Shown one piece after another: positions 1 to 64,000 of a DNA stretch of 64,000 nt. The notes beneath the pieces were generated by a model. The model had not been told where the DNA came from and did no database searches. It saw only the letters and a list, made by a program, of their open reading frames with translations. The stretch lies in the NCBI RefSeq assembly GCF_011045215.1, contig NZ_CP049201.1; one strand, given 5' to 3'. Position 1 is the first letter of the stretch. Every line of letters starts with the position of its first letter. The stretch comes from Escherichia coli. Its GTDB lineage: Bacteria > Pseudomonadota > Gammaproteobacteria > Enterobacterales > Enterobacteriaceae. Both the position numbers and the translations under genes were made by a program.

Positions 1-56
1 GCACTGCTGGACACCCAGCCCACATCCTGACGCGCTTCGCTTGTCTGCTGCTTCGC

Positions 57-81
57 CGGGGCATAAAAAATTTATGCCCCG
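57..81. other. Perfect inverted repeat / stem-loop (CGGGGCATAAA-aaa-TTTATGCCCCG)
   Basis: 11-bp arms read directly; no adjacent T-tract, so not a canonical intrinsic terminator. Confidence 0.5.
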
Positions 82-560
82 ACTCTCCAGCTCCTGTATC
101 AATCAGATAATTTCACGACGTCTTCCAGCTTATTGCCATCATCGACGGTCAGGCTCTTACGCAATCCCATCGCGCTGACTGCATGTTCTCGCCGCCTCAG
201 TGCGATTTTGACGGCCTTATCTGCCACCCCATCAAATCAAAAGCCCTCACGTCTTTTTCACGCTCAGCGTGAGAAATACAGCCATTCTGTTGTGTTGCTG
301 CGACATCGTTCAGGGGATGCTATTTATCCCCTGAAACGCGGGCTGTTCCCCCGTCACCTGCGCGCAGAAAAAACGCGTTTTTTTGTGCACGCACGGATCC
401 TTGACGGATCCAGCCGCCACGGGGGCCGGAAGGGCAAAAAGTCGTTCAAAAAAATTGTGCAAATTTGTGCACTATCGTGCAGTGTGCATCGTGCTGTTTT
501 CTGCGCAAAAAACGGATGGTAAATTTGTTCGTAGCAGGGAAATTTTAATGAGCGCAAGAC

Positions 561-1091
561 ATGAAGAAAGATTCATATCCTTATTTGATTTGCATGACTG
601 TTTCAGTGCTAGGGATTATTTTCCTCTTTTACTGGTGGAGGGCAGATATCTACAGGATTACATATCTTAATTCGCGTATATCCAATTATTACATCTTGTG
701 TAGTATGGGTATGTCCTTTTTCTTCTCCTTGTTTCTGGTGAAGAGGGGGGTAGTGAAGCAAAGTGGCTGGAAAGGACTGTCGGAATACCTGAAGGTTTAT
801 GCTGGCTCTTGCATTCTTACAGGGATATTCCTGATTATTCCTCTTATGATGGTGACTTATTTTTTACCAGGAGTAACATCATCATATGTTGCACCGTATG
901 AGTATACATCTGGTAGTTCAAGAAGCTGTTCCGGAGCGTTTGTTGATGATCCCGAACTGCATAAAAATATTCTTATTTGCTATCCGTATGGTAACTATGA
1001 ATATGACAATATTATCTATGTTGAAAAGAAAACTAATGCATTGGGCGTTGTTGTGACGTATGCACAGACTGCACGAGACGATGCTGAATAA
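561..1091 (+). CDS. Hypothetical polytopic membrane protein (about 3 predicted TM helices, soluble C-terminal ~80 aa); AT-rich cargo gene
   Basis: 176-aa ORF with three long hydrophobic segments; strongly AT-rich relative to flanking DNA; no family recognised. Confidence 0.5.
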   Translation: MKKDSYPYLICMTVSVLGIIFLFYWWRADIYRITYLNSRISNYYILCSMGMSFFFSLFLVKRGVVKQSGWKGLSEYLKVYAGSCILTGIFLIIPLMMVTYFLPGVTSSYVAPYEYTSGSSRSCSGAFVDDPELHKNILICYPYGNYEYDNIIYVEKKTNALGVVVTYAQTARDDAE

Positions 1092-1282
1092 GATACTACA
1101 GATATAGTCCACTTTTTTGTTTATTTGTCGGGATAAAAACAAATTACCCCGACTCACCATGTATTAATCTTCCGCTTTAAGTTAGTATTTTAGCTGCGCT
1201 GTCCTGCTATTCAGCAAAGCGGCGTACTTTAATGCGTCCTGTGCTTTCTGGAATTTAAGTGCATAGTCAGTGGCGATTTTTT

Positions 1283-1564
1283 CTAGTTCAGCGATTCGGT
1301 TGTTTTTGGTTTCCAGCCAATCAAGTAGCGCCAATACTTCAGGATCCCGACATCCAACACTGTTACGCGTGATTTTTCATAATGTTCGTCGGCAAGAGTT
1401 CGGCCAATTTTGAAATCTCCATCATCACCATAACCGGAGCAGGCATAAACAACCTGTGCTCCAGATATTCGCTGAATTGACATTTCCTCGCCGCAAATAG
1501 GGCATTTCGGTACTGGCACAGGTGAATAACGTTCACGTAATGCCTGATAGTTGATTTCGCTCAT
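1283..1564 (-). CDS. Small zinc-ribbon protein (CPICG...CSG); probably frameshifted, coding signal continues in another frame to 1185
   Basis: 93-aa ORF with CxxC...C motif; protein-like translation continues in a second frame (DPEVLALLDWLETKNNRIAELEK...) past the stop at 1283. Confidence 0.4.
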   Translation of the reverse strand: MSEINYQALRERYSPVPVPKCPICGEEMSIQRISGAQVVYACSGYGDDGDFKIGRTLADEHYEKSRVTVLDVGILKYWRYLIGWKPKTTESLN

Positions 1565-1627
1565 TAAGTCGTTCTCCTTGTTTATGTTCTGAGGTGGAGA
1601 GCAGGGCGAACTCGCCCTGATGTTGTG

Positions 1628-1939
1628 TTATTCAGGAAATAACGCCCGGATATTTCCGGCCATCTGACTGGTTATCTGTGCGGTTGATACTGGCTGTGAT
1701 GCGGGGCGTTCTGTCCTGGTTTGTGTCACTGATAACGCTTCATCATCAGCCCATGCAGCTAGTCGGTAAGCCTCTGCCGGATTCATTTTCAGAAGTGCCA
1801 GCCCGGCCAGAAAAGCCACACGTTGGCCGCTTTTGCGGGCTTCTGGTGTAAGGCTGTCCAGCCAGGCGCATGCTTCGCCTTCGTTCTTGACGGCGGCGGG
1901 CTTCAGATAGAAACTTATCCGTCTGGTTGGTGTCGTCAT
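1628..1939 (-). CDS. parR: ParR (StbB)-like centromere-binding protein
   Basis: 103 aa from Met at 1939; resembles plasmid R1 ParR (from memory); AAGGAG RBS; starts 4 nt after parM stop. Confidence 0.55.
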   Translation of the reverse strand: MTTPTRRISFYLKPAAVKNEGEACAWLDSLTPEARKSGQRVAFLAGLALLKMNPAEAYRLAAWADDEALSVTQTRTERPASQPVSTAQITSQMAGNIRALFPE

Positions 1940-1943
1940 TGGT

Positions 1944-2903
1944 TTACTCCTTGTCCATTGCGTACAGCCCATTAACCAGAGCAAACTGTGGCACCCCGTC
2001 CGCGATGAAAGTCGCATTAACTCCGCAGGCTTCGCGGATAGCGGGTGCCACAATCTCCGCCCCGCCACCGACAACCATCACCCGCCCGTAACCCGAAAAA
2101 ACCGCCAGCGCGCGGATCACGCGTTGTTTCAGTGTTTCTTCCTTTTCACGAATAACCGCCATCAGGCTGGCGTAATGCGCGTCATTGTGGATGTGTTGGC
2201 GCAACCAGGCTTCATCATGGCGATGTTCGATAATGGTATTGGCGATGTGGTGACTGGTACGCATACCGTTAGCGGCCATCACCGACAGCACGGCACCGGC
2301 CATCAGGGAGACGCCTACGTGTGGATCGCAAAACACCTGGCTGATACCTGCCAGTTGCCCCTGAACCTTTGCCACATCCAGCGTGGTTCCGCCTAAATCC
2401 ACAATCAGCAGGGATTCAAACGGACTCATGTCAGCCAGTGCTTTAAAGCCAGCCGGAATGGATTCAGGCATAACCCGCACGTTACGGATAGTGAATGCTT
2501 CGCCGTTCTGGTACTCCACCGGGCGCATAACGTTCGCTTTTTTGCGGTTGATGTTGGCCATGTCCGGCTGTGCGTTTGTGTCGAAATACTCGCTCAGTGG
2601 CAGGGTGACAACCACATCCACCTCCTGTGGCGTGATGCCTGATTTGACCAGCGTGTGATGAATGGCGATTACATTCACATCGCTGTACTGGTATTGCGTG
2701 TCGGTCGTCTGGACAAAGCGATCGCTGACCGGATCAAAACCATAGCGCACGCCATCAAGCATGTAGTTCGCGGGCTGCATGCCACCGAACGGCGCAGATC
2801 ATTCCGACTTGAAGCTGTTCGGGCTGATGGCGTTGCGGCGTTCGCCATTCTCAGTCCATGCCAGCTTGATGTTGGTGGAGCCGTCGTCGATACAAATTTT
2901 CAT
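1944..2903 (-). pseudogene. parM: ParM (StbA)-like actin-type partition ATPase, interrupted by in-frame TGA at 2799-2801
   Basis: N-terminus MKICIDDGSTNIKLAW...NSFKSE then TGA, then in-frame continuation SAPFGGMQPANYML...; strong similarity to R1 ParM (from memory), where this position is Trp. Confidence 0.75.
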
Positions 2904-2932
2904 GTCGCTTTTCCTTATGTTGATTAATTAAT

Positions 2933-3050
2933 CGTTTACGGGATTCTGAAATCCCGTTTTTGCCTGTTTTGTGTGCGCTTCATATATCGCGGCGCGTTTT
3001 TTGCTCATTTACGGGATTTGTGAATCCCGTTTCTGTCTGTTTTTTGTTTC
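2933..3050. repeat. Two copies (2933-2975, 3006-3050) of a ~45-bp repeat, each with palindrome ACGGGATT-N4-AATCCCGT; candidate parC-like centromere/operator
   Basis: Direct repeat with internal inverted repeat, immediately upstream of the parM start. Confidence 0.6.
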
Positions 3051-4533
3051 CACTGGTCAGGCCACCCCGCAGCAGGTCTGCTTTGCGGCGGGCACGTTCA
3101 GTGGTTTCACTGATTCTCTGTGCGTGCTCTGCGTCGCGGATGGCGCGCAGCATGTCAGAAAGCACGGTAACGGGGGTTTTCATGGTGTTCTGGTCCTGCT
3201 GAAGTGTGGATGCCAGACGTGCGGCGGCTTCGAGGTCTGATGCCCCCAGCTGTTCCAGATAGCTGGCGACCGGGTTATGGCGGATCTCCGTGCTGCTTAC
3301 GCCGTGATTACGGCTCAGGCGCTGCCAGAGCTGCGTGATTCGGCTGTCCGGGCGGGTATCCGGTTTGCGTACAATTTCAAATCCCTGCGGTGCAATGATG
3401 CTGCCGTCAACGTACAGGCTGCCGCCCCGTAACAGGTGCTGCATCTGCTGTTCACCGATATGCATGCCGAGAGATTCGGCAGATTCCCGCCATTCTTTAG
3501 CGAGTAATTCGTGGTTATCAGGCAAAGGCCGCTGCTGTTTGCGGCTCTGTGTCCAGCTCTGCATTTCATCACTGCTGTTTTTTGCCTGTTTGTCACGCAG
3601 CGAACGCATCAGCGCCCGGCGTTCGTGCCGTTTCAGTGAGCGCACCCATTCATCCACATCAACGCCGTCAGGAAGCTGCGGCCACGGTGCTGGCCGTTCT
3701 TCCGGCTGTTCTGTCCCGTTGTTGTCCGTTTCCTGTACACGGGGACAGTTATTGCCACGAGTCCAAGGGGCGGCAGGGCCGCTCTGAAGGTCAAAACCAT
3801 TTTCGCGGGAGCTGTCTTCCGCTTCCGGTTTGCGTCTTACCAGCTTCCAGTTATCCGGATGCGTGCATACGCGGGAAGACTCCCCGATGAGCGGCGACCA
3901 GATCCCGTAAATCTGTACACTCTGCTCACCGTAATCGTTCAGTTCATCTGCGAGGTCGTAGGCGGTGCGAATCAGGTAGTCTTTGCGTGGAACAAGCACG
4001 CCACCCTGTTTTTCAATGTAGGTGGCAAAACACCCGGCATCAGCGGCAGCGAGTACCGCATCCATTGCGTCATCCTTCAGCCGTTGCGGGCCTTCCGGGT
4101 TGCGTGCCATCTGGCTGGCAAGGCGGCGCAGTTCACGCCACACCTGACGGGAGGGGATACCAAAGAACTGGAACTGGCGGACCCGGTGAAGGCGCGCCCA
4201 GCCGATGGCGCGTTCCACGCTCTCGGCCATTGATTTTCCGGTTTCGTGGTCAACGCGTGGCTTGCCCGTTTTCGGGTCGATGCCATCCACGGCGCGGCTG
4301 TCCAGGTTCTTTCCGATGTAGGTGGCGATGTAGCTGGTTGGCGTGCCTTTTGAGCCGTCGACGTACTCCGCCTTAAAACGCGGAGTTATGTCATCGCCCA
4401 GCTCGTGGCGGTCTTCCTGAATGGCAATATCGCAGACGTGGGACACGATGGTTTCAATCTCGTCCGGATGTGCAAAGACCATCATATGCCAGTGCACAGT
4501 GCCGTCATGGTGAGGCTCCAGCGGTGTATTCAC
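2980..4533 (-). pseudogene. HUH-motif rolling-circle replication initiator, P2 gpA-like; apparently 5'-truncated
   Basis: 517-aa ORF begins at GTG right at the motif HHDGTVHWHMMVFAHPDE, preceded by in-frame TGA; upstream 300 bp is coding-like in two other frames. Confidence 0.5.
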
Positions 4534-4686
4534 TCAGCGAGGCACACCCGCCAGCAGTGTGATGCGCCAGCATTGCCGCAAATACGGAGGCCGGGGAGTC
4601 GTAATACGCCAGCAGTGATTCGCCATGCGGTGTCAGGCAGCGCAACGCCAGCCCGTGTGGTGTTAAGTCCACGCGGTAGCAGTCGT

Positions 4687-4836
4687 CTACTGTGAAATAA
4701 AGGGTGAGCGTTGTTCTTTAGCTGCCATTTCATCAATGACGGCTCGCTCTTCGAGGGACAGCCGAAGTGCCAGTCTTGGACCTGTGGCGGTGTTACGCGG
4801 AATGCGTGATCTGGTATCGTGAAGAACTTGTTTCAT
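4687..4836 (-). CDS. Small 49-aa ORF divergent from the XRE gene (possible Cox/excisionase-like or RHH regulator)
   Basis: ATG at 4836 to TAG at 4687; below the 60-aa ORF-track cutoff; position equivalent to cox in a P2-type early region. Confidence 0.3.
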   Translation of the reverse strand: MKQVLHDTRSRIPRNTATGPRLALRLSLEERAVIDEMAAKEQRSPFISQ

Positions 4837-4878
4837 AGTGGTATATTGTGATCATCTAATAGCTCATGAAATCATTTT

Positions 4879-4896
4879 GGTATCAAAAAAGATACC
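4879..4896. promoter_or_regulatory. Palindrome GGTATC-N6-GATACC in the divergent promoter region; candidate operator
   Basis: 6-bp perfect inverted arms with A6 spacer between divergent starts at 4836 and 4912. Confidence 0.35.
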
Positions 4897-4911
4897 TGTC
4901 AAGGTTTTTGT

Positions 4912-5316
4912 ATGAAAAATGATATTGGTCAGCGGTTGCGTGAGGAAAGGGAAAGATTGGGGCTTAGTCAAGTTGCTATGAGCGACATTGGTGGAGTCAA
5001 AAAGCTAACTCAGCTTAGATATGAGAAAGGAGATAGCTTTCCTGATGCTGCGTATTTGGCAGCGCTGTCTCGTTTTGGCCTTGATGTTCAGTATGTTGTG
5101 TTGGGAATTCACTCACCTGAAACTTATAACGATGATGAGCAGGAGTTGATTACTCGCTTTCGAGCAGCTTCGTTAGATGTAAAAAACGCGGTGATCGGGG
5201 CTTTAAAAGGTGCGGGCAGTGAAAAGGAAACTCAGCCATCAGGGCGTGAGTTAAATATTTCTGGTGGTAATAACCGTATCGCTGGTCGTGACTATAACGA
5301 AACTAAGGGTAGGTGA
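4912..5316 (+). CDS. XRE-family helix-turn-helix protein (repressor-like) with C-terminal tail carrying an NNRIAGRDYNE motif
   Basis: N-terminal HTH signature (IGQRLREERERLGLSQVAMSDIGGVKKLTQLRYEKG); low GC. Confidence 0.7.
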   Translation: MKNDIGQRLREERERLGLSQVAMSDIGGVKKLTQLRYEKGDSFPDAAYLAALSRFGLDVQYVVLGIHSPETYNDDEQELITRFRAASLDVKNAVIGALKGAGSEKETQPSGRELNISGGNNRIAGRDYNETKGR

Positions 5317-5331
5317 TAGTAGGGAGGTGAC

Positions 5332-5982
5332 ATGGCCGTCAACTCAAACGGTTCAAACAATCGCGTTGCTGGGCGTGATTTTCACGAAAAGAATATTCAG
5401 ATAGAGCGATATGATGGTTCTCATACCGTCAATATCGCAATCCCTTCGAATAATGATGATGACGCTCGCCCTTTGCTTAAGGCACAGCGTAAGGAGCTAA
5501 ATAGCTTGGTTGCTGCTATTGCAGAAGCTAGCAATACTGAAGCGTTTATTATTTGGCAAAAAGTACATGCGGAGATTGGTGTAGCTGGTATTGATGATAT
5601 GACAATAAATCAATATAAAACAGCGGAGAGTTTTCTGCATGCAATGCTTGAGCGATGTAAAGATCATGATGCCTGTAAGACTCTTGTAAGTTTATTACTA
5701 CGTAACAGTGAAGACTGTGGACTTCGACAAAAACTTCTGCGGTATTGCCATATCAATTTCGGTACAGGACGTTTAAACGATCTTACTCGTTCTCAGTTAC
5801 AGTCTGCATTGTCGTGGTTAGAGCAACAATCGGTATCAAGCCACTCAGAGAATTCGACCTTACCAGAAGTTCGCCTTCGTGCTTCAGAATTAATCCGATT
5901 TTATCCAAAAGAAATAATATTCTTTATCTGCGTAGGGGTTTTGGTAGGCGGAGCCATTTCTAGGATGTTTTTTAATTTGTAA
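5332..5982 (+). CDS. Hypothetical protein, cytoplasmic domain plus single C-terminal transmembrane anchor; N-terminus repeats the NNRVAGRDFHE motif
   Basis: 216 aa; strong RBS AGGGAGGTGA 5 nt upstream; C-terminal hydrophobic segment IIFFICVGVLVGGAI; low GC. Confidence 0.6.
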   Translation: MAVNSNGSNNRVAGRDFHEKNIQIERYDGSHTVNIAIPSNNDDDARPLLKAQRKELNSLVAAIAEASNTEAFIIWQKVHAEIGVAGIDDMTINQYKTAESFLHAMLERCKDHDACKTLVSLLLRNSEDCGLRQKLLRYCHINFGTGRLNDLTRSQLQSALSWLEQQSVSSHSENSTLPEVRLRASELIRFYPKEIIFFICVGVLVGGAISRMFFNL

Positions 5983-6011
5983 TCTTACTTGAGCTAAATT
6001 GAGGCAATGAC

Positions 6012-6359
6012 ATGAAAGTAAAAAAGGTTCAACTATTAGTTGCTTTTTTATCTATGTTTTCTTTTTCCGCCGTCGCAATGCCTTTTAAAACTATTGAACG
6101 TGAGAGTTTCAATGGAGTATGGCCATTTAATACAGATGAGGTTCAATTGCAGTGTCTTGATGGTAATCCTTATGTGATGAATTTTGACGATAATAAGTTA
6201 TATGCGCTTACAGGTTTGGCTCGAATAAAAGGTAAAACATTTGGTGCGTTACCGTTAGATAACAATAATCCATTTTGGCTAGATAATGATGCCGCCCCAG
6301 GGTTAAAAAAGAATCTGGGGGACGTCACTAAGGCTGCATTTGATTTATGTGATAAGTAA
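6012..6359 (+). CDS. Small secreted/periplasmic protein with signal peptide (tentatively DUF2511/YebY-like)
   Basis: 115 aa; N-terminal signal peptide MKVKKVQLLVAFLSMFSFSAVA; family assignment from memory only. Confidence 0.55.
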   Translation: MKVKKVQLLVAFLSMFSFSAVAMPFKTIERESFNGVWPFNTDEVQLQCLDGNPYVMNFDDNKLYALTGLARIKGKTFGALPLDNNNPFWLDNDAAPGLKKNLGDVTKAAFDLCDK

Positions 6360-6364
6360 CAAAA

Positions 6365-7366
6365 ATGTCGGTTCGTAAAACTCCATCAGGTAAATGGCTT
6401 TGCGAATGTTATCCCTACGGAGCATCGGGAAAACGCATTCGTAAACAGTTTGCGACAAAAAGTGAGGCGCTCTCTTATGAGCGCCGTTTAATGAATAGTA
6501 GAGTTGGAGACGAGTTTCAAGATGGTTCTGGTCCTCGTCTTTCTGAGTTGATTGCTCGTTGGTTTGAGATGTACGGAAAAACCTTGTCCTCTGGTGCAGA
6601 GCGCAAAGTCAAACTTGAGGCGATTTGTTCTAGGCTGGGAGATCCATTTGCTTCTCAGTTTGACAAAAATATGTTTGCTACTTATCGGGAAAGAAGGCTA
6701 TCAGGAGAATGGAATCCCAAGGGGAAGAAAAAACTTAGTGAAGCAACCGTTAATCGCGAGCAGTCATATCTACATGCTGTTTTTGCCGAACTGAAGCGCC
6801 TTGGGGAGTGGTCTGGTGAAAACCCCCTGACTGGAATTCGCAAGTTTCGTGAGGAAGAAAAGGAGCTGGCGTTTCTGTATGTAGATGAGATTGAACGCCT
6901 TTTGATTGCGTGTGATGATTCACGGAATAAAGATTTGGGGGTTGTTGTCCGTATTGGGCTTGCGACTGGTGCTCGGTGGAGTGAAGCAGAAGGATTAAAG
7001 CAATCTCAAGTACTGCCCGGTCGAATCACATTTGTTAAAACTAAAGGAAAGAAGAACCGCACTGTACCGATTTCACCTCAATTGCAGGCTATGCTTCCTA
7101 AAAAACGAGGAGCGCTATTTTCACCATGTTATGAGGCTTTTGACGCTGCAATTAAGAGAGCGAAGATAGAGCTCCCTGATGGGCAATTAACTCATGTGCT
7201 ACGTCACACGTTTGCTAGTCATTTTATGATGCGGGGCGGAAATATTCTTGTGTTGCAAAAAATACTGGGGCATAGCGATATAAAAATGACTATGCGTTAT
7301 GCGCATTTTGCTCCGGGTCATTTAGAGGCTGCTGTTGAATTAAACCCTTTTGACAATAGAGGGTAA
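6365..7366 (+). CDS. int: Tyrosine recombinase, P2-type phage integrase
   Basis: 333 aa; motifs LATGARWSEA, ITFVKTKGKKNRTVPIS, HVLRHTFASHFMMRGGNILVLQKILGH, MRYAHF closely match P2 Int (from memory). Confidence 0.9.
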   Translation: MSVRKTPSGKWLCECYPYGASGKRIRKQFATKSEALSYERRLMNSRVGDEFQDGSGPRLSELIARWFEMYGKTLSSGAERKVKLEAICSRLGDPFASQFDKNMFATYRERRLSGEWNPKGKKKLSEATVNREQSYLHAVFAELKRLGEWSGENPLTGIRKFREEEKELAFLYVDEIERLLIACDDSRNKDLGVVVRIGLATGARWSEAEGLKQSQVLPGRITFVKTKGKKNRTVPISPQLQAMLPKKRGALFSPCYEAFDAAIKRAKIELPDGQLTHVLRHTFASHFMMRGGNILVLQKILGHSDIKMTMRYAHFAPGHLEAAVELNPFDNRG

Positions 7367-7472
7367 AAAGTGGCGATAAAAAGTGACAATAGATTCAAAT
7401 GGCGTCGTATAGAGCTATTTGCAAAGTTAATAAAATCATAAGGTTATGATTTATAAATGGTGGTTGATAGTT

Positions 7473-7527
7473 TTTAAAATCCCTCGGCGTTCGCGCTGTG
7501 CGGGTTCAAGTCCCGCTCCGGGTACCA
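7473..7527 (+). other. leuZ: 3' ~55 nt of tRNA-Leu (leuZ) ending in CCA: attachment-site core; not an intact tRNA
   Basis: TTTAAAATCCCTCGGCGTTCGCGCTGTGCGGGTTCAAGTCCCGCTCCGGGTACCA matches the leuZ 3' part; upstream sequence only partly tRNA-like, no acceptor-stem 5' strand. Confidence 0.8.
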
Positions 7528-7570
7528 TGGGAAAGATAAGAATAAAATCAAAGCAATAAGCAGTGTCGTG

Positions 7571-7596
7571 AAACCACCTTCGGGTGGTTTTTTTGT
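7571..7596 (+). terminator. Intrinsic terminator of the leuZ tRNA operon
   Basis: AAACCACC-TTCG-GGTGGTTT stem followed by T-run. Confidence 0.8.
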
Positions 7597-7722
7597 GCCT
7601 GCAACTTGTCGTTACACCCTCCTTAATTTTTAATCACCGGCAAAGCCACTCAAAAAGTATCTCTGATACGGACCGGCATGTAAGATAGGTGCTGGCGAGT
7701 TGAGATCCACAAGGAAAAGCGT

Positions 7723-8388
7723 ATGAAAACGGGACCGTTAAACGAAAGTGAGTTGGAATGGCTGGACGATATTCTGACCAAATACAACACTGACCACGCC
7801 ATCCTTGATGTGGCGGAGCTGGACGGTTTATTGACGGCAGTGTTGAGTTCTCCGCAAGAGATTGAACCGGCACAGTGGCTGGTTGCCGTGTGGGGTGGGG
7901 CTGACTATGTGCCGCGCTGGGCGTCAGAGAAAGAGATGACGCGCTTTATGAACCTGGCTTTTCAACATATGGCCGATACCGCAGAGCGTCTGAACGAATT
8001 CCCGGAGCAGTTTGAGCCGTTATTCGGCTTGCGAGAAGTTGATGGCAGCGAGCTGACGATTGTTGAGGAGTGGTGCTTTGGCTATATGCGGGGCGTGGCA
8101 CTTTCTGACTGGTCAACATTGCCCGATTCGTTAAAACCAGCGCTGGAGGCGATAGCGCTGCACGGTACTGAGGAAAACTTCGAGCGGGTAGAGAAGATGT
8201 CGCCAGAAGCGTTTGAAGAGAGCGTAGATGCCATTCGACTGGCGGCGCTTGATTTACATGCATACTGGATGGCGCATCCGCAGGAAAAAGCTGTTCAGCA
8301 ACCGATCAAAGCAGAAGAGAAACCGGGGCGTAACGATCCTTGTCCGTGCGGCAGTGGTAAGAAATTTAAGCAGTGCTGCCTGCATTAA
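7723..8388 (+). CDS. yecA: UPF0149 protein YecA with C-terminal SEC-C zinc motif
   Basis: 221 aa; C-terminal [13 protein letters not shown]; K-12 synteny. Confidence 0.9.
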
Positions 8389-8449
8389 GAAGTCAAATTG
8401 GGTGTCAGCGTTAATTCTGGCACCCAATAAGGAATTTGAGGCTATCTAA

Positions 8450-9661
8450 TCACCCCACTTCTGGTAACAACCCTGCCGCAATCAAAAATTGCACGCCAAT
8501 CACAGCAATACCACAGAGAAACACCACCACCAGCGCCGGACGACCACCTTTGACCCGGTAACCCGCTTGAGGATTGTGCCTTCTGCTTTGCCAGGTCAAC
8601 AGCGAAGGGATAATCAATGCCAGTACCGCCAGCGCCACACCGGCGTAACCCAGCGCCATCACAAATCCTCGTGGATAAAACAGTGCAAACGCCAACGGCG
8701 GCAGAAAGGTAATTGCTCCAGTTTGCAATCGTCCACCAACGGTATTTGAACGCTGAAACAAATCAGCCAGATAATCAAATAAGCCTAACGCAACGCCGAG
8801 AAATGACGTGGCGAGGGCTAAATCAGCAAATAAATGCACTGCCAGCTCAACATGCGGAGAGGCCACCATTTCGCGTAACGCCTGTAACAGCCCGTTTAAT
8901 CCGGCATGATTAGCCAGCAATCCCATAAAGGTTGTTGAATCAATGCTGCCAAGCGTCGCCACCTGCCAGAAAATATATGCCACCAGGGGGATCGCACTAC
9001 CGATTATAAACACCCAGCGTAGCTTACGAATGTTGCCATCCATATAGCTGACAATACTCGGCACGCTACCGTGAAAACCAAACGACGTAAAAATCACCGG
9101 GATTGCAGACAGTGCCAGCCCCTGTTGCAACGGCAGGGTTAAAAGATTCACTTTGTGAATATGCGGTAGCAGCAATACCAACATCACCACCAAAAAAATA
9201 ATTTTGGCGCTGAACAGAAAACGGTTAAATAAATCGACCAGCGATGTTCCAACACAAACCACGCCACCGGCAACAAAAGTGAACAACAGCACGCCAGCGG
9301 TTGCCGACATTGAAATACCTGTCCAGTCGCTGATGCTGGAGGCCAACAATTCACCGGCACCGCTGATGTATGCCGCAGTCAGAGCATACATTAAGAACAT
9401 CATACTGAAGCCCGTCAGCCATTGACCGTAGCGTCCCAGATAGCGTTTTGCCAGCGTGCCCAGACCGGTATCTGCCGGAACATGCTGGTACACCTCCAGC
9501 AGTAATAGCGCCGTGTAGCACATCAACGCCCAAAGCCCAATCAACAAGATTAACGTAACGCTAAAACCAACACCGGCCGCAGCCAGCGGCATTGCCAGCA
9601 TGCCTGCGCCAATTGTGGTTCCCGCCACGATAAAAACACTTCCCAGGGTTCTGTTTTTCAC
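8450..9661 (-). CDS. tyrP: Tyrosine-specific transport protein
   Basis: 403 aa polytopic permease; synteny. Confidence 0.95.
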
Positions 9662-9752
9662 GCTTTCTTCTGTCCTGACGATCTTTATGAGTGATATCTG
9701 CGGCGCAGGTTAAGGCATAACGGCTGCTTCGTCAAACCGACGTTACATATGG

Positions 9753-9770
9753 TGTAAATATAAATGTACA
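9753..9770. promoter_or_regulatory. TyrR box upstream of tyrP (TGTAAA-N6-TGTACA)
   Basis: One mismatch to TGTAAA-N6-TTTACA consensus, in tyrP promoter region. Confidence 0.5.
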
Positions 9771-9852
9771 ATAAAAAGCATTCAGTCCTGCGCTGGCGCA
9801 AAGTCTTCATAAGCGGCAATCGCTACGCTAGGCTTTTTTTTGAGGAGGAACG

Positions 9853-10092
9853 ATGGACTCTATTCACGGTCATGAAGTGTTAAATATGATGATTGAATCA
9901 GGCGAGCAATATACGCATGCCAGTCTGGAAGCTGCGATTAAAGCGCGTTTTGGTGAACAGGCACGTTTTCACACTTGCTCGGCAGAAGGGATGACAGCGG
10001 GAGAGCTGGTAGCGTTTCTGGCAGCAAAAGGCAAATTGATAGCTTCAGAAGAAGGTTTTTCGACCGATCAGAGTAAGATTTGCCGTCACTGA
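9853..10092 (+). CDS. yecH: Small protein YecH
   Basis: 79 aa; synteny. Confidence 0.85.
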   Translation: MDSIHGHEVLNMMIESGEQYTHASLEAAIKARFGEQARFHTCSAEGMTAGELVAFLAAKGKLIASEEGFSTDQSKICRH

Positions 10093-10129
10093 TTTGAAAC
10101 GGCGGCAGAAAACCTGCCGCCTGAGAGCA

Positions 10130-10627
10130 TTAGTTTTGTGTGTCGAGGGTAGAGAGTTCTTTGTCGATAAAATACAGACCTTCGCCGCTTTTGCCTGCCA
10201 GGCTTAATTTATCAATAATCGATTTGAACAGTTTCTCTTCTTCATGCTGCTCAGAAACATACCATTGCAGGAAATTAAATGTTGGGTAGTCCTGATTGGT
10301 CATTGCAGCATGAGCCAGTTCGTTAATTTTCTGGGTGATTAATTGTTCGTGTTTATAGGTTTCCTGGAATAATTCATCAAGTGAGGAATATTCAGCAAAC
10401 GGAGATTCAACGGTATTAATACGCGGTAAATTGCCGGTATCAGTCAGGTAATCAAACAGACGCTGCATATGCGTCATCTCTTCCTGGGCGTGACGGCGCA
10501 GGAACGCGGCAGCACCTTCGAAGGTATGATAGCTGCACCAGGCGCTCATTTGCTGATAAAGCAGTGAAGAGTACAGTTCCAGGTTCATCTGCTCATTAAG
10601 TTTTTCAATCATTTCTGGTTTCAGCAT
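10130..10627 (-). CDS. ftnA: Ferritin
   Basis: 165 aa from [13 protein letters not shown]; ORF-track start is 5 codons upstream. Confidence 0.95.
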
Positions 10628-10797
10628 GATAGTGCTCCACAAAGGTTATATTTGTTGCTGTGGCGTCACTATAATTTGTTATTTTATTATTTGCAAAAGG
10701 TAAAATATAAACTTCAATTATTAAAAATACGAATGGGAATAAAACGCATTACCGCTATTTCTTTAATCAGCGAAGATCCCCTCGCTGATTAAAATAT

Positions 10798-11121
10798 TTA
10801 GAGAAAGACAGGGAAGGCGGAATGATGGCACTGATATGACAAAGTGAATTCCGTATTCAAACATAAGGAACCCGCAAAAAGGCTACAGTTGCCTACTGGC
10901 TGACCAAAGGGGATCGCGTGGGTATAGCCTTCCTGCTGGCATGCGCGATCGGCGATCCCGCGACTGACATAACGATCGGTATGGGCATGCTGCAAAAAAG
11001 CCTGGTCATAAACCAACCGTACAATACCTGTTGCCGCGTCAACTTCGCTCACATGGGCCTGGCGAGTAACTGTACACCCCGCCAGCGTTATTAATGAAAG
11101 AGTCAGAATCAGAAGTCTCAT
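10798..11121 (-). CDS. yecR: Lipoprotein YecR
   Basis: 107 aa; signal peptide with lipobox LAGC. Confidence 0.85.
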   Translation of the reverse strand: MRLLILTLSLITLAGCTVTRQAHVSEVDAATGIVRLVYDQAFLQHAHTDRYVSRGIADRACQQEGYTHAIPFGQPVGNCSLFAGSLCLNTEFTLSYQCHHSAFPVFL

Positions 11122-11285
11122 GGTCCAGCCAGAAGAGTAAGAGAAAGCACTATTTTACGCGTTACAGCGCTGCGACAATGGCCGGAAAAGACGCCTGGCA
11201 GGCGCTATTTCTTGCCATCTGTAGGTGTCAGAAATAGGGGGGCTGTTTTTGGATTATCATTTTTATAACATTAAAGGGGTATTTA

Positions 11286-11301
11286 TGTGATTTGTATCAC
11301 A
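11286..11301. promoter_or_regulatory. CRP binding site (TGTGA-N6-TCACA) upstream of azuC
   Basis: Perfect match to CRP half-sites. Confidence 0.6.
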
Positions 11302-11383
11302 TAAAGATTGATTTTTGTGATGGTTGTCATATTATAAGCGCAAAGACAATAACACCTGTATAACAAATGGTCGGAGTGCCGCG

Positions 11384-11470
11384 ATGAAACTGCGCAAAAT
11401 CCTGAAAAGTATGTTCAATAACTATTGCAAGACGTTCAAAGACGTACCGCCAGGCAATATGTTCCGATAA
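11384..11470 (+). CDS. azuC: 28-aa small protein AzuC (dual-function AzuCR/IsrB RNA)
   Basis: ATG...TAA encodes MKLRKILKSMFNNYCKTFKDVPPGNMFR; absent from ORF track (<60 aa). Confidence 0.85.
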   Translation: MKLRKILKSMFNNYCKTFKDVPPGNMFR

Positions 11471-11474
11471 CAAA

Positions 11475-11499
11475 AAACCTGCTCCGGCAGGTTTTTTTG
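11475..11499 (+). terminator. Intrinsic terminator of azuC
   Basis: ACCTGC-TCCG-GCAGGT stem then T7. Confidence 0.8.
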
Positions 11500-11584
11500 T
11501 GTCCTGATGACGGTGGATGTGACTATCGTTGAAGATGTGAAGCCGCTACTATAACGGTTTTCAAAATGCTATCAGGAGTTTACG

Positions 11585-11836
11585 ATGTCCCAGCCGCTGA
11601 ATGCCGATCAGGAACTGGTTTCTGATGTGGTTGCTTGCCAGTTGGTTATCAAACAAATTCTGGATGTTCTCGATGTAATCGCGCCCGTTGAAGTTCGCGA
11701 AAAAATGTCCAGCCAGCTGAAGAATATCGACTTTACTAACCATCCCGCCGCCGCAGACCCGGTCACCATGCGGGCAATCCAAAAAGCCATCGCGCTGATT
11801 GAACTCAAGTTTACCCCACAGGGCGAATCCCATTAA
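11585..11836 (+). CDS. yecJ: Small protein YecJ
   Basis: 83 aa; synteny. Confidence 0.85.
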
Positions 11837-11914
11837 AAAACCGCTGCTTCAAAAAGATGAGGCAGCGGTTTCTCAAAAACTTCATCGGCGCAATGCATTA
11901 GCGCCGATGTATGA

Positions 11915-12418
11915 TCAATGCAGCTGATGCGACACGACATTCAGAACATGTTGGTCGGTCTGCACTGGGCACATACCCGCAAGTTTCGCACTGCGCACTT
12001 CATCAAGAATGGTTTGCAGCAACAGGCCATCATGCTGCTGTTCTTTTTCCAGATCGCGCAGGAAATTGACGGTTGAATCATCATTCAGTTCTTTCGCTTC
12101 ATCGGCTAACTGCGCCAGCGTGCTTGAACGTTGCTCGTATTCTTCCATCGTTTTTTGGAACAGTTCTTCCAGAGAGTTCAGTTTTTCACCAGGAACATCA
12201 ATGGCTTTAACGATGGGGGTAGCGCCGACACTCTTCATAAAGTTAAACATGCGCATCATTTGGGTCACATTACTCTGTGCCTGGGCGCGAAGGAAAGTGG
12301 CGGTGCCGTTCAGACTCTGTTCAGAACACCAGTTACTCAGGTGAAGGTAGAGATTGGATGCGTAAAACTCGCGGTTCATTTGAGAGTTGAGTTTGAGAAG
12401 CATTCCAGCGGTTGCCAT
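11915..12418 (-). CDS. ftnB: Ferritin-like protein FtnB
   Basis: 167 aa ferritin-fold. Confidence 0.9.
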
Positions 12419-13214
12419 ACCTAATATCCTTATATCCAGAAGTGGAGAGGTGCAAGATAAATCAAAACACCATAATTACTGTTTGCAGAATAATTCCTTT
12501 CTGCCGGTCCGAAATGTGATCGTGGAGTCAATTCTGACGATGATCTGAAATAAGAATAACGTCTGAACGGGTATAAGAAAATGCTTAAATCATCAAGTTT
12601 ATATATTTTTACATTTCATTGATGAAATCAATGTAACTGCAATGAATTTTAATGATAGTGCTTTTTGTATCTTGTTGATATTAATCGATGAATTTGAATT
12701 CATGATGAAGTGATGATTTTATAAAACGTTTTTTCATTTTTGCGAGATGGCTCTCATTATACGTGTTCTGTTAATTAATGAGCACAGTGATAATTAATGG
12801 CGAAATGAATGACGCGCATTTTCCACATCTTTGAGTTGTGGTTATTACACCATTTCAAAAACTCAACGCCAGGTAATGCGGCCTATTGACTGGTTAAAAA
12901 GAAGACATCCCGCATGGGTACCAAAGACAACAAGGATTTCCAGGCTAATCTTATGGATTAATCTGCTGTGCATTCGACAATTTGTCTGACAAATTGGCTT
13001 TCCCTTATGTCTTTTCCCGCTAAATTTATGCACGTTCTCACTGTAATTCTGCGATGTGATATTGCTCTCCTATGGAGAATTAATTTCTCGCTAAAACTAT
13101 GTCAACACGGTCACTTATCTTTTAGTTAAAAGGTAATGCTTTGTTTTCCGATTAATTTAACGAATGTCATTCGTTTTTGCCCTACACAAAACGACACTAA
13201 AGCTGGAGAGAACC

Positions 13215-14204
13215 ATGCACAAATTTACTAAAGCCCTGGCAGCCATTGGTCTGGCAGCCGTTATGTCACAATCCGCTATGGCGGAGAACCTGAAGCTCGG
13301 TTTTCTGGTGAAGCAACCGGAAGAGCCGTGGTTCCAGACCGAATGGAAGTTTGCCGATAAAGCCGGGAAGGATTTAGGGTTTGAGGTTATTAAGATTGCC
13401 GTGCCGGATGGCGAAAAAACATTGAACGCGATCGACAGCCTGGCTGCCAGTGGCGCAAAAGGTTTCGTTATTTGTACTCCGGACCCCAAACTCGGCTCTG
13501 CCATCGTCGCGAAAGCGCGTGGCTACGATATGAAAGTCATTGCCGTGGATGACCAGTTTGTTAATGCCAAAGGTAAGCCAATGGATACCGTTCCGCTGGT
13601 GATGATGGCGGCGACTAAAATTGGCGAACGTCAGGGCCAGGAACTGTATAAAGAGATGCAGAAACGGGGTTGGGATGTCAAAGAAAGCGCGGTGATGGCG
13701 ATTACCGCCAACGAACTGGATACCGCCCGCCGCCGTACAACGGGTTCTATGGACGCACTGAAAGCGGCCGGATTCCCGGAAAAACAAATTTATCAGGTAC
13801 CTACCAAATCTAACGACATCCCGGGGGCATTTGACGCTGCCAACTCAATGCTGGTTCAACATCCGGAAGTTAAACATTGGCTGATCGTCGGTATGAACGA
13901 CAGCACCGTACTTGGCGGCGTACGTGCAACCGAAGGTCAGGGCTTTAAAGCAGCCGATATCATCGGTATTGGTATTAACGGTGTGGATGCCGTAAGCGAA
14001 CTGTCTAAAGCACAGGCAACCGGCTTCTACGGTTCCCTGCTGCCAAGCCCGGATGTTCATGGCTATAAATCCAGCGAAATGCTTTACAACTGGATAGCAA
14101 AAGACGTTGAACCGCCAAAATTTACCGAAGTTACCGACGTGGTACTGATCACGCGTGACAACTTTAAAGAAGAACTGGAGAAAAAAGGTTTAGGCGGTAA
14201 GTAA
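13215..14204 (+). CDS. araF: L-arabinose ABC transporter periplasmic binding protein
   Basis: 329 aa from MHKFTKALAAIGLAAVMSQSAMA. Confidence 0.95.
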   Translation: MHKFTKALAAIGLAAVMSQSAMAENLKLGFLVKQPEEPWFQTEWKFADKAGKDLGFEVIKIAVPDGEKTLNAIDSLAASGAKGFVICTPDPKLGSAIVAKARGYDMKVIAVDDQFVNAKGKPMDTVPLVMMAATKIGERQGQELYKEMQKRGWDVKESAVMAITANELDTARRRTTGSMDALKAAGFPEKQIYQVPTKSNDIPGAFDAANSMLVQHPEVKHWLIVGMNDSTVLGGVRATEGQGFKAADIIGIGINGVDAVSELSKAQATGFYGSLLPSPDVHGYKSSEMLYNWIAKDVEPPKFTEVTDVVLITRDNFKEELEKKGLGGK

Positions 14205-14273
14205 TTTGCCGGAAAAATTCCCCTCTGCATGATGCAGAGGGGGTGTGAACGACCAGTGATTCACGGAGACGTT

Positions 14274-15788
14274 ATGCAACAGTCTACCCCGTATCTCTCA
14301 TTTCGCGGCATCGGTAAAACGTTTCCCGGCGTTAAGGCGCTGACGGATATTAGTTTTGACTGCTATGCCGGTCAGGTTCATGCGTTGATGGGTGAAAATG
14401 GCGCAGGAAAATCAACTCTCTTAAAAATCCTCAGCGGCAACTATGCGCCAACCACGGGTTCTGTAGTGATTAATGGGCAGGAAATGTCCTTTTCCGACAC
14501 GACCGCAGCACTTAACGCGGGTGTGGCGATTATTTACCAGGAACTGCATCTCGTGCCGGAAATGACCGTCGCGGAAAACATCTATCTCGGCCAGCTGCCG
14601 CATAAAGGCGGCATTGTGAATCGCTCATTGCTGAATTATGAGGCGGGTTTACAACTTAAACATCTTGGTATGGATATTGACCCGGACACGCCGCTGAAAT
14701 ATCTCTCCATTGGTCAGTGGCAGATGGTTGAAATTGCCAAAGCCCTGGCGCGTAATGCCAAAATTATCGCCTTTGATGAGCCAACCAGCTCCCTCTCTGC
14801 CCGTGAAATCGACAATCTTTTCCGCGTTATTCGTGAACTGCGAAAAGAGGGGCGGGTGATCTTATACGTTTCTCACCGTATGGAAGAAATATTTGCCCTC
14901 AGCGATGCCATCACCGTCTTTAAAGATGGGCGTTATGTCAAAACCTTTACCGATATGCAGCAGGTTGACCACGACGCGCTGGTGCAGGCGATGGTCGGGC
15001 GCGACATTGGCGATATCTACGGCTGGCAACCGCGTAGTTATGGCGAGGAGCGCCTGCGTCTTGATGCTGTGAAAGCACCAGGCGTGCGTACGCCAATAAA
15101 TCTGGCGGTTCGCAGTGGTGAAATTGTTGGGCTGTTTGGTCTGGTAGGGGCGGGGCGTAGCGAATTAATGAAAGGCTTGTTTGGCGGGACGCAAATCACC
15201 GCCGGTCAGGTTTATATCGACCAACAGCCGATCGATATTCGTAAACCGAGCCACGCCATTGCCGCAGGCATGATGCTCTGCCCGGAAGATCGCAAAGCGG
15301 AAGGCATTATTCCCGTGCACTCCGTTCGCGACAATATCAACATCAGCGCCAGACGTAAACATGTGCTCGGCGGTTGTGTAATCAACAACGGTTGGGAAGA
15401 AAACAATGCCGATCACCACATTCGTTCGCTCAATATCAAAACGCCGGGCGCGGAGCAACTGATCATGAATCTCTCAGGCGGAAATCAGCAAAAAGCCATT
15501 CTGGGCCGCTGGTTATCGGAAGAGATGAAGGTCATTTTGCTGGATGAACCTACGCGCGGTATTGATGTTGGCGCTAAGCACGAAATATATAACGTAATTT
15601 ATGCGCTGGCGGCGCAGGGCGTGGCGGTGCTGTTTGCCTCCAGCGACTTACCTGAAGTCCTCGGCGTTGCCGACCGGATTGTGGTGATGCGGGAAGGTGA
15701 AATCGCCGGTGAATTGTTACACGAGCAGGCAGATGAGCGTCAGGCACTGAGCCTTGCGATGCCTAAAGTCAGCCAGGCTGTTGCCTGA
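14274..15788 (+). CDS. araG: L-arabinose ABC transporter ATP-binding protein
   Basis: 504 aa from [15 protein letters not shown]; duplicated ABC domains. Confidence 0.95.
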
Positions 15789-15802
15789 GTAAGGAGAGTA
15801 TG

Positions 15803-19155
<3,353 letters not shown>

Positions 19156-19161
19156 GAGCGG

Positions 19162-19590
19162 TTAATCTCCCGTAAGTGGAACTAACAGCACATCGACCTC
19201 ACTTGAGGCAATAACTCTTTTCGCCGAGCAGGATGCTCGCGAAAAGAAACTGTGATTGTGATTACCGCAAATCACCAAATCGAAATGATGTTTGTGACAT
19301 ACTTCCAGAATATGTTCGCTTAACTCACCGTAGGCAATAAACGTCTTGTCAACGGGATACCCCGCATCCTGAATTAACTTATCAAGAAAGCTTTGCGTTT
19401 CTTCCTGCATCACGCTGCGTAAATCTTCAAGCATCGGCGCAGCTAATTGATTGTACATTTCCGGGTCGGAAGCGAGAGTAATTAAACTGATGTGTCCCTT
19501 TACTGGCCTGGCGATAGATACCGCTTTTGCCAGCAGTTGCTGACTTTCCGGTGTAACCGCAACAGCGACAAGAATATTGCTATAGCTCAT
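19162..19590 (-). CDS. uspC: Universal stress protein C
   Basis: 142 aa. Confidence 0.9.
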   Translation of the reverse strand: MSYSNILVAVAVTPESQQLLAKAVSIARPVKGHISLITLASDPEMYNQLAAPMLEDLRSVMQEETQSFLDKLIQDAGYPVDKTFIAYGELSEHILEVCHKHHFDLVICGNHNHSFFSRASCSAKRVIASSEVDVLLVPLTGD

Positions 19591-20369
19591 AACCTGTTCC
19601 TTATTCTGTGAACTTCAGGTGACATTAAAGCTTTACTCCTAATGGAGAAACGACGCAATCCCAACTCGGTCAAACAGGTAAATATTAGTCTGATTATTAG
19701 TAAAGACAATTAATCAATCACTCCCGGTGATCATATAATTTCAAATGTAATTATAAGAAAATAGTGTACTGATTCTCCGCATTAAACAAGTGGTTAATAT
19801 ATGTAAAACATTTCATTAACATTAAGTTGATTGTTGCCTTTCTTTGTATTTAATTAGTTTGTTGTGCGGTAAGTGTCTGTTTAAAAATAGCTTATCTGGT
19901 ATTGCATGAAAGTGATTATTTATAGCAGATGATTATTTACGGTGAGTTATTTTAACTGTGCGCAACATCCCATTTCGATTATTCCTGTTTCATTTTTGCT
20001 TGCTAGCGTAGCGAAAAACTTTTTAACAGATTGAAATACACCCAAAACAAAAGTATGACTTATACATTTATGTTAAGTAATTGAGTGTTTTGTGTGATCT
20101 GCATCACACATTATTGAAAATCGCAGCCCCCCTCCGTTGTATGTGCGTGTAGTGACGAGTACAGTTGCGTCGATTTAGGAAAAATCTTAGATAAGTGTAA
20201 AGACCCATTTCTATTTGTAAGGACATATTAAACCAAAAAGGTGGTTCTGCTTATTGCAGATTATCGCAACTATTCTAATGCTAATTATTTTTTACCGGGG
20301 CTTCCCGGCGACATCACGGGGTGCGGTGAAACCGCATAAAAATAAAGTTGGTTATTCTGGGTGGGAATA
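19591..20369. promoter_or_regulatory. flhDC upstream regulatory region (AT-rich, ~780 bp)
   Basis: Long AT-rich intergenic region upstream of flhD; no transposase ORF present. Confidence 0.6.
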
Positions 20370-20720
20370 ATGCATACCTCCGAGTTGCTGAAACACATTT
20401 ATGACATCAACTTGTCATATTTACTACTTGCACAGCGTTTGATTGTTCAGGACAAAGCGTCCGCTATGTTTCGTCTCGGCATAAATGAAGAAATGGCGAC
20501 AACGTTAGCGGCACTGACTCTTCCGCAAATGGTTAAGCTGGCAGAAACCAATCAACTGGTTTGTCACTTCCGTTTTGACAGCCACCAGACGATTACTCAG
20601 TTGACGCAAGATTCCCGCGTTGACGATCTCCAGCAAATTCATACCGGCATCATGCTCTCAACACGCTTGCTGAATGATGTTAATCAGCCTGAAGAAGCGC
20701 TGCGCAAGAAAAGGGCCTGA
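20370..20720 (+). CDS. flhD: Flagellar master regulator FlhD
   Basis: 116 aa from MHTSELL (alternative start 20361). Confidence 0.95.
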
Positions 20721-20722
20721 TC

Positions 20723-21301
20723 ATGAGTGAAAAAAGCATTGTTCAGGAAGCACGGGATATTCAGCTGGCAATGGAATTGATCACCCTGGGCGCTCGTTTG
20801 CAGATGCTGGAAAGCGAAACACAGTTAAGTCGCGGACGCCTGATAAAACTTTATAAAGAACTGCGCGGAAGCCCACCGCCGAAAGGCATGCTGCCATTCT
20901 CAACCGACTGGTTTATGACCTGGGAACAAAACGTTCATGCTTCGATGTTCTGTAATGTATGGCAGTTTTTACTGAAAACCGGTTTGTGTAATGGCGTCGA
21001 TGCGGTGATCAAAGCCTACCGTTTATACCTTGAACAGTGCCCACAAGCAGAAGAAGGACCACTGCTGGCATTAACCCGTGCCTGGACATTGGTGCGGTTT
21101 GTTGAAAGTGGATTACTGCAACTTTCCAGCTGCAACTGCTGCGGCGGCAATTTTATTACCCACGCTCACCAGCCTGTTGGCAGCTTTGCCTGCAGCTTAT
21201 GCCAACCGCCATCCCGGGCAGTAAAAAGACGTAAACTTTCCCAGAATCCTGCCGATATTATCCCACAACTGCTGGATGAACAGAGAGTACAGGCTGTTTA
21301 A
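20723..21301 (+). CDS. flhC: Flagellar master regulator FlhC
   Basis: 192 aa; zinc site CNCCGG...CSLC. Confidence 0.95.
21232..21258 (+). promoter_or_regulatory. Sigma-28 (FliA) promoter for motAB-cheAW, inside the 3' end of flhC
   Basis: TAAACTTT-N11-GCCGATAT, two mismatches to TAAAGTTT-N11-GCCGATAA. Confidence 0.5.
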
Positions 21302-21326
21302 CTGATACGGTGAGGCGCAACATTCC

Positions 21327-21359
21327 AGCAGCGGTAACGACGTACCGCTGCTTTTTTTT
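21327..21359 (+). terminator. Intrinsic terminator after flhC
   Basis: CAGCAGCGG...CCGCTGC stem followed by T8. Confidence 0.75.
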
Positions 21360-21427
21360 GCCCCAATCGCGCGTTAACGCCTGACGACTGAACATCCTGT
21401 CATGGTCAACAGTGGAAGGATGATGTC

Positions 21428-22311
21428 GTGCTTATCTTATTAGGTTACCTGGTTGTTCTCGGTACAGTTTTCGGCGGTTATTTGATGACCGGTGGAAGCC
21501 TTGGAGCACTCTATCAACCCGCTGAACTGGTGATTATTGCCGGTGCAGGGATTGGGTCGTTTATCGTCGGCAATAATGGCAAAGCGATTAAAGGCACGCT
21601 GAAGGCGCTGCCGTTGCTGTTTCGTCGCTCCAAATACACCAAAGCAATGTATATGGATCTGCTGGCTCTGCTTTATCGGTTGATGGCGAAATCGCGGCAG
21701 ATGGGGATGTTTTCGCTGGAACGTGATATTGAAAATCCCCGTGAGAGCGAGATCTTCGCCAGCTACCCACGCATCATCGCGGATAGCGTCATGCTTGATT
21801 TTATCGTCGATTATCTGCGCCTGATTATCAGCGGTCACATGAACACCTTCGAAATCGAAGCCCTGATGGATGAAGAGATTGAGACGCACGAAAGCGAGGC
21901 AGAAGTCCCGGCGAACAGTCTGGCGCTGGTCGGGGACTCACTTCCGGCGTTTGGTATTGTCGCGGCTGTAATGGGGGTCGTTCACGCGTTAGGTTCAGCC
22001 GATCGTCCTGCCGCCGAGCTGGGGGCGCTTATCGCACATGCGATGGTGGGGACTTTCCTCGGCATTTTATTGGCTTACGGATTTATTTCCCCATTAGCGA
22101 GTGTTTTACGTCAGAAAAGCGCCGAAACCAGCAAAATGATGCAGTGCGTCAAAGTCACACTGCTTTCTAATCTGAACGGTTACGCACCGCCTATCGCCGT
22201 TGAGTTTGGTCGCAAAACGCTCTATTCCAGCGAACGTCCGTCGTTTATTGAACTGGAAGAGCATGTGCGTGCGGTGAAAAATCCGCAACAACAGACGACA
22301 ACCGAGGAAGC

Positions 22312-22315
<4 letters not shown>
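21428..22315 (+). CDS. motA: Flagellar motor stator protein MotA
   Basis: 295 aa. Confidence 0.95.
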
Positions 22316-25207
<2,892 letters not shown>

Positions 25208-25227
25208 ATGAGTAAAAAGGTAACAAT

Positions 25228-25731
25228 ATGACCGGTATGACGAATGTAACAAAGCTGGCCAGCGAGCCGTCAGGCCAGGAATTTCTGGTATTTACCCTTG
25301 GTGATGAAGAGTACGGTATTGATATCCTGAAAGTGCAGGAGATCCGTGGCTACGATCAGGTAACACGGATTGCGAACACGCCGGCGTTTATCAAAGGCGT
25401 CACGAATCTGCGCGGCGTTATTGTGCCGATTGTTGACTTACGAATTAAGTTCAGCCAGGTGGATGTGGACTATAACGACAACACGGTAGTTATCGTCCTG
25501 AATCTCGGACAGCGGGTGGTCGGCATCGTGGTTGACGGCGTTTCAGACGTGCTTTCATTGACGGCGGAGCAAATTCGTCCGGCACCAGAGTTTGCCGTGA
25601 CGCTTTCAACAGAATATCTCACTGGACTGGGCGCACTGGGCGACCGTATGTTGATTCTGGTGAACATCGAAAAACTGCTGAACAGCGAAGAGATGGCGCT
25701 GTTAGATAGCGCGGCGTCAGAAGTGGCGTAA
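25228..25731 (+). CDS. cheW: Chemotaxis coupling protein CheW
   Basis: 167 aa. Confidence 0.95.
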
Positions 25732-25759
25732 TTCTCCCGATTTCCTCAATTGAAATAAA

Positions 25760-25787
25760 CCCGATGATCTGCGCATCGGGTTTTTTA
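25760..25787 (+). terminator. Intrinsic terminator after cheW
   Basis: CCCGATG...CATCGGG stem then T6. Confidence 0.75.
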
Positions 25788-25817
25788 TTTCAATTTCGCG
25801 GCGGGTGGCATCAGCAA

Positions 25818-25844
25818 TAAAGTTTCCCCCCTTCTTGCCGATAA
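25818..25844 (+). promoter_or_regulatory. Sigma-28 (FliA) class III promoter of the tar-tap-cheRBYZ operon
   Basis: TAAAGTTT-N11-GCCGATAA exact consensus match. Confidence 0.8.
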
Positions 25845-25875
25845 TGAGATCAACTTGTTTTCAGGAAGGTGCCTT

Positions 25876-27537
25876 ATGATTAACCGTATCCGCGTAGTCA
25901 CGCTGTTGGTAATGGTGCTGGGGGTATTCGCACTGTTACAGCTTATTTCCGGCAGTCTGTTTTTTTCTTCCCTTCACCATAGCCAGAAGAGCTTTGTGGT
26001 TTCCAATCAATTACGGGAACAGCAGGGCGAGCTGACGTCAACCTGGGATTTAATGCTGCAAACGCGCATTAACCTGAGTCGTTCAGCGGTGCGGATGATG
26101 ATGGATTCCTCCAATCAACAAAGTAACGCCAAAGTTGAATTGCTCGATAGCGCCAGGAAAACATTGGCCCAGGCCGCGACTCATTATAAAAAATTCAAAA
26201 GCATGGCACCGTTACCTGAAATGGTCGCTACCAGTCGTAATATTGATGAAAAATATAAAAACTATCACACAGCGTTAACTGAACTGATTGATTATCTTGA
26301 TTATGGCAATACTGGAGCTTATTTCGCTCAGCCAACCCAGGGAATGCAAAATGCAATGGGCGAAGCGTTTGCTCAGTACGCCCTCAGCAGTGAAAAACTG
26401 TATCGCGATATCGTCACTGACAACGCAGATGATTACCGATTTGCCCAGTGGCAACTGGCGGTTATCGCACTGGTGGTGGTATTGATTCTGCTGGTGGCGT
26501 GGTACGGCATTCGCCGTATGTTGCTTACACCGCTGGCAAAAATTATTGCTCACATTCGCGAAATCGCCGGTGGTAACCTGGCGAATACCCTGACCATTGA
26601 CGGGCACAGTGAAATGGGCGACCTGGCGCAGAGCGTTTCACATATGCAACGCTCTTTGACTGACACCGTCACTCATGTCCGCGAAGGTTCAGATGCCATC
26701 TATGCCGGTACCCGTGAAATTGCGGCGGGCAACACCGATCTTTCCTCCCGTACTGAACAGCAGGCATCCGCGCTGGAAGAAACTGCCGCCAGCATGGAGC
26801 AGCTCACCGCGACAGTGAAGCAAAACGCCGATAACGCCCGCCAGGCCTCGCAACTGGCGCAAAGTGCCTCCGACACCGCCCAGCACGGCGGCAAAGTGGT
26901 GGATGGCGTAGTGAAAACGATGCATGAGATCGCCGATAGTTCGAAGAAAATTGCCGACATTATCAGCGTTATCGACGGTATTGCCTTCCAGACTAATATC
27001 CTCGCGCTGAATGCCGCGGTTGAAGCCGCGCGAGCGGGTGAACAGGGCCGTGGTTTTGCCGTGGTGGCGGGCGAAGTGCGTAATCTTGCCAGTCGTAGCG
27101 CCCAGGCGGCAAAAGAGATCAAAGCTCTCATTGAAGACTCCGTCTCGCGCGTTGATACCGGTTCGGTGCTGGTCGAAAGCGCCGGGGAAACAATGAACAA
27201 TATCGTCAATGCTGTCACTCGCGTGACTGACATTATGGGCGAGATTGCATCGGCATCGGATGAACAGAGCCGTGGCATCGATCAAGTCGCATTGGCGGTT
27301 TCGGAAATGGATCGCGTCACGCAACAGAACGCATCGCTGGTGCAGGAATCAGCTGCCGCCGCAGCTGCGCTGGAAGAACAGGCGAGTCGTTTAACGCAAG
27401 CGGTTTCCGCGTTTCGTCTGGCAGCCAGCCCACTCACCAATAAACCGCAAACACCATCCCGTCCTGCCAGTGAGCAACCACCGGCACAGCCACGACTGCG
27501 AATTGCTGAACAAGATCCAAACTGGGAAACATTTTGA
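25876..27537 (+). CDS. tar: Methyl-accepting chemotaxis protein II (aspartate/maltose)
   Basis: 553 aa from [11 protein letters not shown]. Confidence 0.95.
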
Positions 27538-27582
27538 CGAGTATTTACTAACGCGGTCATTGCCGCCTGATGGGGAGCGTTG

Positions 27583-29184
27583 ATGTTTAATCGTATTCGA
27601 ATTTCGACCACGCTGTTTTTAATTTTGATTCTCTGCGGGATCTTGCAGATTGGCAGTAACGGCATGTCTTTTTGGGCATTTCGCGACGATTTGCAACGAC
27701 TGAATCAGGTCGAGCAGAGCAATCAGCAACGTGCGGCATTAGCGCAAACTCGGGCGGTAATGTTACAGGCCAGTACCGCGCTGAACAAAGCAGGCACTCT
27801 GACAGCGCTTAGCTATCCGGCGGATGACATTAAAACGTTGATGACGACGGCGCGCGCCAGTCTGACGCAATCCACCACGCTGTTTAAAAGTTTTATGGCG
27901 ATGACTGCGGGTAACGAGCACGTCAGGGCATTGCAAAAAGAGACGGAGAAAAGTTTTGCCCGCTGGCACAACGATCTCGAACATCAGGCGACCTGGCTTG
28001 AAAGTAATCAACTTTCGGATTTCCTCACTGCGCCGGTGCAGGGATCACAGAATGCGTTTGACGTTAACTTTGAGGCCTGGCAGCTGGAGATCAACCATGT
28101 GCTGGAAGCTGCCAGTGCGCAAAGCCAGCGTAACTATCAGATTTCGGCGCTGGTGTTTATCAGCATGATTATTGTTGCGGCGATCTACATCAGCAGTGCG
28201 CTGTGGTGGACGCGCAAGATGATTGTTCAACCACTGGCCATTATCGGTAGCCATTTTGACAGCATTGCTGCGGGTAATCTGGCGCGTCCGATTGCGGTAT
28301 ATGGTCGTAATGAGATCACCGCCATTTTTGCCAGCCTGAAGACCATGCAGCAGGCTTTGCGTGGGACGGTGAGTGATGTGCGTAAGGGAAGCCATGAGAT
28401 GCACATTGGGATCGCGGAGATTGTCGCAGGCAATAACGATCTCTCAAGTCGTACCGAACAGCAGGCGGCATCGCTGGCACAAACGGCCGCCAGTATGGAG
28501 CAATTAACCGCCACGGTAGGGCAAAACGCCGATAACGCACGACAGGCGTCGGAACTGGCAAAAAATGCCGCGACAACGGCGCAGGCGGGCGGTGTTCAGG
28601 TCAGTACCATGACTCACACCATGCAGGAGATCGCCACCAGCTCGCAAAAAATTGGCGACATTATCAGCGTTATCGACGGAATTGCTTTTCAGACCAATAT
28701 TCTGGCCCTGAATGCGGCAGTGGAAGCGGCTCGCGCCGGAGAGCAGGGGCGTGGTTTTGCGGTAGTGGCAGGTGAAGTGCGCAATCTTGCCAGCCGTAGC
28801 GCGCAGGCAGCAAAAGAGATCAAAGGGCTGATCGAAGAGTCAGTCAATCGTGTCCAGCAGGGTTCGAAACTGGTGAATAACGCCGCCGCGACCATGACCG
28901 ATATTGTCAGTTCGGTGACCCGCGTGAACGACATTATGGGAGAAATTGCTTCGGCGTCGGAAGAACAACGGCGGGGGATTGAGCAGGTTGCACAGGCTGT
29001 CAGCCAGATGGATCAGGTGACTCAGCAGAACGCCTCGCTGGTAGAAGAAGCGGCGGTGGCAACGGAACAACTGGCGAATCAGGCCGACCATCTTTCGTCG
29101 CGTGTGGCGGTATTTACCCTTGAAGAACATGAAGTAGCACGACATGAGTCGGCGCAGTTACAAATTGCGCCAGTGGTATCCTGA
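27583..29184 (+). CDS. tap: Methyl-accepting chemotaxis protein IV (dipeptide)
   Basis: 533 aa from MFNRIRISTTLF. Confidence 0.95.
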   Translation: MFNRIRISTTLFLILILCGILQIGSNGMSFWAFRDDLQRLNQVEQSNQQRAALAQTRAVMLQASTALNKAGTLTALSYPADDIKTLMTTARASLTQSTTLFKSFMAMTAGNEHVRALQKETEKSFARWHNDLEHQATWLESNQLSDFLTAPVQGSQNAFDVNFEAWQLEINHVLEAASAQSQRNYQISALVFISMIIVAAIYISSALWWTRKMIVQPLAIIGSHFDSIAAGNLARPIAVYGRNEITAIFASLKTMQQALRGTVSDVRKGSHEMHIGIAEIVAGNNDLSSRTEQQAASLAQTAASMEQLTATVGQNADNARQASELAKNAATTAQAGGVQVSTMTHTMQEIATSSQKIGDIISVIDGIAFQTNILALNAAVEAARAGEQGRGFAVVAGEVRNLASRSAQAAKEIKGLIEESVNRVQQGSKLVNNAAATMTDIVSSVTRVNDIMGEIASASEEQRRGIEQVAQAVSQMDQVTQQNASLVEEAAVATEQLANQADHLSSRVAVFTLEEHEVARHESAQLQIAPVVS

Positions 29185-29202
29185 AGTGATTGAGAAGGCG
29201 CT

Positions 29203-30063
29203 ATGACTTCATCTCTGCCCTGTGGGCAAACGTCTTTATTGTTACAGATGACCGAGCGCCTGGCGCTTTCCGACGCGCATTTTCGTCGGATAAGTCAATT
29301 GATCTATCAACGAGCCGGGATCGTTCTGGCTGACCATAAACGCGACATGGTTTACAACCGACTGGTTCGTCGTTTGCGTTCGCTGGGACTGACGGATTTC
29401 GGTCATTATCTGAACTTGCTGGAATCTAATCAGCACAGCGGTGAGTGGCAGGCGTTTATCAATTCGCTGACCACGAATCTGACGGCATTTTTCCGTGAGG
29501 CACATCATTTCCCTCTGCTCGCGGATCACGCACGTCGCCGTTCTGGCGAGTATCGCGTATGGAGCGCGGCGGCTTCGACCGGCGAAGAGCCGTACAGCAT
29601 TGCGATGACGCTGGCTGACACATTGGGCACCGCGCCCGGACGCTGGAAAGTGTTTGCCAGTGATATCGACACCGAAGTGCTGGAAAAAGCCAGAAGCGGT
29701 ATCTATCGCCATGAAGAGTTGAAAAACCTGACGCCGCAGCAACTGCAACGGTATTTCATGCGAGGGACGGGACCGCATGAAGGGCTGGTACGCGTGCGTC
29801 AGGAGCTGGCGAACTATGTTGATTTTGCCCCGCTGAATTTACTGGCGAAACAGTACACCGTGCCGGGGCCGTTTGATGCGATCTTCTGTCGTAACGTCAT
29901 GATCTACTTCGATCAAACTACCCAGCAGGAGATTTTGCGCCGCTTTGTTCCGCTCCTTAAACCCGACGGATTGCTGTTTGCGGGTCACTCTGAAAACTTT
30001 AGCCACCTCGAGCGCCGCTTCACGCTGCGTGGTCAGACGGTGTATGCGCTAAGTAAGGATTAA
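29203..30063 (+). CDS. cheR: Chemotaxis methyltransferase CheR
   Basis: 286 aa. Confidence 0.95.
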
Positions 30064-30065
30064 CG

Positions 30066-31519
<1,454 letters not shown>

Positions 31520-31529
31520 GGATGCGACT

Positions 31530-32174
31530 ATGATGCAACCATCAATCAAACCTGCTGACGAGCATTCAGCTGGCGATATCATTGCGCGCATCGGCAGCCT
31601 GACGCGTATGCTGCGCGACAGTTTGCGGGAACTGGGGCTGGATCAGGCCATTGCCGAAGCGGCGGAAGCCATCCCGGATGCGCGCGATCGTTTGTACTAT
31701 GTTGTGCAGATGACCGCCCAGGCTGCGGAGCGGGCGCTGAACAGTGTTGAGGCGTCACAACCGCATCAGGATCAAATGGAGAAATCAGCAAAAGCGTTAA
31801 CCCAACGTTGGGATGACTGGTTTGCCGATCCGATTGACCTTGCCGACGCCCGTGAACTGGTAACAGACACGCGGCAATTTCTGGGAGATGTACCCGCGCA
31901 TACCAGCTTTACTAACGCGCAACTGCTGGAAATCATGATGGCGCAGGATTTTCAGGATCTCACCGGGCAGGTCATTAAGCGGATGATGGATGTCATTCAG
32001 GAGATCGAACGCCAGTTGCTGATGGTGCTGTTGGAAAACATCCCGGAACAGGAGTCGCGTCCAAAACGTGAAAACCAGAGTTTGCTTAATGGACCTCAGG
32101 TCGATACCAGCAAAGCCGGTGTGGTAGCCAGTCAGGATCAGGTGGACGATTTGTTGGATAGTCTTGGATTTTGA
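31530..32174 (+). CDS. cheZ: CheY-P phosphatase CheZ
   Basis: 214 aa from [12 protein letters not shown]. Confidence 0.95.
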
Positions 32175-32182
32175 TTTGTATT

Positions 32183-32250
32183 GCCTGATGTGGCGTGACC
32201 ACGTCATATCAGGCGGTCTGATAAGGCGATGACGCCGCATCCGACAAACG
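32183..32250. repeat. REP/BIME-type palindromic element
   Basis: GCCTGATG...GACGCCGCATCCGACA REP-like palindromes. Confidence 0.6.
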
Positions 32251-32375
32251 CACACTATGCTTGATGTGTGGCAGCAAAAGCCCTAAATCCCGCCTGTTTT
32301 GCCCCTTACTCAAACCATTGAACGCTTTGCGCTCTGGCATCATTCACGCTTAATACTCTTTCCAGGATTGGCGAC

Positions 32376-33524
32376 GTGTCTGACGAGAGCGACGACAAAA
32401 CAGAAGCCCCCACACCTCACCGACTAGAAAAAGCGCGGGAAGAGGGGCAAATCCCGCGTTCCCGTGAACTGACTTCACTGCTGATTTTGCTGGTGGGCGT
32501 TAGTGTTATCTGGTTTGGCGGTGTGTCGCTGGCCCGTCGATTGTCGGGCATGCTCTCCGCTGGGCTGCATTTTGATCACAGTATTATCAAAGACCCGAAT
32601 CTGATCCTCGGGCAAATTATTCTGCTGATCAGAGAAGCCATGCTGGCGCTGCTACCGCTGATTAGCGGCGTGGTGCTGGTGGCGCTCATTTCTCCGGTTA
32701 TGCTGGGGGGGCTGGTATTTAGCGGAAAATCCTTGCAGCCGAAGTTTTCCAAACTCAACCCGCTACCGGGCATAAAACGGATGTTCTCGGCACAGACTGG
32801 CGCGGAGTTGCTTAAAGCAATTTTGAAAACCATCCTGGTTGGTAGCGTGACGGGGTTTTTTCTCTGGCATCACTGGCCGCAGATGATGCGCTTAATGGCC
32901 GAGTCTCCGATTACCGCCATGGGTAATGCGATGGATTTGGTAGGGCTATGCGCACTGCTGGTGGTGCTTGGTGTCATTCCAATGGTGGGATTTGACGTCT
33001 TTTTCCAAATCTTCAGCCACCTGAAAAAGCTGCGAATGTCGCGGCAGGATATTCGTGATGAGTTCAAACAAAGCGAAGGCGACCCCCATGTTAAAGGACG
33101 GATCCGTCAGATGCAGCGAGCGGCTGCACGGCGTCGGATGATGGCCGATGTGCCGAAAGCGGATGTCATTGTCAATAACCCGACCCACTATTCGGTAGCG
33201 TTGCAGTATGACGAAAACAAAATGAGCGCACCGAAAGTGGTCGCTAAAGGTGCAGGGCTGGTCGCGCTGCGCATTCGTGAAATTGGCGCTGAAAATAACG
33301 TCCCGACGCTTGAAGCGCCGCCGCTGGCGCGAGCGCTGTATCGACATGCGGAGATTGGTCAACAAATCCCGGGTCAACTGTACGCCGCGGTGGCGGAAGT
33401 GCTGGCCTGGGTCTGGCAACTGAAACGCTGGCGTCTGGCTGGTGGACAGCGCCCTGTACAACCTACTCATCTTCCGGTGCCGGAAGCCCTGGATTTTATT
33501 AACGAGAAACCGACCCATGAGTAA
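32376..33524 (+). CDS. flhB: Flagellar export apparatus protein FlhB
   Basis: 382 aa, GTG start. Confidence 0.95.
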   Translation: MSDESDDKTEAPTPHRLEKAREEGQIPRSRELTSLLILLVGVSVIWFGGVSLARRLSGMLSAGLHFDHSIIKDPNLILGQIILLIREAMLALLPLISGVVLVALISPVMLGGLVFSGKSLQPKFSKLNPLPGIKRMFSAQTGAELLKAILKTILVGSVTGFFLWHHWPQMMRLMAESPITAMGNAMDLVGLCALLVVLGVIPMVGFDVFFQIFSHLKKLRMSRQDIRDEFKQSEGDPHVKGRIRQMQRAAARRRMMADVPKADVIVNNPTHYSVALQYDENKMSAPKVVAKGAGLVALRIREIGAENNVPTLEAPPLARALYRHAEIGQQIPGQLYAAVAEVLAWVWQLKRWRLAGGQRPVQPTHLPVPEALDFINEKPTHE

Positions 33525-35595
33525 TCTGGCCGCGATGCTGCGCCTGCCCACAAACCTGAAATCGACACAATGGCAGATCCTTGCTGGACCGATTTTGATC
33601 CTGTTGATCTTGTCGATGATGGTGCTGCCACTGCCCGCATTCATACTCGACCTGTTGTTTACCTTCAATATTGCCTTGTCGATCATGGTGTTGCTGGTGG
33701 CGATGTTTACCCAGCGCACGCTTGAGTTTGCTGCGTTTCCGACCATTCTGTTGTTTACCACGCTGTTGCGTCTGGCACTTAACGTGGCTTCAACCCGTAT
33801 CATTTTGATGGAAGGGCATACCGGCGCAGCGGCGGCAGGGAAGGTGGTCGAAGCGTTCGGTCACTTCCTCGTTGGTGGCAATTTCGCTATCGGTATCGTG
33901 GTGTTTGTCATTCTCGTGATCATCAACTTTATGGTCATTACCAAAGGTGCCGGGCGTATCGCAGAAGTGGGTGCGCGCTTTGTTCTCGATGGTATGCCGG
34001 GTAAGCAGATGGCGATTGACGCCGACCTTAACGCCGGATTGATTGGTGAAGATGAGGCGAAAAAACGCCGCTCCGAAGTCACTCAGGAAGCCGATTTTTA
34101 CGGCTCAATGGACGGGGCAAGTAAGTTTGTTCGCGGCGATGCCATCGCCGGGATCCTCATCATGGTCATTAACGTTGTCGGCGGGTTGCTGGTCGGCGTG
34201 CTGCAACATGGCATGAGCATGGGACACGCGGCGGAAAGTTATACGCTATTGACCATTGGCGACGGTCTGGTGGCACAAATTCCGGCGCTGGTGATTTCTA
34301 CCGCCGCGGGGGTCATCGTTACGCGTGTCAGCACCGATCAGGATGTTGGCGAGCAGATGGTGAATCAGCTTTTCAGTAACCCAAGCGTTATGTTGTTAAG
34401 CGCCGCCGTGCTCGGTTTACTCGGCCTGGTGCCTGGAATGCCGAACCTGGTATTTTTGCTGTTCACTGCCGGATTGCTCGGGCTGGCCTGGTGGATACGC
34501 GGACGCGAACAAAAAGCGCCTGCCGAACCCAAACCGGTAAAAATGGCAGAGAATAATACCGTTGTCGAAGCGACGTGGAACGATGTACAACTGGAAGATT
34601 CTCTGGGAATGGAAGTGGGTTATCGACTGATCCCGATGGTCGATTTCCAGCAGGATGGTGAGTTGTTGGGCCGTATACGCAGTATCCGCAAGAAATTTGC
34701 CCAGGAGATGGGATTTCTGCCGCCAGTGGTGCACATTCGCGACAATATGGATCTGCAACCTGCCCGCTATCGCATTTTGATGAAAGGCGTGGAGATAGGC
34801 AGTGGTGATGCTTATCCGGGGCGCTGGTTGGCGATTAACCCTGGAACCGCTGCCGGGACGTTACCTGGTGAGGCGACCATCGATCCGGCATTTGGCCTGA
34901 ATGCTATCTGGATTGAAAGTGCGCTAAAAGAACAGGCGCAGATTCAGGGGTACACCGTGGTTGAGGCTAGCACGGTGGTAGCAACGCATCTTAACCACCT
35001 CATTAGCCAGCATGCCGCAGAGCTGTTTGGTCGTCAGGAGGCGCAACAGCTGCTGGATCGCGTCGCCCAGGAGATGCCAAAGCTGACGGAAGATCTCGTT
35101 CCTGGCGTCGTCACGCTCACCACACTGCATAAAGTGCTGCAAAATCTGCTCGATGAAAAAGTGCCGATTCGCGATATGCGCACTATTCTCGAAACGCTGG
35201 CGGAACATGCACCCATCCAAAGTGATCCACATGAATTAACCGCCGTCGTGCGCGTGGCGTTGGGACGGGCGATTACCCAGCAGTGGTTTCCTGGCAAAGA
35301 TGAAGTCCATGTTATTGGCCTCGATACACCGCTGGAACGTTTGTTGCTACAGGCGTTGCAGGGCGGGGGCGGACTGGAGCCAGGGCTGGCGGATCGTTTA
35401 CTGGCGCAAACTCAGGAAGCGCTATCCCGTCAGGAGATGTTGGGTGCGCCGCCAGTATTGTTGGTGAACCACGCGCTGCGACCATTATTGTCTCGCTTTC
35501 TGCGCCGCAGCTTGCCGCAGTTAGTGGTGCTGTCGAATCTGGAACTATCTGATAACCGACATATCCGCATGACGGCGACAATTGGCGGTAAATGA
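33517..35595 (+). CDS. flhA: Flagellar export apparatus protein FlhA
   Basis: 692 aa from MSNLAAMLRLPTNLK. Confidence 0.95.
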   Translation: MSNLAAMLRLPTNLKSTQWQILAGPILILLILSMMVLPLPAFILDLLFTFNIALSIMVLLVAMFTQRTLEFAAFPTILLFTTLLRLALNVASTRIILMEGHTGAAAAGKVVEAFGHFLVGGNFAIGIVVFVILVIINFMVITKGAGRIAEVGARFVLDGMPGKQMAIDADLNAGLIGEDEAKKRRSEVTQEADFYGSMDGASKFVRGDAIAGILIMVINVVGGLLVGVLQHGMSMGHAAESYTLLTIGDGLVAQIPALVISTAAGVIVTRVSTDQDVGEQMVNQLFSNPSVMLLSAAVLGLLGLVPGMPNLVFLLFTAGLLGLAWWIRGREQKAPAEPKPVKMAENNTVVEATWNDVQLEDSLGMEVGYRLIPMVDFQQDGELLGRIRSIRKKFAQEMGFLPPVVHIRDNMDLQPARYRILMKGVEIGSGDAYPGRWLAINPGTAAGTLPGEATIDPAFGLNAIWIESALKEQAQIQGYTVVEASTVVATHLNHLISQHAAELFGRQEAQQLLDRVAQEMPKLTEDLVPGVVTLTTLHKVLQNLLDEKVPIRDMRTILETLAEHAPIQSDPHELTAVVRVALGRAITQQWFPGKDEVHVIGLDTPLERLLLQALQGGGGLEPGLADRLLAQTQEALSRQEMLGAPPVLLVNHALRPLLSRFLRRSLPQLVVLSNLELSDNRHIRMTATIGGK

Positions 35596-35987
35596 TGAGA
35601 ACCTTATTAGCAATATTATTGTTTCCGCTGCTAGTGCAAGCAGCCGGGGAGGGGATGTGGCAGGCAAGTAGTGTCGGAATTACGCTAAATCATCGCGGTG
35701 AGTCGATGTCGTCAGCGCCTCTTTCTACTCGACAACCTGCTTCAGGATTGATGACGCTGGTGGCGTGGCGTTATCAGCTTATCGGCCCGACACCTGCAGG
35801 ACTGCGGGTTCGCTTGTGTTCGCAATCTCGTTGTGTCGAATTAGAGGGGCAGAGCGGAACCACCGTGGCCTTTTCCGGTATAGCGGCAGCAGAACCGTTG
35901 CGCTTTATCTGGGAAGTGCCTGGCGGTGGGCGGTTAATTCCACCGCTAAAGGTACAACGGAATGAAGTGATTGTGAATTATCGCTGA
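35592..35987 (+). CDS. flhE: Flagellar protein FlhE
   Basis: ~130 aa with signal peptide. Confidence 0.9.
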   Translation: MMRTLLAILLFPLLVQAAGEGMWQASSVGITLNHRGESMSSAPLSTRQPASGLMTLVAWRYQLIGPTPAGLRVRLCSQSRCVELEGQSGTTVAFSGIAAAEPLRFIWEVPGGGRLIPPLKVQRNEVIVNYR

Positions 35988-36108
35988 AGGACAAATAAAA
36001 ATTACGCGCTCGCGAGCATGTTTAATAACTCAGCGAAAAAGGCTCGATGTTTTGTTGCAATTATTTATCAGGAATAGCTTGCAACAAAACATGCCAAAAA
36101 GATGTGAA

Positions 36109-36597
36109 TTATCCTCTTGTCAAAGGGCTTGGATAAAAATCTTCAGAGTTACGGTATAGCTGCAACTGGCGAGTTCGCGTATTGGTCTGTATGATCATAC
36201 ATGATAGCCATTCTGATTCAGAATAAGGGTCACTTAAATCCTGAACATCCTCATTTGAAAGGATTAATTCACATTCTTTGTCCCTAAAATCCAGCCAGGC
36301 TCGTTGTGATTTTTTAAGCAAGTTAAGTTGTTCGGTATCAGGTTTTTTTGCACCCGTGCGTGGCACTTGTTCTATATAACGATAAGCTTCACCATAAGCT
36401 TTATTTAATTGCGCATCGACGAGATTGTATTCTTGTCGCAGACATGATTTGATCACGTTAATGTCAGTATCATCATCTGAATTTTTTTGCCAACAATCTT
36501 TGATGGCTGAAATGTCATGATCATTTACTATAACCGTATCTTCTGCGTAAGCCTGGCAAGAGATAATGCCTAATGTTAATACAAGAAATTTAAACAC
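36109..36597 (-). CDS. yecT: Secreted protein YecT
   Basis: 162 aa with signal peptide; position between flhE and argS. Confidence 0.75.
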   Translation of the reverse strand: MFKFLVLTLGIISCQAYAEDTVIVNDHDISAIKDCWQKNSDDDTDINVIKSCLRQEYNLVDAQLNKAYGEAYRYIEQVPRTGAKKPDTEQLNLLKKSQRAWLDFRDKECELILSNEDVQDLSDPYSESEWLSCMIIQTNTRTRQLQLYRNSEDFYPSPLTRG

Positions 36598-36718
36598 TGC
36601 GGTATTCCTTAAATTGAACCGTTATCGTTTTCCTGGGCCTGGATATTACGCTTCTGGCCTCTTACTCAACAGTGAGAAAACGATGGCATGTCCGTTTTCA
36701 GAATACATTTAGATGGCA

Positions 36719-36754
36719 ATAAAAAAGCCTGATCGGCTAACCCTGATCAGGCTT
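36719..36754 (-). terminator. Intrinsic terminator downstream of argS
   Basis: AAGCCTGATC...GATCAGGCTT stem with T-run on minus strand. Confidence 0.7.
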
Positions 36755-36773
36755 CACTCTCACGAAAAATCGA

Positions 36774-38507
36774 TTACATACGCTCTACAGTCTCAATACC
36801 CAGCGTATCCAGACCCAGCTTCAGCGTCTTCGCCGTCAGTTGTGCCAGTTTTAGACGGCTGTTACGCACTTCTTCGTTTTCTGCGCTGAGGATCGGGCAG
36901 TGCTCGTAGAAGCCAGAGAACAGACCGGCCAGATCGTACAGGTAAGCACACATTACATGCGGCGTGCCTTCACGGGCAACCACGGTGAGGGTTTCTTCAA
37001 ACTGCAGCAGGCGAGCTGCCAGTTGCGCTTCACGATCTTCACGGATGATAACCGGAGCTGCAGCCAGTTGCTCTTCGTCAATTTCTGCTTTACGGAACAC
37101 GGACAATACACGCGTGTATGCATACTGCATGTATGGCGCGGTATTACCCTCAAACGCCAGCATGTTGTCCCAGTCGAAGATGTAGTCCGTGGTGCGGTTT
37201 TTGGAGAGATCCGCATATTTCACCGCACCAATACCAACCGCGTTAGCCAGTTTTTCCAGCTCGTCGGCTGGCATATCCGGGTTCTTTTCTGCCACCAGAC
37301 GGCGTGCACGTTCCAGGGCTTCATCCAGCAGATCGGCCAGTTTCACTGTACCACCCGCGCGGGTTTTGAACGGTTTGCCGTCTTTACCCAGCATCATGCC
37401 GAACATGTGGTGTTCCAGCGGTACGGATTCCGGTACATAGCCTGCTTTACGGACGATCGCCCATGCCTGCATCAGGTGTTGATGCTGACGGGAGTCGATG
37501 TAATACAGCACGCGATCGGCATGCAGTGTTTCATAACGATATTTCGCACAGGCGATATCAGTGGTGGTGTAGAGATAGCCGCCATCTTTCTTCTGAATGA
37601 TCACGCCCATCGGTTCGCCTTCCTTGTTTTTGAACTCATCAAGGAATACGACGGTCGCGCCTTCACTTTCTACTGCCAGACCTTTGGCTTTCAGGTCCGC
37701 CACGATACCCGGCAGCATTGGGTTGTAGAGGCTTTCACCCATCACGTCATCACGGGTCAGCGTCACGTTGAGACGATCGTAGGTGATCTGGTTCTGCGTC
37801 ATGGTGATGTCGACCAGTTTGCGCCACATCTCGCGGAAATATTCGTCACCGCTTTGCAGTTTTACCACGTAGTTACGTGCACGCTCGGCAAACTCTTCAT
37901 CTTCGTCGTAATGCTTTTTCGCATCGCGGTAGAAACCTTCAAGGTCAGCCAGCTCCATTTCACCGGCGTTTTCCTGCTGCTGCTTTTCCAGCCATGCAAT
38001 CAGCATACCGAACTGAGTGCCCCAGTCGCCGACGTGGTTTGCGCGAATCACTTTGTGACCGAGGAACTCCAGAGTACGCACTGCTGCGTCACCAATAATG
38101 GTAGAGCGCAGGTGACCGACGTGCATCTCTTTCGCCACGTTTGGCGCAGAGTAGTCAACCACAATGGTCTGTTTTTCTGGCGTAGCAACACCGAGACGAT
38201 CGGACGCCAGCGCCTGCTGAACATGTTCAGCCAGGAATGCCGGATCAAGGAAAATGTTGATAAAGCCTGGACCGGCGATCTCAACTTTGCTGGCGATACC
38301 GTTAAGATCCAGATGAGTCAGCACCTGCTCTGCTAATTGTCGCGGTGCCATACCCAGTTTTTTAGCAACTACCATCATGCCGTTAGCCTGATAGTCGCCG
38401 AACTGAACTTTTGCTGACTGACGAACCTGCGGTTCGCAATCCGCAGGCGCGCCTGCCGCAATCATGGCCTGACGGACTTTTTCTGAGAGAAGAGCCTGAA
38501 TATTCAC
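36774..38507 (-). CDS. argS: Arginyl-tRNA synthetase
   Basis: 577 aa; HVGH motif. Confidence 0.97.
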
Positions 38508-38722
38508 CGGAATACCTTACATTGATGAAGCGAGCAAAAATTGCCCGCACCAGTTAAAGAAATTAGGGCGGGAGTATACTGCAAATGGCTGTTTTCGTCA
38601 GCAACGTGCGCGTGGCGTATTGCCGTTTTCACTATTGCATCAGAAGCGGCGTGAAATCAGCGGTTGGTTGGCACAGGGCAACAGGGTAAATTAACGCTTT
38701 TACTGAAAGACGAAGAGTGATT

Positions 38723-39289
38723 ATGGCGAACTGGCAATCTATCGACGAGCTGCAGGATATTGCATCGGATTTACCGCGATTTACCCACGCATTAGATGAA
38801 CTTTCCCGCCGTCTGGGGTTGAATATCACTCCGCTGACTGCCGATCACATTTCTTTGCGTTGCCATCAAAACGCCACTGCTGAACGCTGGCGTCGCGGGT
38901 TTGAACAGTGTGGCGAGCTTTTGTCAGAAAATATGATCAATGGCAGACCGATTTGTCTGTTTAAATTGCATGAACCGGTACAGGTTGCGCACTGGCAGTT
39001 TTCTATTGTAGAGCTACCGTGGCCCGGGGAAAAACGTTACCCACACGAAGGTTGGGAACATATTGAAATCGTTCTGCCGGGTGATCCAGAAACGCTGAAT
39101 GCCCGTGCGCTGGCATTGCTTTCTGATGAAGGACTCAGCCTACCGGGGATCTCAGTGAAAACCAGTTCGCCAAAAGGTGAGCATGAGCGATTACCGAATC
39201 CGACGCTGGCGGTCACCGATGGCAAAACAACTATTAAGTTTCATCCGTGGTCCATTGAAGAGATCGTTGCCAGCGAGCAGTCGGCGTAA
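38723..39289 (+). CDS. yecM: Protein YecM
   Basis: 188 aa from MANWQSIDELQ. Confidence 0.9.
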   Translation: MANWQSIDELQDIASDLPRFTHALDELSRRLGLNITPLTADHISLRCHQNATAERWRRGFEQCGELLSENMINGRPICLFKLHEPVQVAHWQFSIVELPWPGEKRYPHEGWEHIEIVLPGDPETLNARALALLSDEGLSLPGISVKTSSPKGEHERLPNPTLAVTDGKTTIKFHPWSIEEIVASEQSA

Positions 39290-39293
39290 TTAA

Positions 39294-40049
<756 letters not shown>

Positions 40050-40095
40050 TTTTTACCGTTGCATCATGTCGCCCAATATGATGCTTGCTCGTACC

Positions 40096-40128
40096 AGGCC
40101 CCTGCAATTTCAACAGGGGCCTTTTTTT
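40096..40128 (+). terminator. Intrinsic terminator after cutC
   Basis: AGGCCCCTG...CAGGGGCCT stem then T7. Confidence 0.8.
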
Positions 40129-40436
40129 ATCCCTGAACAGTATAAAAAACGAACGATTACCGTGATCTGTTGAGCGGGTGACAGTGCACATAGCGTTGTG
40201 CTAAAAATATTTTATATATTCACATTAATTATGTGATTTAAATTGCTAAAACTGACAAATATATATTCTAAATAACAACTGGATTATTCCTTAGCAATTA
40301 ATGATTACATTGTAATAAATCATATTCTTTAGCGATTATTTCAGGCAGTGTTGTGCCGAATTAAGCAAGTAGTCAATTCGTTGTGTATTTATTTATACAA
40401 TGATTTCGGTGTTCTGGAATTTAATTAGAGGAATCT

Positions 40437-41537
40437 ATGCGAGGGAAAAAACGCATTGGGTTATTGTTTTTGCTGATAGCGGTTGTGGTTGGTGGCGGCG
40501 GGTTATTGCTGGCGCAAAAAGCCTTACATAAAACGTCGGATACAGCATTTTGCCTTTCCTGCCACTCGATGAGTAAACCTTTTGAGGAATATCAGGGAAC
40601 TGTCCACTTTTCGAACCAGAAAGGGATACGTGCGGAATGTGCCGATTGCCATATTCCAAAGTCAGGGATGGATTATTTATTTGCTAAATTAAAAGCATCT
40701 AAAGATATTTATCATGAATTTGTTAGCGGCAAAATAGACAGTGACGATAAGTTCGAAACTCATCGCCAGGAAATGGCCGAATCAGTATGGAAAGAATTAA
40801 AAGCAACTGACTCTGCAACGTGCCGTAGTTGCCATTCTTTTGATGCCATGGATATTGCCTCGCAAAGTGAATCTGCGCAGAAAATGCATAACAAAGCACA
40901 AAAGGGCGGCGAAACCTGTATCGATTGTCATAAAGGCATTGCCCATTTTCCGCCAGAAATAAAAATGGATGACAACGCGGCGCATGAGCTGGAAAGTCAG
41001 GCCGCTACTTCAGTGACTAATGGCGCACATATTTATCCTTTCAAAACTTCTCGCATAGGCGAGCTGGCTACCGTGAATCCTGGTACCGATCTCACCGTCG
41101 TTGATGCCAGTGGCAAACAGCCGATCGTTCTGTTGCAGGGTTATCAAATGCAGGGCAGTGAAAACACGCTCTACCTGGCGGCAGGTCAACGGCTGGCGCT
41201 AGCCACATTAAGTGAAGAAGGTATCAAGGCGCTCACGGTAAACGGGGAATGGCAGGCTGACGAATACGGCAATCAATGGCGTCAGGCGTCTTTACAGGGT
41301 GCGCTTACCGATCCCGCATTAGCGGACCGTAAACCGCTATGGCAATACGCTGAAAAACTTGACGATACCTATTGCGCTGGTTGTCATGCCCCTATTGCCG
41401 CCGACCATTACACCGTCAATGCGTGGCCGTCCATTGCCAAAGGAATGGGGGCACGAACCAGCATGAGCGAAAACGAACTGGACATTTTAACGCGGTATTT
41501 CCAGTACAACGCCAAAGATATTACCGAGAAACAGTGA
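40437..41537 (+). CDS. torY: Membrane-anchored multihaem c-type cytochrome TorY (NapC/NirT family)
   Basis: 366 aa; multiple CxxCH motifs. Confidence 0.95.
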
Positions 41538-41561
41538 TCCTCGTTGATCAGGGAGGAAGTT

Positions 41562-43991
41562 ATGACATTAACAAGACGTGAATTTATTAAACACAGCGGT
41601 ATTGCCGCTGGAGCGCTGGTGGTGACATCGGCAGCACCGCTACCCGCATGGGCAGAAGAGAAGGGCGGTAAAATCCTCACCGCGGGACGTTGGGGAGCGA
41701 TGAACGTAGAAGTGAAGGACGGCAAGATTGTTTCTTCGACAGGCGCGCTGGCGAAAACCATACCGAACTCCTTACAGTCTACGGCGGCGGATCAGGTACA
41801 CACCACGGCGCGTATTCAGCATCCGATGGTGAGAAAAAGCTATCTCGATAATCCACTGCAACCGGCGAAAGGTCGAGGCGAAGATACCTATGTACAGGTG
41901 AGCTGGGAACAAGCATTAAAACTGATTCATGAACAACACGATCGTATTCGTAAAGCTAACGGACCATCGGCCATTTTTGCCGGATCTTACGGCTGGCGCT
42001 CTTCTGGCGTGTTGCATAAAGCGCAAACCTTACTGCAACGTTATATGAACCTGGCGGGCGGTTATTCCGGGCATAGCGGCGATTATTCAACCGGGGCAGC
42101 ACAGGTGATCATGCCGCATGTGGTCGGTTCTGTAGAGGTGTATGAACAGCAGACCTCCTGGCCGCTGATTCTGGAAAACAGCCAGGTTGTGGTGCTGTGG
42201 GGAATGAACCCGCTGAATACCTTAAAAATTGCCTGGAGCAGTACCGATGAGCAAGGGCTGGAATACTTCCATCAGCTGAAAAAATCTGGCAAACCAGTGA
42301 TTGCCATTGATCCTATCCGCTCCGAAACCATCGAATTCTTTGGCGATAATGCCACCTGGATCGCGCCGAATATGGGCACCGACGTGGCACTAATGTTAGG
42401 GATTGCGCATACCCTGATGACACAAGGCAAACACGATAAAGTGTTCCTTGAAAAATACACCACCGGGTATCCGCAGTTTGAAGAATATCTGACAGGTAAG
42501 AGCGATAATACTCCGAAGAGCGCGGCCTGGGCGGCGGAAATTACTGGCGTACCGGAAGCGCAGATAGTCAAACTCGCTGAACTGATGGCGGCGAATCGCA
42601 CAATGCTGATGGCAGGCTGGGGAATTCAGCGCCAGCAATATGGTGAACAGAAACACTGGATGCTGGTGACGCTGGCGGCGATGTTAGGGCAGATTGGTAC
42701 ACCGGGCGGCGGTTTTGGTTTCTCTTATCATTACTCCAACGGTGGCAACCCGACGCGTGTTGGCGGCGTGCTGCCGGAAATGTCTGCGGCGATTGCCGGA
42801 CATGCCAGCGAGGCCGCTGATGATGGCGGAATGACGGCGATTCCTGTTGCCCGTATCGTCGATGCGCTGGAAAATCCTGGCGGCAAATATCAGCATAACG
42901 GTAAAGAACAAACGTATCCGAATATCAAAATGATCTGGTGGGCGGGTGGTGGTAACTTTACCCATCACCAGGATACTAATCGTCTGATCAAAGCATGGCA
43001 GAAACCGGAGATGATCGTCGTTTCTGAATGCTACTGGACTGCAGCTGCTAAACATGCAGATATCGTATTACCGATCACCACATCGTTTGAGCGCAATGAC
43101 TTGACGATGACCGGTGATTACAGCAACCAGCATATTGTGCCGATGAAGCAGGCTGTCGCTCCGCAATTTGAAGCGCGTAACGATTTTGACGTGTTTGCCG
43201 ATCTTGCTGAATTACTGAAACCTGGCGGAAAAGAGATCTATACCGAAGGTAAAGATGAAATGGCGTGGCTGAAATTTTTCTATGATGCCGCTCAGAAAGG
43301 TGCCCGTGCGCAACGCGTCACTATGCCAATGTTTAATGCCTTCTGGCAGCAAAATAAACTGATCGAAATGCGCCGCAGCGAGAAGAACGAACAGTATGTT
43401 CGTTATGGTGATTTCCGCGCCGATCCGGTGAAAAATGCGCTGGGTACGCCAAGCGGCAAAATTGAGATTTACTCCAAAACGCTGGAAAAATTTGGCTATA
43501 AGGATTGCCCGGCACACCCAACCTGGCTTGCGCCTGATGAGTGGAAGGGTACCGCCGACGAGAAGCAGTTGCAGCTTCTGACCGCACATCCGGCACACCG
43601 TTTACACAGTCAGCTTAACTATGCGGAACTGCGTAAAAAATATGCGGTTGCCGATCGTGAACCAATTACTATTCACACCGAAGATGCTGCTCGCTTTGGT
43701 ATTGCGAATGGTGATCTGGTGCGTGTCTGGAACAAACGTGGTCAGATTCTGACAGGTGCGGTGGTGACTGACGGGATCAAAAAAGGCGTGGTATGCGTGC
43801 ATGAAGGTGCATGGCCGGATCTGGAAAATGGCTTGTGTAAAAACGGCAGTGCGAACGTGTTAACGGCGGATATCCCCAGCTCGCAGCTGGCAAATGCATG
43901 TGCCGGTAACTCTGCGCTGGTGTATATCGAAAAATATACGGGTAACGCACCGAAGTTAACGGCGTTTGATCAGCCAGCTGTTCAGGCGTAA
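41562..43991 (+). CDS. torZ: Trimethylamine-N-oxide reductase 2 (molybdoenzyme) with Tat signal
   Basis: 809 aa; N-terminal RREFIK twin-arginine motif. Confidence 0.95.
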
Positions 43992-44040
43992 GACGTGAAT
44001 AGCGCCAGGAAACGGGCGCTGAGGTTATGCAAACGTAAAG

Positions 44041-44142
44041 CTGCCTGATGCGCTATGCTTATCAGGCCTACATAGTCCCTGCAATATATTGAATTAGCAA
44101 GGTTTTGTAGGCCGGATAAGGCGTTCACGCCGCATCCGGCAG
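44041..44142. repeat. REP/BIME palindromic elements
   Basis: GCCTGATGCGCTA...TAGGCCGGATAAGGCGTTCACGCCGCATCCGGCA. Confidence 0.75.
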
Positions 44143-44155
44143 TAATACCAGACCT

Positions 44156-46303
<2,148 letters not shown>

Positions 46304-46355
46304 ACAAACTCCCTTTAAAATGGCCGATGGCACCTGTCTATGATAGGTGGCAAAT

Positions 46356-47174
46356 TCAGAAAAGAGAAGATTGCTGTGGAATAGCCGGAACTGCTCCGAT
46401 CTCTGGAAGCGTTTTACGTAAGTCTTCCCACAGGGTATGTACCAGTTCCGGTGCCTGGGCAATGTCTGGCGTATGTAAAAAAAGATAAGGCGTAGTGGTC
46501 TGATGCCACTGCGCTAATTTCTGTAACCAGACTTGAAATAATTCCCGGTTTTGCGTCATATCATCACTACCGATAAAACGGATCAGCGGATTTGTCGCCG
46601 TCAGTACAGCATGTACCGGAACTTTAGGTTTTTTTCGTTGAGCGTCGCGAATAGCTTCACTGTGTGGACGTGCTGCATGAACCGGGCGGCTGTCTAAAAT
46701 CACCCGATTAACGCCGCGCTGATGTAAACCGCGATTAAGCGTTTGTTCCTCTTCCCCTTTGGCGAAAAACTGTGGATGGCGGACTTCCACACCATAATTA
46801 AATTCGCCAGGGAGAGAATCGAGAAAATGCCAAAGCGCAGGCAGCTCCCGTGGGCCGAATGTGGCAGGCAGTTGCAGCCAGTATTGCCCAATGCGCGGAG
46901 CCAACGGTGACATGCGGGTCAAAAATTCAGTCACTAAATCATCGCAATGTCGTAATGCTGCCTGATGCGAAATGGTCGCCGGAAACTTAAAACAGAAGCG
47001 GAAGTCATCTGTGGTCTGTTCACGCCAGCGCAGGACAACCTCGGGTTTCGGCAGGGCGTAAAGCGTGGTGTTGCCCTCCACGCAGTTAAAGTGGCGGGCA
47101 TACTCTTCAAGGCTGGTGATCCCCAACCGCACCCATTTAGGATGCGACCATTGCGGTAGACCGATGTAAATCAT
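46356..47174 (-). CDS. yecE: DUF72 protein YecE
   Basis: 272 aa. Confidence 0.9.
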
Positions 47175-47737
47175 AACGCGTGAAGGATCTCTTCCACGCT
47201 ACGCACACGGGCGATGCGCGGGTAGATATGATTAATGCTGTTATTGTGTTGCTCGGCGCTGGCGGCACTACAGGCGTCTTCGGCAATCACCAGATTAAAG
47301 CCAAGTTCCCAGGCATTTCGGGCGGTGGATTCAACACCGATATTGGTCGAGATCCCACATAACACTATTGTATCGATACCTCGGCGGCGTAATTGCAACT
47401 CCAGATCTGTACCGTAAAATGCACCCCACTGACGTTTGATGATTTCGATATCACTGTCAGTTGCACCTAATGCAGCTGGATGTTGCCACCAGTTTTCGGG
47501 CAACACTTTAGCGGGGGAGGGGGCATCAACCGGCTGTTTTAATGCTTCGGCGTAATCGGCAGACCAGCCAACTCGCACCAGAAACACGGGCTGACCGCTG
47601 GCGCGAAATTTCGCCGCCAGCTTCCCGGCGCGATTAACTACCTCATCGGCAGTATGTGGACCACCGGCAAAAGGTAAGATGCCTTCTTGTAAATCGATCA
47701 CCACCAGCGCAGTGGTTTTAGCATTAAGTTCAAGCAT
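47171..47737 (-). CDS. yecD: Isochorismatase-family hydrolase YecD
   Basis: 188 aa from [17 protein letters not shown]. Confidence 0.9.
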
Positions 47738-48046
47738 AATGACTCCTGAAAAAACAAAATCGTGCCTCACACCTTAATGCGATTAGCCGATGGCGGAACG
47801 ACAAATTTTGTTAATTTTTATGAGTTCGGGCAACACCTTTATAGCAAACTGGCGTAGAGTCTGATTTCAGGCCCGATATAAAGTGGTAACGAGGCGTCCC
47901 AGCGCGGGCCAGGCTCTTACGGTGCGGCAGAATTTCCAGTATAATAGCCGCCTTTTTTCATTCAGTTGTGACATACAGCTAACGCTGCGACTTGGTCACC
48001 TGCGCAGCAGGGGGCATCCGCCGGCAGCTAAGTTAAGGGATATCTC

Positions 48047-49819
48047 ATGCGTACAGAATATTGTGGACAGCTCCGTTTGTCCCACGTGGGGCAGCAGGTG
48101 ACTCTGTGTGGTTGGGTCAACCGTCGTCGTGATCTTGGTAGCCTGATCTTCATCGATATGCGCGACCGCGAAGGTATCGTGCAGGTATTTTTCGATCCGG
48201 ATCGTGCGGACGCGTTAAAGCTGGCCTCTGAACTGCGTAATGAGTTCTGCATTCAGGTCACGGGCACCGTACGTGCGCGTGACGAAAAAAATATTAACCG
48301 CGATATGGCGACCGGCGAAATCGAAGTGCTGGCGTCCTCGCTGACTATCATCAACCGCGCAGATGTTCTGCCGCTTGACTCTAACCACGTCAACACCGAA
48401 GAAGCGCGTCTGAAATACCGCTACCTCGACCTGCGTCGCCCGGAAATGGCTCAGCGCCTGAAAACCCGCGCTAAAATCACCAGCCTGGTGCGCCGTTTTA
48501 TGGATGACCACGGCTTCCTCGACATCGAAACTCCGATGCTGACCAAAGCCACGCCGGAAGGCGCGCGTGACTACCTGGTGCCTTCTCGTGTGCACAAAGG
48601 TAAATTCTACGCACTGCCGCAATCCCCACAGTTGTTCAAACAGCTGCTGATGATGTCCGGCTTTGACCGCTACTATCAGATCGTTAAATGCTTCCGTGAC
48701 GAAGACCTGCGCGCTGATCGTCAGCCTGAATTTACTCAGATCGATGTGGAAACTTCTTTCATGACCGCGCCGCAAGTGCGTGAAGTGATGGAAGCGCTGG
48801 TGCGCCATCTGTGGCTGGAAGTGAAGGGCGTGGATCTGGGCGATTTCCCGGTAATGACCTTTGCGGAAGCTGAACGCCGTTACGGTTCCGATAAACCAGA
48901 TTTGCGTAACCCGATGGAACTGACCGACGTTGCCGATCTGCTGAAATCTGTTGAGTTTGCAGTATTTGCAGGTCCGGCGAACGATCCGAAAGGTCGCGTT
49001 GCCGCTCTGCGTGTTCCGGGTGGCGCATCGCTGACCCGTAAGCAGATCGACGAATACGGTAACTTCGTTAAAATCTACGGCGCGAAAGGTCTGGCTTACA
49101 TCAAAGTTAACGAACGCGCGAAAGGTCTGGAAGGTATCAACAGCCCGGTAGCGAAGTTCCTTAATGCAGAAATCATCGAAGCCATCCTGGATCGTACTGC
49201 CGCGCAAGATGGCGATATGATTTTCTTCGGTGCCGACAACAAGAAAATTGTTGCCGACGCGATGGGCGCACTGCGCCTGAAAGTGGGTAAAGACCTTGGT
49301 CTGACCGACGAAAGCAAATGGGCACCGCTGTGGGTTATCGACTTCCCGATGTTTGAAGACGACGGTGAAGGCGGCCTGACGGCAATGCACCATCCGTTCA
49401 CCTCACCGAAAGACATGACGGCTGCAGAGCTGAAAGCTGCACCGGAAAATGCGGTGGCGAACGCTTACGATATGGTCATCAATGGTTACGAAGTAGGCGG
49501 TGGTTCAGTACGTATCCATAATGGTGATATGCAGCAGACGGTGTTTGGTATTCTGGGTATCAACGAAGAGGAACAGCGCGAGAAATTCGGCTTCCTGCTC
49601 GACGCCCTGAAATACGGTACTCCGCCGCACGCAGGTCTGGCATTCGGTCTTGATCGTCTGACCATGCTGCTGACCGGCACCGACAATATCCGTGACGTTA
49701 TCGCCTTCCCGAAAACCACGGCGGCAGCGTGTCTGATGACTGAAGCACCGAGCTTTGCTAACCCGACTGCACTGGCTGAGCTGAGCATTCAGGTTGTGAA
49801 GAAGGCTGAGAATAACTGA
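48047..49819 (+). CDS. aspS: Aspartyl-tRNA synthetase
   Basis: 590 aa. Confidence 0.97.
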
Positions 49820-49936
49820 TATGAGTCAAATACACGAAATCATTCGCGTTGCATCGAGGCGGCAACTGAGTGAACTCCCATGAGCATAGATAACTATGTG
49901 AATGGGATGAGCGAAGGCAGTCAACGAAGAGGCAGC

Positions 49937-50389
49937 GTGAAGGATAAAGTGTATAAGCGTCCCGTTTCGATCTTAGTGGTCATCTACGCACAAGATACGA
50001 AACGGGTGCTGATGTTGCAGCGGCGTGATGACCCCGATTTCTGGCAGTCGGTAACCGGCAGCGTGGAAGAGGGTGAAACCGCGCCGCAAGCTGCCATGCG
50101 CGAAGTAAAGGAAGAGGTCACCATTGATGTTGTCGCTGAACAACTGACCTTAATTGACTGTCAGCGCACGGTTGAGTTTGAAATTTTTTCACATTTACGT
50201 CATCGCTATGCGCCGGGCGTGACGCGTAATACGGAATCATGGTTCTGTCTTGCGCTTCCGCACGAGCGGCAGATCGTTTTCACTGAACATCTGGCTTACA
50301 AGTGGCTTGATGCGCCTGCTGCGGCGGCGCTCACTAAGTCCTGGAGCAACCGGCAGGCGATTGAACAGTTTGTAATTAACGCTGCCTGA
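49937..50389 (+). CDS. nudB: Dihydroneopterin triphosphate diphosphatase (Nudix)
   Basis: 150 aa from GTG ([14 protein letters not shown]); Nudix box. Confidence 0.9.
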
Positions 50390-50417
50390 ACAGGCAGGGC
50401 TATCTGGAGATATTTTT

Positions 50418-51158
50418 ATGGCAGGTCATAGTAAATGGGCCAACACCAGACATCGTAAAGCTGCGCAGGATGCTAAGCGCGGTAAAATCTTCACTAAAAT
50501 CATTCGTGAGCTGGTAACCGCGGCTAAGCTGGGCGGTGGCGATCCGGACGCTAACCCGCGTCTGCGTGCAGCGGTGGATAAAGCACTGTCTAACAACATG
50601 ACCCGTGACACTCTGAACCGCGCAATTGCACGTGGTGTGGGCGGTGATGATGATGCGAACATGGAAACCATCATCTACGAAGGTTACGGTCCTGGCGGCA
50701 CGGCAATCATGATTGAATGTCTGTCTGACAACCGCAACCGTACCGTTGCTGAAGTGCGTCATGCATTCAGCAAATGTGGCGGTAACCTCGGTACTGATGG
50801 TTCCGTAGCCTATCTGTTCAGCAAAAAAGGCGTCATCTCCTTCGAGAAAGGCGATGAAGACACTATCATGGAAGCAGCACTGGAAGCAGGTGCTGAAGAC
50901 GTTGTGACCTATGATGACGGCGCGATTGATGTCTACACTGCATGGGAAGAAATGGGTAAAGTGCGCGACGCTCTGGAAGCGGCAGGTCTGAAAGCAGACA
51001 GCGCGGAAGTTTCCATGATCCCGTCTACCAAAGCTGATATGGATGCAGAAACCGCACCGAAACTGATGCGTCTGATCGATATGCTGGAAGATTGCGACGA
51101 CGTGCAGGAAGTTTACCATAACGGTGAAATCTCTGATGAGGTCGCAGCGACTCTCTGA
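50418..51158 (+). CDS. yebC: YebC/PmpR-family transcriptional regulator
   Basis: 246 aa. Confidence 0.95.
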
Positions 51159-51192
51159 TGAGGCCTGCTAAACAGCAAAACGGAGACGCGTG

Positions 51193-51714
51193 ATGGCTAT
51201 TATTCTCGGCATTGATCCGGGTTCGCGCGTGACCGGCTACGGCGTCATCCGCCAGGTAGGTAGGCAACTGTCCTACCTGGGTAGCGGGTGCATCCGCACC
51301 AAAGTGGATGATTTACCGTCTCGTCTGAAACTCATCTATGCGGGCGTGACGGAAATCATCACCCAGTTCCAGCCTGATTATTTCGCCATTGAACAAGTCT
51401 TTATGGCAAAGAACGCTGACTCAGCCCTGAAACTGGGCCAGGCGCGCGGCGTGGCGATTGTGGCGGCGGTGAATCAGGAGTTGCCAGTATTTGAATACGC
51501 GGCACGTCAGGTAAAGCAAACGGTGGTAGGTATTGGTAGTGCCGAAAAAAGCCAGGTGCAGCATATGGTCCGCACCTTGCTGAAACTGCCCGCTAATCCA
51601 CAGGCGGATGCCGCCGATGCGCTGGCGATTGCCATCACCCACTGCCACGTTAGTCAGAATGCGATGCAGATGAGCGAATCGCGGCTGAACCTGGCGAGAG
51701 GGCGACTGCGTTAA
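51193..51714 (+). CDS. ruvC: Holliday junction resolvase RuvC
   Basis: 173 aa from [11 protein letters not shown]. Confidence 0.97.
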
Positions 51715-51715
51715 G

Positions 51716-52318
51716 TTATACCGCCTCGGTCAGTTCCGGCTGAGGCGTTTCCACTCCCTCCGCATGAATCAACACCAAACCCGGATGATGCCACAAACTG
51801 GCTGGCGTGACGGTTTTACGCTCCCACGGAATAGAACCCAGGAACCAGAATTTCCAGAAAGTGAGTTTTGCATTCGGATTGCTATTTAACAATTCTCCAA
51901 ACGTCTCTATTTCACCCACCGGAATACATAGCGCTTCTTTATAAATATCAAAAACAAATTTTGAACAGAACTGGCGCGAAGATTCGTATTTAAAACCGGT
52001 GTGGTAAAGTTTGCGTAGCCGGGAGGGAACCTGTTCAACAATTCGTTGTTTTTGTTGTTCTGTCAGCCCAGCGTCTAATCGCTTTATAGCATAGCGTTGA
52101 TTAGACGAACGTTTAATAAAACGAGATAGCGTGGTGATGGTTGAAAGGGGAACCCGGCTTTCTGCAACCAGGAAGTCTTCACCGTTATGACCGATAATGA
52201 TCCCGACGTGATTACTCCAGCAATTTGATGCAGCTGATATTTGACCAAATAAGGCAGCACCTATACATGTAAAGACGATATCTCCAATTTCATATTCAGC
52301 AGGGTAATTAATATTCAC
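51716..52318 (-). CDS. yebB: Uncharacterized protein YebB
   Basis: ~200 aa assuming GTG start at 52318 (longest ORF runs to 52417). Confidence 0.7.
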
Positions 52319-52524
52319 GTTGTCATTCCATTGAAATAGATACGAATATACGTAATAGCATAAAAAATTTATTTTTTCAGGAGGCACAATGTATATTTTT
52401 ATTACGCATTTCTTCACTGAATATGTAATATTAAAATATTTGCTTCCAATATAACCTGTAGAATAAATTATACTGTGCCATTTTTCAGTTCATCGAGACA
52501 CCTCGCAAGTTTTCTTCATCCTTC

Positions 52525-52540
52525 GCTGGATATCTATCCA
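52525..52540. promoter_or_regulatory. LexA (SOS) box upstream of ruvAB
   Basis: CTGGATATCTATCCAG = CTG-N10-CAG. Confidence 0.7.
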
Positions 52541-52592
52541 GCATTTTTTTATCATACAGCATTATCTTTGATTCATTACGCAGGAGCGTCAT

Positions 52593-53204
52593 GTGATAGG
52601 CAGACTCAGAGGCATCATCATTGAAAAACAACCCCCGCTGGTGTTAATTGAAGTGGGCGGCGTAGGCTATGAAGTGCATATGCCGATGACCTGTTTTTAT
52701 GAACTCCCTGAAGCGGGTCAGGAAGCGATCGTTTTCACCCACTTTGTGGTGCGTGAAGACGCGCAACTGCTGTACGGTTTTAACAATAAACAAGAGCGCA
52801 CATTGTTCAAAGAGTTGATCAAAACCAACGGCGTCGGCCCGAAGTTGGCGCTGGCGATCCTCTCCGGAATGTCAGCGCAGCAGTTTGTTAATGCCGTTGA
52901 GCGTGAAGAAGTGGGGGCACTGGTGAAACTGCCAGGTATTGGCAAAAAAACCGCCGAACGCTTGATTGTTGAAATGAAAGACCGATTTAAAGGTTTGCAT
53001 GGCGATCTCTTTACGCCAGCCGCCGACCTGGTACTCACGTCTCCTGCCAGCCCGGCGACCGACGATGCTGAACAAGAAGCGGTTGCTGCGCTAGTGGCGC
53101 TGGGCTATAAACCACAAGAAGCAAGCCGCATGGTGAGCAAAATCGCTCGCCCTGACGCCAGCAGTGAAACATTAATTCGCGAAGCCCTACGCGCCGCGTT
53201 ATGA
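52593..53204 (+). CDS. ruvA: Holliday junction branch-migration protein RuvA
   Basis: 203 aa, GTG start. Confidence 0.97.
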
Positions 53205-53209
53205 GGTAA

Positions 53210-54223
<1,014 letters not shown>

Positions 54224-54355
54224 GTCGGATTGGTCGCTCGCACCGCATCCGACATTGGCAGTGTGCCTGATGCGACGCTATTCGCGTCTTATCAGGCATA
54301 TACCAGAGATAGCGAACCGTAGGTCGGAAAAGGCGCTCGCGCCGCATCCGACAAA
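54224..54355. repeat. REP/BIME palindromic elements
   Basis: Repeated GCCGCATCCGACA and CTGATGCGACGC REP-type units. Confidence 0.7.
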
Positions 54356-54371
54356 TGTGTTCAGCGATAGA

Positions 54372-55157
54372 TTAGCTGGCCTGCTTTTTCATCATACTGA
54401 TAATAAATAACAGTGCCGCACATAGCACCACCGACGGACCCGCCGGTGTATCGTAAAACGCGGAAAAGGTTAAACCGCCAGTTACTGCCACCATCCCCAC
54501 CAAAACAGCGACACCAGCCATCTGTTCCGGCGTACGGGCAAAGCGACGCGCAGTAGCTGCAGGAATAATCAGCAACGAAGTAATAATCAACGCACCGACA
54601 AATTTCATCGCTACACCAATCGTCAATGCCGTCACCAGCATCAACAACAATTTCACTCGCTGTAATTTCACACCATCAACAAACGCCAGATCCGGGCTAA
54701 TCGTCATCGACAGCAAATTGCGCCATTGCCAGAACAAAATAGCCACCACGATGACCACGCCAATTGCAATAGAGATGAGATCTTCTGGCGTCACTGCCAG
54801 TAAATCACCGAACAGGTAAGCCATCAAATCAACACGAATGTTAGACATCAGACTAACGACCACCAGGCCCAGCGACAGGGCACTGTGCGCCATAATCCCT
54901 AATAACGTGTCGATCGCCAGCTGTGGACGCTTCTCCAGCCATACCAGACCGCCCGCCAGCAGCAGCGTAACGGCAATCACCGCATAGAATGGATTCACGT
55001 CCAGCAACAAACCAAACGCGACACCAAGTAATGAGGCATGAGCCAGCGTATCACCGAAATAAGACATACGACGCCAGACTACAAACGAACCAAGCGGACC
55101 CGCGGCACAGGCGAGCATGATCCCGGCTAACCAACCGGGAAATAATAATTCAATCAT
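54372..55157 (-). CDS. znuB: Zinc ABC transporter permease
   Basis: 261 aa. Confidence 0.95.
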
Positions 55158-55909
55158 GAGCGATCATTTCCCCGACGCAAAACAATTCGTCCCTGTAAAT
55201 CGTGACGATGATTATGATGATGGCGATAGATACCCAGTTGTTCAGCACCACGAGGACCAAACATTGAAATAAACTCCGGATGCAGGGAAACAACTTCCGG
55301 TGTGCCGGAACAACAAATGTGGTGATTCAGGCACAGCACTTCATCGGTTTTTGCCATCACCAGATGCAGATCGTGAGAAACCATAAAAACGCCACAATTC
55401 AGTTCACGACGCAGTTGGTCAATAAGGTCATATAACGCCACCTGGCCATTTACATCCACGCCTTGAGTGGGTTCATCCAGCACTAATAATTGCGGGCGAT
55501 TTAACAATGCTCGCGCTAACAGTACACGCTGCGTTTCGCCACCAGAGAGCTTTTGCATCGGTGCGTTAATCAGGTGCCCGGCCTGGACACGTTTCAGTGC
55601 AGGCAAAATATCTTCTTTATGTGTACCAGGGCGTAAGCGTAAAAAACGGTTTACGGTCAGTGGCAACGTGGTGTCGAGATACAGCTTCTGCGGTACATAG
55701 CCGATGCGCAGTTTTCCGTTGCGCTTGATAACCCCTTCATCGGGTGTTACCAGCCCGAGCACTACCCGTACCAGTGTCGACTTACCTGCGCCATTTGGCC
55801 CAAGTAAAGTCAAAATTTTTCCAGGTTTAAGTTCCAGCGACACATCAGAGAGGACGCGGCGTTGGCCAAAAGAAACCGAGACATTTTCCAGGGAAACCAG
55901 ACTTGTCAT
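55154..55909 (-). CDS. znuC: Zinc ABC transporter ATP-binding protein
   Basis: 251 aa. Confidence 0.95.
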
Positions 55910-55935
55910 GTTAATTTTAGTCTTGCAGTAGTCAT

Positions 55936-55954
55936 GAAATGTTATAATATCACA
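55936..55954. promoter_or_regulatory. Zur box in the divergent znuC/znuA promoter
   Basis: GAAATGTTATAATATCACA matches Zur operator consensus. Confidence 0.75.
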
Positions 55955-55987
55955 CTTCTCATATTCATTACGATGATTGGTCGCATT

Positions 55988-56920
55988 ATGTTACATAAAA
56001 AAACGCTTCTTTTCGCAGCATTATCCGCCGCTCTCTGGGGAGGTGCAACACAGGCCGCAGATGCCGCCGTTGTCGCTTCGCTTAAACCCGTTGGGTTCAT
56101 CGCTTCTGCCATTGCTGATGGGGTAACAGAAACGGAGGTTTTACTTCCTGACGGCGCTTCAGAACATGATTATTCACTGCGTCCATCGGATGTAAAACGC
56201 TTACAGAACGCGGACTTAGTCGTTTGGGTTGGCCCGGAGATGGAAGCGTTTATGCAAAAACCGGTAAGCAAATTACCAGAAGCGAAGCAGGTAACGATTG
56301 CGCAGCTTGAAGATGTGAAACCGCTACTGATGAAAAGTATTCACGGCGATGATGATGATCACGACCACGCGGAAAAAAGTGACGAAGATCACCATCACGG
56401 CGATTTCAACATGCATCTTTGGCTTTCCCCAGAGATAGCGCGGGCTACAGCGGTTGCAATCCATGGAAAATTAGTGGAACTTATGCCGCAAAGTCGAGCC
56501 AAACTTGACGCCAACCTGAAGGATTTTGAGGCACAATTAGCCTCAACCGAAACGCAGGTTGGTAACGAGCTCGCGCCGCTCAAGGGGAAAGGTTATTTCG
56601 TTTTTCACGATGCTTACGGCTATTTCGAAAAACAGTTCGGACTGACACCGCTTGGTCATTTTACCGTTAACCCTGAGATTCAACCTGGCGCGCAGCGTTT
56701 ACATGAAATAAGAACACAGTTGGTTGAGCAAAAAGCAACCTGCGTTTTTGCTGAGCCACAGTTCAGGCCAGCGGTCGTTGAGAGCGTCGCACGAGGGACA
56801 TCCGTTCGTATGGGAACGTTGGATCCCCTGGGGACGAATATCAAACTGGGTAAAACAAGCTATTCAGAATTCCTGAGTCAATTAGCCAACCAGTATGCGA
56901 GCTGCCTGAAAGGAGATTAA
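55988..56920 (+). CDS. znuA: Zinc ABC transporter periplasmic binding protein
   Basis: 310 aa from [18 protein letters not shown]; His-rich loop. Confidence 0.95.
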
Positions 56921-56935
56921 TGAGGAAGTGATTAC

Positions 56936-58258
56936 GTGCAACAGATAGCCCGCTCTGTCGCCCTGGCGTTTAATAATTTACCGCGACCACACCGCGTTAT
57001 GTTGGGGTCGCTCACCGTTCTTACTCTTGCCGTCGCTGTCTGGCGGCCCTATGTTTATCACCGCGATGCCACGCCAATTGTCAAAACCATTGAGCTGGAA
57101 CAGAACGAAATTCGTTCGCTCTTACCTGAAGCCAGTGAGCCGATTGATCAAGCTGCACAAGAAGATGAAGCCATTCCCCAGGACGAACTGGATGACAAAA
57201 TCGCCAGTGAAGCGGGCGTGCATGAATATGTTGTTTCCACTGGCGATACGCTAAGCAGCATTCTCAATCAGTATGGTATTGATATGGGTGATATCACCCA
57301 ACTGGCTGCGGCCGACAAAGAATTGCGTAACCTGAAAATCGGTCAACAACTCTCCTGGACATTAACCGCGGACGGCGAACTGCAGCGCCTCACCTGGGAA
57401 GTGTCTCGTCGTGAAACCCGAACCTATGACCGTACTGCCGCTAACGGTTTTAAAATGACCAGCGAAATGCAGCAAGGAGAGTGGGTTAACAATCTGCTGA
57501 AAGGTACCGTCGGGGGGAGCTTTGTTGCCAGCGCCAGAAACGCCGGTTTGACCAGCGCCGAAGTGAGCGCAGTGATTAAAGCCATGCAGTGGCAAATGGA
57601 TTTCCGCAAACTGAAAAAAGGCGATGAATTTGCGGTATTAATGTCTCGAGAAATGCTTGATGGTAAACGTGAGCAAAGCCAGCTGCTGGGCGTACGTTTG
57701 CGTTCAGAAGGTAAAGATTATTACGCTATCCGCGCTGAAGATGGCAAATTCTACGATCGTAACGGTACTGGTCTGGCGAAAGGATTCTTGCGATTCCCGA
57801 CGGCGAAACAGTTCCGTATCTCGTCTAACTTTAACCCGCGTCGTACTAATCCGGTGACCGGTCGCGTTGCACCACACAGAGGTGTTGATTTCGCCATGCC
57901 GCAGGGTACGCCAGTGCTTTCAGTGGGTGACGGTGAAGTGGTGGTTGCCAAACGCAGTGGCGCAGCAGGTTATTATGTGGCTATTCGTCATGGTCGCAGC
58001 TACACCACGCGTTATATGCACTTGCGCAAGATTCTGGTGAAACCGGGACAGAAGGTGAAACGTGGCGACCGTATCGCGCTTTCCGGTAATACCGGACGTT
58101 CAACCGGGCCGCATCTGCACTATGAAGTATGGATAAACCAGCAGGCCGTAAACCCGCTGACGGCAAAACTGCCGCGTACCGAAGGGCTGACCGGCTCCGA
58201 TCGTCGCGAATTCCTGGCGCAGGCCAAAGAGATTGTTCCGCAGCTACGGTTTGATTAA
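56936..58258 (+). CDS. mepM: Murein DD-endopeptidase MepM (YebA), LysM + M23
   Basis: 440 aa, GTG start. Confidence 0.95.
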
Positions 58259-58273
58259 TTAACATCCATTCGC

Positions 58274-58304
58274 AGCCGGTACGCAGTCAGTACCGGCTTT
58301 TTTT
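58274..58304 (+). terminator. Intrinsic terminator after mepM
   Basis: AGCCGGTAC...GTACCGGCT stem then T7. Confidence 0.8.
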
Positions 58305-58377
58305 ATTTGGTGCGGGGCAAGTTGCGCCGCTACACTATCACCAGATTGATTTTTGCCTTATCCGAAACTGGAAAAGC

Positions 58378-59349
58378 ATGGAAACGAAAAAAAATAATAG
58401 CGAATACATTCCTGAGTTTGATAAATCCTTTCGCCACCCGCGCTACTGGGGAGCATGGCTGGGCGTAGCAGCGATGGCGGGTATCGCTTTAACGCCGCCA
58501 AAGTTCCGTGACCCCATTCTGGCACGGCTGGGACGTTTTGCCGGACGACTGGGAAAAAGCTCACGCCGTCGTGCGTTAATCAATCTGTCGCTCTGCTTTC
58601 CAGAACGTAGTGAAGCTGAACGCGAAGCGATTGTTGATGAGATGTTTGCCACCGCGCCGCAAGCGATGGCAATGATGGCTGAGTTGGCAATACGCGGGCC
58701 GGAGAAAATTCAGCCGCGCGTTGACTGGCAAGGGCTGGAGATCATCGAAGAGATGCGGCGTAATAACGAGAAAGTTATCTTTCTGGTGCCGCACGGTTGG
58801 GCCGTCGATATTCCTGCCATGCTGATGGCCTCGCAAGGGCAGAAAATGGCAGCGATGTTCCATAATCAGGGCAACCCGGTTTTTGATTATGTCTGGAACA
58901 CGGTGCGTCGTCGCTTTGGCGGTCGTCTGCATGCGAGAAATGACGGTATTAAACCATTCATCCAGTCGGTACGTCAGGGGTACTGGGGATATTATTTACC
59001 CGATCAGGATCATGGCCCAGAGCACAGCGAATTTGTGGATTTCTTTGCCACCTATAAAGCGACGTTGCCCGCGATTGGTCGTTTGATGAAAGTGTGCCGT
59101 GCGCGCGTTGTACCGCTGTTTCCGATTTATGATGGCAAGACGCATCGTCTGACGATTCAGGTGCGCCCACCGATGGATGATCTGTTAGAGGCGGATGATC
59201 ATACGATTGCGCGGCGGATGAATGAAGAAGTCGAGATTTTTGTTGGTCCGCGACCAGAACAATACACCTGGATACTAAAATTGCTGAAAACTCGCAAACC
59301 GGGCGAAATCCAGCCGTATAAGCGCAAAGATCTTTATCCCATCAAATAA
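58378..59349 (+). CDS. lpxM: Lipid A myristoyltransferase
   Basis: 323 aa. Confidence 0.95.
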
Positions 59350-59377
59350 AAAAGCCTCTCGCGAGGAGAGGCCTTCG
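59350..59377. terminator. Bidirectional intrinsic terminator between lpxM and pykA
   Basis: A-run, GCCTCTC-GCGA-GGAGAGGC stem, flanked by T/A tracts. Confidence 0.75.
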
Positions 59378-59437
59378 CCTGATGATAAGTTCAAGTTTGC
59401 TTCAGAATATTCGAAATCTGTTGAACTATCATTGAAC

Positions 59438-59475
59438 TGTAGGCCGGATGTGGCGTTTTCGCCGCATCCGGCAAC
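59438..59475. repeat. REP element
   Basis: TAGGCCGGATGTGGCGTTTTCGCCGCATCCGGCA. Confidence 0.75.
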
Positions 59476-59479
59476 GTAC

Positions 59480-60922
59480 TTACTCTACCGTTAAAATACG
59501 CGTGGTATTAGTAGAACCCACGGTACTCATCACGTCGCCCTGGGTGACAATCACCAGGTCACCAGACATCAAGTAACCTTTATCGCGCAGCAGATTAACC
59601 GCTTCGCTGGCAGCTGCTACGCCGTCATTAGCGCTATCAAAGTGCACCGGCGTAACGCCACGATAGAGAGCAGTCAGGTTCAGCGTACGTTCATGGCGCG
59701 ACATGGCGAAAATTGGTAGACCAGAGCTGATACGGGAGGTCATCAGCGCGGTACGACCCGATTCGGTCATGGTAATGATCGCCGTAACGCCTTTCAGGTG
59801 GTTAGCTGCGTACATTGCTGACATGGCAATAGCTTCTTCCACATTGTCGAACTGAACGTCCAGACGGTGTTTAGAAACGTTGATGCTCGGGATTTTTTCC
59901 GCACCCAGGCAAACGCGCGCCATGGCTGCAACAGTTTCTGACGGATACTGCCCAGCGGCAGTTTCTGCAGACAGCATCACAGCGTCAGTACCATCCAGAA
60001 CGGCGTTTGCTACGTCCATGACTTCTGCACGCGTCGGCATCGGGTTAGTAATCATTGACTCCATCATCTGGGTCGCCGTGATTACCGCGCGGTTAAGCTG
60101 ACGCGCACGACGGATCAACGCTTTCTGAATGCCGACCAGTTCCGGGTCGCCAATTTCCACACCGAGGTCGCCACGTGCAACCATTACCACGTCAGAGGCG
60201 AGGATGATGTCATCCATTGCATCCTGGCTGCAAACGGCTTCCGCACGTTCAACCTTGGCAACAATTTTCGCATCACATCCTGCATCGCGTGCCAGGCGAC
60301 GGGCATAGTTCAGATCTTCGCCACAGCGTGGGAAGGAGACAGCCAGGTAATCTACGCCAATCAACGCCGCAGTCTTAATGTCTGCTTTGTCTTTTTCGGT
60401 CAGCGCTTCAGCCGACAAACCGCCGCCAAGTTTGTTGATACCTTTATTGTTGGAGAGGGGACCACCGACGGTGACTTCGGTGAACACTTTCATGCCCTGA
60501 ACTTCCAGTACTTTTAACTGGACGCGACCATCGTCCAGCAGCAGGATGTCACCAGGCACGACGTCAGCAGGCAGGCCTTTGTAGTCGATACCGACTTTTT
60601 CTTTGTCGCCTTCACCTTTACCCAGGTTGGCGTCGAGCAGGAATTTATCCCCAATGTTGAGGAAAACTTTGCCTTCTTTAAAGGTGGATACACGGATTTT
60701 GGGCCCCTGGAGGTCACCCAGAATAGCCACATGACGCCCCAGTTTTGCGGCAATCTCACGAACTTTATCCGCGCGCATTTTGTGATCTTCAGGCGAGCCG
60801 TGAGAAAAGTTCATACGTACAACGTTGGCACCCGCCGCGATAACTTTTTCAAGATTATTATCGCGATCTGTTGCTGGGCCTAACGTGGTAACGATTTTTG
60901 TTCTGCGAAGCCTTCTGGACAT
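59480..60922 (-). CDS. pykA: Pyruvate kinase II
   Basis: 480 aa from [19 protein letters not shown]. Confidence 0.97.
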
Positions 60923-61049
60923 GTAATACTCCGTTGACTGAAACAACCAGGTGTTGCTTGAACATGAAATCCGAATGAAATAACGCCGCGATGGCGATAA
61001 ATTAATCTCATTCGGATGTCGTATAAGATTAGAACAGTGACAGTCGCTT

Positions 61050-61919
61050 TTAGCGATCGTCACTTAAATTAAGTAACTGCTTATCAAAACGCGATTCCTT
61101 CAGCGCTTCCTTGACCCGCTTCAAGTTATCTCTGAATTTTGCACCGCGTCGCAAAGTAAATCCTGTCGCCAGCACATCTATCACGGTCAGCTGTGCAAGT
61201 CGAGAAACCATGGGCATATAAATGTCAGTATCTTCCGGTACGTCGAGGGTAATTGCCAGCGTTGCTTCCCGGGCGAGCGGGGTACCCGCAGAGGTGAGGG
61301 CAATCACCATGGCGTCGTTTTCGCGTGCCAGCTGCGCCAGCTCGACCAGATTTTTTGTTCTTCCAGTGTGAGAAATCAGCACCACCACGTCTCCGTCGCT
61401 ACAATTCATACAACTCATGCGTTGCAGCACGATATCATCGGAGTACACCACCGGAACATTAAAACGAAAGAACTTATTCATCGCATCGTGGGCAACGGCG
61501 GCTGAAGAGCCTAATCCGAAAAAGGCGATTTTTTTTGCCTGAGTGAGCAAGTCGACGGCGCGGTTGATGGCAGATTTATCCAGTGAATGACGGACATGAT
61601 CGAGCGTTGCCATTGCAGACTCAAATATTTTCCCTGTGTATGATTCAACGCTGTCATCTTCATTGACGTTGCGATTAACATAGGGAGTGCCATTCGCCAG
61701 ACTCTGTGCCAGATGAAGTTTAAAATCAGGAAAACCGCGCGTGTCCATGCTGCGACAGAAACGATTCACCGTCGGTTCGCTAACATTGGCTTCCAGCGCC
61801 AGAGCAGCAATACTCGAATGGATCGCGTTATCGGGCGAAGCCAGAATGACCTCGGCAACTTTGCGCTCTGATTTGCTCAAATGTTCCAGCTGAGACTGGA
61901 TTTTTTCCAGCATATTCAT
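61050..61919 (-). CDS. hexR: RpiR-family regulator HexR
   Basis: 289 aa; HTH + SIS domain. Confidence 0.95.
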
Positions 61920-62256
61920 GATGTAAAGAGACTCACGGGTAATGACGATTTCCGCACTGAAAGAAATCGAAATGCAGTTTTGTCAGATATTACGCCTGTG
62001 TGCTGTGTTAATGACAAAAGCAGATAAAAAAGTTGTTATTTTTTTTCATAACATGATCAGTGTCAGATTTTTACCCAATGGAAAACGATGATTTTTTTAT
62101 CAGTTTTGCCGCACTTTGCGCGCTTTTACCGTAATCGCACGGGTGGATAAGCGTTTACAGTTTTCGCAAGCTCGTAAAAGCAGTACAGTGCACCGTAAGA
62201 AAATTACAAGTATACCCTGGCTTAAGTACCGGGTTAGTTAACTTAAGGAGAATGAC

Positions 62257-63732
62257 ATGGCGGTAACGCAAACAGCCCAGGCCTGTGACCTGGTCATTTT
62301 CGGCGCGAAAGGCGACCTTGCGCGTCGTAAATTGCTGCCTTCCCTGTATCAACTGGAAAAAGCCGGTCAGCTCAACCCGGACACCCGGATTATCGGCGTA
62401 GGGCGTGCTGACTGGGATAAAGCGGCATATACCAAAGTTGTCCGCGAGGCGCTCGAAACTTTCATGAAAGAAACCATTGATGAAGGTTTATGGGACACCC
62501 TGAGTGCACGTCTGGATTTTTGTAATCTCGATGTCAATGACACTGCTGCATTCAACCGTCTCGGCGCGATGCTGGATCAAAAAAATCGTATCACCATTAA
62601 CTACTTTGCCATGCCGCCCAGCACTTTTGGCGCAATTTGCAAAGGGCTTGGCGAGGCAAAACTGAATGCTAAACCGGCACGCGTAGTCATGGAGAAACCG
62701 CTGGGGACGTCGCTGGCGACCTCGCAGGAAATCAATGATCAGGTTGGCGAATACTTCGAAGAGTGCCAGGTTTACCGTATCGACCACTATCTTGGTAAAG
62801 AAACGGTGCTGAACCTGTTGGCGCTGCGTTTTGCTAACTCCCTGTTTGTGAATAACTGGGACAATCGCACCATTGATCATGTTGAGATTACCGTGGCAGA
62901 AGAAGTGGGGATCGAAGGGCGCTGGGGCTATTTTGATAAAGCCGGTCAGATGCGCGACATGATCCAGAACCACCTGCTGCAAATTCTTTGCATGATTGCG
63001 ATGTCTCCGCCGTCTGACCTGAGCGCAGACAGCATCCGCGATGAAAAAGTGAAAGTACTGAAGTCTCTGCGCCGCATCGACCGCTCCAACGTACGCGAAA
63101 AAACCGTACGCGGGCAATATACTGCGGGCTTCGCCCAGGGCAAAAAAGTGCCGGGATATCTGGAAGAAGAGGGCGCGAACAAGAGCAGCAATACAGAAAC
63201 CTTCGTGGCGATCCGCGTCGACATTGATAACTGGCGCTGGGCCGGTGTGCCATTCTACCTGCGTACTGGTAAACGTCTGCCGACCAAATGTTCTGAAGTC
63301 GTGGTCTATTTCAAAACACCTGAACTGAATCTGTTTAAAGAGTCGTGGCAGGATCTGCCGCAGAATAAACTGACTATCCGTCTGCAACCTGATGAAGGCG
63401 TAGATATCCAGGTACTGAATAAAGTTCCTGGCCTTGACCACAAACATAACCTGCAAATCACCAAGCTGGATCTGAGCTATTCAGAAACCTTTAATCAGAC
63501 GCATCTGGCGGATGCCTATGAACGTTTGCTGCTGGAAACCATGCGTGGTATTCAGGCACTGTTTGTACGTCGCGACGAAGTGGAAGAAGCCTGGAAATGG
63601 GTAGACTCCATTACTGAGGCGTGGGCGATGGACAATGATGCGCCGAAACCGTATCAGGCCGGAACCTGGGGACCCGTTGCCTCGGTGGCGATGATTACCC
63701 GTGATGGTCGTTCCTGGAATGAGTTTGAGTAA
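62257..63732 (+). CDS. zwf: Glucose-6-phosphate 1-dehydrogenase
   Basis: 491 aa. Confidence 0.97.
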
Positions 63733-63810
63733 TATCTGCGCTTATCCTTTATGGTTATTTTACCGGTAACATGATCTTGCACAGATTGTAGAACAATTTT
63801 TACACTTTCA

Positions 63811-63846
63811 GGCCTCGTGCGGATTCACCCACGAGGCTTTTTTTAT
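63811..63846 (+). terminator. Intrinsic terminator after zwf
   Basis: GCCTCGTG...CACGAGGC stem then T8. Confidence 0.75.
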
Positions 63847-63966
63847 TACACTGACTGAAACGTTTTTGCCCTATGAGCTCCGGTTACAGGCGTTTCACTC
63901 ATAAATCCTCTGAATGAAACGCGTTGTGAATCATCCTGCTCTGACAACTCAATTTCAGGAGCCTTT

Positions 63967-64000
63967 ATGAATCCACAATTGTTACGCGTAACAAATCGAA
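63967..64000 (+). CDS. edd: Phosphogluconate dehydratase, first 11 codons only (continues beyond window)
   Basis: ATG AAT CCA CAA TTG TTA CGC GTA ACA AAT CGA = MNPQLLRVTNR. Confidence 0.8.
   Translation, partial: MNPQLLRVTNR

Follow-up and report, generated by a model that had tools for sequence, protein, structure and literature searches.

Deletions in the early operon truncate the gpA replication gene of a P88-like Escherichia coli prophage, very probably as ordinary prophage decay

The gpA-like replication gene in the stretch of Escherichia coli DNA analysed here (64,000 nucleotides of contig NZ_CP049201.1, referred to below as the window) is a 5'-truncated remnant, and it is very probably the outcome of ordinary prophage decay through two deletions in the early (lytic) operon. 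The first-pass annotation of this DNA had described a 517-aa ORF that starts at a GTG right after a TGA, with the HUH motif at its very beginning, and had taken it for a gpA-like gene truncated at its 5' end by deletion. We found the ORF as described, with the TGA occupying the three bases immediately 5' of the GTG, and comparison with intact relatives established the truncation. The reference for this comparison was the intact prophage of E. coli WP7-S18-ESBL-09 (NZ_AP022207.1), which occupies the same yecA/tyrP site, shares the immunity type and is called L002 below. The window lacks 1,363 bp of the gpA region relative to L002, and the same figure was obtained against a second reference from strain 03_3013 (L001).

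Positions 1 to ~7473 of the window are, judging from gene content and order, the right-hand part of a P88-like prophage (Peduoviridae, Xuanwuvirus-type, P2-related). The boundary between prophage and chromosome lies near 7473, from which point prophage-free genomes match (position 74 of the query 7400-32000), and the chromosomal part belongs to E. coli, several strains of which match 24.5 kb of it at 99.4% identity; a tRNA scan of positions 1-12000 found no attachment-site tRNA. The plus strand carries the repressor gene, a 216-aa gene, a DUF2511 gene and the integrase gene, followed by chromosomal yecA and tyrP. The minus strand carries the early operon, the gpA remnant, parM, a partition gene, variable cargo and, at the edge of the window, only the very end of the portal gene; the structural genes lie outside the window. 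This arrangement agrees with the P88-type gene order (int, repressor, then the divergent early operon onward) apart from the two deletions, and the neighborhoods in P88 and in PhiR44_2 (XSB42701.1, 946 aa) resemble that of the window in the succession of gpA, parM, partition gene, variable locus and portal gene. Length agrees between the window and L002 for the repressor, 216-aa, DUF2511, integrase and partition genes. The cargo between the partition and portal genes differs from that of L002, and PADLOC defence models gave no match on the ORFs of the cargo or the immunity region. The prophage is not a complete functional P88-like genome, with its Cox-like gene and half of gpA deleted and a nonsense mutation in parM. 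The features discussed are collected in Table 1.

Table 1. Features of the prophage part of the window and blocks of alignment to the intact reference prophage L002 (window coordinates).
Feature	Position	Strand	Description
blastn block, L002 18405-18887	483-1		94.4% identity
ParR/StbB-like plasmid-stability gene	1628..1939	-	apparently intact; Pfam Plasmid_stab_B, E 4e-24
parM (actin-like segregation ATPase) pseudogene	1944..2903	-	TGG>TGA at 2799-2801, W35 to stop
blastn block, L002 14314-17209	4523-1628		96.2% identity, 0 gaps over 2,896 bases
517-aa ORF, gpA pseudogene remnant	2980..4533	-	derived from a 946-aa replication endonuclease; 5 junk codons, gpA codons 435-946 at 4518-2983, stop at 2982-2980
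Putative equivalent of ori nick region, GCCGCCCCTTGGACTCGTGGCAATAACTGT	3745..3774	-	retained; origin role putative
Tyrosine pair YIATY	4318..4332	-	retained; gpA Y497/Y501, ORF residues 68-72
HUH motif HWHMMVF	4474..4494	-	retained; gpA H443-W-H445 (L002 numbering)
Junction of deletion 2 (1,363 bp)	4519/4520	-	U codon 108 fused to gpA codon 434/435
U island, codons 47-108	4520..4705	-	from 129-aa gene U, phrog_3237, no assigned function
blastn block, L002 12768-12955	4706-4519		1 mismatch in 188 bases
49-aa chimeric ORF	4687..4836	-	44 Arc-like codons, 5 out-of-frame U codons, stop
Junction of deletion 1 (2,073 bp)	4705/4706	-	Arc-like codon 44 fused to U codon 46/47
blastn block, L002 3413-10703	12000-4698		98.5% identity
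Promoter-like site TTGACA-17-CAAAAT	4874..4902	-	retained; consensus match; function suggested by position
HTH immunity-repressor-like gene, 134 aa	4912..5316	+	intact; Pfam HTH_31/HTH_3; PHROG transcriptional repressor families
Integrase, 333 aa	6365..7366	+	intact; phage integrase

The early region of the window is collinear with L002 save for two gaps, of 2,073 and 1,363 bp. The longest block of alignment (7.3 kb) covers the chromosomal flank and the immunity region, and the immunity region itself, from the integrase through the start of the Arc-like gene, is 99.5% identical in the two prophages; L002 differs from the window in possessing the missing 2,073 and 1,363 bp and an intact parM. 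Deletion 1 took the 3' third of the Arc-like gene, all of the Cox-like excisionase/repressor gene, some seven small early ORFs and codons 1-46 of U, and deletion 2 took the end of U together with codons 1-434 of the 946 codons of gpA. Base-by-base reading of the junctions gave a strict microhomology of 2 bp at each, CA at 4706-4705 and TG at 4520-4519. Because each junction has just 2 bp of microhomology, we infer that both deletions arose by illegitimate recombination. The sequence fits either one complex event or two successive deletions.

The first-pass annotation had attributed the state of the region to a combination of deletion and frameshift decay. Its deletions are borne out, and the frame changes turn out to come from deletions of kilobase size, each of which fused two different genes out of frame, with no small frameshifts or sequencing-type indels involved; decay by small frameshifts was ruled out by the absence of gaps across the 2,896-base alignment. 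We also considered a natural mosaic boundary at 4706, and rejected it on the grounds that the break falls inside two ORFs and out of frame, and that the intact arrangement exists at the same locus with 99.5% identity.

The pieces upstream of the 517-aa ORF can be assigned to genes of the intact early operon, which in L002 consists of an Arc-like gene, a 67-aa Cox-like gene, DUF4761 and DUF4754 genes, several small ORFs, U and gpA. The first gene of this operon (L002 10565-10771) is an intact 68-aa ribbon-helix-helix ORF that matches phrog_3431, 'Arc-like repressor', over its full length (E 1e-28). PGAP left this ORF unannotated in L002 and called a small ORF on the opposite strand there. The 67-aa Cox-like excisionase/repressor belongs to phrog_575 (E 1e-27), the 129-aa U protein matches its family over its full length (E 5e-58), and the 946-aa gpA belongs to phrog_91. 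As the intact genes have full-length PHROG matches, the Arc-like, Cox-like, U and gpA genes represent real families.

In tblastn searches, residues 1-44 of the 68-aa Arc-like protein mapped to window positions 4836-4705 with 100% identity, and residues 47-108 of U mapped to 4705-4520 with 98.4% identity over 62 aa. The U frame holds YRVDLTPHGLALRCLTPHGESLLAYYDSPASVFAAMLAHH (ORF 4505..4672) as well as YRVDLTPHGLALRC, a stretch that the first-pass annotation had quoted. By these matches the 49-aa ORF and the U frame are true gene remnants and not chance ORFs, in keeping with the earlier suggestion that the coding-like sequence is what decay has left of the early region. They had been described as remnants in two frames other than that of the 517-aa ORF, which holds for the U remnant only. 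The 49-aa ORF shares the frame of the 517-aa ORF (their first positions, 4836 and 4533, are each divisible by three) and is parted from it by stop codons. The region had also been described as cox-B-A. In tblastn searches P2 Cox, Orf78, B and Orf80-83 had no homologue in the window or in L002, so that the label cox-B-A suits P2 and not this lineage; the Cox-like gene of phrog_575 has nevertheless been lost.

The 517-aa ORF consists almost entirely of gpA sequence. Its N-terminal sequence is MNTPLEPHHDGTVHWHMMVF, and its first five codons, GTG AAT ACA CCG CTG, are U-gene sequence read in the wrong frame. Residues 434-946 of the L002 gpA mapped by tblastn to window positions 4521-2983 with 95% identity, and residues 428-940 of the P88 gpA mapped to the same region with 97% amino-acid identity over 513 residues. 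The Pfam family Phage_GPA (PF05840) matches only residues 6-80 of the ORF (E 2.6e-28), covering profile positions 245-321 of 321. The intact L002 gpA covers profile positions 1-321 with its residues 185-509. Since the match begins at profile position 245, three quarters of the family domain are missing ahead of the point at which the ORF begins, and the remnant does not have the complete domain (profile 1-321). The remnant thus retains family similarity to the P2 gpA-type HUH initiators (PF05840; phrog_91), and it has lost gpA residues 1-434, that is, the N-terminal ~430 aa and the native start codon. Over its 512 gpA codons it has no additional stops or indels. We found no Shine-Dalgarno-like sequence before its GTG.

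The gpA of the prophage belongs with those of P88-type phages. Among isolated phages its nearest relatives are PhiR44_2, Chuche and P88, with 96-97% DNA identity over gpA. The protein has 946 aa in L001, L002 and PhiR44_2 and 940 aa in P88 (YP_009113059.1; Peduoviridae, Xuanwuvirus), which is 97% identical to the remnant; codons 1-434 are missing from the window copy. A PDB sequence search gave no match to a solved structure for the intact gpA. P2 gpA is the studied rolling-circle initiator of this kind and nicks an origin inside its own gene. P2 represents a different genus-level lineage, its gpA (NP_046795.1) has 761 aa, so that the P88-type gpA is ~185 aa longer, and unlike the P88-type phages it has no parMR cassette. 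In the tblastn comparison that had been proposed with P2 gpA, B and Cox, residues 390-687 of gpA mapped to the remnant from window position 4521 down to 3571 (E 1e-43), and B and Cox gave no match. The HUH motif and the tyrosines align between the two proteins, whose identity is 32-34%, and the putative equivalent of the ori nick region aligns as well.

Two of the sequence motifs of the initiator are present in the remnant and one is missing. HWHMMVF (ORF residues 14-20) aligns with H399-W-H401 of P2 gpA; the HUH motif lies at ~residue 440 in the 940-946-aa relatives and at ~400 in P2. YIATY aligns with Y450-IAK-Y454 of P2 gpA, and its tyrosines are the active-site pair (motif 3). The strand FLTVTCP of L002 (FITLTAP in P2), an FxTLT-like sequence that represents motif 1 of rolling-circle Rep proteins, stands at ~residue 375 of the L002 gpA, upstream of the breakpoint at 434/435, and is lost. 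The P2 record places the ori nick at 29892, within gene A, and the corresponding stretch of the window (3774-3745) has 25/30 bases identical to the P2 nick region by a hand count registered on the protein alignment. The cis-acting origin is probably still present in the remnant, because 25 of 30 bases match P2 despite a protein identity to P2 of only ~32% around this stretch. To our knowledge, no origin has been mapped in P88-type phages.

Taken with its junction, the sequence identifies the 517-aa ORF as an accidental reading frame that acquired a fortuitous GTG from out-of-frame U-gene sequence. The gpA remnant is most likely not made, and if it were made it would be inactive, since no recognizable ribosome-binding site precedes it and since motif 1, the remainder of the nuclease domain and the N-terminal region are gone. 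The first-pass annotation had added that the element would be left unable to replicate, and we infer the same, because 434 gpA residues including motif 1 are lost. A further and independent sign of decay is found next door, where W35 of parM has become a stop codon, and this supports the reading of the truncated gpA as prophage decay. The Pfam StbA_N/ParM match is divided there over two ORFs, the alignment to L002 has 0 gaps, and the ParR/StbB-like gene downstream of parM is collinear with L002 16898-17209.

In the collections searched, the deleted form appears only in the window. Among 5,426 complete E. coli RefSeq genomes, the intact 3.9-kb stretch from the Arc-like gene to gpA is matched in part by 1,412, and in 199 at least 80% of it is present in one place. 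The junctions of the window were found in none of the 5,426, in which the best one-place coverage of positions 2900-5000 was 86%. The 34-base sequence across junction 2, which occurs once in the window, had 0 exact matches in GTDB species representatives and 0 in JGI metagenome contigs, and neither the 517-aa product nor the 501-aa version starting at Met17 had an exact match in public assemblies. Because the junctions match no other assembly in the collections searched, the deletion allele is private, and its reality rests on one assembly. That 512 codons have stayed free of further lesions suggests that the deletions are recent; selection on the remnant would be the other, much less probable, reading.

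A rival reading is that the remnant has been kept for a new role, in which the truncated gpA, the retained ori-like site or both might interfere with replication of incoming P2- or P88-like phages, or that the deletion was itself selected for locking in place a prophage made useful by its immunity genes and accessory cargo. In its favour are the 512 lesion-free codons and the intact state of the repressor, the integrase and the promoter-like site of the early operon, and a review of the concept (PMC6379469) describes in general terms the proposal that 'grounded' prophages are selected for. We nevertheless consider this reading very unlikely: a recent deletion predicts the lack of further lesions equally well, the translation signal is absent, and an allele unique to this genome argues against a retained function that spreads. 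One specific form of the idea is that the remnant is expressed from the early promoter or a cryptic one, and acts as a decoy or dominant-negative protein that blocks rolling-circle replication of incoming P2- or P88-like phages. Such a decoy would amount to a dead replication gene recycled for superinfection exclusion, and it is less probable still than a new role in general.

The private nature of the junctions also bears on the question of whether the deletions could be artefacts of assembly or sequencing, the real genome having a complete early region and a gpA of full length. The absence of the junction sequence from all other collections searched is what an artefact would produce, and the first-pass annotation had itself raised sequencing errors. 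Assemblers collapse sequence lying between repeats. Such a collapse needs a longer shared sequence than the 2 bp found at the junctions, and it would have to account for two separate clean junctions on either side of a 186-bp island with 99.5% identity to the reference. Sequencing errors would leave small indels, against the 0 gaps over 2,896 bases, and the nonsense mutation in neighboring parM fits true decay. An artefact is on this evidence a highly improbable explanation.

There is next to no chance that the ORF encodes a genuine short replication protein of a family whose initiators can start at the HUH motif, for although the frame is long and open and the HUH motif, the YxxxY tyrosines and the ori-like stretch are all still there, no homologue was found that starts at this position (every annotated relative inspected has 940-946 aa, and P2 761 aa), the first five codons are wrong-frame U sequence, the Pfam match starts only at profile position 245 of 321 with motif 1 gone, and no ribosome-binding site is visible.

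Ordinary decay through two deletions thus remains by far the best explanation of the truncated gpA. According to this explanation, two deletions, probably by illegitimate recombination, have stripped the early operon of its Cox-like gene and of most of the 5' half of gpA. The promoter-like site, which stands ahead of the early operon with the divergent repressor gene on one side and the Arc-like remnant on the other, is still in place. Lacking the Cox-like factor, the prophage would be unable to excise or to enter the lytic programme, and lacking a complete gpA it could not start rolling-circle replication, while the intact repressor would still confer immunity.

For annotation, this means that the 517-aa ORF merits a flag as a pseudogene fragment rather than the name 'replication endonuclease', and that the two ORFs upstream, of 49 and 55 aa, are pieces of the Arc-like gene and of gene U. 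The event is of a known kind, microhomology-poor deletion in a decaying prophage in its textbook form, and raises no new question. Defective ('cryptic' or 'grounded') E. coli prophages are alike in having lost excision and replication through deletion and point mutation while keeping repressor and integrase, and the prophage of the window shows no categorical difference from them; it appears to be a young and private example. As judged from the genes it retains, it would be a 'grounded' prophage that still encodes an integrase and a repressor and may give immunity to its host, and, locked in place, it may still carry accessory cargo.

The partition gene parM of the prophage carries an in-frame TGG>TGA substitution that turns W35 into a stop codon, and this nonsense mutation is a second, independent inactivating lesion of the prophage. 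Directly upstream of parM we found a pair of direct repeats, 81% identical and 73 nt apart, which straddles the stop codon of gpA, the remnant of the replication endonuclease gene. Each of the two repeats contains the palindrome ACGGGATT-N4-AATCCCGT. All four P88-type loci compared have the same palindrome in the interval from gpA to parM; P2 lacks both parMR and the palindrome. These repeats and their palindrome may serve the phage partition cassette as its parC-like centromere or as an operator for ParR.

Features of the right-hand part of the prophage and of the reference locus L002 (window coordinates unless marked L002)
Feature	Position	Strand	Remarks
Variable locus	484-1628		between replication/partition genes and portal gene
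176-aa ORF	561-1091	plus	low GC (37-42%)
Ead/Ea22-like ORF, 93 aa	1283-1564	minus	
parM	1944-2903	minus	nonsense mutation at 2799-2801
Direct repeat copies, 43 nt each	2932-2974 and 3005-3047		81% identical, 73 nt apart
216-aa protein gene	5332-5982		phrog_5825, unknown function
DUF2511 protein gene	6012-6359		
Arc-like ORF, 68 aa	L002 10565-10771	plus (early-operon strand)	phrog_3431, E 1e-28, full length

The Arc-like ORF was located in L002, an intact prophage at the same chromosomal site in E. coli WP7-S18-ESBL-09 (NZ_AP022207.1), and corresponds to the window from 4836 onwards. At the same place in L002, RefSeq annotates the other strand, with a hypothetical ORF of 45 aa at 10579-10716; this is probably a strand mis-call in the public annotation.

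According to PMC9122126, P2-like phages have a defence hotspot at the position of the variable locus. In the window this locus contains the 93-aa Ead/Ea22-like ORF and the 176-aa ORF. Its cargo is shared, at 98.4% identity, by 61 complete E. coli genomes, and a PADLOC search of the cargo ORFs gave no match. The 176-aa ORF looks membrane-associated by eye, and its C-terminal half has a match in phrog_1416, a family of unknown function.

At the other end, a tRNA scan of positions 1-12000 found no tRNA gene at or near the boundary between prophage and chromosome (~7473, within 7367-7722), so on this side the attachment site next to yecA is no tRNA. The genes for the 216-aa and DUF2511 proteins are flanked by the repressor and integrase genes and transcribed with both; PADLOC returned no match for either of the two. 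Inspected by eye, the 216-aa protein has a hydrophobic C-terminal stretch and the DUF2511 protein appears to carry a signal peptide. Both genes look like accessory genes expressed during lysogeny.

Follow-up and report, generated by a model that had tools for sequence, protein, structure and literature searches.

In phage P2, the repressor C, a protein of about 100 aa, binds direct repeats (PMC1904263, PMC2995052), and the operators of both P2 and WPhi are of this type (PMC1904263). The repressor of phage 186, which is also P2-like, recognizes inverted repeats at the early promoter; this 196-aa protein, CI, carries an oligomerization domain and forms a 14-mer, and the 186 system includes three operators of two types, additional distal sites, and the CII protein, which is needed for establishment (PMC1904263). 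As the titles of the respective structure entries state, the c2 domain of phage P22 has been crystallized on synthetic operators. The P22 c2 operators are 18-bp dyads, in which the outer bases are contacted by the protein and the A/T-rich center is left uncontacted.

A P2-like (Peduoviridae) prophage with the gene order int-repressor/early operon is found beside yecA in a 64,000-nucleotide stretch of the Escherichia coli contig NZ_CP049201.1, referred to below as the window. An 18-bp palindrome located upstream of the gene for a 134-aa XRE-type protein is very probably the site at which the repressor of this decayed prophage shuts off the early lytic promoter, with the proposed switch arranged around it (Table 1). 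The full gene order, int, DUF2511, orf216, and XRE opposed to Arc-like, Cox-like, and so on up to the replication gene A, is also found in E. coli 14EC001 and in Escherichia phage 520873 (Peduoviridae, Xuanwuvirus), where the prophages are intact, and the XRE gene in the window is 99% identical to its counterpart in the intact prophages. This prophage region was found in 752 of the 5426 complete E. coli genomes (about 14%).

Table 1. Features of the prophage control region and its surroundings (positions in the window)
Feature	Position	Strand	Description or basis
Replication endonuclease remnant (P2 gene A type), 517-aa ORF	2980..4533	-	Matching genes annotated as replication endonuclease
Second deletion junction	4519..4520		blastn: window 3080-4520 = L001 947-2387, then 4519-4706 = L001 3749-3936
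Truncated Arc-like (ribbon-helix-helix) gene, 49 aa	4687..4836	-	First 45 codons authentic, last 4 junction-derived
Deletion junction, 9 bp common to both flanks	4698..4706		blastn against L001
Conserved block CTTGTTTCATAGTGGTATATTGTGATCATCTA	4829..4860		Spans Arc-like start codon; alignment of Arc-like-bearing relatives
Repressor promoter candidate 1, extended -10 TGgTATATT, would face lytic promoter	4839..4847	+	Inferred
Repressor promoter candidate 2, TGaAATCAT	4867..4875	+	Inferred; -35 TTGTGA at 4847-4852, 18-bp spacer
Predicted leftward promoter, -10 hexamer CAAAAT, 17-bp spacer	4874..4879	-	Promoter scan
Putative operator, 18-bp dyad GGTATC-AAAAAA-GATACC	4879..4896		Sequence; same-position repeats in relatives; tracks recognition helix
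Predicted leftward early (lytic) promoter, -35 hexamer TTGACA	4897..4902	-	Promoter scan; GTCAA(G/C) box in relatives
XRE Shine-Dalgarno AAGG	4901..4904	+	Sequence; overlaps -35 of the opposing promoter by 2 nt
XRE-type putative immunity repressor, 134 aa	4912..5316	+	HTH domain 1-64, helical hairpin 74-102, disordered tail 105-134
Predicted recognition helix VKKLTQLRYE, residues 29-38	4996..5025	+	HMMER alignment to P22 c2; model helix 31-39; relatives
Repressor tail motif LNISGGNNRIAGRDYNE	5251..5301	+	Comparison with relatives; pLDDT below 50 in model
orf216	5332..5982	+	N-terminal motif VNSNGSNNRVAGRDFHE (nt 5338-5388), helical Flk-like domain, C-terminal transmembrane helix
DUF2511 gene (cargo), co-oriented with XRE	6012..6359	+	ORF list, annotation
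Tyrosine integrase, last gene of the rightward block, adjoins yecA	6365..7366	+	ORF list, annotation, domain matches

Homology of the window to the intact phage starts at 4698, and blastn against the relative L001 aligns 4519-4706 with L001 3749-3936 and 4698-8000 with L001 6001-9303. About 2.06 kb, including the 3' end of the Arc-like gene, the Cox-like gene, a DUF4761 gene, and others, are missing at 4698-4706, and about 1.36 kb, including the 5' part of the replication gene A, are missing at 4519-4520. The small leftward ORF named in the earlier note is an incomplete gene: it corresponds to 45 codons from the start of a 68-aa Arc-like gene, which the 2.06-kb deletion has fused to replication-region remnants. 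The full-length ORF (L001 5933-6139) matches phrog_3431, "Arc-like repressor," with an E value of 1e-28; RefSeq genomes often have no call for this gene, and an ORF on the opposite strand is annotated in its place. The deletion junction seen in the window was absent from the complete E. coli genomes of the collection. Judging by these alignments, the early operon is destroyed by deletions, and the switch in the window is hence a relic, any present-day function being limited to immunity and autoregulation. What is left, an intact repressor gene, the putative operator, and the rightward genes, could still protect against phages that have this immunity type.

The earlier note described a 75-bp gap (4837-4911) between divergent starts at 4836 (minus strand) and 4912 (plus strand) and, within it, an inverted repeat; the ORF listing agrees with the former, and the letters at 4879-4896, GGTATCAAAAAAGATACC, form an 18-bp dyad whose two 6-bp arms match perfectly around a 6-bp A-tract spacer. 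By itself, such a repeat is no more than chance. The window contains 268 perfect 6-bp-arm inverted repeats with spacers of 0 to 10 bp, which corresponds to 0.31 expected per 75 bp, and 23% of the shuffled versions of the 75-bp region contain one, so the palindrome alone is within chance expectation. As far as comparison of sequences can tell, its significance comes from its position and its conservation among relatives.

With regard to position, the only promoter-like site returned by a promoter scan of 4600-5100 is the minus-strand TTGACA-17-CAAAAT, a near-consensus arrangement with a weak -10 hexamer, and the palindrome occupies its 17-bp spacer exactly. If active, this promoter would start leftward transcription near 4867. 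The GTCAA(G/C) box that corresponds to its -35 hexamer was recognized in nearly all relatives read by eye, with the variants ATCAA (L054), GCCAA (L068), and TGCAAG (L077), and CACAAT, CATAAT, AATAAT, or TATATT are found as the -10 hexamer at the same offset. The earlier note had proposed an autoregulated operator that controls the cargo cassette. Its operator part stands, the dyad being a putative XRE operator, but the choice of target does not: since the palindrome lies between the -35 and -10 hexamers of the leftward early-lytic promoter, its primary job is likely to be repression of that promoter and not control of the rightward cassette. The accompanying proposal of a lysis/lysogeny-type switch is supported as far as the control region is concerned, with the palindrome most readily interpreted as the XRE operator.

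With regard to conservation, inverted repeats in the same slot are present in 12 diverged relatives, which include E. coli-type viral contigs at one end and Pseudomonas, Burkholderia, and Mu-like phages at the other; the same layout is seen in the Mu-like Pseudomonas phages Ps59 and B3. In 10 of the 12 lineages tested, whose repressors are 31 to 64% identical, the best inverted repeat has its center at positions -22 to -26 relative to the start codon of the repressor gene. The combined shuffle P value for this positional conservation is about 1e-8, which overstates independence, five GGTAT-type lineages being related. The repeats read by eye lie within an opposite-strand promoter of the form TTGACx, a spacer of 17 or 18 bp, and a -10 hexamer. 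Relatives with the VKKLTQL helix keep the core GGTAT-N8-ATACC even though the remaining intergenic sequence cannot be aligned, and those with a different helix have a different dyad (ATGGGTA, ATTTGC, GAGATC, TACCACCA, ATGACTACA, AGTCAAGAT, or GGTGC). Taken with the position kept across lineages and the fit to the promoter spacer, this co-variation with the repressor makes a functionless chance palindrome, which the frequency of such repeats in shuffled sequence would by itself allow, hardly credible.

On the same comparisons, the dyad sequence changes with the recognition helix of the repressor, independent of the neighboring Arc-like protein. The latter point bears on the idea that the palindrome is bound by some other protein, such as the Arc-like or the Cox-like early product or a host factor. 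Ribbon-helix-helix proteins such as Arc do bind dyad operators, and P2-type switches include a second repressor with its own operator (PMC1904263). However, the Arc-like protein of L074 is identical to that of the E. coli type at 64 of 68 positions, yet this relative has a different repressor and a wholly different dyad. In L053, L054, and the Pseudomonas loci, the first leftward gene is of a type other than Arc-like, and a dyad is present there too. The invariant block at 4829-4860 is a better candidate for an Arc-like or Cox-like site. Binding by such a protein is accordingly judged to be highly improbable.

A similarly slim chance is assigned to the possibility that the repressor mRNA has a hairpin in its 5' leader, formed by the repeat, that affects stability, translation, or attenuation. 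A repeat that is kept in place while its sequence changes is also the pattern of a structural RNA, it would fall within the leader if the repressor promoter is the one at 4839-4847, and the minimum-free-energy fold of 4854-4930 does contain the 6-bp stem. This stem is short and A/U-rich, however, and the fold is no better than those of shuffles (z = -1.07, with 27 of 200 shuffles folding as well). No Rfam family was matched, the sole hit, Hrs1 at 5223-5260, reaching 23.8 bits where the gathering score is 56.4. Where repressors have the same helix (51 to 64% protein identity), the sequence is kept as well as the pairing; the repeat always fits the 17- to 18-bp spacer of the opposing promoter, and zero-spacer palindromes like GGTATAAATATTTATACC are typical of dimer operators.

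The reading of the palindrome as the XRE operator draws further on the protein itself. In the AlphaFold2 model, helices 5-15, 20-27, 31-39, 46-53, and 59-64 form a five-helix fold of the lambda repressor-like HTH type, with pLDDT values above 90 over residues 10-60 (93 to 96 for ten-residue blocks spanning 11-60). The best Foldseek match of the model is P22 c2 on its operator (3JXB; target TM score of 0.80, rmsd of 1.6 Å over 63 residues); for the two c2 entries, 3JXB and 2R1J, the probability is 1.00 and the target TM scores are 0.80 to 0.82. Among solved structures, P22 c2 also ranks first by sequence in HMMER searches, and the Pfam families HTH_31, HTH_19, and HTH_3 match the protein only below their curated cutoffs. 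Among the same structures, there was no sequence match to P2 C (2XCJ) at an E value of ≤1, and its likeness to the XRE protein is one of generic fold only (Foldseek rank 21, target TM score of 0.65, 21% identity). No S24/Peptidase_S24 domain was detected in the XRE protein with Pfam, PHROGs, or NCBIfam, so RecA-mediated self-cleavage is not expected. The LfsT protein of P. aeruginosa (PMC9769523) is a different one of 97 aa.

These data suggest the following scheme. The XRE protein would serve as the immunity repressor of the prophage, binding GGTATC-A6-GATACC, presumably as a dimer, with the VKKLTQL recognition helix reading the outer GGTAT/ATACC and leaving the A/T-rich center uncontacted, as in the P22 c2 and 434 repressors. 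When bound in the spacer of the leftward promoter, it would deny RNA polymerase access and thereby silence the early lytic operon; in the intact relatives, this operon comprises the Arc-like, Cox-like, and further small genes, followed by the replication gene A. The dyad also lies upstream of the repressor coding sequence, at or downstream of the likely repressor promoter, so that its occupancy should modulate the repressor-orf216-DUF2511-int operon as well, with either sign. The genes orf216, DUF2511, and int are co-oriented with the repressor gene and separated by gaps of only 5 to 29 bp and are therefore probably co-transcribed with it.

Only a single operator site was found in the E. coli type. 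Searches of the window and of the whole phage 520873 for extra copies (GGTAT-N8-ATACC with up to one mismatch or GGTATC-N6-GATACC with up to two) returned slightly more matches than shuffles predict. The four further matches in the window, all deep within long host ORFs, and two in phage 520873, both imperfect, located inside the Cox-like gene, and lacking counterparts in other lineages, were dismissed as chance occurrences. No convincing distal operator was found in the whole of phage 520873, which has, besides the operator, only weak sites with one or two mismatches. Most relatives likewise have a single site. The second copy seen in L067, L069, and L068 only lies 31 to 34 bp away, where it overlaps either the start codon or the ribosome-binding site of the repressor gene, and autoregulation is implied for these three. 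Given the single site, unlike the multioperator arrays of lambda, P22, and 186, cooperativity is not to be assumed.

As the leftward -35 hexamer is only 10 nt from the XRE start codon, the XRE promoter must be located upstream of it; the GTCAAGG box, with the start codon following after about 7 to 10 nt, is seen again in many relatives, L067, L074, L078, and phages Ps59 and B3 among them. The XRE promoter may oppose the lytic promoter face-to-face, which is the arrangement of P2 and 186, or its -10 element may overlap the lytic -10. The first of these arrangements corresponds to candidate 1 in Table 1, which sits within the block that is nearly invariant across all Arc-like-bearing relatives, even where the Arc-like proteins are identical at only about 30 of 68 positions. 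The block may be the repressor promoter, an operator for the Arc-like protein, or the region from which translation of the Arc-like gene starts.

The second arrangement, with candidate 2 and its -10 hexamer at 4870-4875, would make the two promoters back-to-back or overlapping and divergent, in keeping with the divergent geometry of the earlier note. Transcription of the repressor gene would then start inside the palindrome, and the dyad would mainly be a negative autoregulatory operator of the XRE-orf216-DUF2511-int operon that blocks the leftward promoter too. An extended -10 with a -35 matching at four of six positions is indeed present there, extended -10 elements of this kind end 3 to 7 bp ahead of the dyad in L047, L053, L054, and L065, and the second operator copies of the three relatives mentioned above would also fit. 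However, this stretch is A/T-rich anyway, its opposite strand being the leftward -10, so that -10-like matches come cheap; a stronger and far better conserved extended -10 is available 32 bp upstream, in candidate 1; and converging promoters have been described for P2-like switches (PMC1904263). The divergent arrangement is thus a serious contender, if on the whole a doubtful one. It concerns the position of the repressor promoter only and agrees that the palindrome is the XRE operator.

Compared with the int-C/Pc-Pe/cox...A switch of P2, the locus has the same gene order, with the Cox-like gene and replication gene A opposed to the repressor in the intact relatives (the window itself has lost the Cox-like gene and the 5' portion of gene A). 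Like P2 C, the XRE protein is small, lacks the self-cleavage domain, and would act at the early promoter. In contrast to P2, the site is an inverted repeat rather than a set of direct repeats, an Arc-like gene precedes the Cox-like one, and two extra genes are located between the repressor and int. P2 has converging promoters; here, the predicted leftward promoter is clear, and the rightward one has both a face-to-face and an overlapping-divergent candidate. The inverted repeat at the early promoter is shared with 186, whose CI is replaced here by a 134-aa protein of another family with a single site in the E. coli type. P22 c2 and 434 cI are similar in their five-helix HTH domains and in having inverted-repeat operators of the 14- to 18-bp class that overlap the promoter; the differences are one operator in place of the tandem OR1-3 and, relative to P22 c2 and lambda cI, a helical hairpin and a disordered tail with a conserved peptide motif in place of the C-terminal S24 domain. 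The switch is of an ordinary kind, and its type is experimentally unstudied so far. A literature search found no paper on this repressor type, on the switch of phage 520873, or on the tail motif.

A separate observation concerns the C-terminal tail of the repressor, which shares a co-varying peptide motif with the N terminus of the next, membrane-anchored protein, the product of orf216. The cognate tail and head segments align over 15 to 19 aa in the best-defined classes. Compared with shuffles, the tail/head similarity has P values of ≤0.0085 in seven of the eight systems (AGRDY, BcepMu, KS5, and KS10 classes) and 0.027 in the Ralstonia phage, and cognate pairs outscore noncognate ones across classes, with the exception of the Ralstonia pair. 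Rather than cargo, orf216 looks like a conserved partner of the repressor. PADLOC returned nothing for the orf216 product, the DUF2511 protein, or the Arc-like protein. Read-through or fusion of XRE and orf216 was considered and rejected: the two are in frame in the window, with TGA TAG TAG between them, but the motif spacing is not a multiple of three in L054, L066, L067, L077, and L078. An AlphaFold2 model of a repressor-linker-orf216 chimera, built with a paired alignment, was uninformative, both motifs being disordered (pLDDT of about 30) and out of contact.

A motif common to the C terminus of one protein and the N terminus of the product of the adjacent gene is the genomic signature that defines BASS motifs (10.1101/2020.01.06.895854), and the same signature has been reported for the prophage-borne Bab/Agp defense pair of E. 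coli (10.1101/2024.11.07.622273). The likeness extends to the length of the motif (15 to 19 aa), the co-orientation of the two genes, and the co-variation between lineages. The carriers, by contrast, differ: here, the motif is carried by an HTH repressor and by a membrane protein with a tail anchor (Flk-like or zinc-ribbon), and there by an NLR/STAND-type or Agp sensor and a Bell/Bab (Bell/HeLo-type) effector. The palindrome might be the operator of a widespread, undescribed class of immunity modules in which the repressor is coupled to its downstream membrane-anchored partner through the motif; members of this class may occur in both P2-like and Mu-like phages, in Enterobacterales as well as in Pseudomonas, Burkholderia, and Ralstonia. 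If this motif, located at the disordered C terminus of the repressor and the N terminus of the partner, acts in homotypic templating of the beta-zipper or amyloid-like kind, like that of BASS and Bab/Agp, a membrane-level signal could cause the partner to sequester the repressor or inactivate it. This reading as a whole is considered unlikely. If true, it would provide for prophage induction or superinfection sensing without RecA cleavage or a classical antirepressor. The side observation, which suggests a possible control route for the prophage switch, could matter more than the operator itself.

For the P2-like phages, the locus would represent a third switch layout beside the two well-studied ones of P2 C, with its direct repeats, and 186 CI, with its multiple dyads: one dyad in the promoter spacer, served by a P22 c2-like domain, a layout that recurs in Mu-like phages. 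The pairs of operators and recognition helices could serve as a natural specificity table. The value of the finding is mostly in annotation, as it would assign the immunity repressor, the operator, and the early promoter of this common E. coli prophage type, of which the copy in the window, a defective relic, may still confer immunity.

The gap between the start codons of the small leftward ORF (49 aa) and the gene for the 134-aa XRE repressor is exactly 75 bp and does contain an inverted repeat with perfect 6-bp arms; on this point the sequence and the ORF coordinates (see the table) agree with the earlier note. Inverted repeats with perfect 6-bp arms and spacers of 0 to 10 nt number 268 across the window, or 0.31 per 75 bp, and 23% of the shuffles of this A/T-rich region hold such a repeat. 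Therefore, the palindrome taken alone is unremarkable, and any significance must come from its context. The GGTAT-N8-ATACC core is also found, with one mismatch, at two sites in Escherichia phage 520873 (locus L081, 3789-3806 and 3855-3872), both within the coding sequence of the Cox-like protein, at distances of about 290 and 355 bp from the operator. Since neither site is perfect and other lineages show nothing equivalent, chance is the probable source; the Cox-like region that holds them has been deleted from the window.

The only sigma-70-like site within positions 4600-5100 lies on the minus strand, and its 17-bp spacer is located wholly inside the palindrome, whose last base, 4879, is also part of the -10 hexamer. 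The -35 hexamer overlaps the Shine-Dalgarno sequence of the XRE gene. Given that the spacer lies within the palindrome, a repressor dimer on this dyad would occupy the core of the promoter driving the early (lytic) operon. The palindrome had been proposed to control the cargo cassette, an assignment to be corrected in favor of the leftward early promoter.

When viral contigs were scanned with the XRE protein, 78 loci were recovered, about 20 of them distinct and diverged (32-63% identity). Of the 12 lineages tested, 10 have their best inverted repeat in the region upstream of the repressor gene centered 22-26 bp before the start codon, where it abuts a GTCAA box (TTGAC on the opposite strand). 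On that opposite strand, each lineage examined has TTGACx followed after 17-18 bp by a -10-like hexamer (CACAAT, CATAAT, CATACT, AATAAT, or TATATT), with the repeat in the spacer. The Mu-like Pseudomonas phages Ps59 and B3 share this layout (GGTGCCAAATATTGCACC, tGTCAAGG, about 10 nt, GTG), and locus L075 has only an imperfect repeat. Shuffling gave P values from 0.002 to 0.26 per repeat and a Fisher combination of about 1e-8, which overstates independence, as the five GGTAT-type lineages are related. In the viral contig L044 (about 2440-2500), the 3' end of a further repressor-type gene (coding for ...GKGHRIAGRDYNETKG up to the stop codon) takes the place of the palindrome's left half; this looks like a recombination junction within the operator that left two repressor genes in tandem.

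When the repressor alignment was read side by side with the dyads of each lineage, the dyad sequence was seen to track the recognition helix. The helix VKKLTQL goes with GGTAT...ATACC (the window and L047, L049, L055, L053, L054, and L065), GVSRKTLFGYE with ATGGGTA-N6-TACCCAT (L067), GVSFRAYCDYE with ATTTGC-N8-GCAAAT (L068), GVSRESWGKYE with GAGATC-N4-GATCTC (L074), and GLSHEGLRRYE with TACCACCA-N2-TGGTGGTA (L079), and two other HTH types (L077 and L078) go with dyads ATGACTACA... and AGTCAAGAT... In the VKKLTQL group, the outer GGTAT...ATACC is kept, the inner bases vary symmetrically (C/G to A/T), and the remaining intergenic DNA is not alignable. The assumption of a chance palindrome is contradicted both by this tracking and by the position of the repeat, which 10 of the 12 lineages keep. 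A site for the Arc-like (ribbon-helix-helix) or Cox-like protein is contradicted by L074, in which the Arc-like protein is nearly identical to that of the E. coli type (64 of 68 residues) but the repressor is only 42% identical and the dyad is different; because of this change of the repressor together with its dyad, the comparison assigns the dyad to the XRE protein rather than to the Arc-like protein. Nor is there support for a hairpin in the leader RNA: the leader fold has a z score of -1.07, no Rfam family was matched, and a hairpin would leave unexplained both the retention of the sequence among same-helix repressors and its fit to the promoter spacer. Thus, the suggestion that the palindrome serves the XRE protein as a switch or operator is well supported by the comparative evidence, and it is quite likely that the repeat is the operator of this repressor in a lysis/lysogeny-type switch.

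The AlphaFold2 model of the XRE protein, based on an alignment of 47 sequences (mean pLDDT, 77.5), consists of a five-helix domain (residues 5-64, with pLDDT of 93-96 for blocks spanning residues 11-60), two helices (74-102), and a disordered tail (105-134), with no S24 peptidase domain. Its best Foldseek match is the operator-bound N-terminal domain of P22 c2 (3JXB; target TM, 0.80; rmsd, 1.6 Å over 63 residues), with P2 C (2XCJ) only at rank 21. P22 c2 is also the closest solved relative by sequence (E = 0.011), and P2 C gave no sequence match at E ≤ 1 among solved structures. An sRNA family, Hrs1, weakly matches the XRE coding region at 5223-5260 (23.8 bits; gathering score, 56.4; E = 0.04), most likely by chance. 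The P22 c2 and 434 repressors bind 14-18-bp dyads via the outer bases, leaving the A/T-rich center uncontacted. The GGTAT-N8-ATACC core with its A6 center fits this binding pattern, and the module would work like a P22 c2/434-type operator set in a promoter spacer. Published P2-like switches are of two types, P2, with a C protein of about 100 aa, direct-repeat operators, and one repressor promoter, and 186, with a 196-aa CI, three dyads plus distal sites, and CII; some P2-like phages, such as phiCTX and phiRSA1, had no identifiable repressor (PMC1904263, PMC3448106). While the gene order of the window module is like that in P2, the module departs from the defining features of both repressor/switch families. 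No experimental work on this type of repressor turned up in a literature search, and the type is therefore classed as an uncharacterized new member among familiar elements, ordinary in kind.

With 10 nt between the leftward -35 hexamer and the XRE start codon, the rightward promoter must be upstream of that hexamer. Of the divergent promoters noted earlier, the leftward one is clear as a sigma-70-like site, and the rightward one has two candidates. Candidate (a) would be face to face with the leftward promoter (inferred starts near 4854 and 4867, respectively), a layout like that of the converging promoters in P2-like switches (PMC1904263). Transcription from candidate (b), which overlaps the leftward -10, would start inside the dyad. 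Under either candidate, the dyad is at or downstream of the repressor transcription start, so some autoregulation is likely. Most lineages have a single operator site, as does the E. coli type; in L067, L069, and L068, the lineage's operator occurs again 31-34 bp farther downstream (2483-2502 in each), and this second copy overlaps the repressor start codon or ribosome-binding site, which implies, at the sequence level, negative autoregulation. The block that spans the Arc-like start codon and includes candidate (a) hardly varies in any relative that bears an Arc-like gene, even at Arc-like identity of about 30/68 and with repressor operators that have diverged too. It could equally be the candidate (a) promoter, an operator for the Arc-like or Cox-like protein, or the region where translation of the Arc-like gene starts, for which no obvious Shine-Dalgarno sequence is present.

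Features of the switch region and its surroundings in the window
Feature	Position	Direction	Details
Deletion 1	4519/4520		joins L001 2387 and 3749; about 1.36 kb; 5' part of gene A gone
Deletion 2	4698-4706		joins L001 3936 and 6001; about 2.06 kb; 9 bp common to flanks
Small ORF	start 4836	leftward	minus strand
Invariant block	4829-4860		CTTGTTTCATAGTGGTATATTGTGATCATCTA
Promoter candidate (a)	4839-4847	rightward	TGgTATATT (extended -10)
Promoter candidate (b)	-10 at 4870-4875	rightward	TTGTGA-18-TGaAATCAT
Early promoter -10	4879..4874	leftward	CAAAAT
Early promoter spacer	4880-4896	leftward	17 bp
Early promoter -35	4902..4897	leftward	TTGACA
Inverted repeat	4879-4896		GGTATCAAAAAAGATACC; 6-bp A-tract center
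Shine-Dalgarno, XRE gene	4901-4904	rightward	AAGG
XRE gene	4912-5316	rightward	plus strand
orf216	5332-5982	rightward	
DUF2511 gene	6012-6359	rightward	
Tyrosine integrase gene	6365-7366	rightward	

The right flank of the window carries yecA, tyrP, yecH, and ftnA, with a P2-like prophage to their left, in which the XRE, orf216, DUF2511, and integrase genes are co-oriented with gaps of 5-29 bp. Sequence 95-99% identical to positions 4698-5400 is present in 752 of the 5,426 complete E. coli genomes, and the stretch also matches phage 520873 (Peduoviridae, genus Xuanwuvirus). In the intact prophage of E. coli 14EC001 (L001), the leftward operon encodes, in order, a 68-aa ORF, a Cox-like excisionase/repressor (matching phrog_575, "Cox-like excisionase and repressor"), DUF4761, small ORFs, and a 927-aa replication endonuclease; the 68-aa ORF gives a full-length match to phrog_3431, "Arc-like repressor" (E = 1e-28). 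The RefSeq annotation of 14EC001 lacks this Arc-like gene (L001 5933-6139, minus strand) and has instead a 45-aa hypothetical ORF on the plus strand (5988-6125); "hypothetical protein" features are likewise listed for other top matches. Blastn comparison with L001 revealed two deletions in the window, the second of which took away the Cox-like gene together with several small genes and cut off the 3' third of the Arc-like gene. Accordingly, the small leftward ORF has the start previously noted but is a truncated Arc-like gene, with the first 45 Arc-like codons followed by 4 junction codons. The deletion junction was found in none of the 5,426 complete E. coli genomes searched. In the window, the early operon is dead, whereas the repressor side has remained intact.

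The disordered tail of the repressor ends in ...LNISGGNNRIAGRDYNE, and orf216 begins with ..VNSNGSNNRVAGRDFHE (5251-5301 and 5338-5388), so that a common motif of 15-19 aa, NNR[IV]AGRD[YF].E in the E. coli and Pseudomonas types, is found at the C terminus of the repressor and the N terminus of the next-encoded protein. Nearly all related loci show such a pairing, the Pseudomonas loci and phages Ps59 and B3 among them; a shared motif of this or another class is present in the window, L047, L054, L067, L069, L074, L075, L077, L078, L082 (Ps59), L083 (KS10), L084 (B3), L085 (BcepMu), L086, and L087-L089. The downstream proteins differ in body, but with the exception of KS10 gp12, every one examined has transmembrane helices at its C-terminal end. 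Burkholderia and Ralstonia phages have other motifs, again matched within each pair: SGSGITQVGS/SGFGIIQVAG in KS10, QNFEGASIGQQVTGDV/NQKFDGEIGQVAGGDV in KS5, and QVFHGSVGQAV/QEFNKPVGQAI in BcepMu. Cognate tail/head scores exceed those of shuffles in 7 of 8 systems (P ≤ 0.0085) and, except for the Ralstonia pair, non-cognate scores across motif classes. Homologs of orf216 carry Pfam PF27202, and its helical domain resembles Flk, a flagellar regulator of the host, with a match (E = 6e-15) that falls well short of the NCBIfam family cut-off. In L079 (2489-3289), the HTH domain and an orf216-like region appear to be joined in one protein of 264 aa, a hint at joint action of the repressor and orf216. 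The XRE gene ends in three consecutive stops, TGA TAG TAG (5314-5331), followed by orf216 in the same frame; read-through coupling is unlikely, as this frame relation fails in L054, L066, L067, L077, and L078. In an AlphaFold2 model of a repressor-linker-orf216 chimera, both motifs were unstructured, a result that is neutral as to an interaction between them. The presence of the same motif at the C terminus and N terminus of adjacent co-oriented products is the signature that defines bacterial amyloid signaling motifs (BASS; 10.1101/2020.01.06.895854) and is shown by the E. coli Bab/Agp defense pair (10.1101/2024.11.07.622273); the repressor/orf216 pair has the same genomic signature. The motif pairing deserves a separate look, and the main conclusion on the operator stands without it.

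Follow-up and report, generated by a model that had tools for sequence, protein, structure and literature searches.

A prophage lysogeny operon of Escherichia coli pairs a probable CI-type repressor with a membrane-anchored partner that carries a matching terminal tail

In a stretch of 64,000 nucleotides of the Escherichia coli contig NZ_CP049201.1 (hereafter the window), positions 4912-7366 are best read as the operon that a defective P2/186-like prophage, integrated at leuZ-yecA, expresses in the lysogen; it comprises genes for a repressor, a partner protein, a cargo protein and an integrase. A G/N/R/D-rich motif is common to the C-terminal ~17 residues of the repressor and the N-terminal ~17 residues of the membrane-anchored partner encoded by the next gene, and this pairing of a repressor C-tail with a partner N-tail recurs in about 130 related loci besides the window. 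Few gene circuits are as well studied as lysis-lysogeny switches, yet a module made of a repressor and a membrane partner with a shared, co-varying terminal peptide was not found in full-text literature searches. The repressor-partner pairing seems not to have been described before, and it may represent a novel mode of control for a prophage switch. A preliminary description of this DNA had proposed an undescribed three-gene defence cassette at this place; what remains of that proposal is a two-gene repressor-partner module. Taken as a whole, our reading of a lysogeny operon with ORF1 as the repressor, ORF2 as its tail-coupled membrane partner and ORF3 as accessory cargo has, in our judgement, an even chance of being correct.

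The operon opens with three intact, co-directional genes on the + strand: ORF1 (4912-5316, 134 aa), coding for the probable CI-type immunity repressor with an XRE-type HTH; ORF2 (5332-5982, 216 aa), for a tail-anchored Flk_N-domain protein; and ORF3 (6012-6359, 115 aa), for an exported DUF2511/YebY-like protein. The gaps between them are 15 and 29 bp, which confirms the tight packing noted previously. Their GC contents (44.7%, 40.6% and 35.9%, respectively) are lower than that of the whole window (50.1%), of the ParM-like and gpA genes on the left (55-58%) and of yecA and tyrP (51-53%). In this respect the reported low GC is borne out, but it does not set the three genes apart from the adjoining tyrosine integrase gene int (6365-7366, + strand; phrog_1, E=4.7e-77; annotated 'phage integrase'), whose GC of 44.5% and GC3 of 0.36 resemble those of ORFs 1-3. 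Low GC is common to the whole lysogeny module, int included. The start of int lies 5 bp past the end of ORF3, and a scan of the + strand detected no terminator-like site between the genes from ORF1 to int. The short spacing, the similar GC and the absence of a + strand terminator in this interval indicate a four-gene operon ending with int, and not the self-contained three-gene cassette that had been described. No + strand promoter passed the scan of the region.

Phage 520873 and an O157:H7 prophage match the region at 97-98% identity and have the same gene order, and at least 80% of positions 4600-7700 was found in 505 of 5,426 complete E. coli genomes (~9%). Blastn against the O157 prophage L002 aligned window positions 1885-4520 with L002 478-3113 and positions 4698-8000 with L002 8001-11303. 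At the deletion junction between these two blocks (4521..4697), 177 bp stand in place of ~4.9 kb of L002. The lost segment comprises the 5' part of replication gene A and the entire early lytic operon, including a cox/apl-like gene; the gpA ORF is 517 aa long in the window compared with 940 aa in L002. This replacement shows that the prophage is defective, and since the lytic genes under putative control of the repressor are deleted here, the module may be idle in the window. The deletion truncates the gene with which the leftward early operon begins, a small ORF on the - strand (4687..4836) coding for an Arc-like (ribbon-helix-helix) protein (phrog_3431 Arc-like repressor, E=3.3e-15), and its counterpart in phage 520873 is annotated 'Arc-like repressor'. 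It is probably this ORF that the preliminary description called a repressor-like gene. The divergent switch region between it and ORF1 (4837..4911) contains elements recognised by consensus matches only: a candidate leftward sigma-70-like promoter (TTGACA-17-CAAAAT, 4902->4874) and two candidate operators, namely the direct repeat TCAT(A/T)(G/T)TGGTAT at 4833-4844 and 4872-4883 and the palindrome GGTATC-N6-GATACC at ~4879-4896. At the other end, the chromosome-side junction (7473..7700) is an att region that overlaps leuZ beside yecA, as judged from genome matches. It is matched in 5,424 of the 5,426 E. coli genomes, and in those free of the prophage the 'tRNA-Leu' annotation covers it; ARAGORN returned no tRNA in positions 1-9000 of the window, and no intact tRNA is left at this end.

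ORF1 was assigned from its family, its position and its pattern of variation. It matches Pfam HTH_31 (E=1.3e-4, and also HTH_3), phrog_8 (E=3.6e-14) and the repressor families phrog_4 and phrog_3. An XRE HTH (residues ~5-64), modelled by AF2 at pLDDT above 90, is followed by a conserved helix pair (~74-101), a flexible linker and the tail motif. The gene is divergent to the early Arc-like/Cox-like genes, and both its position and its orientation match those seen in related intact prophages; gene order and HTH family are thus those of the CI-type repressor of P2/186-like phages, in the window as in intact relatives. Across loci, the HTH domains of the repressors vary widely and their C-terminal helices and tail are conserved. 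ORF1 is therefore most likely a CI-type immunity repressor itself, rather than a piece of cargo lying beside one, as it had been presented. A search with the C-terminal 56 residues of the repressor as query gave ten candidates, all of them short proteins (71-87 aa). Sequence searches of the PDB returned no match for ORF1 or ORF2, and among the families of PADLOC-DB v2 ORF1 obtained weak generic HTH matches only (RmrA, E at least 2e-4).

ORF2 begins with a disordered yet conserved region (residues 1-45), continues with a helical Flk_N domain (residues ~47-170, nt 5470-5841) and ends with a predicted membrane anchor (residues ~194-214, nt 5911-5973). Its sole strongly hydrophobic stretch is located at the extreme C-terminus (residues 195-209, Kyte-Doolittle 2.87), in agreement with the membrane anchoring proposed earlier. 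The full-length protein matches phrog_5825 (E=2.4e-101). Precomputed annotation assigns the Flk_N family PF27202 to a protein 96% identical to ORF2 (P0001) and to nearly all homologues; a local Pfam-A scan of ORF2 gave noise only, and we take the library copy to be one without PF27202. The NCBIfam model of Flk (NF007987) aligns with residues 38-168 only (E=6.4e-15, 55.3 bits), far from its equivalog cut-off of 353 bits, and Foldseek searches with the ORF2 model retrieved Flk proteins at ~22% identity in the alignments. The first sub-domain of Flk_N shows homology to a module that occurs in Rha/Ant-like antirepressor families (P0226, E=2.4e-5). Identity of ORF2 across genera is 58-77%, with long invariant blocks. 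When isolated phage genomes were searched by tblastn, ORF2 was found only in the prophage-derived 520873, with weak matches in Ralstonia phage.

In 92 of 95 scanned loci, the Flk_N gene is the next one after the HTH repressor gene. This gene pair is present in P2-like prophages of E. coli, Klebsiella and Serratia and also in Mu-like transposable phages with an rve transposase and Mu gp27; the module further occurs in O157:H7, Klebsiella pneumoniae and Pseudomonas aeruginosa. The phage-type Flk_N protein is very common in K. pneumoniae prophages (one representative, P0085, is indexed in 1,158 blocks). Such a fixed place, kept in Mu-like phages as well, contradicts the view of ORF2 as inserted cargo. 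Where the partner has no Flk_N domain, it retains the N-tail and TM helices (L161, L164, L165 and the third gene of L099); zinc-ribbon membrane proteins are found as partners in place of those with Flk_N. The periplasmic C-terminal domain that two representatives carry (P0156, P0178) is encoded on its own in locus L098, as a lipoprotein gene that follows the Flk_N gene (E=5e-19 and 7e-18). ORF1 and ORF2 lie in the same frame, and we considered their fusion by stop-codon read-through or frameshift. ORF1 is closed by three consecutive in-frame stop codons (TGA TAG TAG, 5314..5322, + strand), ORF2 is preceded by an RBS-like GGAGGTG, and the same-frame arrangement, seen in the P2-like group, is not kept in Mu-like loci; we rejected this explanation.

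The repressor tail motif LNISGGNNRIAGRDYNE, of class A (5251..5301, + strand), is matched by the N-terminal tail motif of ORF2, VNSNGSNNRVAGRDFHE (5338..5388, + strand). In all six frames of the 64-kb window, the motif regex matched only at the repressor tail and at 5359-5382. The two tails are identical at 10 of 17 residues, 6 of which are specified by different codons, with a nucleotide identity of 30/51; their alignment score of 62 compares with a shuffle mean of 20.4 (z=9.5). Across loci, the tails change together. The window pairs NNRIAGRDY (repressor) with NNRVAGRDF (partner), L014 pairs GEFAARDIVNH with GQFAGRDIVNN, L015 pairs QQFNGPVGTVTTGDVVN with QQFHGAVEQVAAGDIKN and L100 pairs NRVAGDNYYEKK with NRTAGRNYYEVK, so that peculiarities of single loci, such as NYYE in L100 or F-A-x-RDIVN in L014, are present in both tails. 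Over 22 non-redundant loci the summed cognate score is 1162, compared with a permutation mean of 803 (sd 65), and none of 100,000 permutations reached it. Within class A alone, 387 of 100,000 permutations reached the cognate score, and the permutation test gave no significant cognate preference within class B. Nucleotide identity between the two tail copies is 59-72%, with many synonymous differences at conserved residues, which argue against recent gene conversion as the source of the tail identity. The pairing persists in L134 despite a gene inserted between the repressor and partner genes, and some partners carry the motif in two tandem copies (P0161, L142, L144). Named members of class B come from Pseudomonas, and class A comes from Enterobacterales and unnamed metagenomes. 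Both tails may therefore have adapted to some host factor, which could account for part of the co-variation. In an AF2 model of linker-fused ORF1-ORF2 with a paired alignment, both tails were disordered (pLDDT 30-40), with no ordered structure that would point to docking; such a model is uninformative on oligomeric assemblies and lends no support to tail contact.

We infer from this pattern that the two tails are in physical contact and that this contact has a regulatory consequence. ORF2 would be a dedicated partner of the repressor, facing the cytoplasm and held in the inner membrane by its C-terminal anchor. Its N-tail and the C-tail of the repressor would bind homotypically, as short beta-strand or beta-solenoid-rung elements, so that repressor molecules would be recruited to, or converted at, the membrane-anchored ORF2. 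The amount of active repressor could then be tuned by ORF2, either through sequestration or inactivation leading to induction, or through buffering or stabilisation of immunity. Flk_N, or the zinc ribbon in other phages, may constitute the input side, together with a fused or adjacent periplasmic domain in some lineages. ORF3 would act as an independent periplasmic YebY-like accessory, expressed in the lysogen with the rest of the operon. If the tails do mediate contact, the module would represent a new coupling of a prophage switch to the cell envelope and possibly, after Bab/Agp, a second case of motif-templated signalling in enterobacterial prophages; it would also give the Flk_N domain a functional context.

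Several known systems combine some of these features. Bab and Agp are adjacent E. coli prophage genes whose products share a terminal signalling motif (bioRxiv 10.1101/2024.11.07.622273) and thus provide a precedent. Like the other amyloid pairs (fungal HET-S/NWD2, bacterial BASS; BASS11 in the case of Bab/Agp), the present pair has a short G/N-rich motif that is C-terminal in one protein and N-terminal in the one encoded by the neighbouring gene, alike within a locus (22 loci here) and modular, being found on different domains, with one partner at the membrane; like Bab/Agp, it is housed in a prophage. In contrast, the C-terminal motif of those pairs is borne by a pore-forming Bell/HeLo effector and the N-terminal one by an NLR/STAND or TPR sensor, whereas here they are borne by a DNA-binding XRE repressor and a small membrane-anchored protein with Flk_N or a zinc ribbon. 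The present motif is also shorter (~17 aa) and more charged than is typical. We think it rather unlikely that the tails form a genuine prion- or amyloid-like motif (beta-solenoid rung), with the partner templating the repressor tail or being templated by it. Were this the case, temperate phages would possess a RecA-independent, membrane-linked switch in which aggregation inactivates the repressor and leads to induction upon an envelope or superinfection cue or, alternatively, in which a disturbed repressor triggers the membrane effector in a Rex-like abortive response. Functional amyloid signalling would then extend from NLR/cell-death pairs to the control of transcription factors, and the flagellar regulator Flk would be a domesticated relative of the phage partner.

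The antirepressor systems VP882 cI/Qtip, CTXphi RstR/RstC and P22 c2/Ant resemble the proposed module in that a small phage protein binds the immunity repressor and takes it off DNA, and the resemblance extends to the Ant/Rha-like part of Flk_N. Aggregation or polar sequestration of the repressor is reportedly the mode of action of RstC and Qtip. Known antirepressors are soluble and expressed from separately controlled promoters, are not co-transcribed downstream of the repressor and are not known to have a terminal motif in common with it; ORF2 differs by its membrane anchor, its place downstream in the repressor operon and its matching tail. A parallel can also be drawn with RseA-type anti-sigma factors, single-pass inner-membrane proteins whose cytoplasmic N-terminal part binds a transcription factor, as proposed for ORF2; a further likeness lies in the periplasmic domains or lipoproteins that accompany the protein in some phage loci, either in the same chain or from a neighbouring gene. 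ORF2 nevertheless shares no sequence or fold similarity with them, and here the target would be a default-active repressor, bound through a homotypic tail and not through a folded anti-sigma domain.

The matching tails could also be read as a shared tag recognised by one third protein, such as a host protease or chaperone (Lon, ClpXP or FtsH) or the phage's own Tum-like derepression protein. ORF2 would then be a decoy or competitor in the membrane by which the repressor is either shielded or exposed, comparable to the competition between lambda CIII and CII for FtsH. In both proteins the motif sits at a free, predicted disordered terminus, its classes track the host groups where these are named (class B Pseudomonas, class A enterics), and intact relatives encode a 'derepression protein'. 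The CII protein of phage 186 is reported to be degraded by FtsH and RseP (PMC7708051), which would suit such a tag. However, the motif is C-terminal in the repressor and N-terminal in ORF2, an unusual arrangement for degrons that depend on a given terminus, and a common tag leaves unexplained why every partner is a membrane protein. Locus-specific peculiarities in both tails and the cognate preference within class A are better accounted for by direct pairwise co-evolution, and we regard the tag as improbable. Even so, it would still make the module point to a regulator of repressor stability. Less probable again is that the tails are relics of an old duplication or of a split ancestral gene, devoid of present function. 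The shared frame of ORF1 and ORF2 in the P2-like group, with only stop codons in between, and the tandem motif copies of some partners would suit such an origin, but the amino-acid sequence of both copies has been maintained despite divergence at synonymous sites, the tails change in parallel between lineages, no full-length HTH-Flk_N fusion exists among 139 representative clusters and Mu-like loci lack the in-frame layout; the relic is hardly credible.

Genes co-transcribed with the repressor are a classic site of exclusion functions, and the preliminary description saw in the HTH, membrane and periplasmic parts a pattern of superinfection-exclusion and abortive-infection modules, which would make them a Rex-like unit. 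Lambda cI-rexA-rexB indeed has genes downstream of the repressor in the lysogenic transcript, including one for a membrane protein; here ORF2 is a membrane protein and ORF3 is exported, candidate defence-like genes occupy the slot after ORF2 in relatives, and some Mu-like phages have a periplasmic domain fused to or beside the Flk_N protein. Against this, there is no homology to the Rex proteins, which share no motif with CI, and co-varying tails are not predicted by a Rex-type function. No defence family of PADLOC-DB v2 matched ORF2, ORF3 or int when ten proteins of the region were run, so the earlier statement that no named system fits is upheld for ORF2 and ORF3, and the same result speaks against an exclusion unit. 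Moreover, the genes form no triad, ORF3 being swapped for unrelated genes of which several are cytoplasmic, ORF1 varies like an immunity determinant, and the conservation of ORF2 across genera is unlike the fast turnover typical of defence cargo. We consider an exclusion unit quite improbable. Far less probable still is that ORF2 is a prophage-encoded mimic of Flk that interferes with the type III secretion switch of the lysogen's flagella, a lysogenic conversion of motility. Flk (Fluke/RflH of Salmonella and E. coli) lies in the cytoplasm, held by a C-terminal anchor, inhibits late flagellar secretion and interacts with FlhA-C (PMC13344023), and ORF2 shares its Flk_N domain, cytoplasmic orientation and C-terminal anchor. 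Flk is however a chromosomal, stand-alone protein of 333 aa with no repressor neighbour and no clear N-tail motif, its representatives P0166 and P0171 contain two Flk_N-like stretches, and the score of ORF2 against the Flk model and its identity to Flk are both low. K. pneumoniae is non-flagellate, and the abundance of the phage-type protein in its prophages, together with the partners devoid of Flk_N, leads us to rank this mimicry low; it explains neither the adjacency to the repressor nor the matching tails.

ORF3 carries an N-terminal hydrophobic, signal-like segment (residues 1-22, nt 6012-6077) that ends with AVA|MP, the cleavage site being placed by eye, which supports the export proposed previously. 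It matches DUF2511 (Pfam PF10709, E=1.7e-5), phrog_2950 (E=1.7e-39) and the PDB entry of YebY (7n0j, E=0.0067), and residues W37, C48 and C113 of YebY are retained. The conserved disulfide Cys pair of YebY and its role have been described, and the same work noted in passing that, in Enterobacteriaceae, DUF2511 genes lie with a CI repressor gene on one side and a recombinase gene on the other (PMC8689200). ORF3 thus resembles YebY/MlbQ by its signal peptide, Trp37, the Cys48-Cys113 pair and a similar length, but YebY belongs to the yobA-yebZ-yebY copper operon, whereas ORF3 is encoded in a prophage, flanked by the Flk_N gene and int. The ORF3 family occupies this position in 47 loci and is replaced by unrelated genes in others; at least ten unrelated genes were found in relatives in the slot between the partner gene and int. 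As the slot gene varies among relatives, the three genes are not a fixed triad, and the co-occurrence expected of a three-gene system fails. The description of ORF2 and ORF3 as cargo is thus retained for ORF3, which lies in the variable slot, and abandoned for ORF2, which is conserved beside the repressor. Other occupants in relatives include a BRCT+WYL-like candidate and a TerB-like+BRCT candidate with a weak PDC-S48 match (E=2.7e-8), and the module would mark out the slot as a practical cargo hotspot where accessory and candidate defence genes gather.

The three open reading frames lie exactly where the preliminary description had placed them (ORF1, 4912-5316; ORF2, 5332-5982; ORF3, 6012-6359; all on the + strand), with gaps of 15 and 29 bp. 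Their low GC content was also recovered (44.7, 40.6 and 35.9%, versus 50.1% for the window), but it is not confined to them, the integrase gene int (6365-7366, + strand) being equally low in GC. As int starts 5 bp past the end of ORF3 and no terminator-like site was found on the + strand between the four genes, the unit is a four-gene lysogenic operon that includes int, and not the three-gene cassette previously proposed. ORF1 ends with three stop codons in a row (TGA TAG TAG), and ORF2 comes shortly after them in the same frame (interval 5314-5331). This in-frame layout is common to the P2-like loci L003, L007 and L011 and absent from Mu-like loci.

The ORF1-ORF3 region is located near the right-hand end of a P2/186-like prophage (Peduoviridae) in the E. 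coli chromosome; yecA, tyrP, yecH, ftnA and ftnB come after the element. The region shares 97-98% identity with 'Escherichia phage 520873' and with a prophage located between leuZ and yecA in O157:H7 strains, and 505 of 5,426 complete E. coli genomes hold at least 80% of window 4600-7700. The prophage copy in the window is defective. At a deletion junction (4521-4697), about 4.9 kb of the related O157 prophage (locus L002, 3114-8000) is swapped for 177 bp, with loss of the 5' part of the replication gene A and of the entire early operon (cox/apl-like, DUF4761, DUF4754, MarR-like and derepression protein genes). The lysogenic operon is still intact despite the loss of its regulatory targets. 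On the att side, between int and yecA, the stretch 7473-7700 has a match in almost all E. coli genomes and falls under leuZ (tRNA-Leu) in prophage-free genomes. ARAGORN found no intact tRNA in window 1-9000, so that only part of the tRNA gene is left on this side of the prophage.

ORF1 encodes a 134-residue XRE helix-turn-helix (HTH) protein with matches to phage repressor families. Its HTH part is highly divergent among otherwise similar prophages and its C-terminal third is conserved, as expected of an immunity determinant. We infer from these sequence features that ORF1 is the CI-type repressor of the prophage, and not cargo; the 'repressor-like gene' of the preliminary description is probably the Arc-like ORF on the opposite strand (4687-4836). 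The divergent switch region (4833-4896) contains a direct repeat, TCAT(A/T)(G/T)TGGTAT, with copies 39 bp apart, and a palindrome, GGTATC-N6-GATACC. Both are candidate operators and overlap a leftward promoter-like sequence, TTGACA-17-CAAAAT.

A scripted scan found the end of an HTH gene directly upstream of the gene encoding the Flk_N-domain protein, the ORF2 type, in 92 of 95 loci. In P2-like prophages of E. coli, Klebsiella and Serratia the order is constant: HTH gene, Flk_N gene, a variable slot, int. At least 10 unrelated gene sets occupy this slot (5983-6364 in the window) in loci L003-L096: DUF2511 (47 loci), a BRCT + WYL-like protein (288-295 residues), a TerB-like + BRCT protein (292-298 residues; weak PADLOC match to the candidate defence family PDC-S48, E=2.7e-8), an acidic DUF8087 protein (85-108 residues), a VasI-like exported protein and small TM proteins; the slot may also be empty. 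ORF3 (115 residues) is a DUF2511/YebY-like exported protein (Pfam E=1.7e-5; phrog_2950 E=1.7e-39; structure 7n0j E=0.0067) that retains Trp37 and the disulfide-forming Cys48/Cys113 pair of YebY. The YebY paper (PMC8689200) had already pointed out that, in Enterobacteriaceae, some yebY homologues are flanked by the genes of a CI repressor and a XerD-like recombinase. ORF3 thus occupies a hotspot for cargo genes and is no fixed partner, so that the earlier view of inserted cargo holds for ORF3 but not for ORF2, which follows the HTH gene almost everywhere. More distant Flk_N proteins were found in Mu-like transposable phages (rve transposase, Mu gp27, holin/SLT lysis genes), where the Flk_N gene lies directly 3' of a gene that encodes an XRE repressor-like protein and is oriented divergently to the early operon. 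The pair is thus a module common to two unrelated temperate-phage backbones.

One and the same motif is found at the C-terminal end of ORF1 (…LNISGGNNRIAGRDYNETKGR*) and at the N-terminal end of ORF2 (MAVNSNGSNNRVAGRDFHEKN…), and a six-frame search of the 64-kb window with its regular expression matched only these two tails. Of 17 aligned residues, 10 are identical, and six of these 10 have different codons; tail-to-tail nucleotide identity is 30/51 in the window and 60-72% in other loci. The likeness is therefore kept at the protein level. A fresh duplication or gene conversion as the source of the tails is ruled out by the codon differences and the nucleotide identity. In all loci examined, both proteins carry the motif and it changes in parallel. 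Class A (…G-x-x-N-R-V/T-A-G-R-D-Y/F…) is found in the P2-like group and many Mu-like contigs, and class B (…F-H/N-G-x-V-x-Q-V-A-x-G-D-I/V-x-N…) in other loci; even locus-specific oddities are common to both copies (NYYE in L100, F-A-x-RDIVN in L014). Over 22 non-redundant loci, local-alignment scores of cognate tail pairs added up to 1162, whereas random re-pairing gave a mean of 803 (sd 65), and none of 100,000 permutations reached the cognate score. Tail class was concordant in 20 of 20 loci, the remaining L103 and L107 being class B by eye as the script pattern missed one or both of their tails. Within class A only, 387 of 100,000 permutations reached the cognate score; the preference was not significant in the four loci of class B alone. 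The tails still match in L134, where a 114-residue ORF is inserted between the two genes, and some proteins carry two or three tandem copies (P0161, L142, L144).

The N-terminal tail also occurs on partners devoid of Flk_N: proteins of 115-123 residues with a CxxC…CxxC zinc ribbon and either two predicted TM helices (L161, 2974-3345; L162) or one long hydrophobic stretch (L164, 2998-3345), and a 187-residue protein with two TM helices (L165, 3010-3573). In L099 (707-1003), a second small protein after the Flk_N gene has a related N-tail and two TM helices. The tail thus behaves as a portable module on different membrane proteins. Three features are constant: a repressor with a C-terminal tail, an adjoining protein with an N-terminal tail, and membrane anchoring of the latter with its tail cytoplasmic. 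P0156 and P0178 carry a periplasmic domain (C-terminal ~140 residues) behind the membrane anchor. In L098 this domain is a separate lipoprotein gene (3638-4165; BLASTP E=5e-19 and 7e-18) directly after the Flk_N gene, which is evidence of gene fusion or fission and links the module to the periplasm in at least some lineages. BamE-like lipoprotein genes are also seen downstream of the module in L015, L099 and L161. We can confidently establish the gene anatomy: the operon, its families, the conserved pair, the variable slot and the matching, co-varying tails.

Identical tails that co-vary on the products of two adjacent genes are most simply explained by contact between the tails, and we give about even chances to a physical coupling of the repressor to its membrane-anchored partner through them. 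Being short, G/N-rich, with alternating hydrophobics and sometimes in tandem, the tails look as would be expected for beta-strand or beta-solenoid-rung elements. A signal sensed at the membrane might lead to sequestration or inactivation of the repressor, the partner then being a membrane-tethered antirepressor. Part of Flk_N is homologous to Ant/Rha-family modules and antirepressors such as RstC and Qtip act by aggregation, which would fit this function. Another possibility is that the partner buffers the pool of repressor or makes it more stable; the data favour neither direction. Amyloid signalling offers the nearest formal precedent, activation being passed by motif templating in HET-S/NWD2, in BASS pairs of bacteria and in Bab/Agp of an E. 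coli prophage (bioRxiv 10.1101/2024.11.07.622273 for Bab/Agp). As in ORF1/ORF2, the motif is C-terminal in one protein and N-terminal in the product of the adjacent gene, and the likeness within each locus is also found here. However, the partner types differ from those of amyloid pairs, and AlphaFold2 predicted disordered tails in a linker-fused ORF1-ORF2. For these reasons we stop short of classing the module with amyloid signalling pairs, and retain that reading as the most novel one, at a low probability.

Both tails may instead be a tag for a third party (protease, chaperone or Tum-like derepression protein), with ORF2 as a decoy. Their terminal, disordered nature agrees with this, as does the origin of the named members (Pseudomonas for class B, enterics for class A), but locus-specific co-variation inside class A and the membrane anchoring of all partners weaken it. 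Conservation of the tails at the protein level despite synonymous divergence contradicts a functionless relic. The preliminary description likened the HTH, membrane and periplasmic genes to an exclusion or abortive-infection system. Database searches give no support to such a unit. The three genes do not co-occur, the ORF3 slot being variable, and ORF1 behaves as an immunity repressor. ORF2 or a cargo gene may still have an exclusion role. That ORF2 mimics Flk and acts on flagellar secretion is unlikely, since the protein is abundant in Klebsiella pneumoniae prophages, its likeness to Flk is sub-threshold and some partners lack Flk_N.

The XRE repressor, PHROG 5825/Flk_N and DUF2511 families are known or at least catalogued. 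Full-text literature searches turned up no account of the repressor-partner module or its shared tails, nor any of Flk_N proteins in the immunity regions of prophages. We rate the finding as belonging with adjacent-gene terminal-motif coupling and repressor/antirepressor control; it matters because the module is widespread, part of a classic circuit and directly testable.

In L097, a short contig (2-256, 264-944), the Flk_N protein has an N-terminal extension of the type 'KGAGNxINFGTQxN' and the upstream ORF lacks the C-terminal tail motif. That ORF and the partner N-terminus have another segment in common (DRLARIVDLLESL vs ERLARLAELLKDE), which may be another kind of pairing. P0171 and P0166 are chromosomal Flk-like proteins without a repressor neighbour. 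Near its N-terminus, P0171 has 'TGDRTAGAGG', perhaps what is left of a decayed NRTAGRD tail; it is pure speculation that Flk is a relative of the phage partner that has been domesticated, but such a sequence would be consistent with it. At the other side of the region, a 176-residue ORF (561-1091; GC 38%) has several hydrophobic stretches, seen by eye in its translation, and matches phrog_1416 (unknown function), and an ead/Ea22-like small protein (1283-1564) lies left of ParM/ParR-like partition genes (1628-2780). This part may be a further accessory region, in a P2-like prophage with plasmid-type partition genes.

Follow-up and report, generated by a model that had tools for sequence, protein, structure and literature searches.

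Two adjacent genes within a 64,000-nucleotide stretch of Escherichia coli DNA (hereafter, the window) raise the question of why a putative regulator and its downstream neighbor should end and begin, respectively, with nearly the same short peptide. The first gene encodes an XRE-family protein with the C-terminus ...GRELNISGGNNRIAGRDYNETKGR, and the second encodes a protein, termed here the partner, that starts with MAVNSNGSNNRVAGRDFHEKN. Both peptides were found where the original prediction had placed them; the best local alignment paired LNISGGNNRIAGRDYNE with VNSNGSNNRVAGRDFHE, identical at 10 of 17 residues, and gave a Smith–Waterman score of 62 (BLOSUM62). None of 5000 shuffles of the first 40 residues of the partner reached this score (mean 21.5, maximum 45), and control segments taken elsewhere in the same proteins scored 16–17, as against 48.9 for the motif pairs. 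Thus, a chance likeness of the two peptides can be discarded.

The original prediction had also pointed to DNA divergence between the copies and had read it as selection on the peptide rather than a recent duplication. The divergence proved genuine: the two copies share 59% of their nucleotides over 17 codons, and the same codon is used at 4 of the 10 identical degenerate residues in the window, where codon usage predicts 4.2. Over 28 loci the codon is the same at 133 of the 265 identical residues, where 117 are expected. Synonymous sites are therefore randomized to saturation, at the level of chance, and the copies have not been homogenized at the DNA level. This excludes a recent duplication or gene conversion of the motif and indicates that the copies are old, though the proteins are still about 60% identical within it. 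Together with the conservation and co-variation described below, it bears out the argument for selection on the peptide.

Table 1 Features of the locus (positions are those of the window)
Feature	Position	Strand	Remarks
Divergent control region 5′ of the XRE gene	4837..4911	.	Inverted repeat and promoter-like site
XRE-family helix-turn-helix protein, 134 aa	4912..5316	+	Candidate immunity repressor, P2-like prophage
Motif copy 1, XRE C-terminal tail	5251..5301	+	LNISGGNNRIAGRDYNE, residues 114–130
Gene junction	5314..5331	+	Stops, Shine–Dalgarno, 2 nt, ATG
Partner protein, 216 aa	5332..5982	+	Motif, strand-prone segment, helical body, tail anchor
Motif copy 2, partner N-terminus	5338..5388	+	VNSNGSNNRVAGRDFHE, residues 3–19
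Conserved segment, motif to body	5389..5448	+	KNIQIERYDGSHTVNIAIPS, partner residues 20–39
Helical body	5452..5826	+	Partner residues 41–165, Pfam Flk_N (PF27202)
C-terminal hydrophobic tail anchor	5914..5973	+	IIFFICVGVLVGGAISRMFF, partner residues about 195–214
DUF2511 gene	6012..6359	+	Secreted or lipoprotein-like, co-oriented with the pair
Tyrosine integrase of the prophage	6365..7366	+	

The pair lies in a degraded prophage remnant, after whose integrase the chromosomal gene yecA starts at 7723. A perfect inverted repeat read from the sequence 5′ of the XRE gene, GGTATC-N6-GATACC (4879–4896), may be an operator, and a promoter-like TTGACA-17-CAAAAT lies on the minus strand (4902–4874). 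In the XRE protein the motif is followed by TKGR and the stop; the reading frame is closed by three tandem stops, TGA TAG TAG (5314–5322), and a strong Shine–Dalgarno sequence, GGAGGTG (5323–5329), precedes the partner ATG at 5332. The two open reading frames lie 420 nt apart in a common frame. This relation was found at only 14 of 30 loci, so the shared frame is probably incidental in the window. Because of the three tandem stops and the inconstant frame, with gene gaps of −8 to +108 nt across loci, we rejected fusion of the two products by read-through or frameshifting. The third gene also varies, being a different one at loci L002–L005, and the DUF2511 gene is therefore no constant part of the module.

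The XRE protein has a Cro/C1-type helix-turn-helix (HTH) DNA-binding domain at about residues 1–66, which AlphaFold2 modeled as followed by a helical segment (about residues 74–102) and a tail with pLDDT below 50. It stands at the position of a lysis/lysogeny switch, next to the integrase gene and transcribed divergently from the early region of a P2-like prophage. In an intact P2-like relative the XRE gene diverges from an early operon with a cox-like DNA-binding gene and a replication endonuclease, and at Mu-like loci it diverges from Ner-like genes plus a transposase. Relatives are annotated as "cro/cI repressor" (BcepMu gp17), "immunity repressor" (phage Mana) and "CI-like repressor" (phage Gregale). 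By homology, gene position and these database annotations, we consider the XRE protein a candidate immunity repressor. Profile searches found no S24 peptidase domain in either the XRE protein or the partner, so that neither has the architecture of a LexA/CI-type self-cleaving protein. The structural neighbors of the XRE domain included SinR (1b0n), and weak, sub-threshold similarity was seen to the MqsA, HipB and Y4mF antitoxins. The tail follows the consensus (V/I)N(V/I)SGxGNRxAGRD(Y/F)(N/H)E, which is conserved within the enterobacterial subfamily and kept in homologs down to about 55% identity; the core of the protein is far more conserved than the tail.

On the partner side, 25 homologs with 58–83% identity keep S5, G7, N10, R11, G14, D16 and E19 of the motif invariant, so that the motif is conserved in the homologs of both proteins, as the original prediction had proposed to check. 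The segment that joins the motif to the body also contains invariant residues in these homologs (I24, D28, T32, N34, A36, I37 and P38) and was modeled with pLDDT from below 50 to about 63; the body itself was modeled as all helical with pLDDT of about 96. Residues 38–168 matched the NCBIfam Flk model NF007987 (E = 6.4e-15), and the partner falls into the Flk_N (PF27202)/ORF6C (PF10552) domain group. PF27202, named Flk_N, is found in the precomputed annotation of nearly all partner homologs; our installed copy of Pfam-A gave no match to the partner. It is not Flk itself, as it scored 55.3 bits against an equivalog cut-off of 353, has one domain copy and belongs to a prophage. A hydrophobic window at residues 193–209 (mean hydropathy 2.1) lies in a tail modeled as a helix; from this predicted topology, the partner would be a tail-anchored membrane protein with a cytoplasmic helical body. 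It belongs to the PHROG family phrog_5825, which PHROG labels as of unknown function, and PADLOC gave no defense-system match for it.

Is the matching of tail and neighbor peculiar to the window? The same agreement between repressor tail and downstream N-terminus was seen at about 60 non-redundant loci, which lie in P2-like and Mu-like prophages of gamma- and beta-proteobacteria. Of 5426 complete E. coli genomes, about 500 contain the module; it also occurs in phages of Pseudomonas, Burkholderia (BcepMu gp17/gp18, likewise a matching pair), Pectobacterium, Gilliamella, Pasteurellaceae and others, and the viral scan by itself confirmed at least 499 loci. The E. coli prophage of NZ_AP022207 is an intact one. 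The motif sequence is lineage-specific, and the two copies change together: the pairs read QIFNGDISGQFAGNQIIN and QEFNGTAQGQFSSRDIIN in Pectobacterium, QQFNGPVGTVTSGDVVN and QQFHDRVHQVAAGDIKN in P. aeruginosa, MNIQGDGNVQIGG and MHIDGSDNIQVGG in Testudinibacter, and GDINGIMAGRD and GGVHGVLAGRD in Rhodocyclaceae. Distant XRE proteins have different tails, and the proteins downstream of them have N-termini to match. At least three motif classes occur in Pseudomonas, one Pseudomonas motif being QQFxxxVxxVxxGD, and both AGRD and FNG..GQF occur in Pectobacterium, with each pair matching internally.

We quantified this co-variation by permutation. For 30 pairs, cognate tails and N-termini scored 48.9 on average, compared with 29.0 ± 2.5 for permuted pairs, and none of 100,000 permutations scored as high; the own partner was ranked first of 30 by 11 loci. 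The result held for representatives with less than 80% HTH identity (47.8 versus 27.9; 0/20,000). Within classes, co-variation was significant in the QxFHG class (47.4 for cognate versus 38.0 for permuted pairs; 0/20,000) and in the "other" class. In the AGRD class, which includes the window pair, cognate pairs scored 58.3 and permuted pairs 56.1 (113/20,000), and with nine representatives the p-value was about 0.055, so that fine-scale co-variation is weak there. Some of the signal between classes could be due to one-piece ancestors that differed from each other, split independently and then came under purifying selection in parallel. The motif is carried by at least three kinds of partner body, namely Flk_N with a tail anchor, a body that has a pair of internal transmembrane segments, and an ORF6C-like body that is soluble, which makes a receptor site in the partner body unlikely. 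Tails without a matching partner occur at the Komp_PAO1_1, Janthinobacterium and Acidovorax loci; the tail must therefore also have a role that does not depend on the partner.

The origin of the pair became apparent from one-piece proteins of Mu-like phages, annotated as repressors, in which an XRE domain is joined through a linker to a C-terminal ORF6C domain. The family phrog_17822 spans both genes, covering the XRE protein with profile positions 5–88 and the partner of locus L052 with positions 94–264. The 267-aa "CI-like repressor" of Pseudomonas phage Gregale is 39% identical to the window XRE protein over the HTH and 33% identical to the L052 partner over 143 residues. When aligned by hhalign, a window-type partner matched the one-piece C-terminal domain (Gregale c residues 125–262) with a probability of 97.1% (E = 5e-11), and the partner profile also matched the one-piece proteins P0498 and P0508 directly. 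Given this homology of the partner body with the one-piece C-terminal domain, the pair appears to have arisen when a one-piece repressor was split long ago; in this view the split has been maintained, with the junction peptide kept on both halves. The original prediction had named as fatal to the motif the case of a single ancestral gene split by a recent nonsense mutation, with no ribosome-binding site for the second part. The first half of this scenario applies, in that the two genes match the two halves of a one-piece family. The second half does not: the split goes far back and is both conserved and widespread, and the partner has a ribosome-binding site of its own, so that the motif is not a trivial consequence of it.

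One-piece members such as the Gregale protein (Casadabanvirus) resemble the window XRE protein in the HTH and the partner in the C-terminal helical domain, and between these domains they have a conserved G/N/V-rich linker. They differ from the window pair in being a single polypeptide with one linker. Most of them have no membrane anchor (P0297 and P0316 do carry a hydrophobic extension at the C-terminus), and the extra helical segment of the split XRE proteins, DEQELLxxYRxAPLAVKAAALAAL, is missing from them. The one-piece linker scored 30.7 against the split motifs, marginally above the value for shuffles (about 27 ± 4). Being near shuffle level, this did not support sequence homology, which we dropped; the linker and the motifs are equivalent in position and composition only.

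We also looked at what structure the motif might adopt. In an AlphaFold2 model of the XRE protein fused to the partner through (G4S)6, based on 31 paired sequences, the copies contacted neither each other nor the folded domains. Both copies had pLDDT below 50 and no helix in this single chain, and the one-piece linker was also modeled as disordered from 112 sequences. That the terminal copies are conserved in spite of such low pLDDT agrees with a segment whose folding requires association. In composition the motif is enriched in G (2.5-fold), N (3.8-fold) and V (1.35-fold) and depleted of L (0.08-fold), P (0.24-fold) and K (0.47-fold), which is typical of strand or beta-helix formers; Q (1.15-fold) and I (1.02-fold) are not enriched.

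Similarity, rather than complementarity, between two partners is the expected sign of like-with-like pairing or of competition for a single site. For the two copies, the most likely role appears to be like-with-like binding through which the partner would capture or regulate the repressor. The XRE protein would be the DNA-binding half, and the partner a tail-anchored inner-membrane protein with a cytoplasmic Flk_N/ORF6C-type body. After the old gene split, a strand-prone, G/N-rich junction peptide of about 17–20 residues was kept on the XRE C-terminus and the partner N-terminus, and its copies would stay alike by binding each other, presumably by a pairing of beta-strands between the molecules that would arise upon association and not before. 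The co-transcribed membrane protein could then capture the tail of the repressor on the cytoplasmic side of the membrane, and the repressor would be tethered, buffered or, on some signal, inactivated. The sequences show the split, the conservation, the co-variation and the lack of DNA homogenization; taken as a whole, the reading of a two-piece immunity module with like-with-like binding and membrane capture seems to us about evenly balanced between right and wrong. A bolder form of it, which we regard as distinctly unlikely, is a prion-like switch working by cross-beta templating, in which partner N-termini clustered on some membrane or infection signal would form an amyloid-like template, convert the XRE tails, and pull the repressor off the DNA to an assembly at the membrane.

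The copies could also be alike on account of a shared receptor rather than mutual contact. Under this explanation, the tail would bind a site on the repressor, its normal job being oligomerization, cooperativity or auto-inhibition, and the partner N-terminus would imitate the tail and compete with it, making the partner a membrane-bound anti-repressor or co-repressor. Tails without partners point to a function within the repressor, the presence of the motif on unrelated partner bodies suggests that the receptor lies in the XRE protein, and SinR/SinI sets a precedent, with adjacent genes whose products, an XRE repressor and its antagonist, have an interaction segment in common (PMC3163267). We consider such competitive mimicry rather unlikely, because AlphaFold2 docked neither copy on the XRE core, because the tail is far less conserved than that core, which shows no evident co-varying receptor surface, and because a G/N-rich motif modeled at low confidence without helix does not resemble the helical hooks of SinR/SinI. 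A third factor might instead recognize both copies, be it a chaperone, a protease of host or phage origin, or a machine for targeting or degradation; the motif would then serve the two proteins as a common degron, cleavage site or docking site. Its terminal position and pLDDT below 50 in both proteins would suit this, as would the Ala-Gly in the window motif, Ala-Gly being the bond at which LexA and CI are cleaved. Recognition by a conserved host factor would not require several motif classes per host genus with pairs matched internally, and the module has no constant third gene; this possibility is therefore very unlikely. Cleavage in particular, which the original prediction had offered as one use of the motif, finds no backing, since neither protein has a peptidase domain, S24 included, the C-terminal domains are all helical in the AlphaFold2 models, and many motif classes contain no Ala-Gly. 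The other suggested use, as a common docking element, agrees with our data, and docking of the copies on each other is the reading we prefer.

The well-supported split might itself account for the likeness, if the junction was duplicated when the gene split and the copies were then conserved separately, for local folding or as translation-initiation context, with no functional link between them. Independent splits with different linkers could yield lineage-specific look-alike pairs, and the weak co-variation in the AGRD class is in keeping with such a leftover. We give it very little credence, as the copies are old by their saturated synonymous sites and yet about 60% identical in protein, co-variation inside the QxFHG and "other" classes reaches significance, the motif is retained on non-homologous partner bodies, and its residues are invariant across genera. 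The genes could also form a toxin–antitoxin or abortive-infection system in which the XRE protein is the antitoxin, the membrane protein the toxin, and the motif the interface for neutralization; this would agree with the sub-threshold similarity to antitoxins, the small membrane-type downstream protein and the expression of the operon from a prophage. It is highly improbable, given that PADLOC returned no match for the partner, that the XRE gene takes the immunity-repressor position at Mu-like loci and in the intact P2-like relative, and that the relatives of the partner body, a repressor C-terminal domain and Flk, are not known as toxins.

Like-with-like capture, as preferred here, would matter for several reasons. 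P2-like and Mu-like phages without a self-cleaving repressor need another means of sensing when to leave lysogeny; the module points to a mechanism not described before by which a membrane protein could hold or control the master switch of a phage. If the peptides bind, they would constitute a simple, modular wiring of a membrane protein to a transcription switch, with specificity set by a tag of 17–20 residues that could be transferred to other proteins by engineering. The pair also provides a first functional lead for the Flk_N/ORF6C domain, for the linker of one-piece Mu-like repressors, and for phrog_5825 and phrog_17822. Should the prion-like switch be true, it would allow RecA-independent, all-or-none induction or superinfection control in P2-like and Mu-like prophages, and amyloid signaling would reach from cell-death effectors to transcription control in common enterobacterial prophages.

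Our search of the full-text literature in PMC and bioRxiv found no description of a repressor/neighbor motif pair, and we compared the module with systems that share parts of it. The flagellar regulator Flk has the Flk_N domain, cytoplasmic orientation and C-terminal membrane tail anchor in common with the partner; our finding suggests that Flk was derived from a phage repressor domain. Flk differs in having two or three domain copies in about 330 aa, in being chromosomal and acting on the flagellar export gate, and in lacking the N-terminal motif. Phage 434 Hex is a second protein made from the repressor mRNA in the lysogen, where it modulates repressor inactivation (PMC3564112). It acts on RecA-mediated autocleavage, the proteins are unrelated to the pair, and no shared terminal motif is reported for them. 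We dropped a link to the experimentally studied repressor RepC of Pseudomonas phage Fc02 and to that phage's gene e4 (PMC9936078), as neither the DNA nor the partner of locus L004 was matched in the phage collection. The Fc02 gene order (repressor, one gene, lysis genes) and the numbering of its temperature-sensitive G64E substitution fit the L004 XRE protein.

SinR/SinI of Bacillus subtilis is an XRE-type repressor with an adjacently encoded product, in which a homologous segment outside the HTH is the interaction surface (PMC3163267; PDB 1b0n). The window pair likewise shares a segment outside the HTH between repressor and adjacent product; control through that segment belongs to SinR/SinI, and the interaction is putative here. 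In SinR/SinI, two helices make up the segment, and this helical hook forms the heterodimer, whereas our motif is G/N-rich with no helix in the models, where its confidence is low. The antagonist SinI is small, soluble and encoded upstream; the window partner, by contrast, is predicted to be membrane-anchored and is encoded downstream in the same operon.

The closest signature is that of amyloid signaling motifs, known from fungal HET-S/NWD2 and bacterial BASS1-10 (Dyrka et al., bioRxiv 10.1101/2020.01.06.895854) and, in E. coli, from Bab/Agp, the BASS11 motif (bioRxiv 10.1101/2024.11.07.622273). In these BASS and FASS systems, too, a short motif of about 20–25 residues lies on the C-terminus of one product and the N-terminus of the adjacent one, and the gene for the C-terminal-motif protein comes first, as in the XRE/partner pair. 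Their motifs are likewise lineage-specific families enriched in G and N and depleted of K, P and L, some members of which have two pseudo-repeats. The XRE/partner motif conforms to the expected composition (about 25 residues, rich in G, N and Q and poor in K, P and L, with a hydrophobic pattern), with the qualification that it has 17–20 residues and that Q and I are not enriched. The proteins that carry the motifs are different. In amyloid signaling, the C-terminal motif belongs to a Bell or HeLo pore-forming domain and the N-terminal one to an NLR/STAND or TPR sensor; here they belong to an XRE DNA-binding repressor and a small tail-anchored Flk_N/ORF6C protein, and the combination of an NLR/STAND or immune sensor with a cell-death effector (Bell, HeLo, TIR) is absent. 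Also unlike those systems, the present module resides in phage immunity regions of unicellular proteobacteria. It offers a tractable E. coli case in which to ask whether amyloid-type signaling motifs work outside cell-death systems.

The C-terminal tail of the XRE protein (LNISGGNNRIAGRDYNE) and the N-terminus of the membrane protein encoded by the next gene, its partner (VNSNGSNNRVAGRDFHE), are identical at 10 of 17 residues, with a score of 62 that none of 5000 shuffles attained (maximum, 45). This confirms the original prediction that a peptide motif is repeated across the gene boundary. Selection on the peptide, which had also been proposed, is borne out: the DNA copies are 59% identical, and at identical residues with degenerate codons the same codon is used in 4 of 10 cases, with 4.2 expected. 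Alignment of homologues showed the motif to be kept in both families; the peptide is conserved and terminal. All 25 partner homologues (58–83% identical; Escherichia, Klebsiella, Serratia, Erwinia, Enterobacter and others) start M.VNS.G..NR.AGRD(F/Y).E, with S5, G7, N10, R11, G14, D16 and E19 invariant, and have a second conserved stretch, IQI..(F/Y)DG.HT.NIAIPS, C-terminal to the motif. XRE homologues to about 55% identity end in (V/I)N(V/I)SG.GNR.AGRD(Y/F)(N/H)E.KK, and those at greater distance carry different G/N/Q-rich tails. The finding is more general than the original prediction could foresee.

Features of the locus in the window
Feature	Position	Strand	Description
Segment in place of L001 DUF3800 gene	483–1628		contains the next ORF
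Membrane-protein ORF	561–1091		176 aa
TGGTAT	4839–4844		second occurrence, 40 nt from inverted repeat
Perfect inverted repeat GGTATC-N6-GATACC	4879–4896		16 nt 5′ of XRE start codon; overlaps minus-strand TTGACA; candidate operator for XRE protein
XRE gene	4912–5316	+	134 aa, XRE-type helix-turn-helix (HTH), C-terminal end ...ELNISGGNNRIAGRDYNETKGR
XRE residues 74–102	5131–5217		helical segment
Gene junction	5314–5331	+	TGA TAG TAG GGAGGTGAC ATG: three consecutive in-frame stops, then strong Shine-Dalgarno/ribosome-binding site
Partner gene	5332–5982	+	216 aa, N-terminus MAVNSNGSNNRVAGRDFHEKN
Partner body	5452–5826		homologous to Flk N-domain
DUF2511 gene	6012–6359		signal-peptide-like N-terminus; phrog_2950; between partner and integrase
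Tyrosine integrase	6365–7366		3′ of DUF2511 gene

The element is a P2-like prophage; beyond its integrase the E. coli chromosome resumes with yecA, tyrP and ftnA. Of 5426 complete E. coli genomes, 520 carry the four-gene stretch (503 at coverage of at least 80%). A close relative in NZ_AP022207 (L001, 2179288–2198888) carries genes for a portal protein, ParM, a replication endonuclease and a cox-like DNA-binding protein. The window copy is a degraded remnant whose early region has lost about 3.4 kb: when its positions 1–4706 were compared with L001, it lacked L001 5285–6647, inside the replication endonuclease gene, and 6834–8899, which holds small early genes including the cox-like gene. The two ORFs of the pair share a reading frame, as in only 14 of 30 related loci, so the triple stop and common frame at the junction are probably fortuitous, not a signal for recoding. 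The third gene differs in every other lineage examined; thus the pair alone is constant.

Related loci were retrieved through the XRE protein alone (species-representative genomes and viral contigs supplied 80 loci each, and exact look-up a further 4), which made the sampling blind to the neighbouring gene. Where the XRE protein has a G/N/Q-rich tail, the next gene usually opens with a matching motif, whichever motif it is. The peptide co-varies between the two co-transcribed proteins: 30 pairs gave a mean cognate score of 48.9 versus 29.0 ± 2.5 when permuted, with 0 of 100,000 permutations attaining the cognate mean, other segments of the same proteins scored 16–17 as a control, and 11 loci ranked their own partner first of 30. 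Cognate and permuted scores were 47.8 and 27.9 for representatives below 80% HTH identity, 47.4 and 38.0 for the QxFHG class, and 36.6 and 23.9 for the remaining motifs, with 0 of 20,000 permutations reaching the cognate score in each; in the window's AGRD class the effect was weak (58.3 versus 56.1; 113 of 20,000). The same codon was used at 133 of 265 identical residues in 28 loci, with 117 expected; we therefore rejected DNA-level homogenisation as the cause of the likeness, and the peptide is under protein-level selection. A matching neighbour was absent for a minority of G/N-rich tails (Komp_PAO1_1, Janthinobacterium and Acidovorax loci), and the tail can persist without a partner. Two motif pseudo-repeats occur in some XRE tails (loci L028 and L040) and partner N-termini (P0396, L022:3403–4020 and BcepMu gp18, L168:2414–3196), for example MKIEGNHNQQ...MEIKGDNNVQ and NRTAGRNYYE...NNVAGRDVIH.

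XRE tails and the N-termini encoded downstream
Source	XRE tail	Partner N-terminus
Pectobacterium	QIFNGDISGQFAGNQIIN	QEFNGTAQGQFSSRDIIN
P. aeruginosa	QQFNGPVGTVTSGDVVN	QQFHDRVHQVAAGDIKN
Bordetella	QVFHGQVGQ	QIFRGQVGQ
Testudinibacter	MNIQGDGNVQIGG	MHIDGSDNIQVGG
Rhodocyclaceae	GDINGIMAGRD	GGVHGVLAGRD
Stutzerimonas	SVNVSAPGGHAAGRDM	SKKVEASEGYAAGRDI
Stenotrophomonas	GQVIQGNV..VFNVGG	GQVVQGSV..VLNIGG
Metagenome bin	SSGTGAIHIGG	SSGSGAVHMGH
Burkholderia phage BcepMu gp17/gp18	EQVFHGSVGQAV	KQEFNKPVGQAI
Loci L169 (Pseudomonas phage Komp_PAO1_1), L021, L158, L161, L162, L070	present	no match

The pair occupies immunity regions: beside the integrase and facing the early genes in the P2-like element, and facing the Ner-like, transposase and MuB-like genes of transposable phages at the Pectobacterium, Gilliamella, Pseudomonas and BcepMu loci. 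The partner body belongs to Pfam Flk_N (PF27202), and a single hydrophobic tail anchor at its C-terminal end would place the motif on the cytoplasmic side, in the same compartment as the repressor. Further partners are proteins of 140–175 residues with two internal transmembrane segments, or soluble; all types carry the cognate N-terminal motif, and the peptide is portable among partner bodies.

The pair derives from the splitting of a one-piece repressor. In phrog_17822 (267 positions), the window XRE protein matches positions 5–88, and positions 94–264 are matched by the soluble partner from locus L052 of Stutzerimonas. One member, annotated 'CI-like repressor' of Pseudomonas phage Gregale (Casadabanvirus), is 39% identical to the window XRE protein over its first 67 residues and 33% identical to the L052 partner over residues 125–264; 200 relatives of about 265 residues combine an HTH with ORF6C (PF10552). 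Profile–profile comparison of diverse Flk_N-type partners with the one-piece family gave 97.1% probability (E=5e-11; 55.7% for a narrower alignment pair), aligning window partner residues 41–165 with Gregale residues 125–262. Against 1.84 billion representative proteins the partner profile matched only 253 clusters, among them P0498 and P0508, which are one-piece XRE-linker-domain proteins, and true Flk proteins, in which the domain is present two or three times. The peptide lies at the former junction, the place occupied in one-piece proteins by a conserved G/N/V-rich linker, P.V.VS.GG.ANVVQFAQ.GSTVN; this linker resembles the split motifs scarcely more than shuffles do, so the equivalence is one of position and composition only. 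A conserved segment of split XRE proteins, DEQELLxxYRxAPLAVKAAALAAL, is absent from one-piece repressors and may be a dimerisation element in place of the lost C-terminal domain. Membrane-anchored one-piece versions seem to exist, given the long C-terminal hydrophobic extensions of a few XRE-linker-ORF6C proteins (P0297 and P0316, alignment A4). Through the partner, the Flk N-domain is also homologous to the ORF6C domain of one-piece Mu-like repressors (P0407, P0498, P0508), and Flk may have originated as a phage-repressor domain that was domesticated and duplicated.

We modelled an XRE-(G4S)6-partner fusion by AlphaFold2 from 31 paired sequences. The model contains the HTH with two more helices (pLDDT 80–93), a partner body of five helices (about 96) and the tail anchor; XRE residues 101–134 and partner residues 1–35 fell below 50, and no contact was predicted. 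The one-piece repressor (112 sequences) likewise gave two confident domains and a conserved linker, residues 84–109, below 50. Conserved segments to which a single-chain model assigns such low confidence would be consistent with elements whose folding depends on association. Fold searches returned HTH neighbours only.

The partners appear to be forced to stay alike rather than complementary, by like-with-like pairing or by competition for one site. The motif is enriched in G (2.5-fold), N (3.8-fold) and V (1.35-fold) and poor in L (0.08-fold), P (0.24-fold) and K (0.47-fold), a composition that favours strand pairing. The copies might pair as in-register strands, as in beta-zippers or cross-beta assemblies, so that the membrane protein would capture the repressor tail and tether or regulate the repressor; we give this reading an even chance. 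Competition could instead take the form of SinI/SinR-like mimicry, with the partner motif imitating the tail at a tail-binding site on the repressor. We consider this rather unlikely, though tails without partners keep it alive, since they argue for an additional role of the tail inside the repressor itself, such as oligomerisation. A third party recognising or cleaving a site common to both copies is improbable, a functionless relic of the split still more so, and a toxin–antitoxin pair is the least credible. Capture of the tail through motif–motif pairing is the reading we prefer.

The partner is not Flk, as its match to the Flk model (E=6e-15) is far below the equivalog cut-off; a LexA/CI-type self-cleaving repressor was rejected because the S24 domain is absent, and a known defence system was also rejected. 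Full-text literature searches, of incomplete coverage, turned up neither a repressor/neighbour motif pair nor any XRE protein among amyloid-signalling architectures. In gene layout and motif character the module matches amyloid signalling pairs (HET-S/NWD2, BASS1-10 and E. coli Bab/Agp BASS11); the composition bias reported for bacterial amyloid signalling motifs is close to its own, and the two-repeat arrangement of HET-s-type motifs resembles its pseudo-repeats. Unlike those pairs, it lacks an NLR or immune sensor as well as a cell-death effector. Its logic matches SinR/SinI, but the segment common to its two proteins is no helical hook. The module is thus a member of neither system; the finding is real and best described as shared-terminal-motif coupling of adjacent gene products, acting on a split phage repressor, with putative binding and a putative effect on lysogeny.

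Follow-up and report, generated by a model that had tools for sequence, protein, structure and literature searches.

A displaced leuZ 3' fragment as the likely right attachment site of a P2-family prophage with an HP1-type integrase in Escherichia coli

Next to yecA, the 64,000-nucleotide stretch of E. coli DNA analysed here (the window) carries the 3' part of the tRNA gene leuZ. We are confident that positions 7367-7596 of the window are the attR of a P2-family prophage with an HP1-type integrase that has integrated into leuZ, with strand exchange likely at the anticodon loop. Both the type of junction and leuZ as an integration site are already known in kind, and a preliminary description of this DNA, made from its letters alone, was right in outline. 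For annotation, the junction shows precisely where a P2/HP1-like prophage at leuZ ends on its right-hand side, and what the present analysis adds is the finding that the duplicated sequence takes in far more than a piece of a tRNA gene.

In the mechanism that we propose, the circular phage genome would present an attP in which int is followed by a P arm with TGGCG-type repeats, a 124-bp copy of host sequence and a P' arm. The host copy would comprise leuZ from its anticodon loop to the tRNA 3' end, the 67-nt small RNA 3'ETS-leuZ, and the terminator. Int would exchange strands with the chromosome, most likely at the 7-nt anticodon loop, and at the resulting attL the host leuZ 5' half would continue into the 3' half, 3'ETS and terminator brought by the phage, leaving the glyW-cysT-leuZ operon whole, sponge RNA included. 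At this attL, the intact leuZ would be followed, after ...TTTTTTTGT, by ATTTGTATTTTGAGCAATGGCGG, which belongs to the P' arm and the ogr-side end of the prophage. The 3' half, 3'ETS and terminator that the host had to begin with would be moved about 36 kb away, to the int-side end beside yecA, where they would make up the fragment seen in the window. We infer from this scheme that the copy at the intact leuZ is the one derived from the phage. The features on which the following sections draw are collected in Table 1.

Table 1. Features of the leuZ attachment region and the adjoining prophage, in window positions
Feature	Positions	Strand	Basis or remark
Right-hand 7.4 kb of a P2-like prophage, degraded copy	1-7366		Collinear with the G12 prophage save for deletions and replaced cargo
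Immunity-repressor-type gene (HTH)	4912-5316	+	First gene of a rightward C-orf-orf-int block
int, HP1-type tyrosine integrase, 333 aa	6365-7366	+	Reads towards the att site
Phage-derived P arm of attR	7367-7472	+	Fills the interval from int stop codon to identity block; absent from the K-12 empty site
Best arm-type integrase repeat, AAGTGGCGATAA	7368-7379	+	PWM 15.8 bits, top position in the 64-kb window
Second arm-type repeat, AAATGGCGTCGT	7397-7408	+	PWM 8.4 bits, about 1e-3 per position
IHF-like putative site, AATCATAAGGTTA	7434-7446	+	12/13 positions of WATCAANNNNTTR; read from the sequence
'D-arm-like' stretch, AAATGGTGGTTG	7455-7466	+	PWM 8.3 bits, co-oriented with the other repeats; degenerate arm-type repeat or chance match
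TTTAAAA, leuZ anticodon loop	7473-7479	+	Left edge of identity; likely 7-bp overlap (strand-exchange) region
Displaced leuZ 3' part, nt 33-87	7473-7527	+	Anticodon loop, variable arm, T arm, 3' acceptor strand, CCA
Full att identity block, direct repeat common to attL	7473-7596	+	100% identical to G12 L002 5133-5256
Complete copy of the 3'ETS-leuZ sRNA (RyhB/RybB sponge)	7528-7594	+	67/67 identity to K-12 b4759, 1991748-1991814
Chromosomal flank: leuZ-yecA spacer and yecA (7723-8388)	7597-8388	+	K-12 identity, yecA annotation

The displaced leuZ fragment and its prophage

In both E. coli G12 and K-12, leuZ is an 87-nt tRNA-Leu gene with anticodon UAA. The fragment in the window (TTTAAAATCCCTCGGCGTTCGCGCTGTGCGGGTTCAAGTCCCGCTCCGGGTACCA) is identical to nt 33-87 of leuZ in these genomes at 55/55 positions, and the match starts with base 1 of the 7-nt anticodon loop and ends at the CCA. 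The preliminary description had recognized this match and had noted that the 5' acceptor strand is missing, and both observations hold. The parts that would complete a functional tRNA gene, namely the 5' acceptor strand, the D arm and the 5' strand of the anticodon stem, are absent at this site, and the window contains not a single 15-mer from leuZ nt 1-32. A complete tRNA call here would have contradicted the reading as a fragment; ARAGORN called 0 tRNA genes across the whole 64-kb window, and the Rfam tRNA model RF00005 scored the fragment at 17 bits, below its gathering score of 29. The fragment should be annotated neither as a tRNA nor as a pseudo-tRNA. That only the 3' part of leuZ remains, as had been claimed, describes the displaced fragment correctly but understates the extent of the repeat: BLAST comparison of the window with the G12 locus gave an identity block of 124 bp rather than 55 bp, reaching 69 bp past the CCA, with flanks that diverge on either side.

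The relations among attL, attR and attB can be read from related genomes. ARAGORN found no intact leuZ in the window because the window opens within the prophage, where the portal gene ends, and attL lies off it. In G12, an intact leuZ (L002 5101-5187) is followed 35,992 bp downstream, measured from repeat to repeat, by a co-oriented displaced copy, and the expectation of an intact leuZ at the other end of the element is thus borne out in relatives of the window prophage. The gene order between the two runs from the intact leuZ through an ogr-type gene, tail, lysis and head genes, the replication endonuclease, a repressor-type gene and int to the 124-bp copy and yecA, which places int at the yecA-side end; to the right of the 124-bp copy at the intact leuZ lies phage DNA. 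The empty site of K-12 contains the 124-mer once. This arrangement has the features of an Islander-type tDNA island: a co-oriented 3' fragment downstream of an intact tDNA (in related genomes such as G12, attL being off the window), a tyrosine integrase between the tDNA and the fragment, and a distal flank continuous with the unoccupied chromosomal site, since window positions 7597-7722, immediately to the right of the block, match K-12 at 125/126 positions.

The junction is widespread. We found int, attR and yecA in this arrangement in 492 of 5426 complete E. coli genomes, including O157:H7, O103, O111 and O121 strains, and the O157 genomes match the int-yecA junction at 98.5%. Prophage Sp13 of the O157:H7 strain Sakai has been reported at leuZ, as has an integrative element in O145:H28. 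A record named 'Escherichia phage 520873' was considered as a source of a free-phage attP and rejected, as it is a prophage excerpt that includes yecA.

A fragment of this kind could also be left by a deletion or rearrangement that removed the 5' half of leuZ with no integrase-mediated insertion, an origin that would suit the lack of an intact leuZ in the window and the presence of other deletions in this prophage copy. We regard it as barely credible, given that the breakpoint falls on exactly the same base as attR does in the intact 36-kb prophages of other genomes, that the fragment abuts a complete P arm and int, and that the junction is common to the 492 genomes. 

Compared with G12, the window is collinear and 98.25% identical over 23.5 kb. 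Two deletions relative to G12 (L001 15089-16446 and 16635-18698) take out the 5' half of the replication gene, and the replication endonuclease ORF at 2980-4533 on the minus strand retains only its C-terminal half, matching phrog_91 positions 403-852. These deletions also take away about 2 kb of early genes, including a 67-aa DNA-binding gene at the Cox/Apl position (G12 L001 18411-18614). A recombination directionality factor of the Cox/Apl type, which forms part of the HP1/186-type module, is accordingly lacking from the window, the segment having been deleted. The prophage in the window is defective and its Int-attP module a remnant; the junction is probably no longer active, because the Cox/Apl-type gene has gone and only half the replication gene is left. 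Among the 5426 complete E. coli genomes, none matched the prophage part in one piece, the best matches being one of 97.9%, split into three pieces, and one of 99.5% over the junction, and none carried the same deletion variant.

The repressor-type gene stays below the curated cut-offs of Pfam HTH_31 and HTH_19, matches PHROG transcriptional regulator/repressor families, and occupies the position of a 'helix-turn-helix domain-containing protein' in G12. Between it and int, at 5332-6359, are two ORFs on the same strand, of 216 aa (phrog_5825) and 115 aa (DUF2511), which are possible morons expressed during lysogeny. Downstream of the portal gene, a cargo segment (484-1627) is replaced relative to G12, which has a DUF3800 gene there; we take this position to be a variable hotspot in P2-like phages. 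The segment holds a 176-aa ORF (561-1091, phrog_1416, no assigned function) with no PADLOC match, and PADLOC returned no matches on the small prophage ORFs. Also inside the prophage, at 1628-2780, are ParM-type segregation and partition genes, annotated in G12 as plasmid segregation protein ParM and partitioning/stability protein. Elsewhere in the window, Rfam gave gathering-level matches to MicL (39821-40128, plus strand), C0465 (25751-25828, minus strand) and ES036/CssrF (44064-44106, minus strand), ordinary chromosomal sRNAs of the region.

Integrase, arm repeats and the position of strand exchange

The integrase has the Pfam domains Int_N and Phage_integrase and is 59% identical to HP1 Int over its full length, compared with only about 38-40% to P2 Int. 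Its catalytic domain matches the HP1 integrase structure (PDB 1AIH) with E=3e-75, and by homology it thus belongs with the HP1/186-type module. The gene ends 106 bp upstream of the leuZ fragment. The preliminary description was correct that int adjoins the displaced copy instead of the intact tRNA, an arrangement that is not unusual. In each of the three tDNA-targeting P2-family attPs that we examined, those of HP1, the 186-like BIS20 and the Fels-2-like RE2010, int reads towards attP, in the same orientation as the tRNA-like segment. Because attP places int upstream of and co-oriented with that segment, int ends beside attR after integration. In the lambdoid leuZ phages mEp390 and Fostie and in ZF40, int is found on the opposite side, in convergent orientation, and it therefore adjoins the intact tRNA. 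Both layouts occur at leuZ, and int beside the displaced copy is a standard layout and no anomaly.

The annotated attP of HP1 is composed in the same order. Read in the sense of int, the int stop codon is followed by an arm with ACTGGCGAT and GCTGGCGGT, then by TTTAAAATCCCTCG at the left edge of the tRNA-Leu segment and the rest of the tRNA-Leu 3' half, then by a complete tRNA-Lys, and finally by a second arm with ACTGGCGAC, AGTGGCGGTT and AATGGCGATAACCGCCAGT.

The left edge of identity and the analogy with HP1 together point to the anticodon loop as the place of crossover. The tRNA-Leu match of the HP1 attP begins at the same anticodon loop, and in an alignment of four leuZ-type attPs, identity begins at the loop in the element studied here and 1-2 nt upstream in mEp390, Fostie and ZF40. 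A host-identical block starting from the target tRNA's anticodon loop is thus found here as in the HP1/186-type module; in the 186-like BIS20 the block begins at the anticodon loop of its tRNA-Ile. HP1 has an attB that was delimited experimentally to 18 bp. We infer that the overlap is TTTAAAA (7473-7479), in which case everything 3' of it at attL would be supplied by the phage. The preliminary description had proposed recombination within the tRNA 3' end; site-specific integration and a displaced fragment stand, and the boundary is moved to the anticodon loop.

Strand exchange could instead take place elsewhere in the 124-bp block, for instance at the T loop, the acceptor junction or within the 3'ETS, with the loop edge marking only the limit of captured host DNA. 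The two 124-bp copies are identical, offering no polymorphism from which to read a crossover point, and T-loop or junction sites are common overall, accounting for 1836/3919 tDNA islands in Islander. Even so, we consider exchange outside the loop unlikely. Anticodon-centred sites are the majority class in the same collection (2083/3919), and phages as unrelated in type as mEp390, Fostie and ZF40 start their identity within 2 nt of the loop, as does HP1, while the BIS20 attP starts at the loop of a different tRNA. The integrase is moreover a close relative of HP1 Int, whose attB has been mapped to 18 bp. Hauser and Scocca reportedly found in 1992 that these 18 bp span the anticodon stem-loop and are centred on the anticodon loop. 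Exchange at the anticodon loop therefore remains our preferred reading.

To the left of the loop lies the P arm. A position weight matrix (PWM) for arm repeats, trained only on the attP arms of other phages, gave three matches of at least 8 bits within its 106 bp (Poisson P=0.002), and the repeats are of the TGGCG type. In the P' arm of G12 there are likewise three matches, phased at 11 bp. Direct arm repeats of the aagTGGCggca type therefore flank the core on both sides, in the P arm of the window and the P' arm of G12, as in the HP1/186-type module. A putative IHF-like site, read against the general IHF consensus WATCAANNNNTTR, also falls in the P arm. K139, RE2010 and BIS20 have TGGCG(A/G) repeats that are typically paired 11 bp apart, and the best repeat in the window, AAGTGGCGATAA, matches the reverse complement of tgccGCCActt, the arm consensus given for the 186 type (Nilsson et al., PMC3448106).

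The part of the P arm next to the fragment had been described as partly tRNA-like, resembling the leuZ D arm. This claim did not survive comparison with chance. If it were correct, the sequence upstream of 7473 would be a diverged remnant of the leuZ 5' half carried in attP, and there is indeed an exact ATGGTGG in common with leuZ nt 7-13 and a loose T.G.TAG resemblance beyond it. That single 7-mer is, however, all that the likeness of AAATGGTGGTTGATAG to the D arm amounts to in exact matches, and it lies 9-10 nt out of tRNA register; in register, about 3/11 positions beside the loop agree. When leuZ nt 1-32 is aligned locally with the 60 nt upstream of 7473, the score is 7, a value that mono- and dinucleotide shuffles place at chance level (p = 0.16-0.20) and that 24% of 60-nt tiles of the window attain. 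On the arm-repeat PWM, 7455-7466 scores 8.3 bits and the genuine leuZ D arm 0.2 bits, and the matrix fits the stretch somewhat better than does the D arm. D-arm ancestry of 7455-7470 was accordingly rejected, and we judge a tRNA remnant at this place to be highly improbable.

From its sequence, we read the DNA just upstream of the fragment as phage P-arm DNA. Whether 7455-7466 is itself a degenerate, putative Int arm site is about an even bet, and this assignment stays tentative because HP1 has no scoring arm-like site at the equivalent offset. The AAATGGT near the core of RE2010 was considered as a counterpart and set aside, as its offset differs and the two are not comparable. Tracing 7455-7466 to a tRNA is unnecessary whether it is an arm site or a chance match.

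The 3'ETS-leuZ copy within the repeat

In K-12, the 67 nt after leuZ are annotated as the small regulatory RNA 3'ETS-leuZ (b4759), which is released by RNase E from the glyW-cysT-leuZ precursor and sponges RyhB and RybB. The copy in the window stands directly 3' of a leuZ CCA and contains the RyhB/RybB-pairing region, the terminator hairpin and the U tail of b4759. The hairpin, at 7571-7590 (AAACCACC-TTCG-GGTGGTTT), is followed by a U tract and folds as expected into an 8-bp hairpin. The point of wider interest is therefore that the att duplication takes in the whole sponge RNA together with its terminator, such that leuZ elements duplicate a characterised regulatory RNA. We found no paper that joins 3'ETS-leuZ to a prophage att duplication, and we offer as a minor new point that lysogens, judged by sequence, would hold two copies of this RyhB/RybB sponge. 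If the proposed mechanism is correct, the phage-borne copy would preserve the sponge of the host operon.

Surplus copies are common. A count over 5424 E. coli genomes gave 7103 occurrences of the 124-bp segment, which amounts to 1679 copies in surplus, each with the leuZ 3' half and 3'ETS-leuZ. Among the matches listed, the displaced copies have no feature annotated beneath them. RNA-seq reads would multi-map between the two 3'ETS-leuZ copies.

In contrast to 3'ETS-leuZ in the glyW-cysT-leuZ operon, the copy in the window is severed from the glyW promoter, with the prophage int upstream of it. It is a long shot, although conceivable, that the displaced fragment is not inert and serves as the 3' UTR and terminator of a prophage repressor-int transcript, in which case it might form a second, prophage-controlled source of 3'ETS-leuZ. 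The suggestion comes from the fragment being co-oriented with int, 106 bp downstream of it, with no plus-strand terminator-like site between. A scan for terminator and promoter consensus sequences over 4700-7800 reported no plus-strand terminator, a negative that carries little weight because the same scan missed the known leuZ terminator at 7571-7594. Were the displaced copy expressed, the common occupancy of leuZ would alter the dosage of the sponge, and with it the noise of the iron and envelope-stress sRNAs.

Copies in lambdoid phages have diverged from this sequence. In mEp390 and Fostie (L005 2501-2619; L011 1801-1925), the leuZ 3' half and 3'ETS are 87-88% identical to those in the window and the terminator loop is changed. 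The T stem shows a compensatory change, with a C to T paired with a G to A, and ATAAGCAGTGTCGT is kept within the 3'ETS. The compensatory change and the retained ATAAGCAGTGTCGT are consistent with selection on the phage-borne copy, as far as these few sequences go. The mEp390-type variant, which would mark a swap of the operon 3'ETS by lysogeny, had no match of at least 95% in the complete E. coli genomes.

Comparison with known elements

The integration site is shared with Sp13 of O157:H7 Sakai and with other STEC leuZ elements. The published accounts consulted name the site; the 124-bp repeat and the 3'ETS within it go undescribed there. The copy in the window differs from the STEC leuZ prophages in its own deletions and in a different cargo segment.

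The attPs of mEp390, Fostie and Pectobacterium phage ZF40 have the same succession of a leuZ segment from anticodon loop to CCA, a 3'ETS-like segment and a terminator. Their copies are 80-88% identical to that in the window, and they differ from it in having int convergent on the opposite side.

In 186-type phages, long common cores restore the tRNA and reach beyond it (Nilsson et al., PMC3448106), and the 186-type attP combines such a core with the tgccGCCActt arm repeats, as does the element in the window. The 186-like BIS20 also has the same order of int, a segment from anticodon loop to CCA, and a terminator. Unlike the element in the window, the 186 type targets tRNA-Ile, and the identity between the integrases is about 56%.

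HP1, a Haemophilus phage of the Peduoviridae that integrates at tRNA-Leu, differs in host and target operon, and has no scoring counterpart of the repeat at 7455. Its block continues into a complete tRNA-Lys, where the block described here continues into 3'ETS-leuZ and the terminator, and the copy in the window has lost the Cox/Apl-type gene. In other respects the likeness is close: int runs towards attP in the same order and encodes a 59% identical integrase, TGGCG-type direct repeats lie on each arm as they do in the window and the G12 element, and the TTTAAAA loop of tRNA-Leu(UAA) followed by TCCCTCG forms the left edge of a block that runs well past the tRNA 3' end.

Follow-up and report, generated by a model that had tools for sequence, protein, structure and literature searches.

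The azuC/AzuCR locus and its surroundings

The analysed window is a stretch of 64,000 nt of Escherichia coli DNA, in which a 28-codon open reading frame lies on the plus strand at 11384-11470, with its ATG at 11384 and its TAA at 11468-11470. Its translation, MKLRKILKSMFNNYCKTFKDVPPGNMFR, is identical to AzuC of K-12 (YP_002791245.1, gene b4663) and scores 75.9 bits against the NCBIfam equivalog model NF033642, 'stress response protein AzuC' (cut-off 30, E = 1.3e-21). The frame sits between yecR (10798-11121, minus strand) and yecJ (11585-11836, plus strand), as in K-12 and other strains, and the wider gene order (yecH, ftnA, yecR, azuC, yecJ, ftnB, araF) is that of K-12 as well. The preliminary description of this DNA had named the frame azuC from the sequence alone and had suggested a comparison with the azuC/AzuCR locus of K-12. 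This comparison gave 100% identity to E. coli K-12 MG1655 across 11252-11528, without any mismatch, a segment that holds the promoter, both CRP-like sites, the 5' UTR, the coding sequence and the terminator.

Window positions are converted by K-12 = 1999343 - window position. On the matching bases, the K-12 annotation places azuC (b4663) at 1987873-1987959, corresponding to window 11384-11470, and the ncRNA azuR/AzuCR (b4434, formerly IsrB/IS092), which spans azuC, at 1987843-1988001, corresponding to window 11342-11500. The locus itself thus holds no difference from K-12 and the neighbours yecR, yecJ, ftnB and ftnA are shared, while five substitutions are found in the flanks, at 11168, 11251, 11529, 11543 and 11558. 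The features are listed below; invariance refers to the alignment of seven Escherichia sequences described in the next section.

11267-11283, unstranded: published NarP repressor motif (K-12 1988060-1988076, PMC12266141 Table 3), placed here by mapping of coordinates only; contains AGGGGTA at 11275-11281
11286-11301, unstranded: CRP operator 1, perfect core TGTGA-TTTGTA-TCACA, 10/10, centred at -48.5 from the start
11308-11313, plus strand: -35 hexamer TTGATT from the promoter scan, invariant, with a 16-bp spacer to the -10
11316-11331, unstranded: CRP operator 2, TGTGA-TGGTTG-TCATA (TGTGATGGTTGTCATA), 9/10, centred at -18.5, overlapping the spacer and the -10
11330-11335, plus strand: -10 hexamer TATTAT from the promoter scan, invariant, ending 6 nt before the published start
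11342-11505, plus strand: dual-function RNA AzuCR (azuR/IsrB/IS092), starting with the A at 11342 (K-12 1988001)
11373-11376, plus strand: Shine-Dalgarno GGAG, 7 nt before the ATG, with the published FnrS pairing nearby
11384-11470, plus strand: azuC coding sequence, 28 codons and TAA, for an amphipathic, membrane-associated protein; the published cadA/galE pairing region lies inside it
11472-11498, plus strand: intrinsic terminator from folding, A6, CCTGC, loop TCCG, GCAGG, T7

This is almost certainly the E. coli azuC/AzuCR locus (IsrB, IS092), with its promoter, RNA, 28-residue protein, intrinsic terminator and repression by CRP. With 95-100% identity, it was seen in 5,418-5,419 of the 5,426 complete genomes of E. 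coli, and the most divergent E. coli copies share one protein accession, WP_010723106.1. The functions considered below for the window strain would be those of K-12, carried over by sequence identity. As the preliminary description stated, azuC is absent from the ORF track, and this is due solely to the 60-aa threshold of that first-stage track. The gene as such is not overlooked, however, since public records of E. coli carry its annotation as a matter of routine and it is named in all RefSeq records among those listed. Gene, RNA, regulator and targets have already been published and annotated, and the finding is correct but ordinary. It may serve as a calibration case, in that a reading of raw sequence can recover a real 28-codon gene under the ORF cut-off. 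Points that go beyond the preliminary description are the role of CRP as a repressor here, a second CRP-like site over the -10, the dual function of the RNA and the routine annotation of the gene.

Elsewhere in the window, the strain differs from K-12 by a P2-family prophage (integrase ORF at 6365-7366) inserted in the tRNA gene leuZ, within window 1-7595, and by having no IS1 upstream of flhD, where the match to a K-12-like record splits in two around that element. Only the 3' part of leuZ, about 55 nt (7473-7527), is left as a remnant adjoining yecA. Next to it stands the 3'ETS-leuZ sponge sRNA, complete at about 7528-7595 but separated from the glyW-cysT-leuZ promoter. ARAGORN identified no tRNA anywhere in the 64 kb. 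Matches at the Rfam gathering score were obtained for MicL (39821-40128, plus strand, 373.7 bits), C0465 (25751-25828, minus strand, 109.8 bits) and ES036/CssrF (44064-44106, minus strand, 45.5 bits).

The small protein and its RNA

To assemble related sequences, a codon-degenerate pattern for MFNNYCK was run over 100,044 species genomes. Besides about 30 unrelated chance matches, it recovered three Escherichia genomes, namely E. whittamii, Escherichia sp. E1V33 and a divergent genome titled E. coli (SCPM-O-B-8794). No MFNNYCK match was obtained in Salmonella, Citrobacter and other genera in this collection, which is weak evidence of absence, since the collection seems incomplete: the typical E. 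coli form was not recovered despite fitting the pattern. The azuC region of SCPM-O-B-8794 (NZ_JAATUR010000018.1) diverges from the window as much as those of E. whittamii and Escherichia sp. E1V33 and has a different, shorter yecR-azuC spacer; this genome probably represents a cryptic lineage of Escherichia rather than true E. coli. The alignment (n = 7) consists of the three divergent genomes found by the pattern, the window and three E. coli copies taken from among the most divergent, and is counted here as four E. coli and three other Escherichia species.

Within the coding sequence, 12 columns of this alignment are variable, ten of them third codon positions (binomial p = 0.0005). Codons 10-16 are biased, as the pattern that retrieved the three non-coli loci required them; with these codons left out, eight of ten variable columns are third positions (p = 0.003). 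The sole amino-acid change across the seven sequences is the conservative K8R, so that the protein is identical or K8R in four species. The Shine-Dalgarno is invariant, as is the TCGGAGT around it. With a helical hydrophobic moment of 0.54 over residues 1-19, a value reached by 1.8% of shuffles, the predicted protein agrees with the published account of K-12 AzuC, in which it is amphipathic and associated with the inner membrane, co-purifying with GlpD and raising dehydrogenase activity (PMC8915982).

The chance that the RNA is a purely non-coding sRNA (IsrB) and the 28-codon frame a fortuitous one is practically negligible. The RNA was indeed first identified as the sRNA candidate IS092/IsrB, RefSeq places an ncRNA across the locus, and AzuCR does act by base pairing. 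A chance frame is nevertheless hard to reconcile with the clustering of substitutions at third positions, the near-constant protein and Shine-Dalgarno described above, and the existence of a curated NCBIfam equivalog model. In K-12, moreover, this reading has already been refuted by published experiments with tagged protein and a stop-codon mutant; detection of tagged AzuC, ribosome binding and co-purification with GlpD have all been described (PMC8915982). The frame is thus taken as the azuC gene. Two other frames were rejected. When ORFs are listed at a minimum of 20 aa, the azuC frame appears as a 48-aa ORF with a TTG start (11324-11470), whose start codon precedes the transcription start and which carries a frameshift in the other species. 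An antisense ORF, also of 48 aa and once annotated as c2317 in CFT073 (PMC3141248), is not conserved, with many of its residues changing.

As for the RNA, its start at K-12 1988001 is stated in PMC8915982, while its 3' end differs between sources, RefSeq ending it at 11500 (159 nt) and PMC8915982 giving a length of 164 nt. The strong intrinsic terminator that had been noticed after the frame is borne out by folding: the hairpin AAAAAACCUGC-UCCG-GCAGGUUUUUUU (DNA: AAAAAACCTGC-TCCG-GCAGGTTTTTTT) at 11472-11498 has a free energy of -16 kcal/mol (z = -4.9), and 0 of 200 shuffles were as stable. Stem and loop are invariant, and the seven sequences differ in run length only. A simple terminator scan of the window did not list this hairpin, probably because pairing between its A-run and the U-run leaves no free tail.

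The fold of AzuCR as a whole is not unusual (z = -1.5), and no family of Rfam 15 matches AzuCR/IsrB at the gathering score. Rfam seems to be without a model for AzuCR, and the miss does not count against membership. Sub-threshold matches to STnc370 (11466-11530, minus strand, 36.3 bits; 11420-11503, plus strand, 27 bits; gathering score 54) and to rsmX do fall on the azuC terminator. An identity of AzuCR with either family was rejected, these being terminator look-alikes below threshold; STnc370 matches on both strands because the terminator is a symmetric A6-stem-T7 hairpin.

Around the start of AzuCR, positions 11336-11349 (-6 to +8) are hypervariable, with 11 of 14 columns varying and a 1-nt indel among the seven Escherichia sequences. 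No variation is seen in the flanks of this region, which comprise the CRP half-sites, the -35, the -10 and the greater part of the 5' UTR. Given these hypervariable columns, the exact 5' end of AzuCR may differ between species.

[quoted passage not shown] The evidence for the cadA, galE and FnrS pairings consists of compensatory mutations (PMC8915982). When windowed duplexes were computed, cadA -16 to +10 with AzuCR 89-114 gave -24.2 kcal/mol, galE +17 to +44 with AzuCR gave -19.8 kcal/mol and FnrS 28-52 with AzuCR 17-43 (window 11358-11384) gave -20.7 kcal/mol, in each case a plausible site but no better than with shuffled targets; unrestricted RNAduplex returned meaningless full-length duplexes. 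As the predicted duplexes do no better than shuffles, the pairing of AzuCR with its targets is taken entirely from the published compensatory mutations.

CRP-type palindromes and candidate regulators

Upstream of azuC, the perfect TGTGA-N6-TCACA core that the preliminary description had reported is present as TGTGATTTGTATCACA, exactly at 11286-11301. Perfect cores of this type are rare, with two in the 64-kb window where 0.11 would be expected from shuffles. Only three sites in the window have at most one mismatch to the CRP core: two at azuC, 30 bp apart, and a third at flhD. This third site is the other perfect core (20093-20108, TGTGATCTGCATCACA), lying upstream of flhD, where the flhDC promoter has a known CRP site.

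In the seven Escherichia sequences, all ten half-site bases of operator 1 are invariant while three of its six spacer bases vary, and operator 2 likewise has invariant half-sites with two of six spacer bases varying. Taken together, 0 of 20 half-site columns vary versus 5 of 12 spacer columns (Fisher p = 0.004), and versus 26 of 78 other promoter columns (Fisher p = 0.001). The -35 and -10 hexamers are equally constant (0 of 12 columns). With half-sites fixed and coding changes almost all synonymous, this comparative pattern is that of a 28-codon gene which is translated and whose promoter carries two CRP-type palindromes under constraint.

Two predicted CRP sites have been described in the azuC promoter (PMC8915982 Fig. 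1 legend; PMC12266141). AzuC is higher in a crp mutant and the RNA is low without glucose; through CRP-mediated repression, AzuCR and its protein are abundant in glucose and scarce in glycerol or galactose (PMC8915982). In the genomic SELEX with cAMP-CRP of Shimada et al. (PMC3105977), the intergenic fragment between yecJ and yecR topped the clone counts (59 clones), and isrB is listed among the known CRP targets recovered. Neither operator stands at an activating position (class II, -41.5; class I, -61.5, -71.5 etc.), their centres being at -48.5 and -18.5. CRP as an activator of azuC was ruled out by the position of the sites together with the published repression. The effect of the crp mutant and the predicted CRP sites were reportedly first shown by Hemm in 2010 (J Bacteriol 192:46).

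Instead of azuC, or besides it, the palindrome could serve a divergent yecR promoter with CRP as its activator, which is regarded as quite improbable. It does lie in the intergenic region that yecR and azuC have in common, at a distance of 172 bp from the start codon of yecR, and Shimada et al. counted 'one of' yecJ/yecR as a CRP target, sites between divergent genes often controlling both (PMC3105977). The promoter scan, however, identified no sigma-70-like promoter on the minus strand in 11122-11300, and conservation between E. coli and other Escherichia is poor to the left of about 11250, whereas the conserved block runs on without a break into the azuC promoter. The published CRP dependence, furthermore, concerns AzuC and AzuCR (PMC8915982), and nothing was found on yecR. 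Repression of azuC by CRP is the reading retained. Between yecR and the azuC promoter, a terminator-like hairpin is seen at 11192-11214 on the plus strand (CGCCTGGCAGGCG, then CTATTTCTTG). There is no upstream gene on the same strand needing a terminator, and roughly one match of this kind is expected by chance in the scan.

FNR is a member of the same protein family as CRP and binds related half-sites; the two kinds of site are distinguished by the outer base, which is G for CRP and T for FNR. In the FNR register, the palindrome at 11286-11301 reads GTGAT-TTGT-ATCAC, an 8/10 match to TTGAT-N4-ATCAA with both mismatches at the outer base, and the outer G/C is invariant in all seven Escherichia sequences. 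Matches of 8/10 to FNR are also common, with 51 in the window versus 38 expected, in contrast to the rare perfect CRP cores. That this palindrome is mainly an FNR operator for anaerobic repression, and not a CRP site, is therefore unlikely, although a study from 2025 does assign it to FNR: motif matches were placed at K-12 1988039-1988055 and 1988042-1988058, corresponding to window 11285-11304, and either mutation of the motif or deletion of fnr relieved the repression of an isrB reporter (PMC12266141). The drop of AzuC levels under anaerobic conditions (PMC8915982) fits such an operator as well. Mutating the 'FNR' motif, however, necessarily destroys the CRP core too, and the isrB reporter was read in stationary phase in a glucose medium (PMC12266141), where cAMP-CRP is expected to be active once glucose is exhausted. 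The same fragment, moreover, is the top clone of the CRP SELEX (PMC3105977).

The two readings are not mutually exclusive, and no published experiments separating CRP from FNR at the palindrome were found. Based on the outer-base mismatches, the invariant G/C, the frequency of 8/10 FNR matches and the loss of the CRP core in the motif mutant, CRP would rank first, with FNR use of the same bases being possible but unproven. What is exposed here is a small conflict in the literature, as the CRP and FNR assignments fall on one palindrome.

Further motifs have been placed next to it in PMC12266141. A PhoP motif maps to window 11280-11297 and overlaps the CRP palindrome, derepression was observed when the FNR, PhoP or NarP motif was mutated individually, and occupancy changes were placed 'further upstream' of the annotated CRP sites. 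In the region of the NarP motif, the block TAACATTAAAG..GTATTT is largely conserved in the seven Escherichia sequences. A more speculative proposal, which is held to be doubtful, is that the palindrome is a shared operator of CRP and FNR, maybe overlapping PhoP and NarP sites, and may also reach the divergent yecR promoter. If true, control of a dual-function RNA by carbon, oxygen and cations would converge on one 16-bp element.

Proposed working and comparison with known systems

In the working proposed for the locus, the sigma-70 promoter (TTGATT/TATTAT) would start an RNA of about 160 nt at 11342, ending at the terminator at 11472-11498, and AzuC, the 28-residue amphipathic protein, would be translated from GGAG-N7-ATG. 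Repression of transcription by cAMP-CRP would account for the abundance of the RNA in glucose and its scarcity in glycerol or galactose. As judged from the spacing and geometry of the sites, two CRP dimers may occupy the sites at -48.5 and -18.5, whose centres are 30 bp from each other. The dimer on the downstream site would cover the spacer and the -10 hexamer and so exclude RNA polymerase, while the perfect upstream site might provide affinity.

With its operator over the core promoter, azuC would resemble other CRP-repressed promoters, the geometry placing a site centred at -18.5 over the -10 and spacer. Unlike these, it carries an extra perfect site 30 bp upstream, at -48.5, which is neither class I nor class II. 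Among CRP-repressed sRNAs, Spot 42 is named in PMC8915982. SgrS/SgrT, Spot 42/SpfP and Vibrio VcdRP/VcdP have no sequence relationship to AzuCR, and none was matched in Rfam. They are nonetheless similar to AzuCR in combining an mRNA-pairing sRNA with a small protein that acts on sugar metabolism. AzuCR differs from all three in that its pairing region lies within the coding sequence, so that the two activities compete (PMC8915982).

Follow-up and report, generated by a model that had tools for sequence, protein, structure and literature searches.

In stocks of Escherichia coli K-12, insertion of an insertion sequence (IS) at about −96 to −476 from the flhD transcription start boosts flhDC expression (PMC5100188). 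IS5 at the TTAA at −99 to −96 has been reported in the MG1655 Fnr−, BW25113 and MC1000 lineages (PMC5100188). An earlier sequence-only reading of the DNA analysed here started from the premise that motility of laboratory E. coli often depends on an IS upstream of flhD and, for K-12 stocks, this agrees with the published accounts (PMC5100188, PMC5493358, PMC5289928). In K-12, the region is bound by H-NS, LrhA, OmpR, Fur, IHF and MatA, and by RcsAB and YjjQ too (PMC5493358). A CAP site at −72 has been stated for the flhD promoter (bioRxiv 10.1101/2021.05.11.443715), and the flhD leader is targeted by CsrA, McaS, ArcZ, OmrA/B and OxyS (PMC3634460).

The window, which is the whole 64-kb stretch of DNA analysed, carries otsB–otsA (otsA at 17722–19155, plus strand) upstream of uspC, the gene for universal stress protein C (142 aa; 19162–19590, minus strand). 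uspC was identified from its ORF and from uspC annotations at the corresponding location of the genomes aligned. The gene is transcribed divergently from flhD, and its product is identical to the UspC protein of strain E2865. The minus-strand start codon of uspC reaches to 19590 and flhD begins with its ATG at 20370; positions 19591–20369 are therefore the entire intergenic regulatory region, and the ORF bounds and alignment show it to be complete and uninterrupted at 779 bp. The G+C content of this interval is 34.7 % and, in 200-nt windows across it, 28.5–33 %, versus approximately 50 % in the flanking genes. The sequence-only reading had called it an AT-rich region of ~780 bp, and both the description and the bounds given were correct.

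Downstream of the interval, both flhD and flhC are intact, as in the native class of this locus. FlhD (116 aa; 20370–20720, plus strand) is identical to that of MG1655, whereas FlhC (192 aa; 20723–21301, plus strand) differs from the common allele by A79V. Both identifications are based on the ORFs and on comparison. The substitution corresponds to window position 20958, in codon 79 of flhC, and the common allele is found in MG1655, E2865 and XPFI_3_2, being recorded as WP_001291603.1 in the two PGAP records (E2865 and XPFI_3_2). By homology to MG1655 b4828, the sRNA MotR, which covers the 3′ end of flhC and extends into the leader of motA, is at 21265–21359 on the plus strand. There are no differences from MG1655 within 21265–21359, the nearest being at 21202, just upstream. 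The function of MotR is described in PMC10578931. The ORF of motA follows flhC from 21428, and motAB, cheAW, tar, tap, cheRBYZ and flhBAE are all represented by full-length ORFs.

The interval aligns without gaps or breaks over 779 of 779 positions to many E. coli genomes that lack an IS here, and the alignment contains one mismatch. At least 80 % of it was found in one place in 5,271 of 5,426 complete genomes, a count that includes K-12-type genomes because the alignment tool joined across their IS1. When 60 genomes evenly spaced down the ranking of the 5,421 matching genomes were sampled, 56 had the interval as a single piece spanning 777–780 bp; the remaining four comprised two K-12-type genomes with IS1 and two shortened by IS-linked deletions. 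Of the 11 metagenome contigs with the common allele of the leader, 10 have the interval at a span of 778–780 bp, and the eleventh is truncated at the end of the contig. On a larger scale, window positions 7473–59360 are collinear with strain XPFI_3_2, and no transposase is annotated in that span. The best match of the strain over 24 kb is only 99.4 %. Judged from its sequence, the strain is not K-12, and it represents a lineage not found in the genome collection. The K-12 rule that absence of an IS means poor motility is therefore not transferable to it. Most natural E. coli have an flhDC promoter without an IS.

Collinearity with XPFI_3_2 breaks just before yecA, and positions 1–7472 of the window are not collinear with that strain. 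This part encodes a ParM-like protein (1944–2780), a protein in which the P2 gpA replication domain is partial (2980–4533) and a phage integrase (6365–7366); it resembles one end of a P2-like prophage or island. A tRNA gene was not found anywhere in the 64-kb window. At the other end, 59361–64000 contains pykA, a gene for an RpiR/HexR-type regulator and zwf, which we take to be the K-12 gene order. XPFI_3_2 differs from the window there, having an alpha-mannosidase/arabinofuranosidase island beside lpxM. Rfam matches above the gathering score elsewhere in the window were the sRNA MicL (39821–40128, plus strand, 373.7 bits), C0465 RNA between cheW and tar (25751–25828, minus strand) and ES036 (44064–44106, minus strand).

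The promoter elements could be placed by sequence and by reference to the mapped start of MG1655. The annotated end of the MG1655 asflhD feature, 1978395, is the flhD transcription start and converts to window position 20172, which would give this strain a 5′ leader of 198 nt (20172–20369, plus strand). This length, with a further 22 nt, matches the 220-nt sense fragment described between the promoters of flhD and AsflhD, the latter being 22 nt into the flhD ORF. The sequence around the mapped MG1655 start is identical in this strain, and the leader is the same as that of MG1655 except at 20260. A putative −10 hexamer, TACAGT (20160–20165, plus strand; −12 to −7), was assigned from its position relative to the mapped start; it is identical across the E. 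coli genomes compared and is TAGAGT in Salmonella. The putative −35 hexamer of this class I flagellar promoter, TTGTAT (20137–20142, plus strand), was likewise assigned by position, 17 bp before the −10 hexamer, and is identical in MG1655, LF82, MNCRE44 and Salmonella. A predicted CRP-cAMP site, the perfect palindrome TGTGATCTGCATCACA, is at 20093–20108 on the plus strand and is conserved in Salmonella. Relative to the start at 20172 its centre is at −71.5, which is where the native class has its CRP site (near −71.5/−72). The 61-mer from 20078 to 20138, which covers the CRP site up to the −35 hexamer, is found exactly in 2,863 genomes and is the commonest E. coli allele. The distal CRP half-site (20104–20108) is the consensus TCACA in this strain, LF82, MNCRE44 and Salmonella, and TCACG in the MG1655 reference. 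The K-12-like strain BHUCD02 has TCACA, although the same IS1 is present. A scan of the interval for the sigma-70 consensus did not find the actual flhD promoter, the hexamers of which are weak. Its sole match was at 19949–19978 on the minus strand (TCGAAA, 18 bp, TAAAAT), directed toward uspC, and was given no weight as evidence for a uspC promoter, since 4.5 matches were expected by chance.

Within the leader, the predicted fold includes a stem that sequesters the Shine-Dalgarno sequence. The antisense RNA AsflhD is at 20172–20391 on the minus strand by homology to MG1655 b4839 (NC_000913.3, 1978176–1978395), and its sequence is that of MG1655 except at 20260. If these elements act as they do in K-12, an extension by analogy from the K-12 studies that applies equally to any motility phenotype, transcription from 20172 would be driven by a weak sigma-70 promoter (TTGTAT, 17 bp, TACAGT) and would depend on CRP-cAMP bound at the consensus site centred at −71.5. 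Approximately 480 bp of AT-rich DNA further upstream, to which H-NS and the repressors bind in K-12, would form the main silencing part, and the IS1 and IS5 insertions that relieve repression in laboratory strains fall in this DNA. The 198-nt leader would add a layer of post-transcriptional control by CsrA, McaS, ArcZ, OmrA/B, OxyS and AsflhD. As no IS is present, flhDC should stay under native environment-dependent control and not be constitutively raised.

The positions of IS insertions known from laboratory strains were transferred to the window by the conversion: window position = 20370 + (1978197 − x), x being the coordinate in MG1655. Mapped in this way, the IS5 target TTAA (−99 to −96) and the CRP site (−71.5) coincide with their published positions. 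The zone of motility-activating IS1 and IS5 insertions in K-12 (−476 to −96 from the transcription start; positions from PMC5100188 mapped via the MG1655 annotation) corresponds to 19696–20076 and is empty here. The MG1655 IS1H (1978503–1979270) falls between 20064 and 20065. The octamer CATTTATG, which is duplicated beside IS1H in MG1655 (−107 to −100; flanks of IS1H in NC_000913.3), is at 20065–20072 and present as a single copy, and BHUCD02 has 776 extra bp at this insertion point. The IS5 hot spot TTAA (−99 to −96; PMC5100188) is at 20073–20076 and unoccupied. Two further published IS5 targets, CTAG at −166 (20003–20006) and TTAG at −315 (19854–19857), were recognized in the sequence using the positions in PMC5100188 and the tetranucleotides in PMC5493358 and are also unoccupied. 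Duplications of the target of the kind expected of IS1 (8–9 bp) or IS5 (4 bp, YTAR) were not found, CATTTATG, TTAA, CTAG and TTAG each occurring once, and between uspC and the flhD transcription start, where the IS lies in the IS-activated class, this strain has none.

The opposite state was seen in two other genomes. E. coli E05 retains the interval's first 221 bp, followed by IS1, and has lost everything beyond as far as a point within tar. The EV36 mutant 5a has IS5 at the TTAA hot spot and a deletion extending to a TTAA within flhC; its IS5 (GGAAGGTGCG...) starts immediately after the TTAA that corresponds to 20073–20076.

The presence of an IS in the interval was examined by seven independent tests. 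The sequence-only reading had held that no IS lies upstream of flhD and that the region contains neither a transposase-like ORF nor terminal inverted repeats, and all three statements were borne out, the first by the gap-free collinearity with IS-free genomes and the empty IS1 and IS5 sites. It had also proposed alignment to K-12 MG1655 and other strains as a check, and this revealed no IS remnant and no IS inverted repeats in the interval. The seven ORFs of 30–40 aa that it contains, none being longer than 40 aa, matched no Pfam family above noise. Neither IS1 terminal repeat was found anywhere in the 64-kb window with up to 3 mismatches allowed, nor was any IS5 sequence, and the complete IS1H of MG1655 and IS5 of strain EV36 5a gave only chance matches to the interval, of up to 11 nt. 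No Rfam family was found within the interval. A blastn search (11-nt words) of the interval against 72,556 plasmid records rich in IS copies gave no IS match; the 13 records that were matched all contain the same chromosomal region or its Salmonella counterpart. One plasmid record, HM037272.1 from Bacillus thuringiensis CT-43, has at 68388–68877 a 490-bp segment with 99.4 % identity to window positions 19591–20080. This match terminates at the IS1/IS5 hot spot, and the segment is probably E. coli K-12 host DNA taken into the plasmid record.

That the interval hides a decayed IS, a single terminal repeat of one or a miniature inverted-repeat element is, on the searches made, next to impossible. 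AT-rich DNA holds numerous short imperfect repeats, and 23 inverted pairs were indeed returned by the repeat search, the best of which is a perfect 12-nt pair that has one arm within uspC. However, perfect repeats lying inside the interval do not exceed 10 nt, and this is typical of resampled sequence: in 500 first-order Markov resamplings of the interval, 10 nt was reached by the longest inverted repeat in 416 and by the longest direct repeat in 238. The absence of IS1 ends, of IS1H or IS5 matches longer than 11 nt and of any plasmid-borne IS match also argues against such an element, as do the constant length of the interval across thousands of genomes and the alignment of the promoter-proximal 280 bp with Salmonella at 72 %. 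That an IS was once present and has since been lost, so that the interval is a revertant and not ancestral, is exceedingly improbable. IS-mediated rearrangements are known at this locus, in the IS1-linked deletion of E05 and the IS5-linked deletion of EV36 5a. However, there is no footprint, the octamer and the three IS5 tetranucleotides being single-copy, and the most common IS-free alleles differ from the interval by one base. An entirely exact excision would leave no trace, yet nothing requires one. We therefore regard the interval as almost certainly the ancestral, uninterrupted uspC/flhDC divergent control region, free of any IS.

The one mismatch is a private base, A at 20260 on the plus strand, which is +89 in the leader and −110 relative to the ATG; all other sequences examined have C. 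In the 5,426 complete genomes, a 61-nt query with this position at its centre had no full-length exact match, and an exact 39-mer search of metagenome contigs found the A version in none and the C version in 11. The base lies inside both the leader and the AsflhD duplex, none of the three reference alleles compared has FlhC A79V, and either change could alter flhDC output. A region that is IS-free but in which flhDC output has been retuned by 20260 C>A and/or A79V is, however, very unlikely. In a crude duplex calculation that used 24-nt sliding windows, ignored intramolecular structure and gave coordinates that are 1 too low, A at 20260 reduced the predicted pairing of a weak ArcZ site and a weak McaS site, at approximately +69 to +92, by 2.6 and 1.2 kcal/mol, respectively. 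The strongest predicted sRNA sites are elsewhere and are unaffected. The predicted effect on folding is only one extra U–A pair in a small hairpin (approximately 1.3 kcal/mol), and the predicted accessibility of the Shine-Dalgarno sequence stays at 0.12. Neighbouring segments also diverge from their nearest alleles at similar densities. Differences estimated from BLAST bit scores were 2 in 1,869 nt for otsA–uspC, 3 in 1,937 for motAB, 3 in 932 for the flhDC coding sequence and 1 in 779 for the intergenic region. An enrichment of private changes in flhDC was considered and rejected, the otsA–uspC and motAB segments having similar densities. Since the strain is on a lineage outside the collection, private bases at such a density are expected and, on the sequence comparisons, 20260 A and A79V fit the lineage background (1–3 differences per kb) or sequencing error. 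The narrower proposal, that C>A at +89, alone or with A79V, is an adaptive mutation acting via AsflhD, ArcZ or McaS pairing or via leader structure, is highly improbable. If true, it would be an IS-independent route to altered motility in a natural isolate.

The preferred reading, an ancestral and uninterrupted control region, agrees with the native regulatory configuration suggested by the sequence-only reading, in that uspC and flhD are divergent around 779 bp collinear with IS-free strains, the length and order are those of the large majority of natural E. coli, and the IS sites are empty and unduplicated. The architecture, the empty IS targets, the sequence identity of the elements and the intact state of flhD, flhC and the genes downstream are direct observations. 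Native is used here for architecture only, as the leader has the private base at 20260. Moreover, IS-free K-12 is poorly motile and wild isolates vary, and a native architecture does not predict phenotype. The strain would keep fully regulated flhDC control, unlike IS-activated laboratory K-12 stocks. This is useful for annotation and for the planning of motility experiments, as motility of the strain may be conditional and selection on soft agar could yield fast swimmers that carry an IS. For such work, the positions given above for the promoter elements and the empty IS hot spots can be reused.

Among the described systems, Salmonella enterica also has uspC and flhD arranged divergently, and its stretch from the CRP site through the leader to the ATG aligns at approximately 72 %, but the upstream 500 bp could not be aligned by blastn and the leader contains indels. 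The IS5-activated K-12 derivatives (MG1655 Fnr−, BW25113 swimmers, MC1000 and RP437, with IS5 at −99 to −96, −166 or −315) have the same target tetranucleotides at the same positions. All three targets are empty in this strain. MG1655 (NC_000913.3) has flanks with 4 differences in 779 bp and the same transcription start (predicted for this strain), leader, AsflhD and MotR, but also carries the 768-bp IS1H with the 8-bp CATTTATG duplication at −107 to −100, both of which are absent here. The closest resemblance is to IS-free natural E. coli, for example SE11, O26, O103 and O111 strains and E2865. These have C at 20260 and FlhC A79, where this strain has A and V79, but share the 779-bp length, the order, 778 of 779 bases, the CRP site, the −35 and −10 hexamers, the predicted transcription start, the leader and the FlhD protein.
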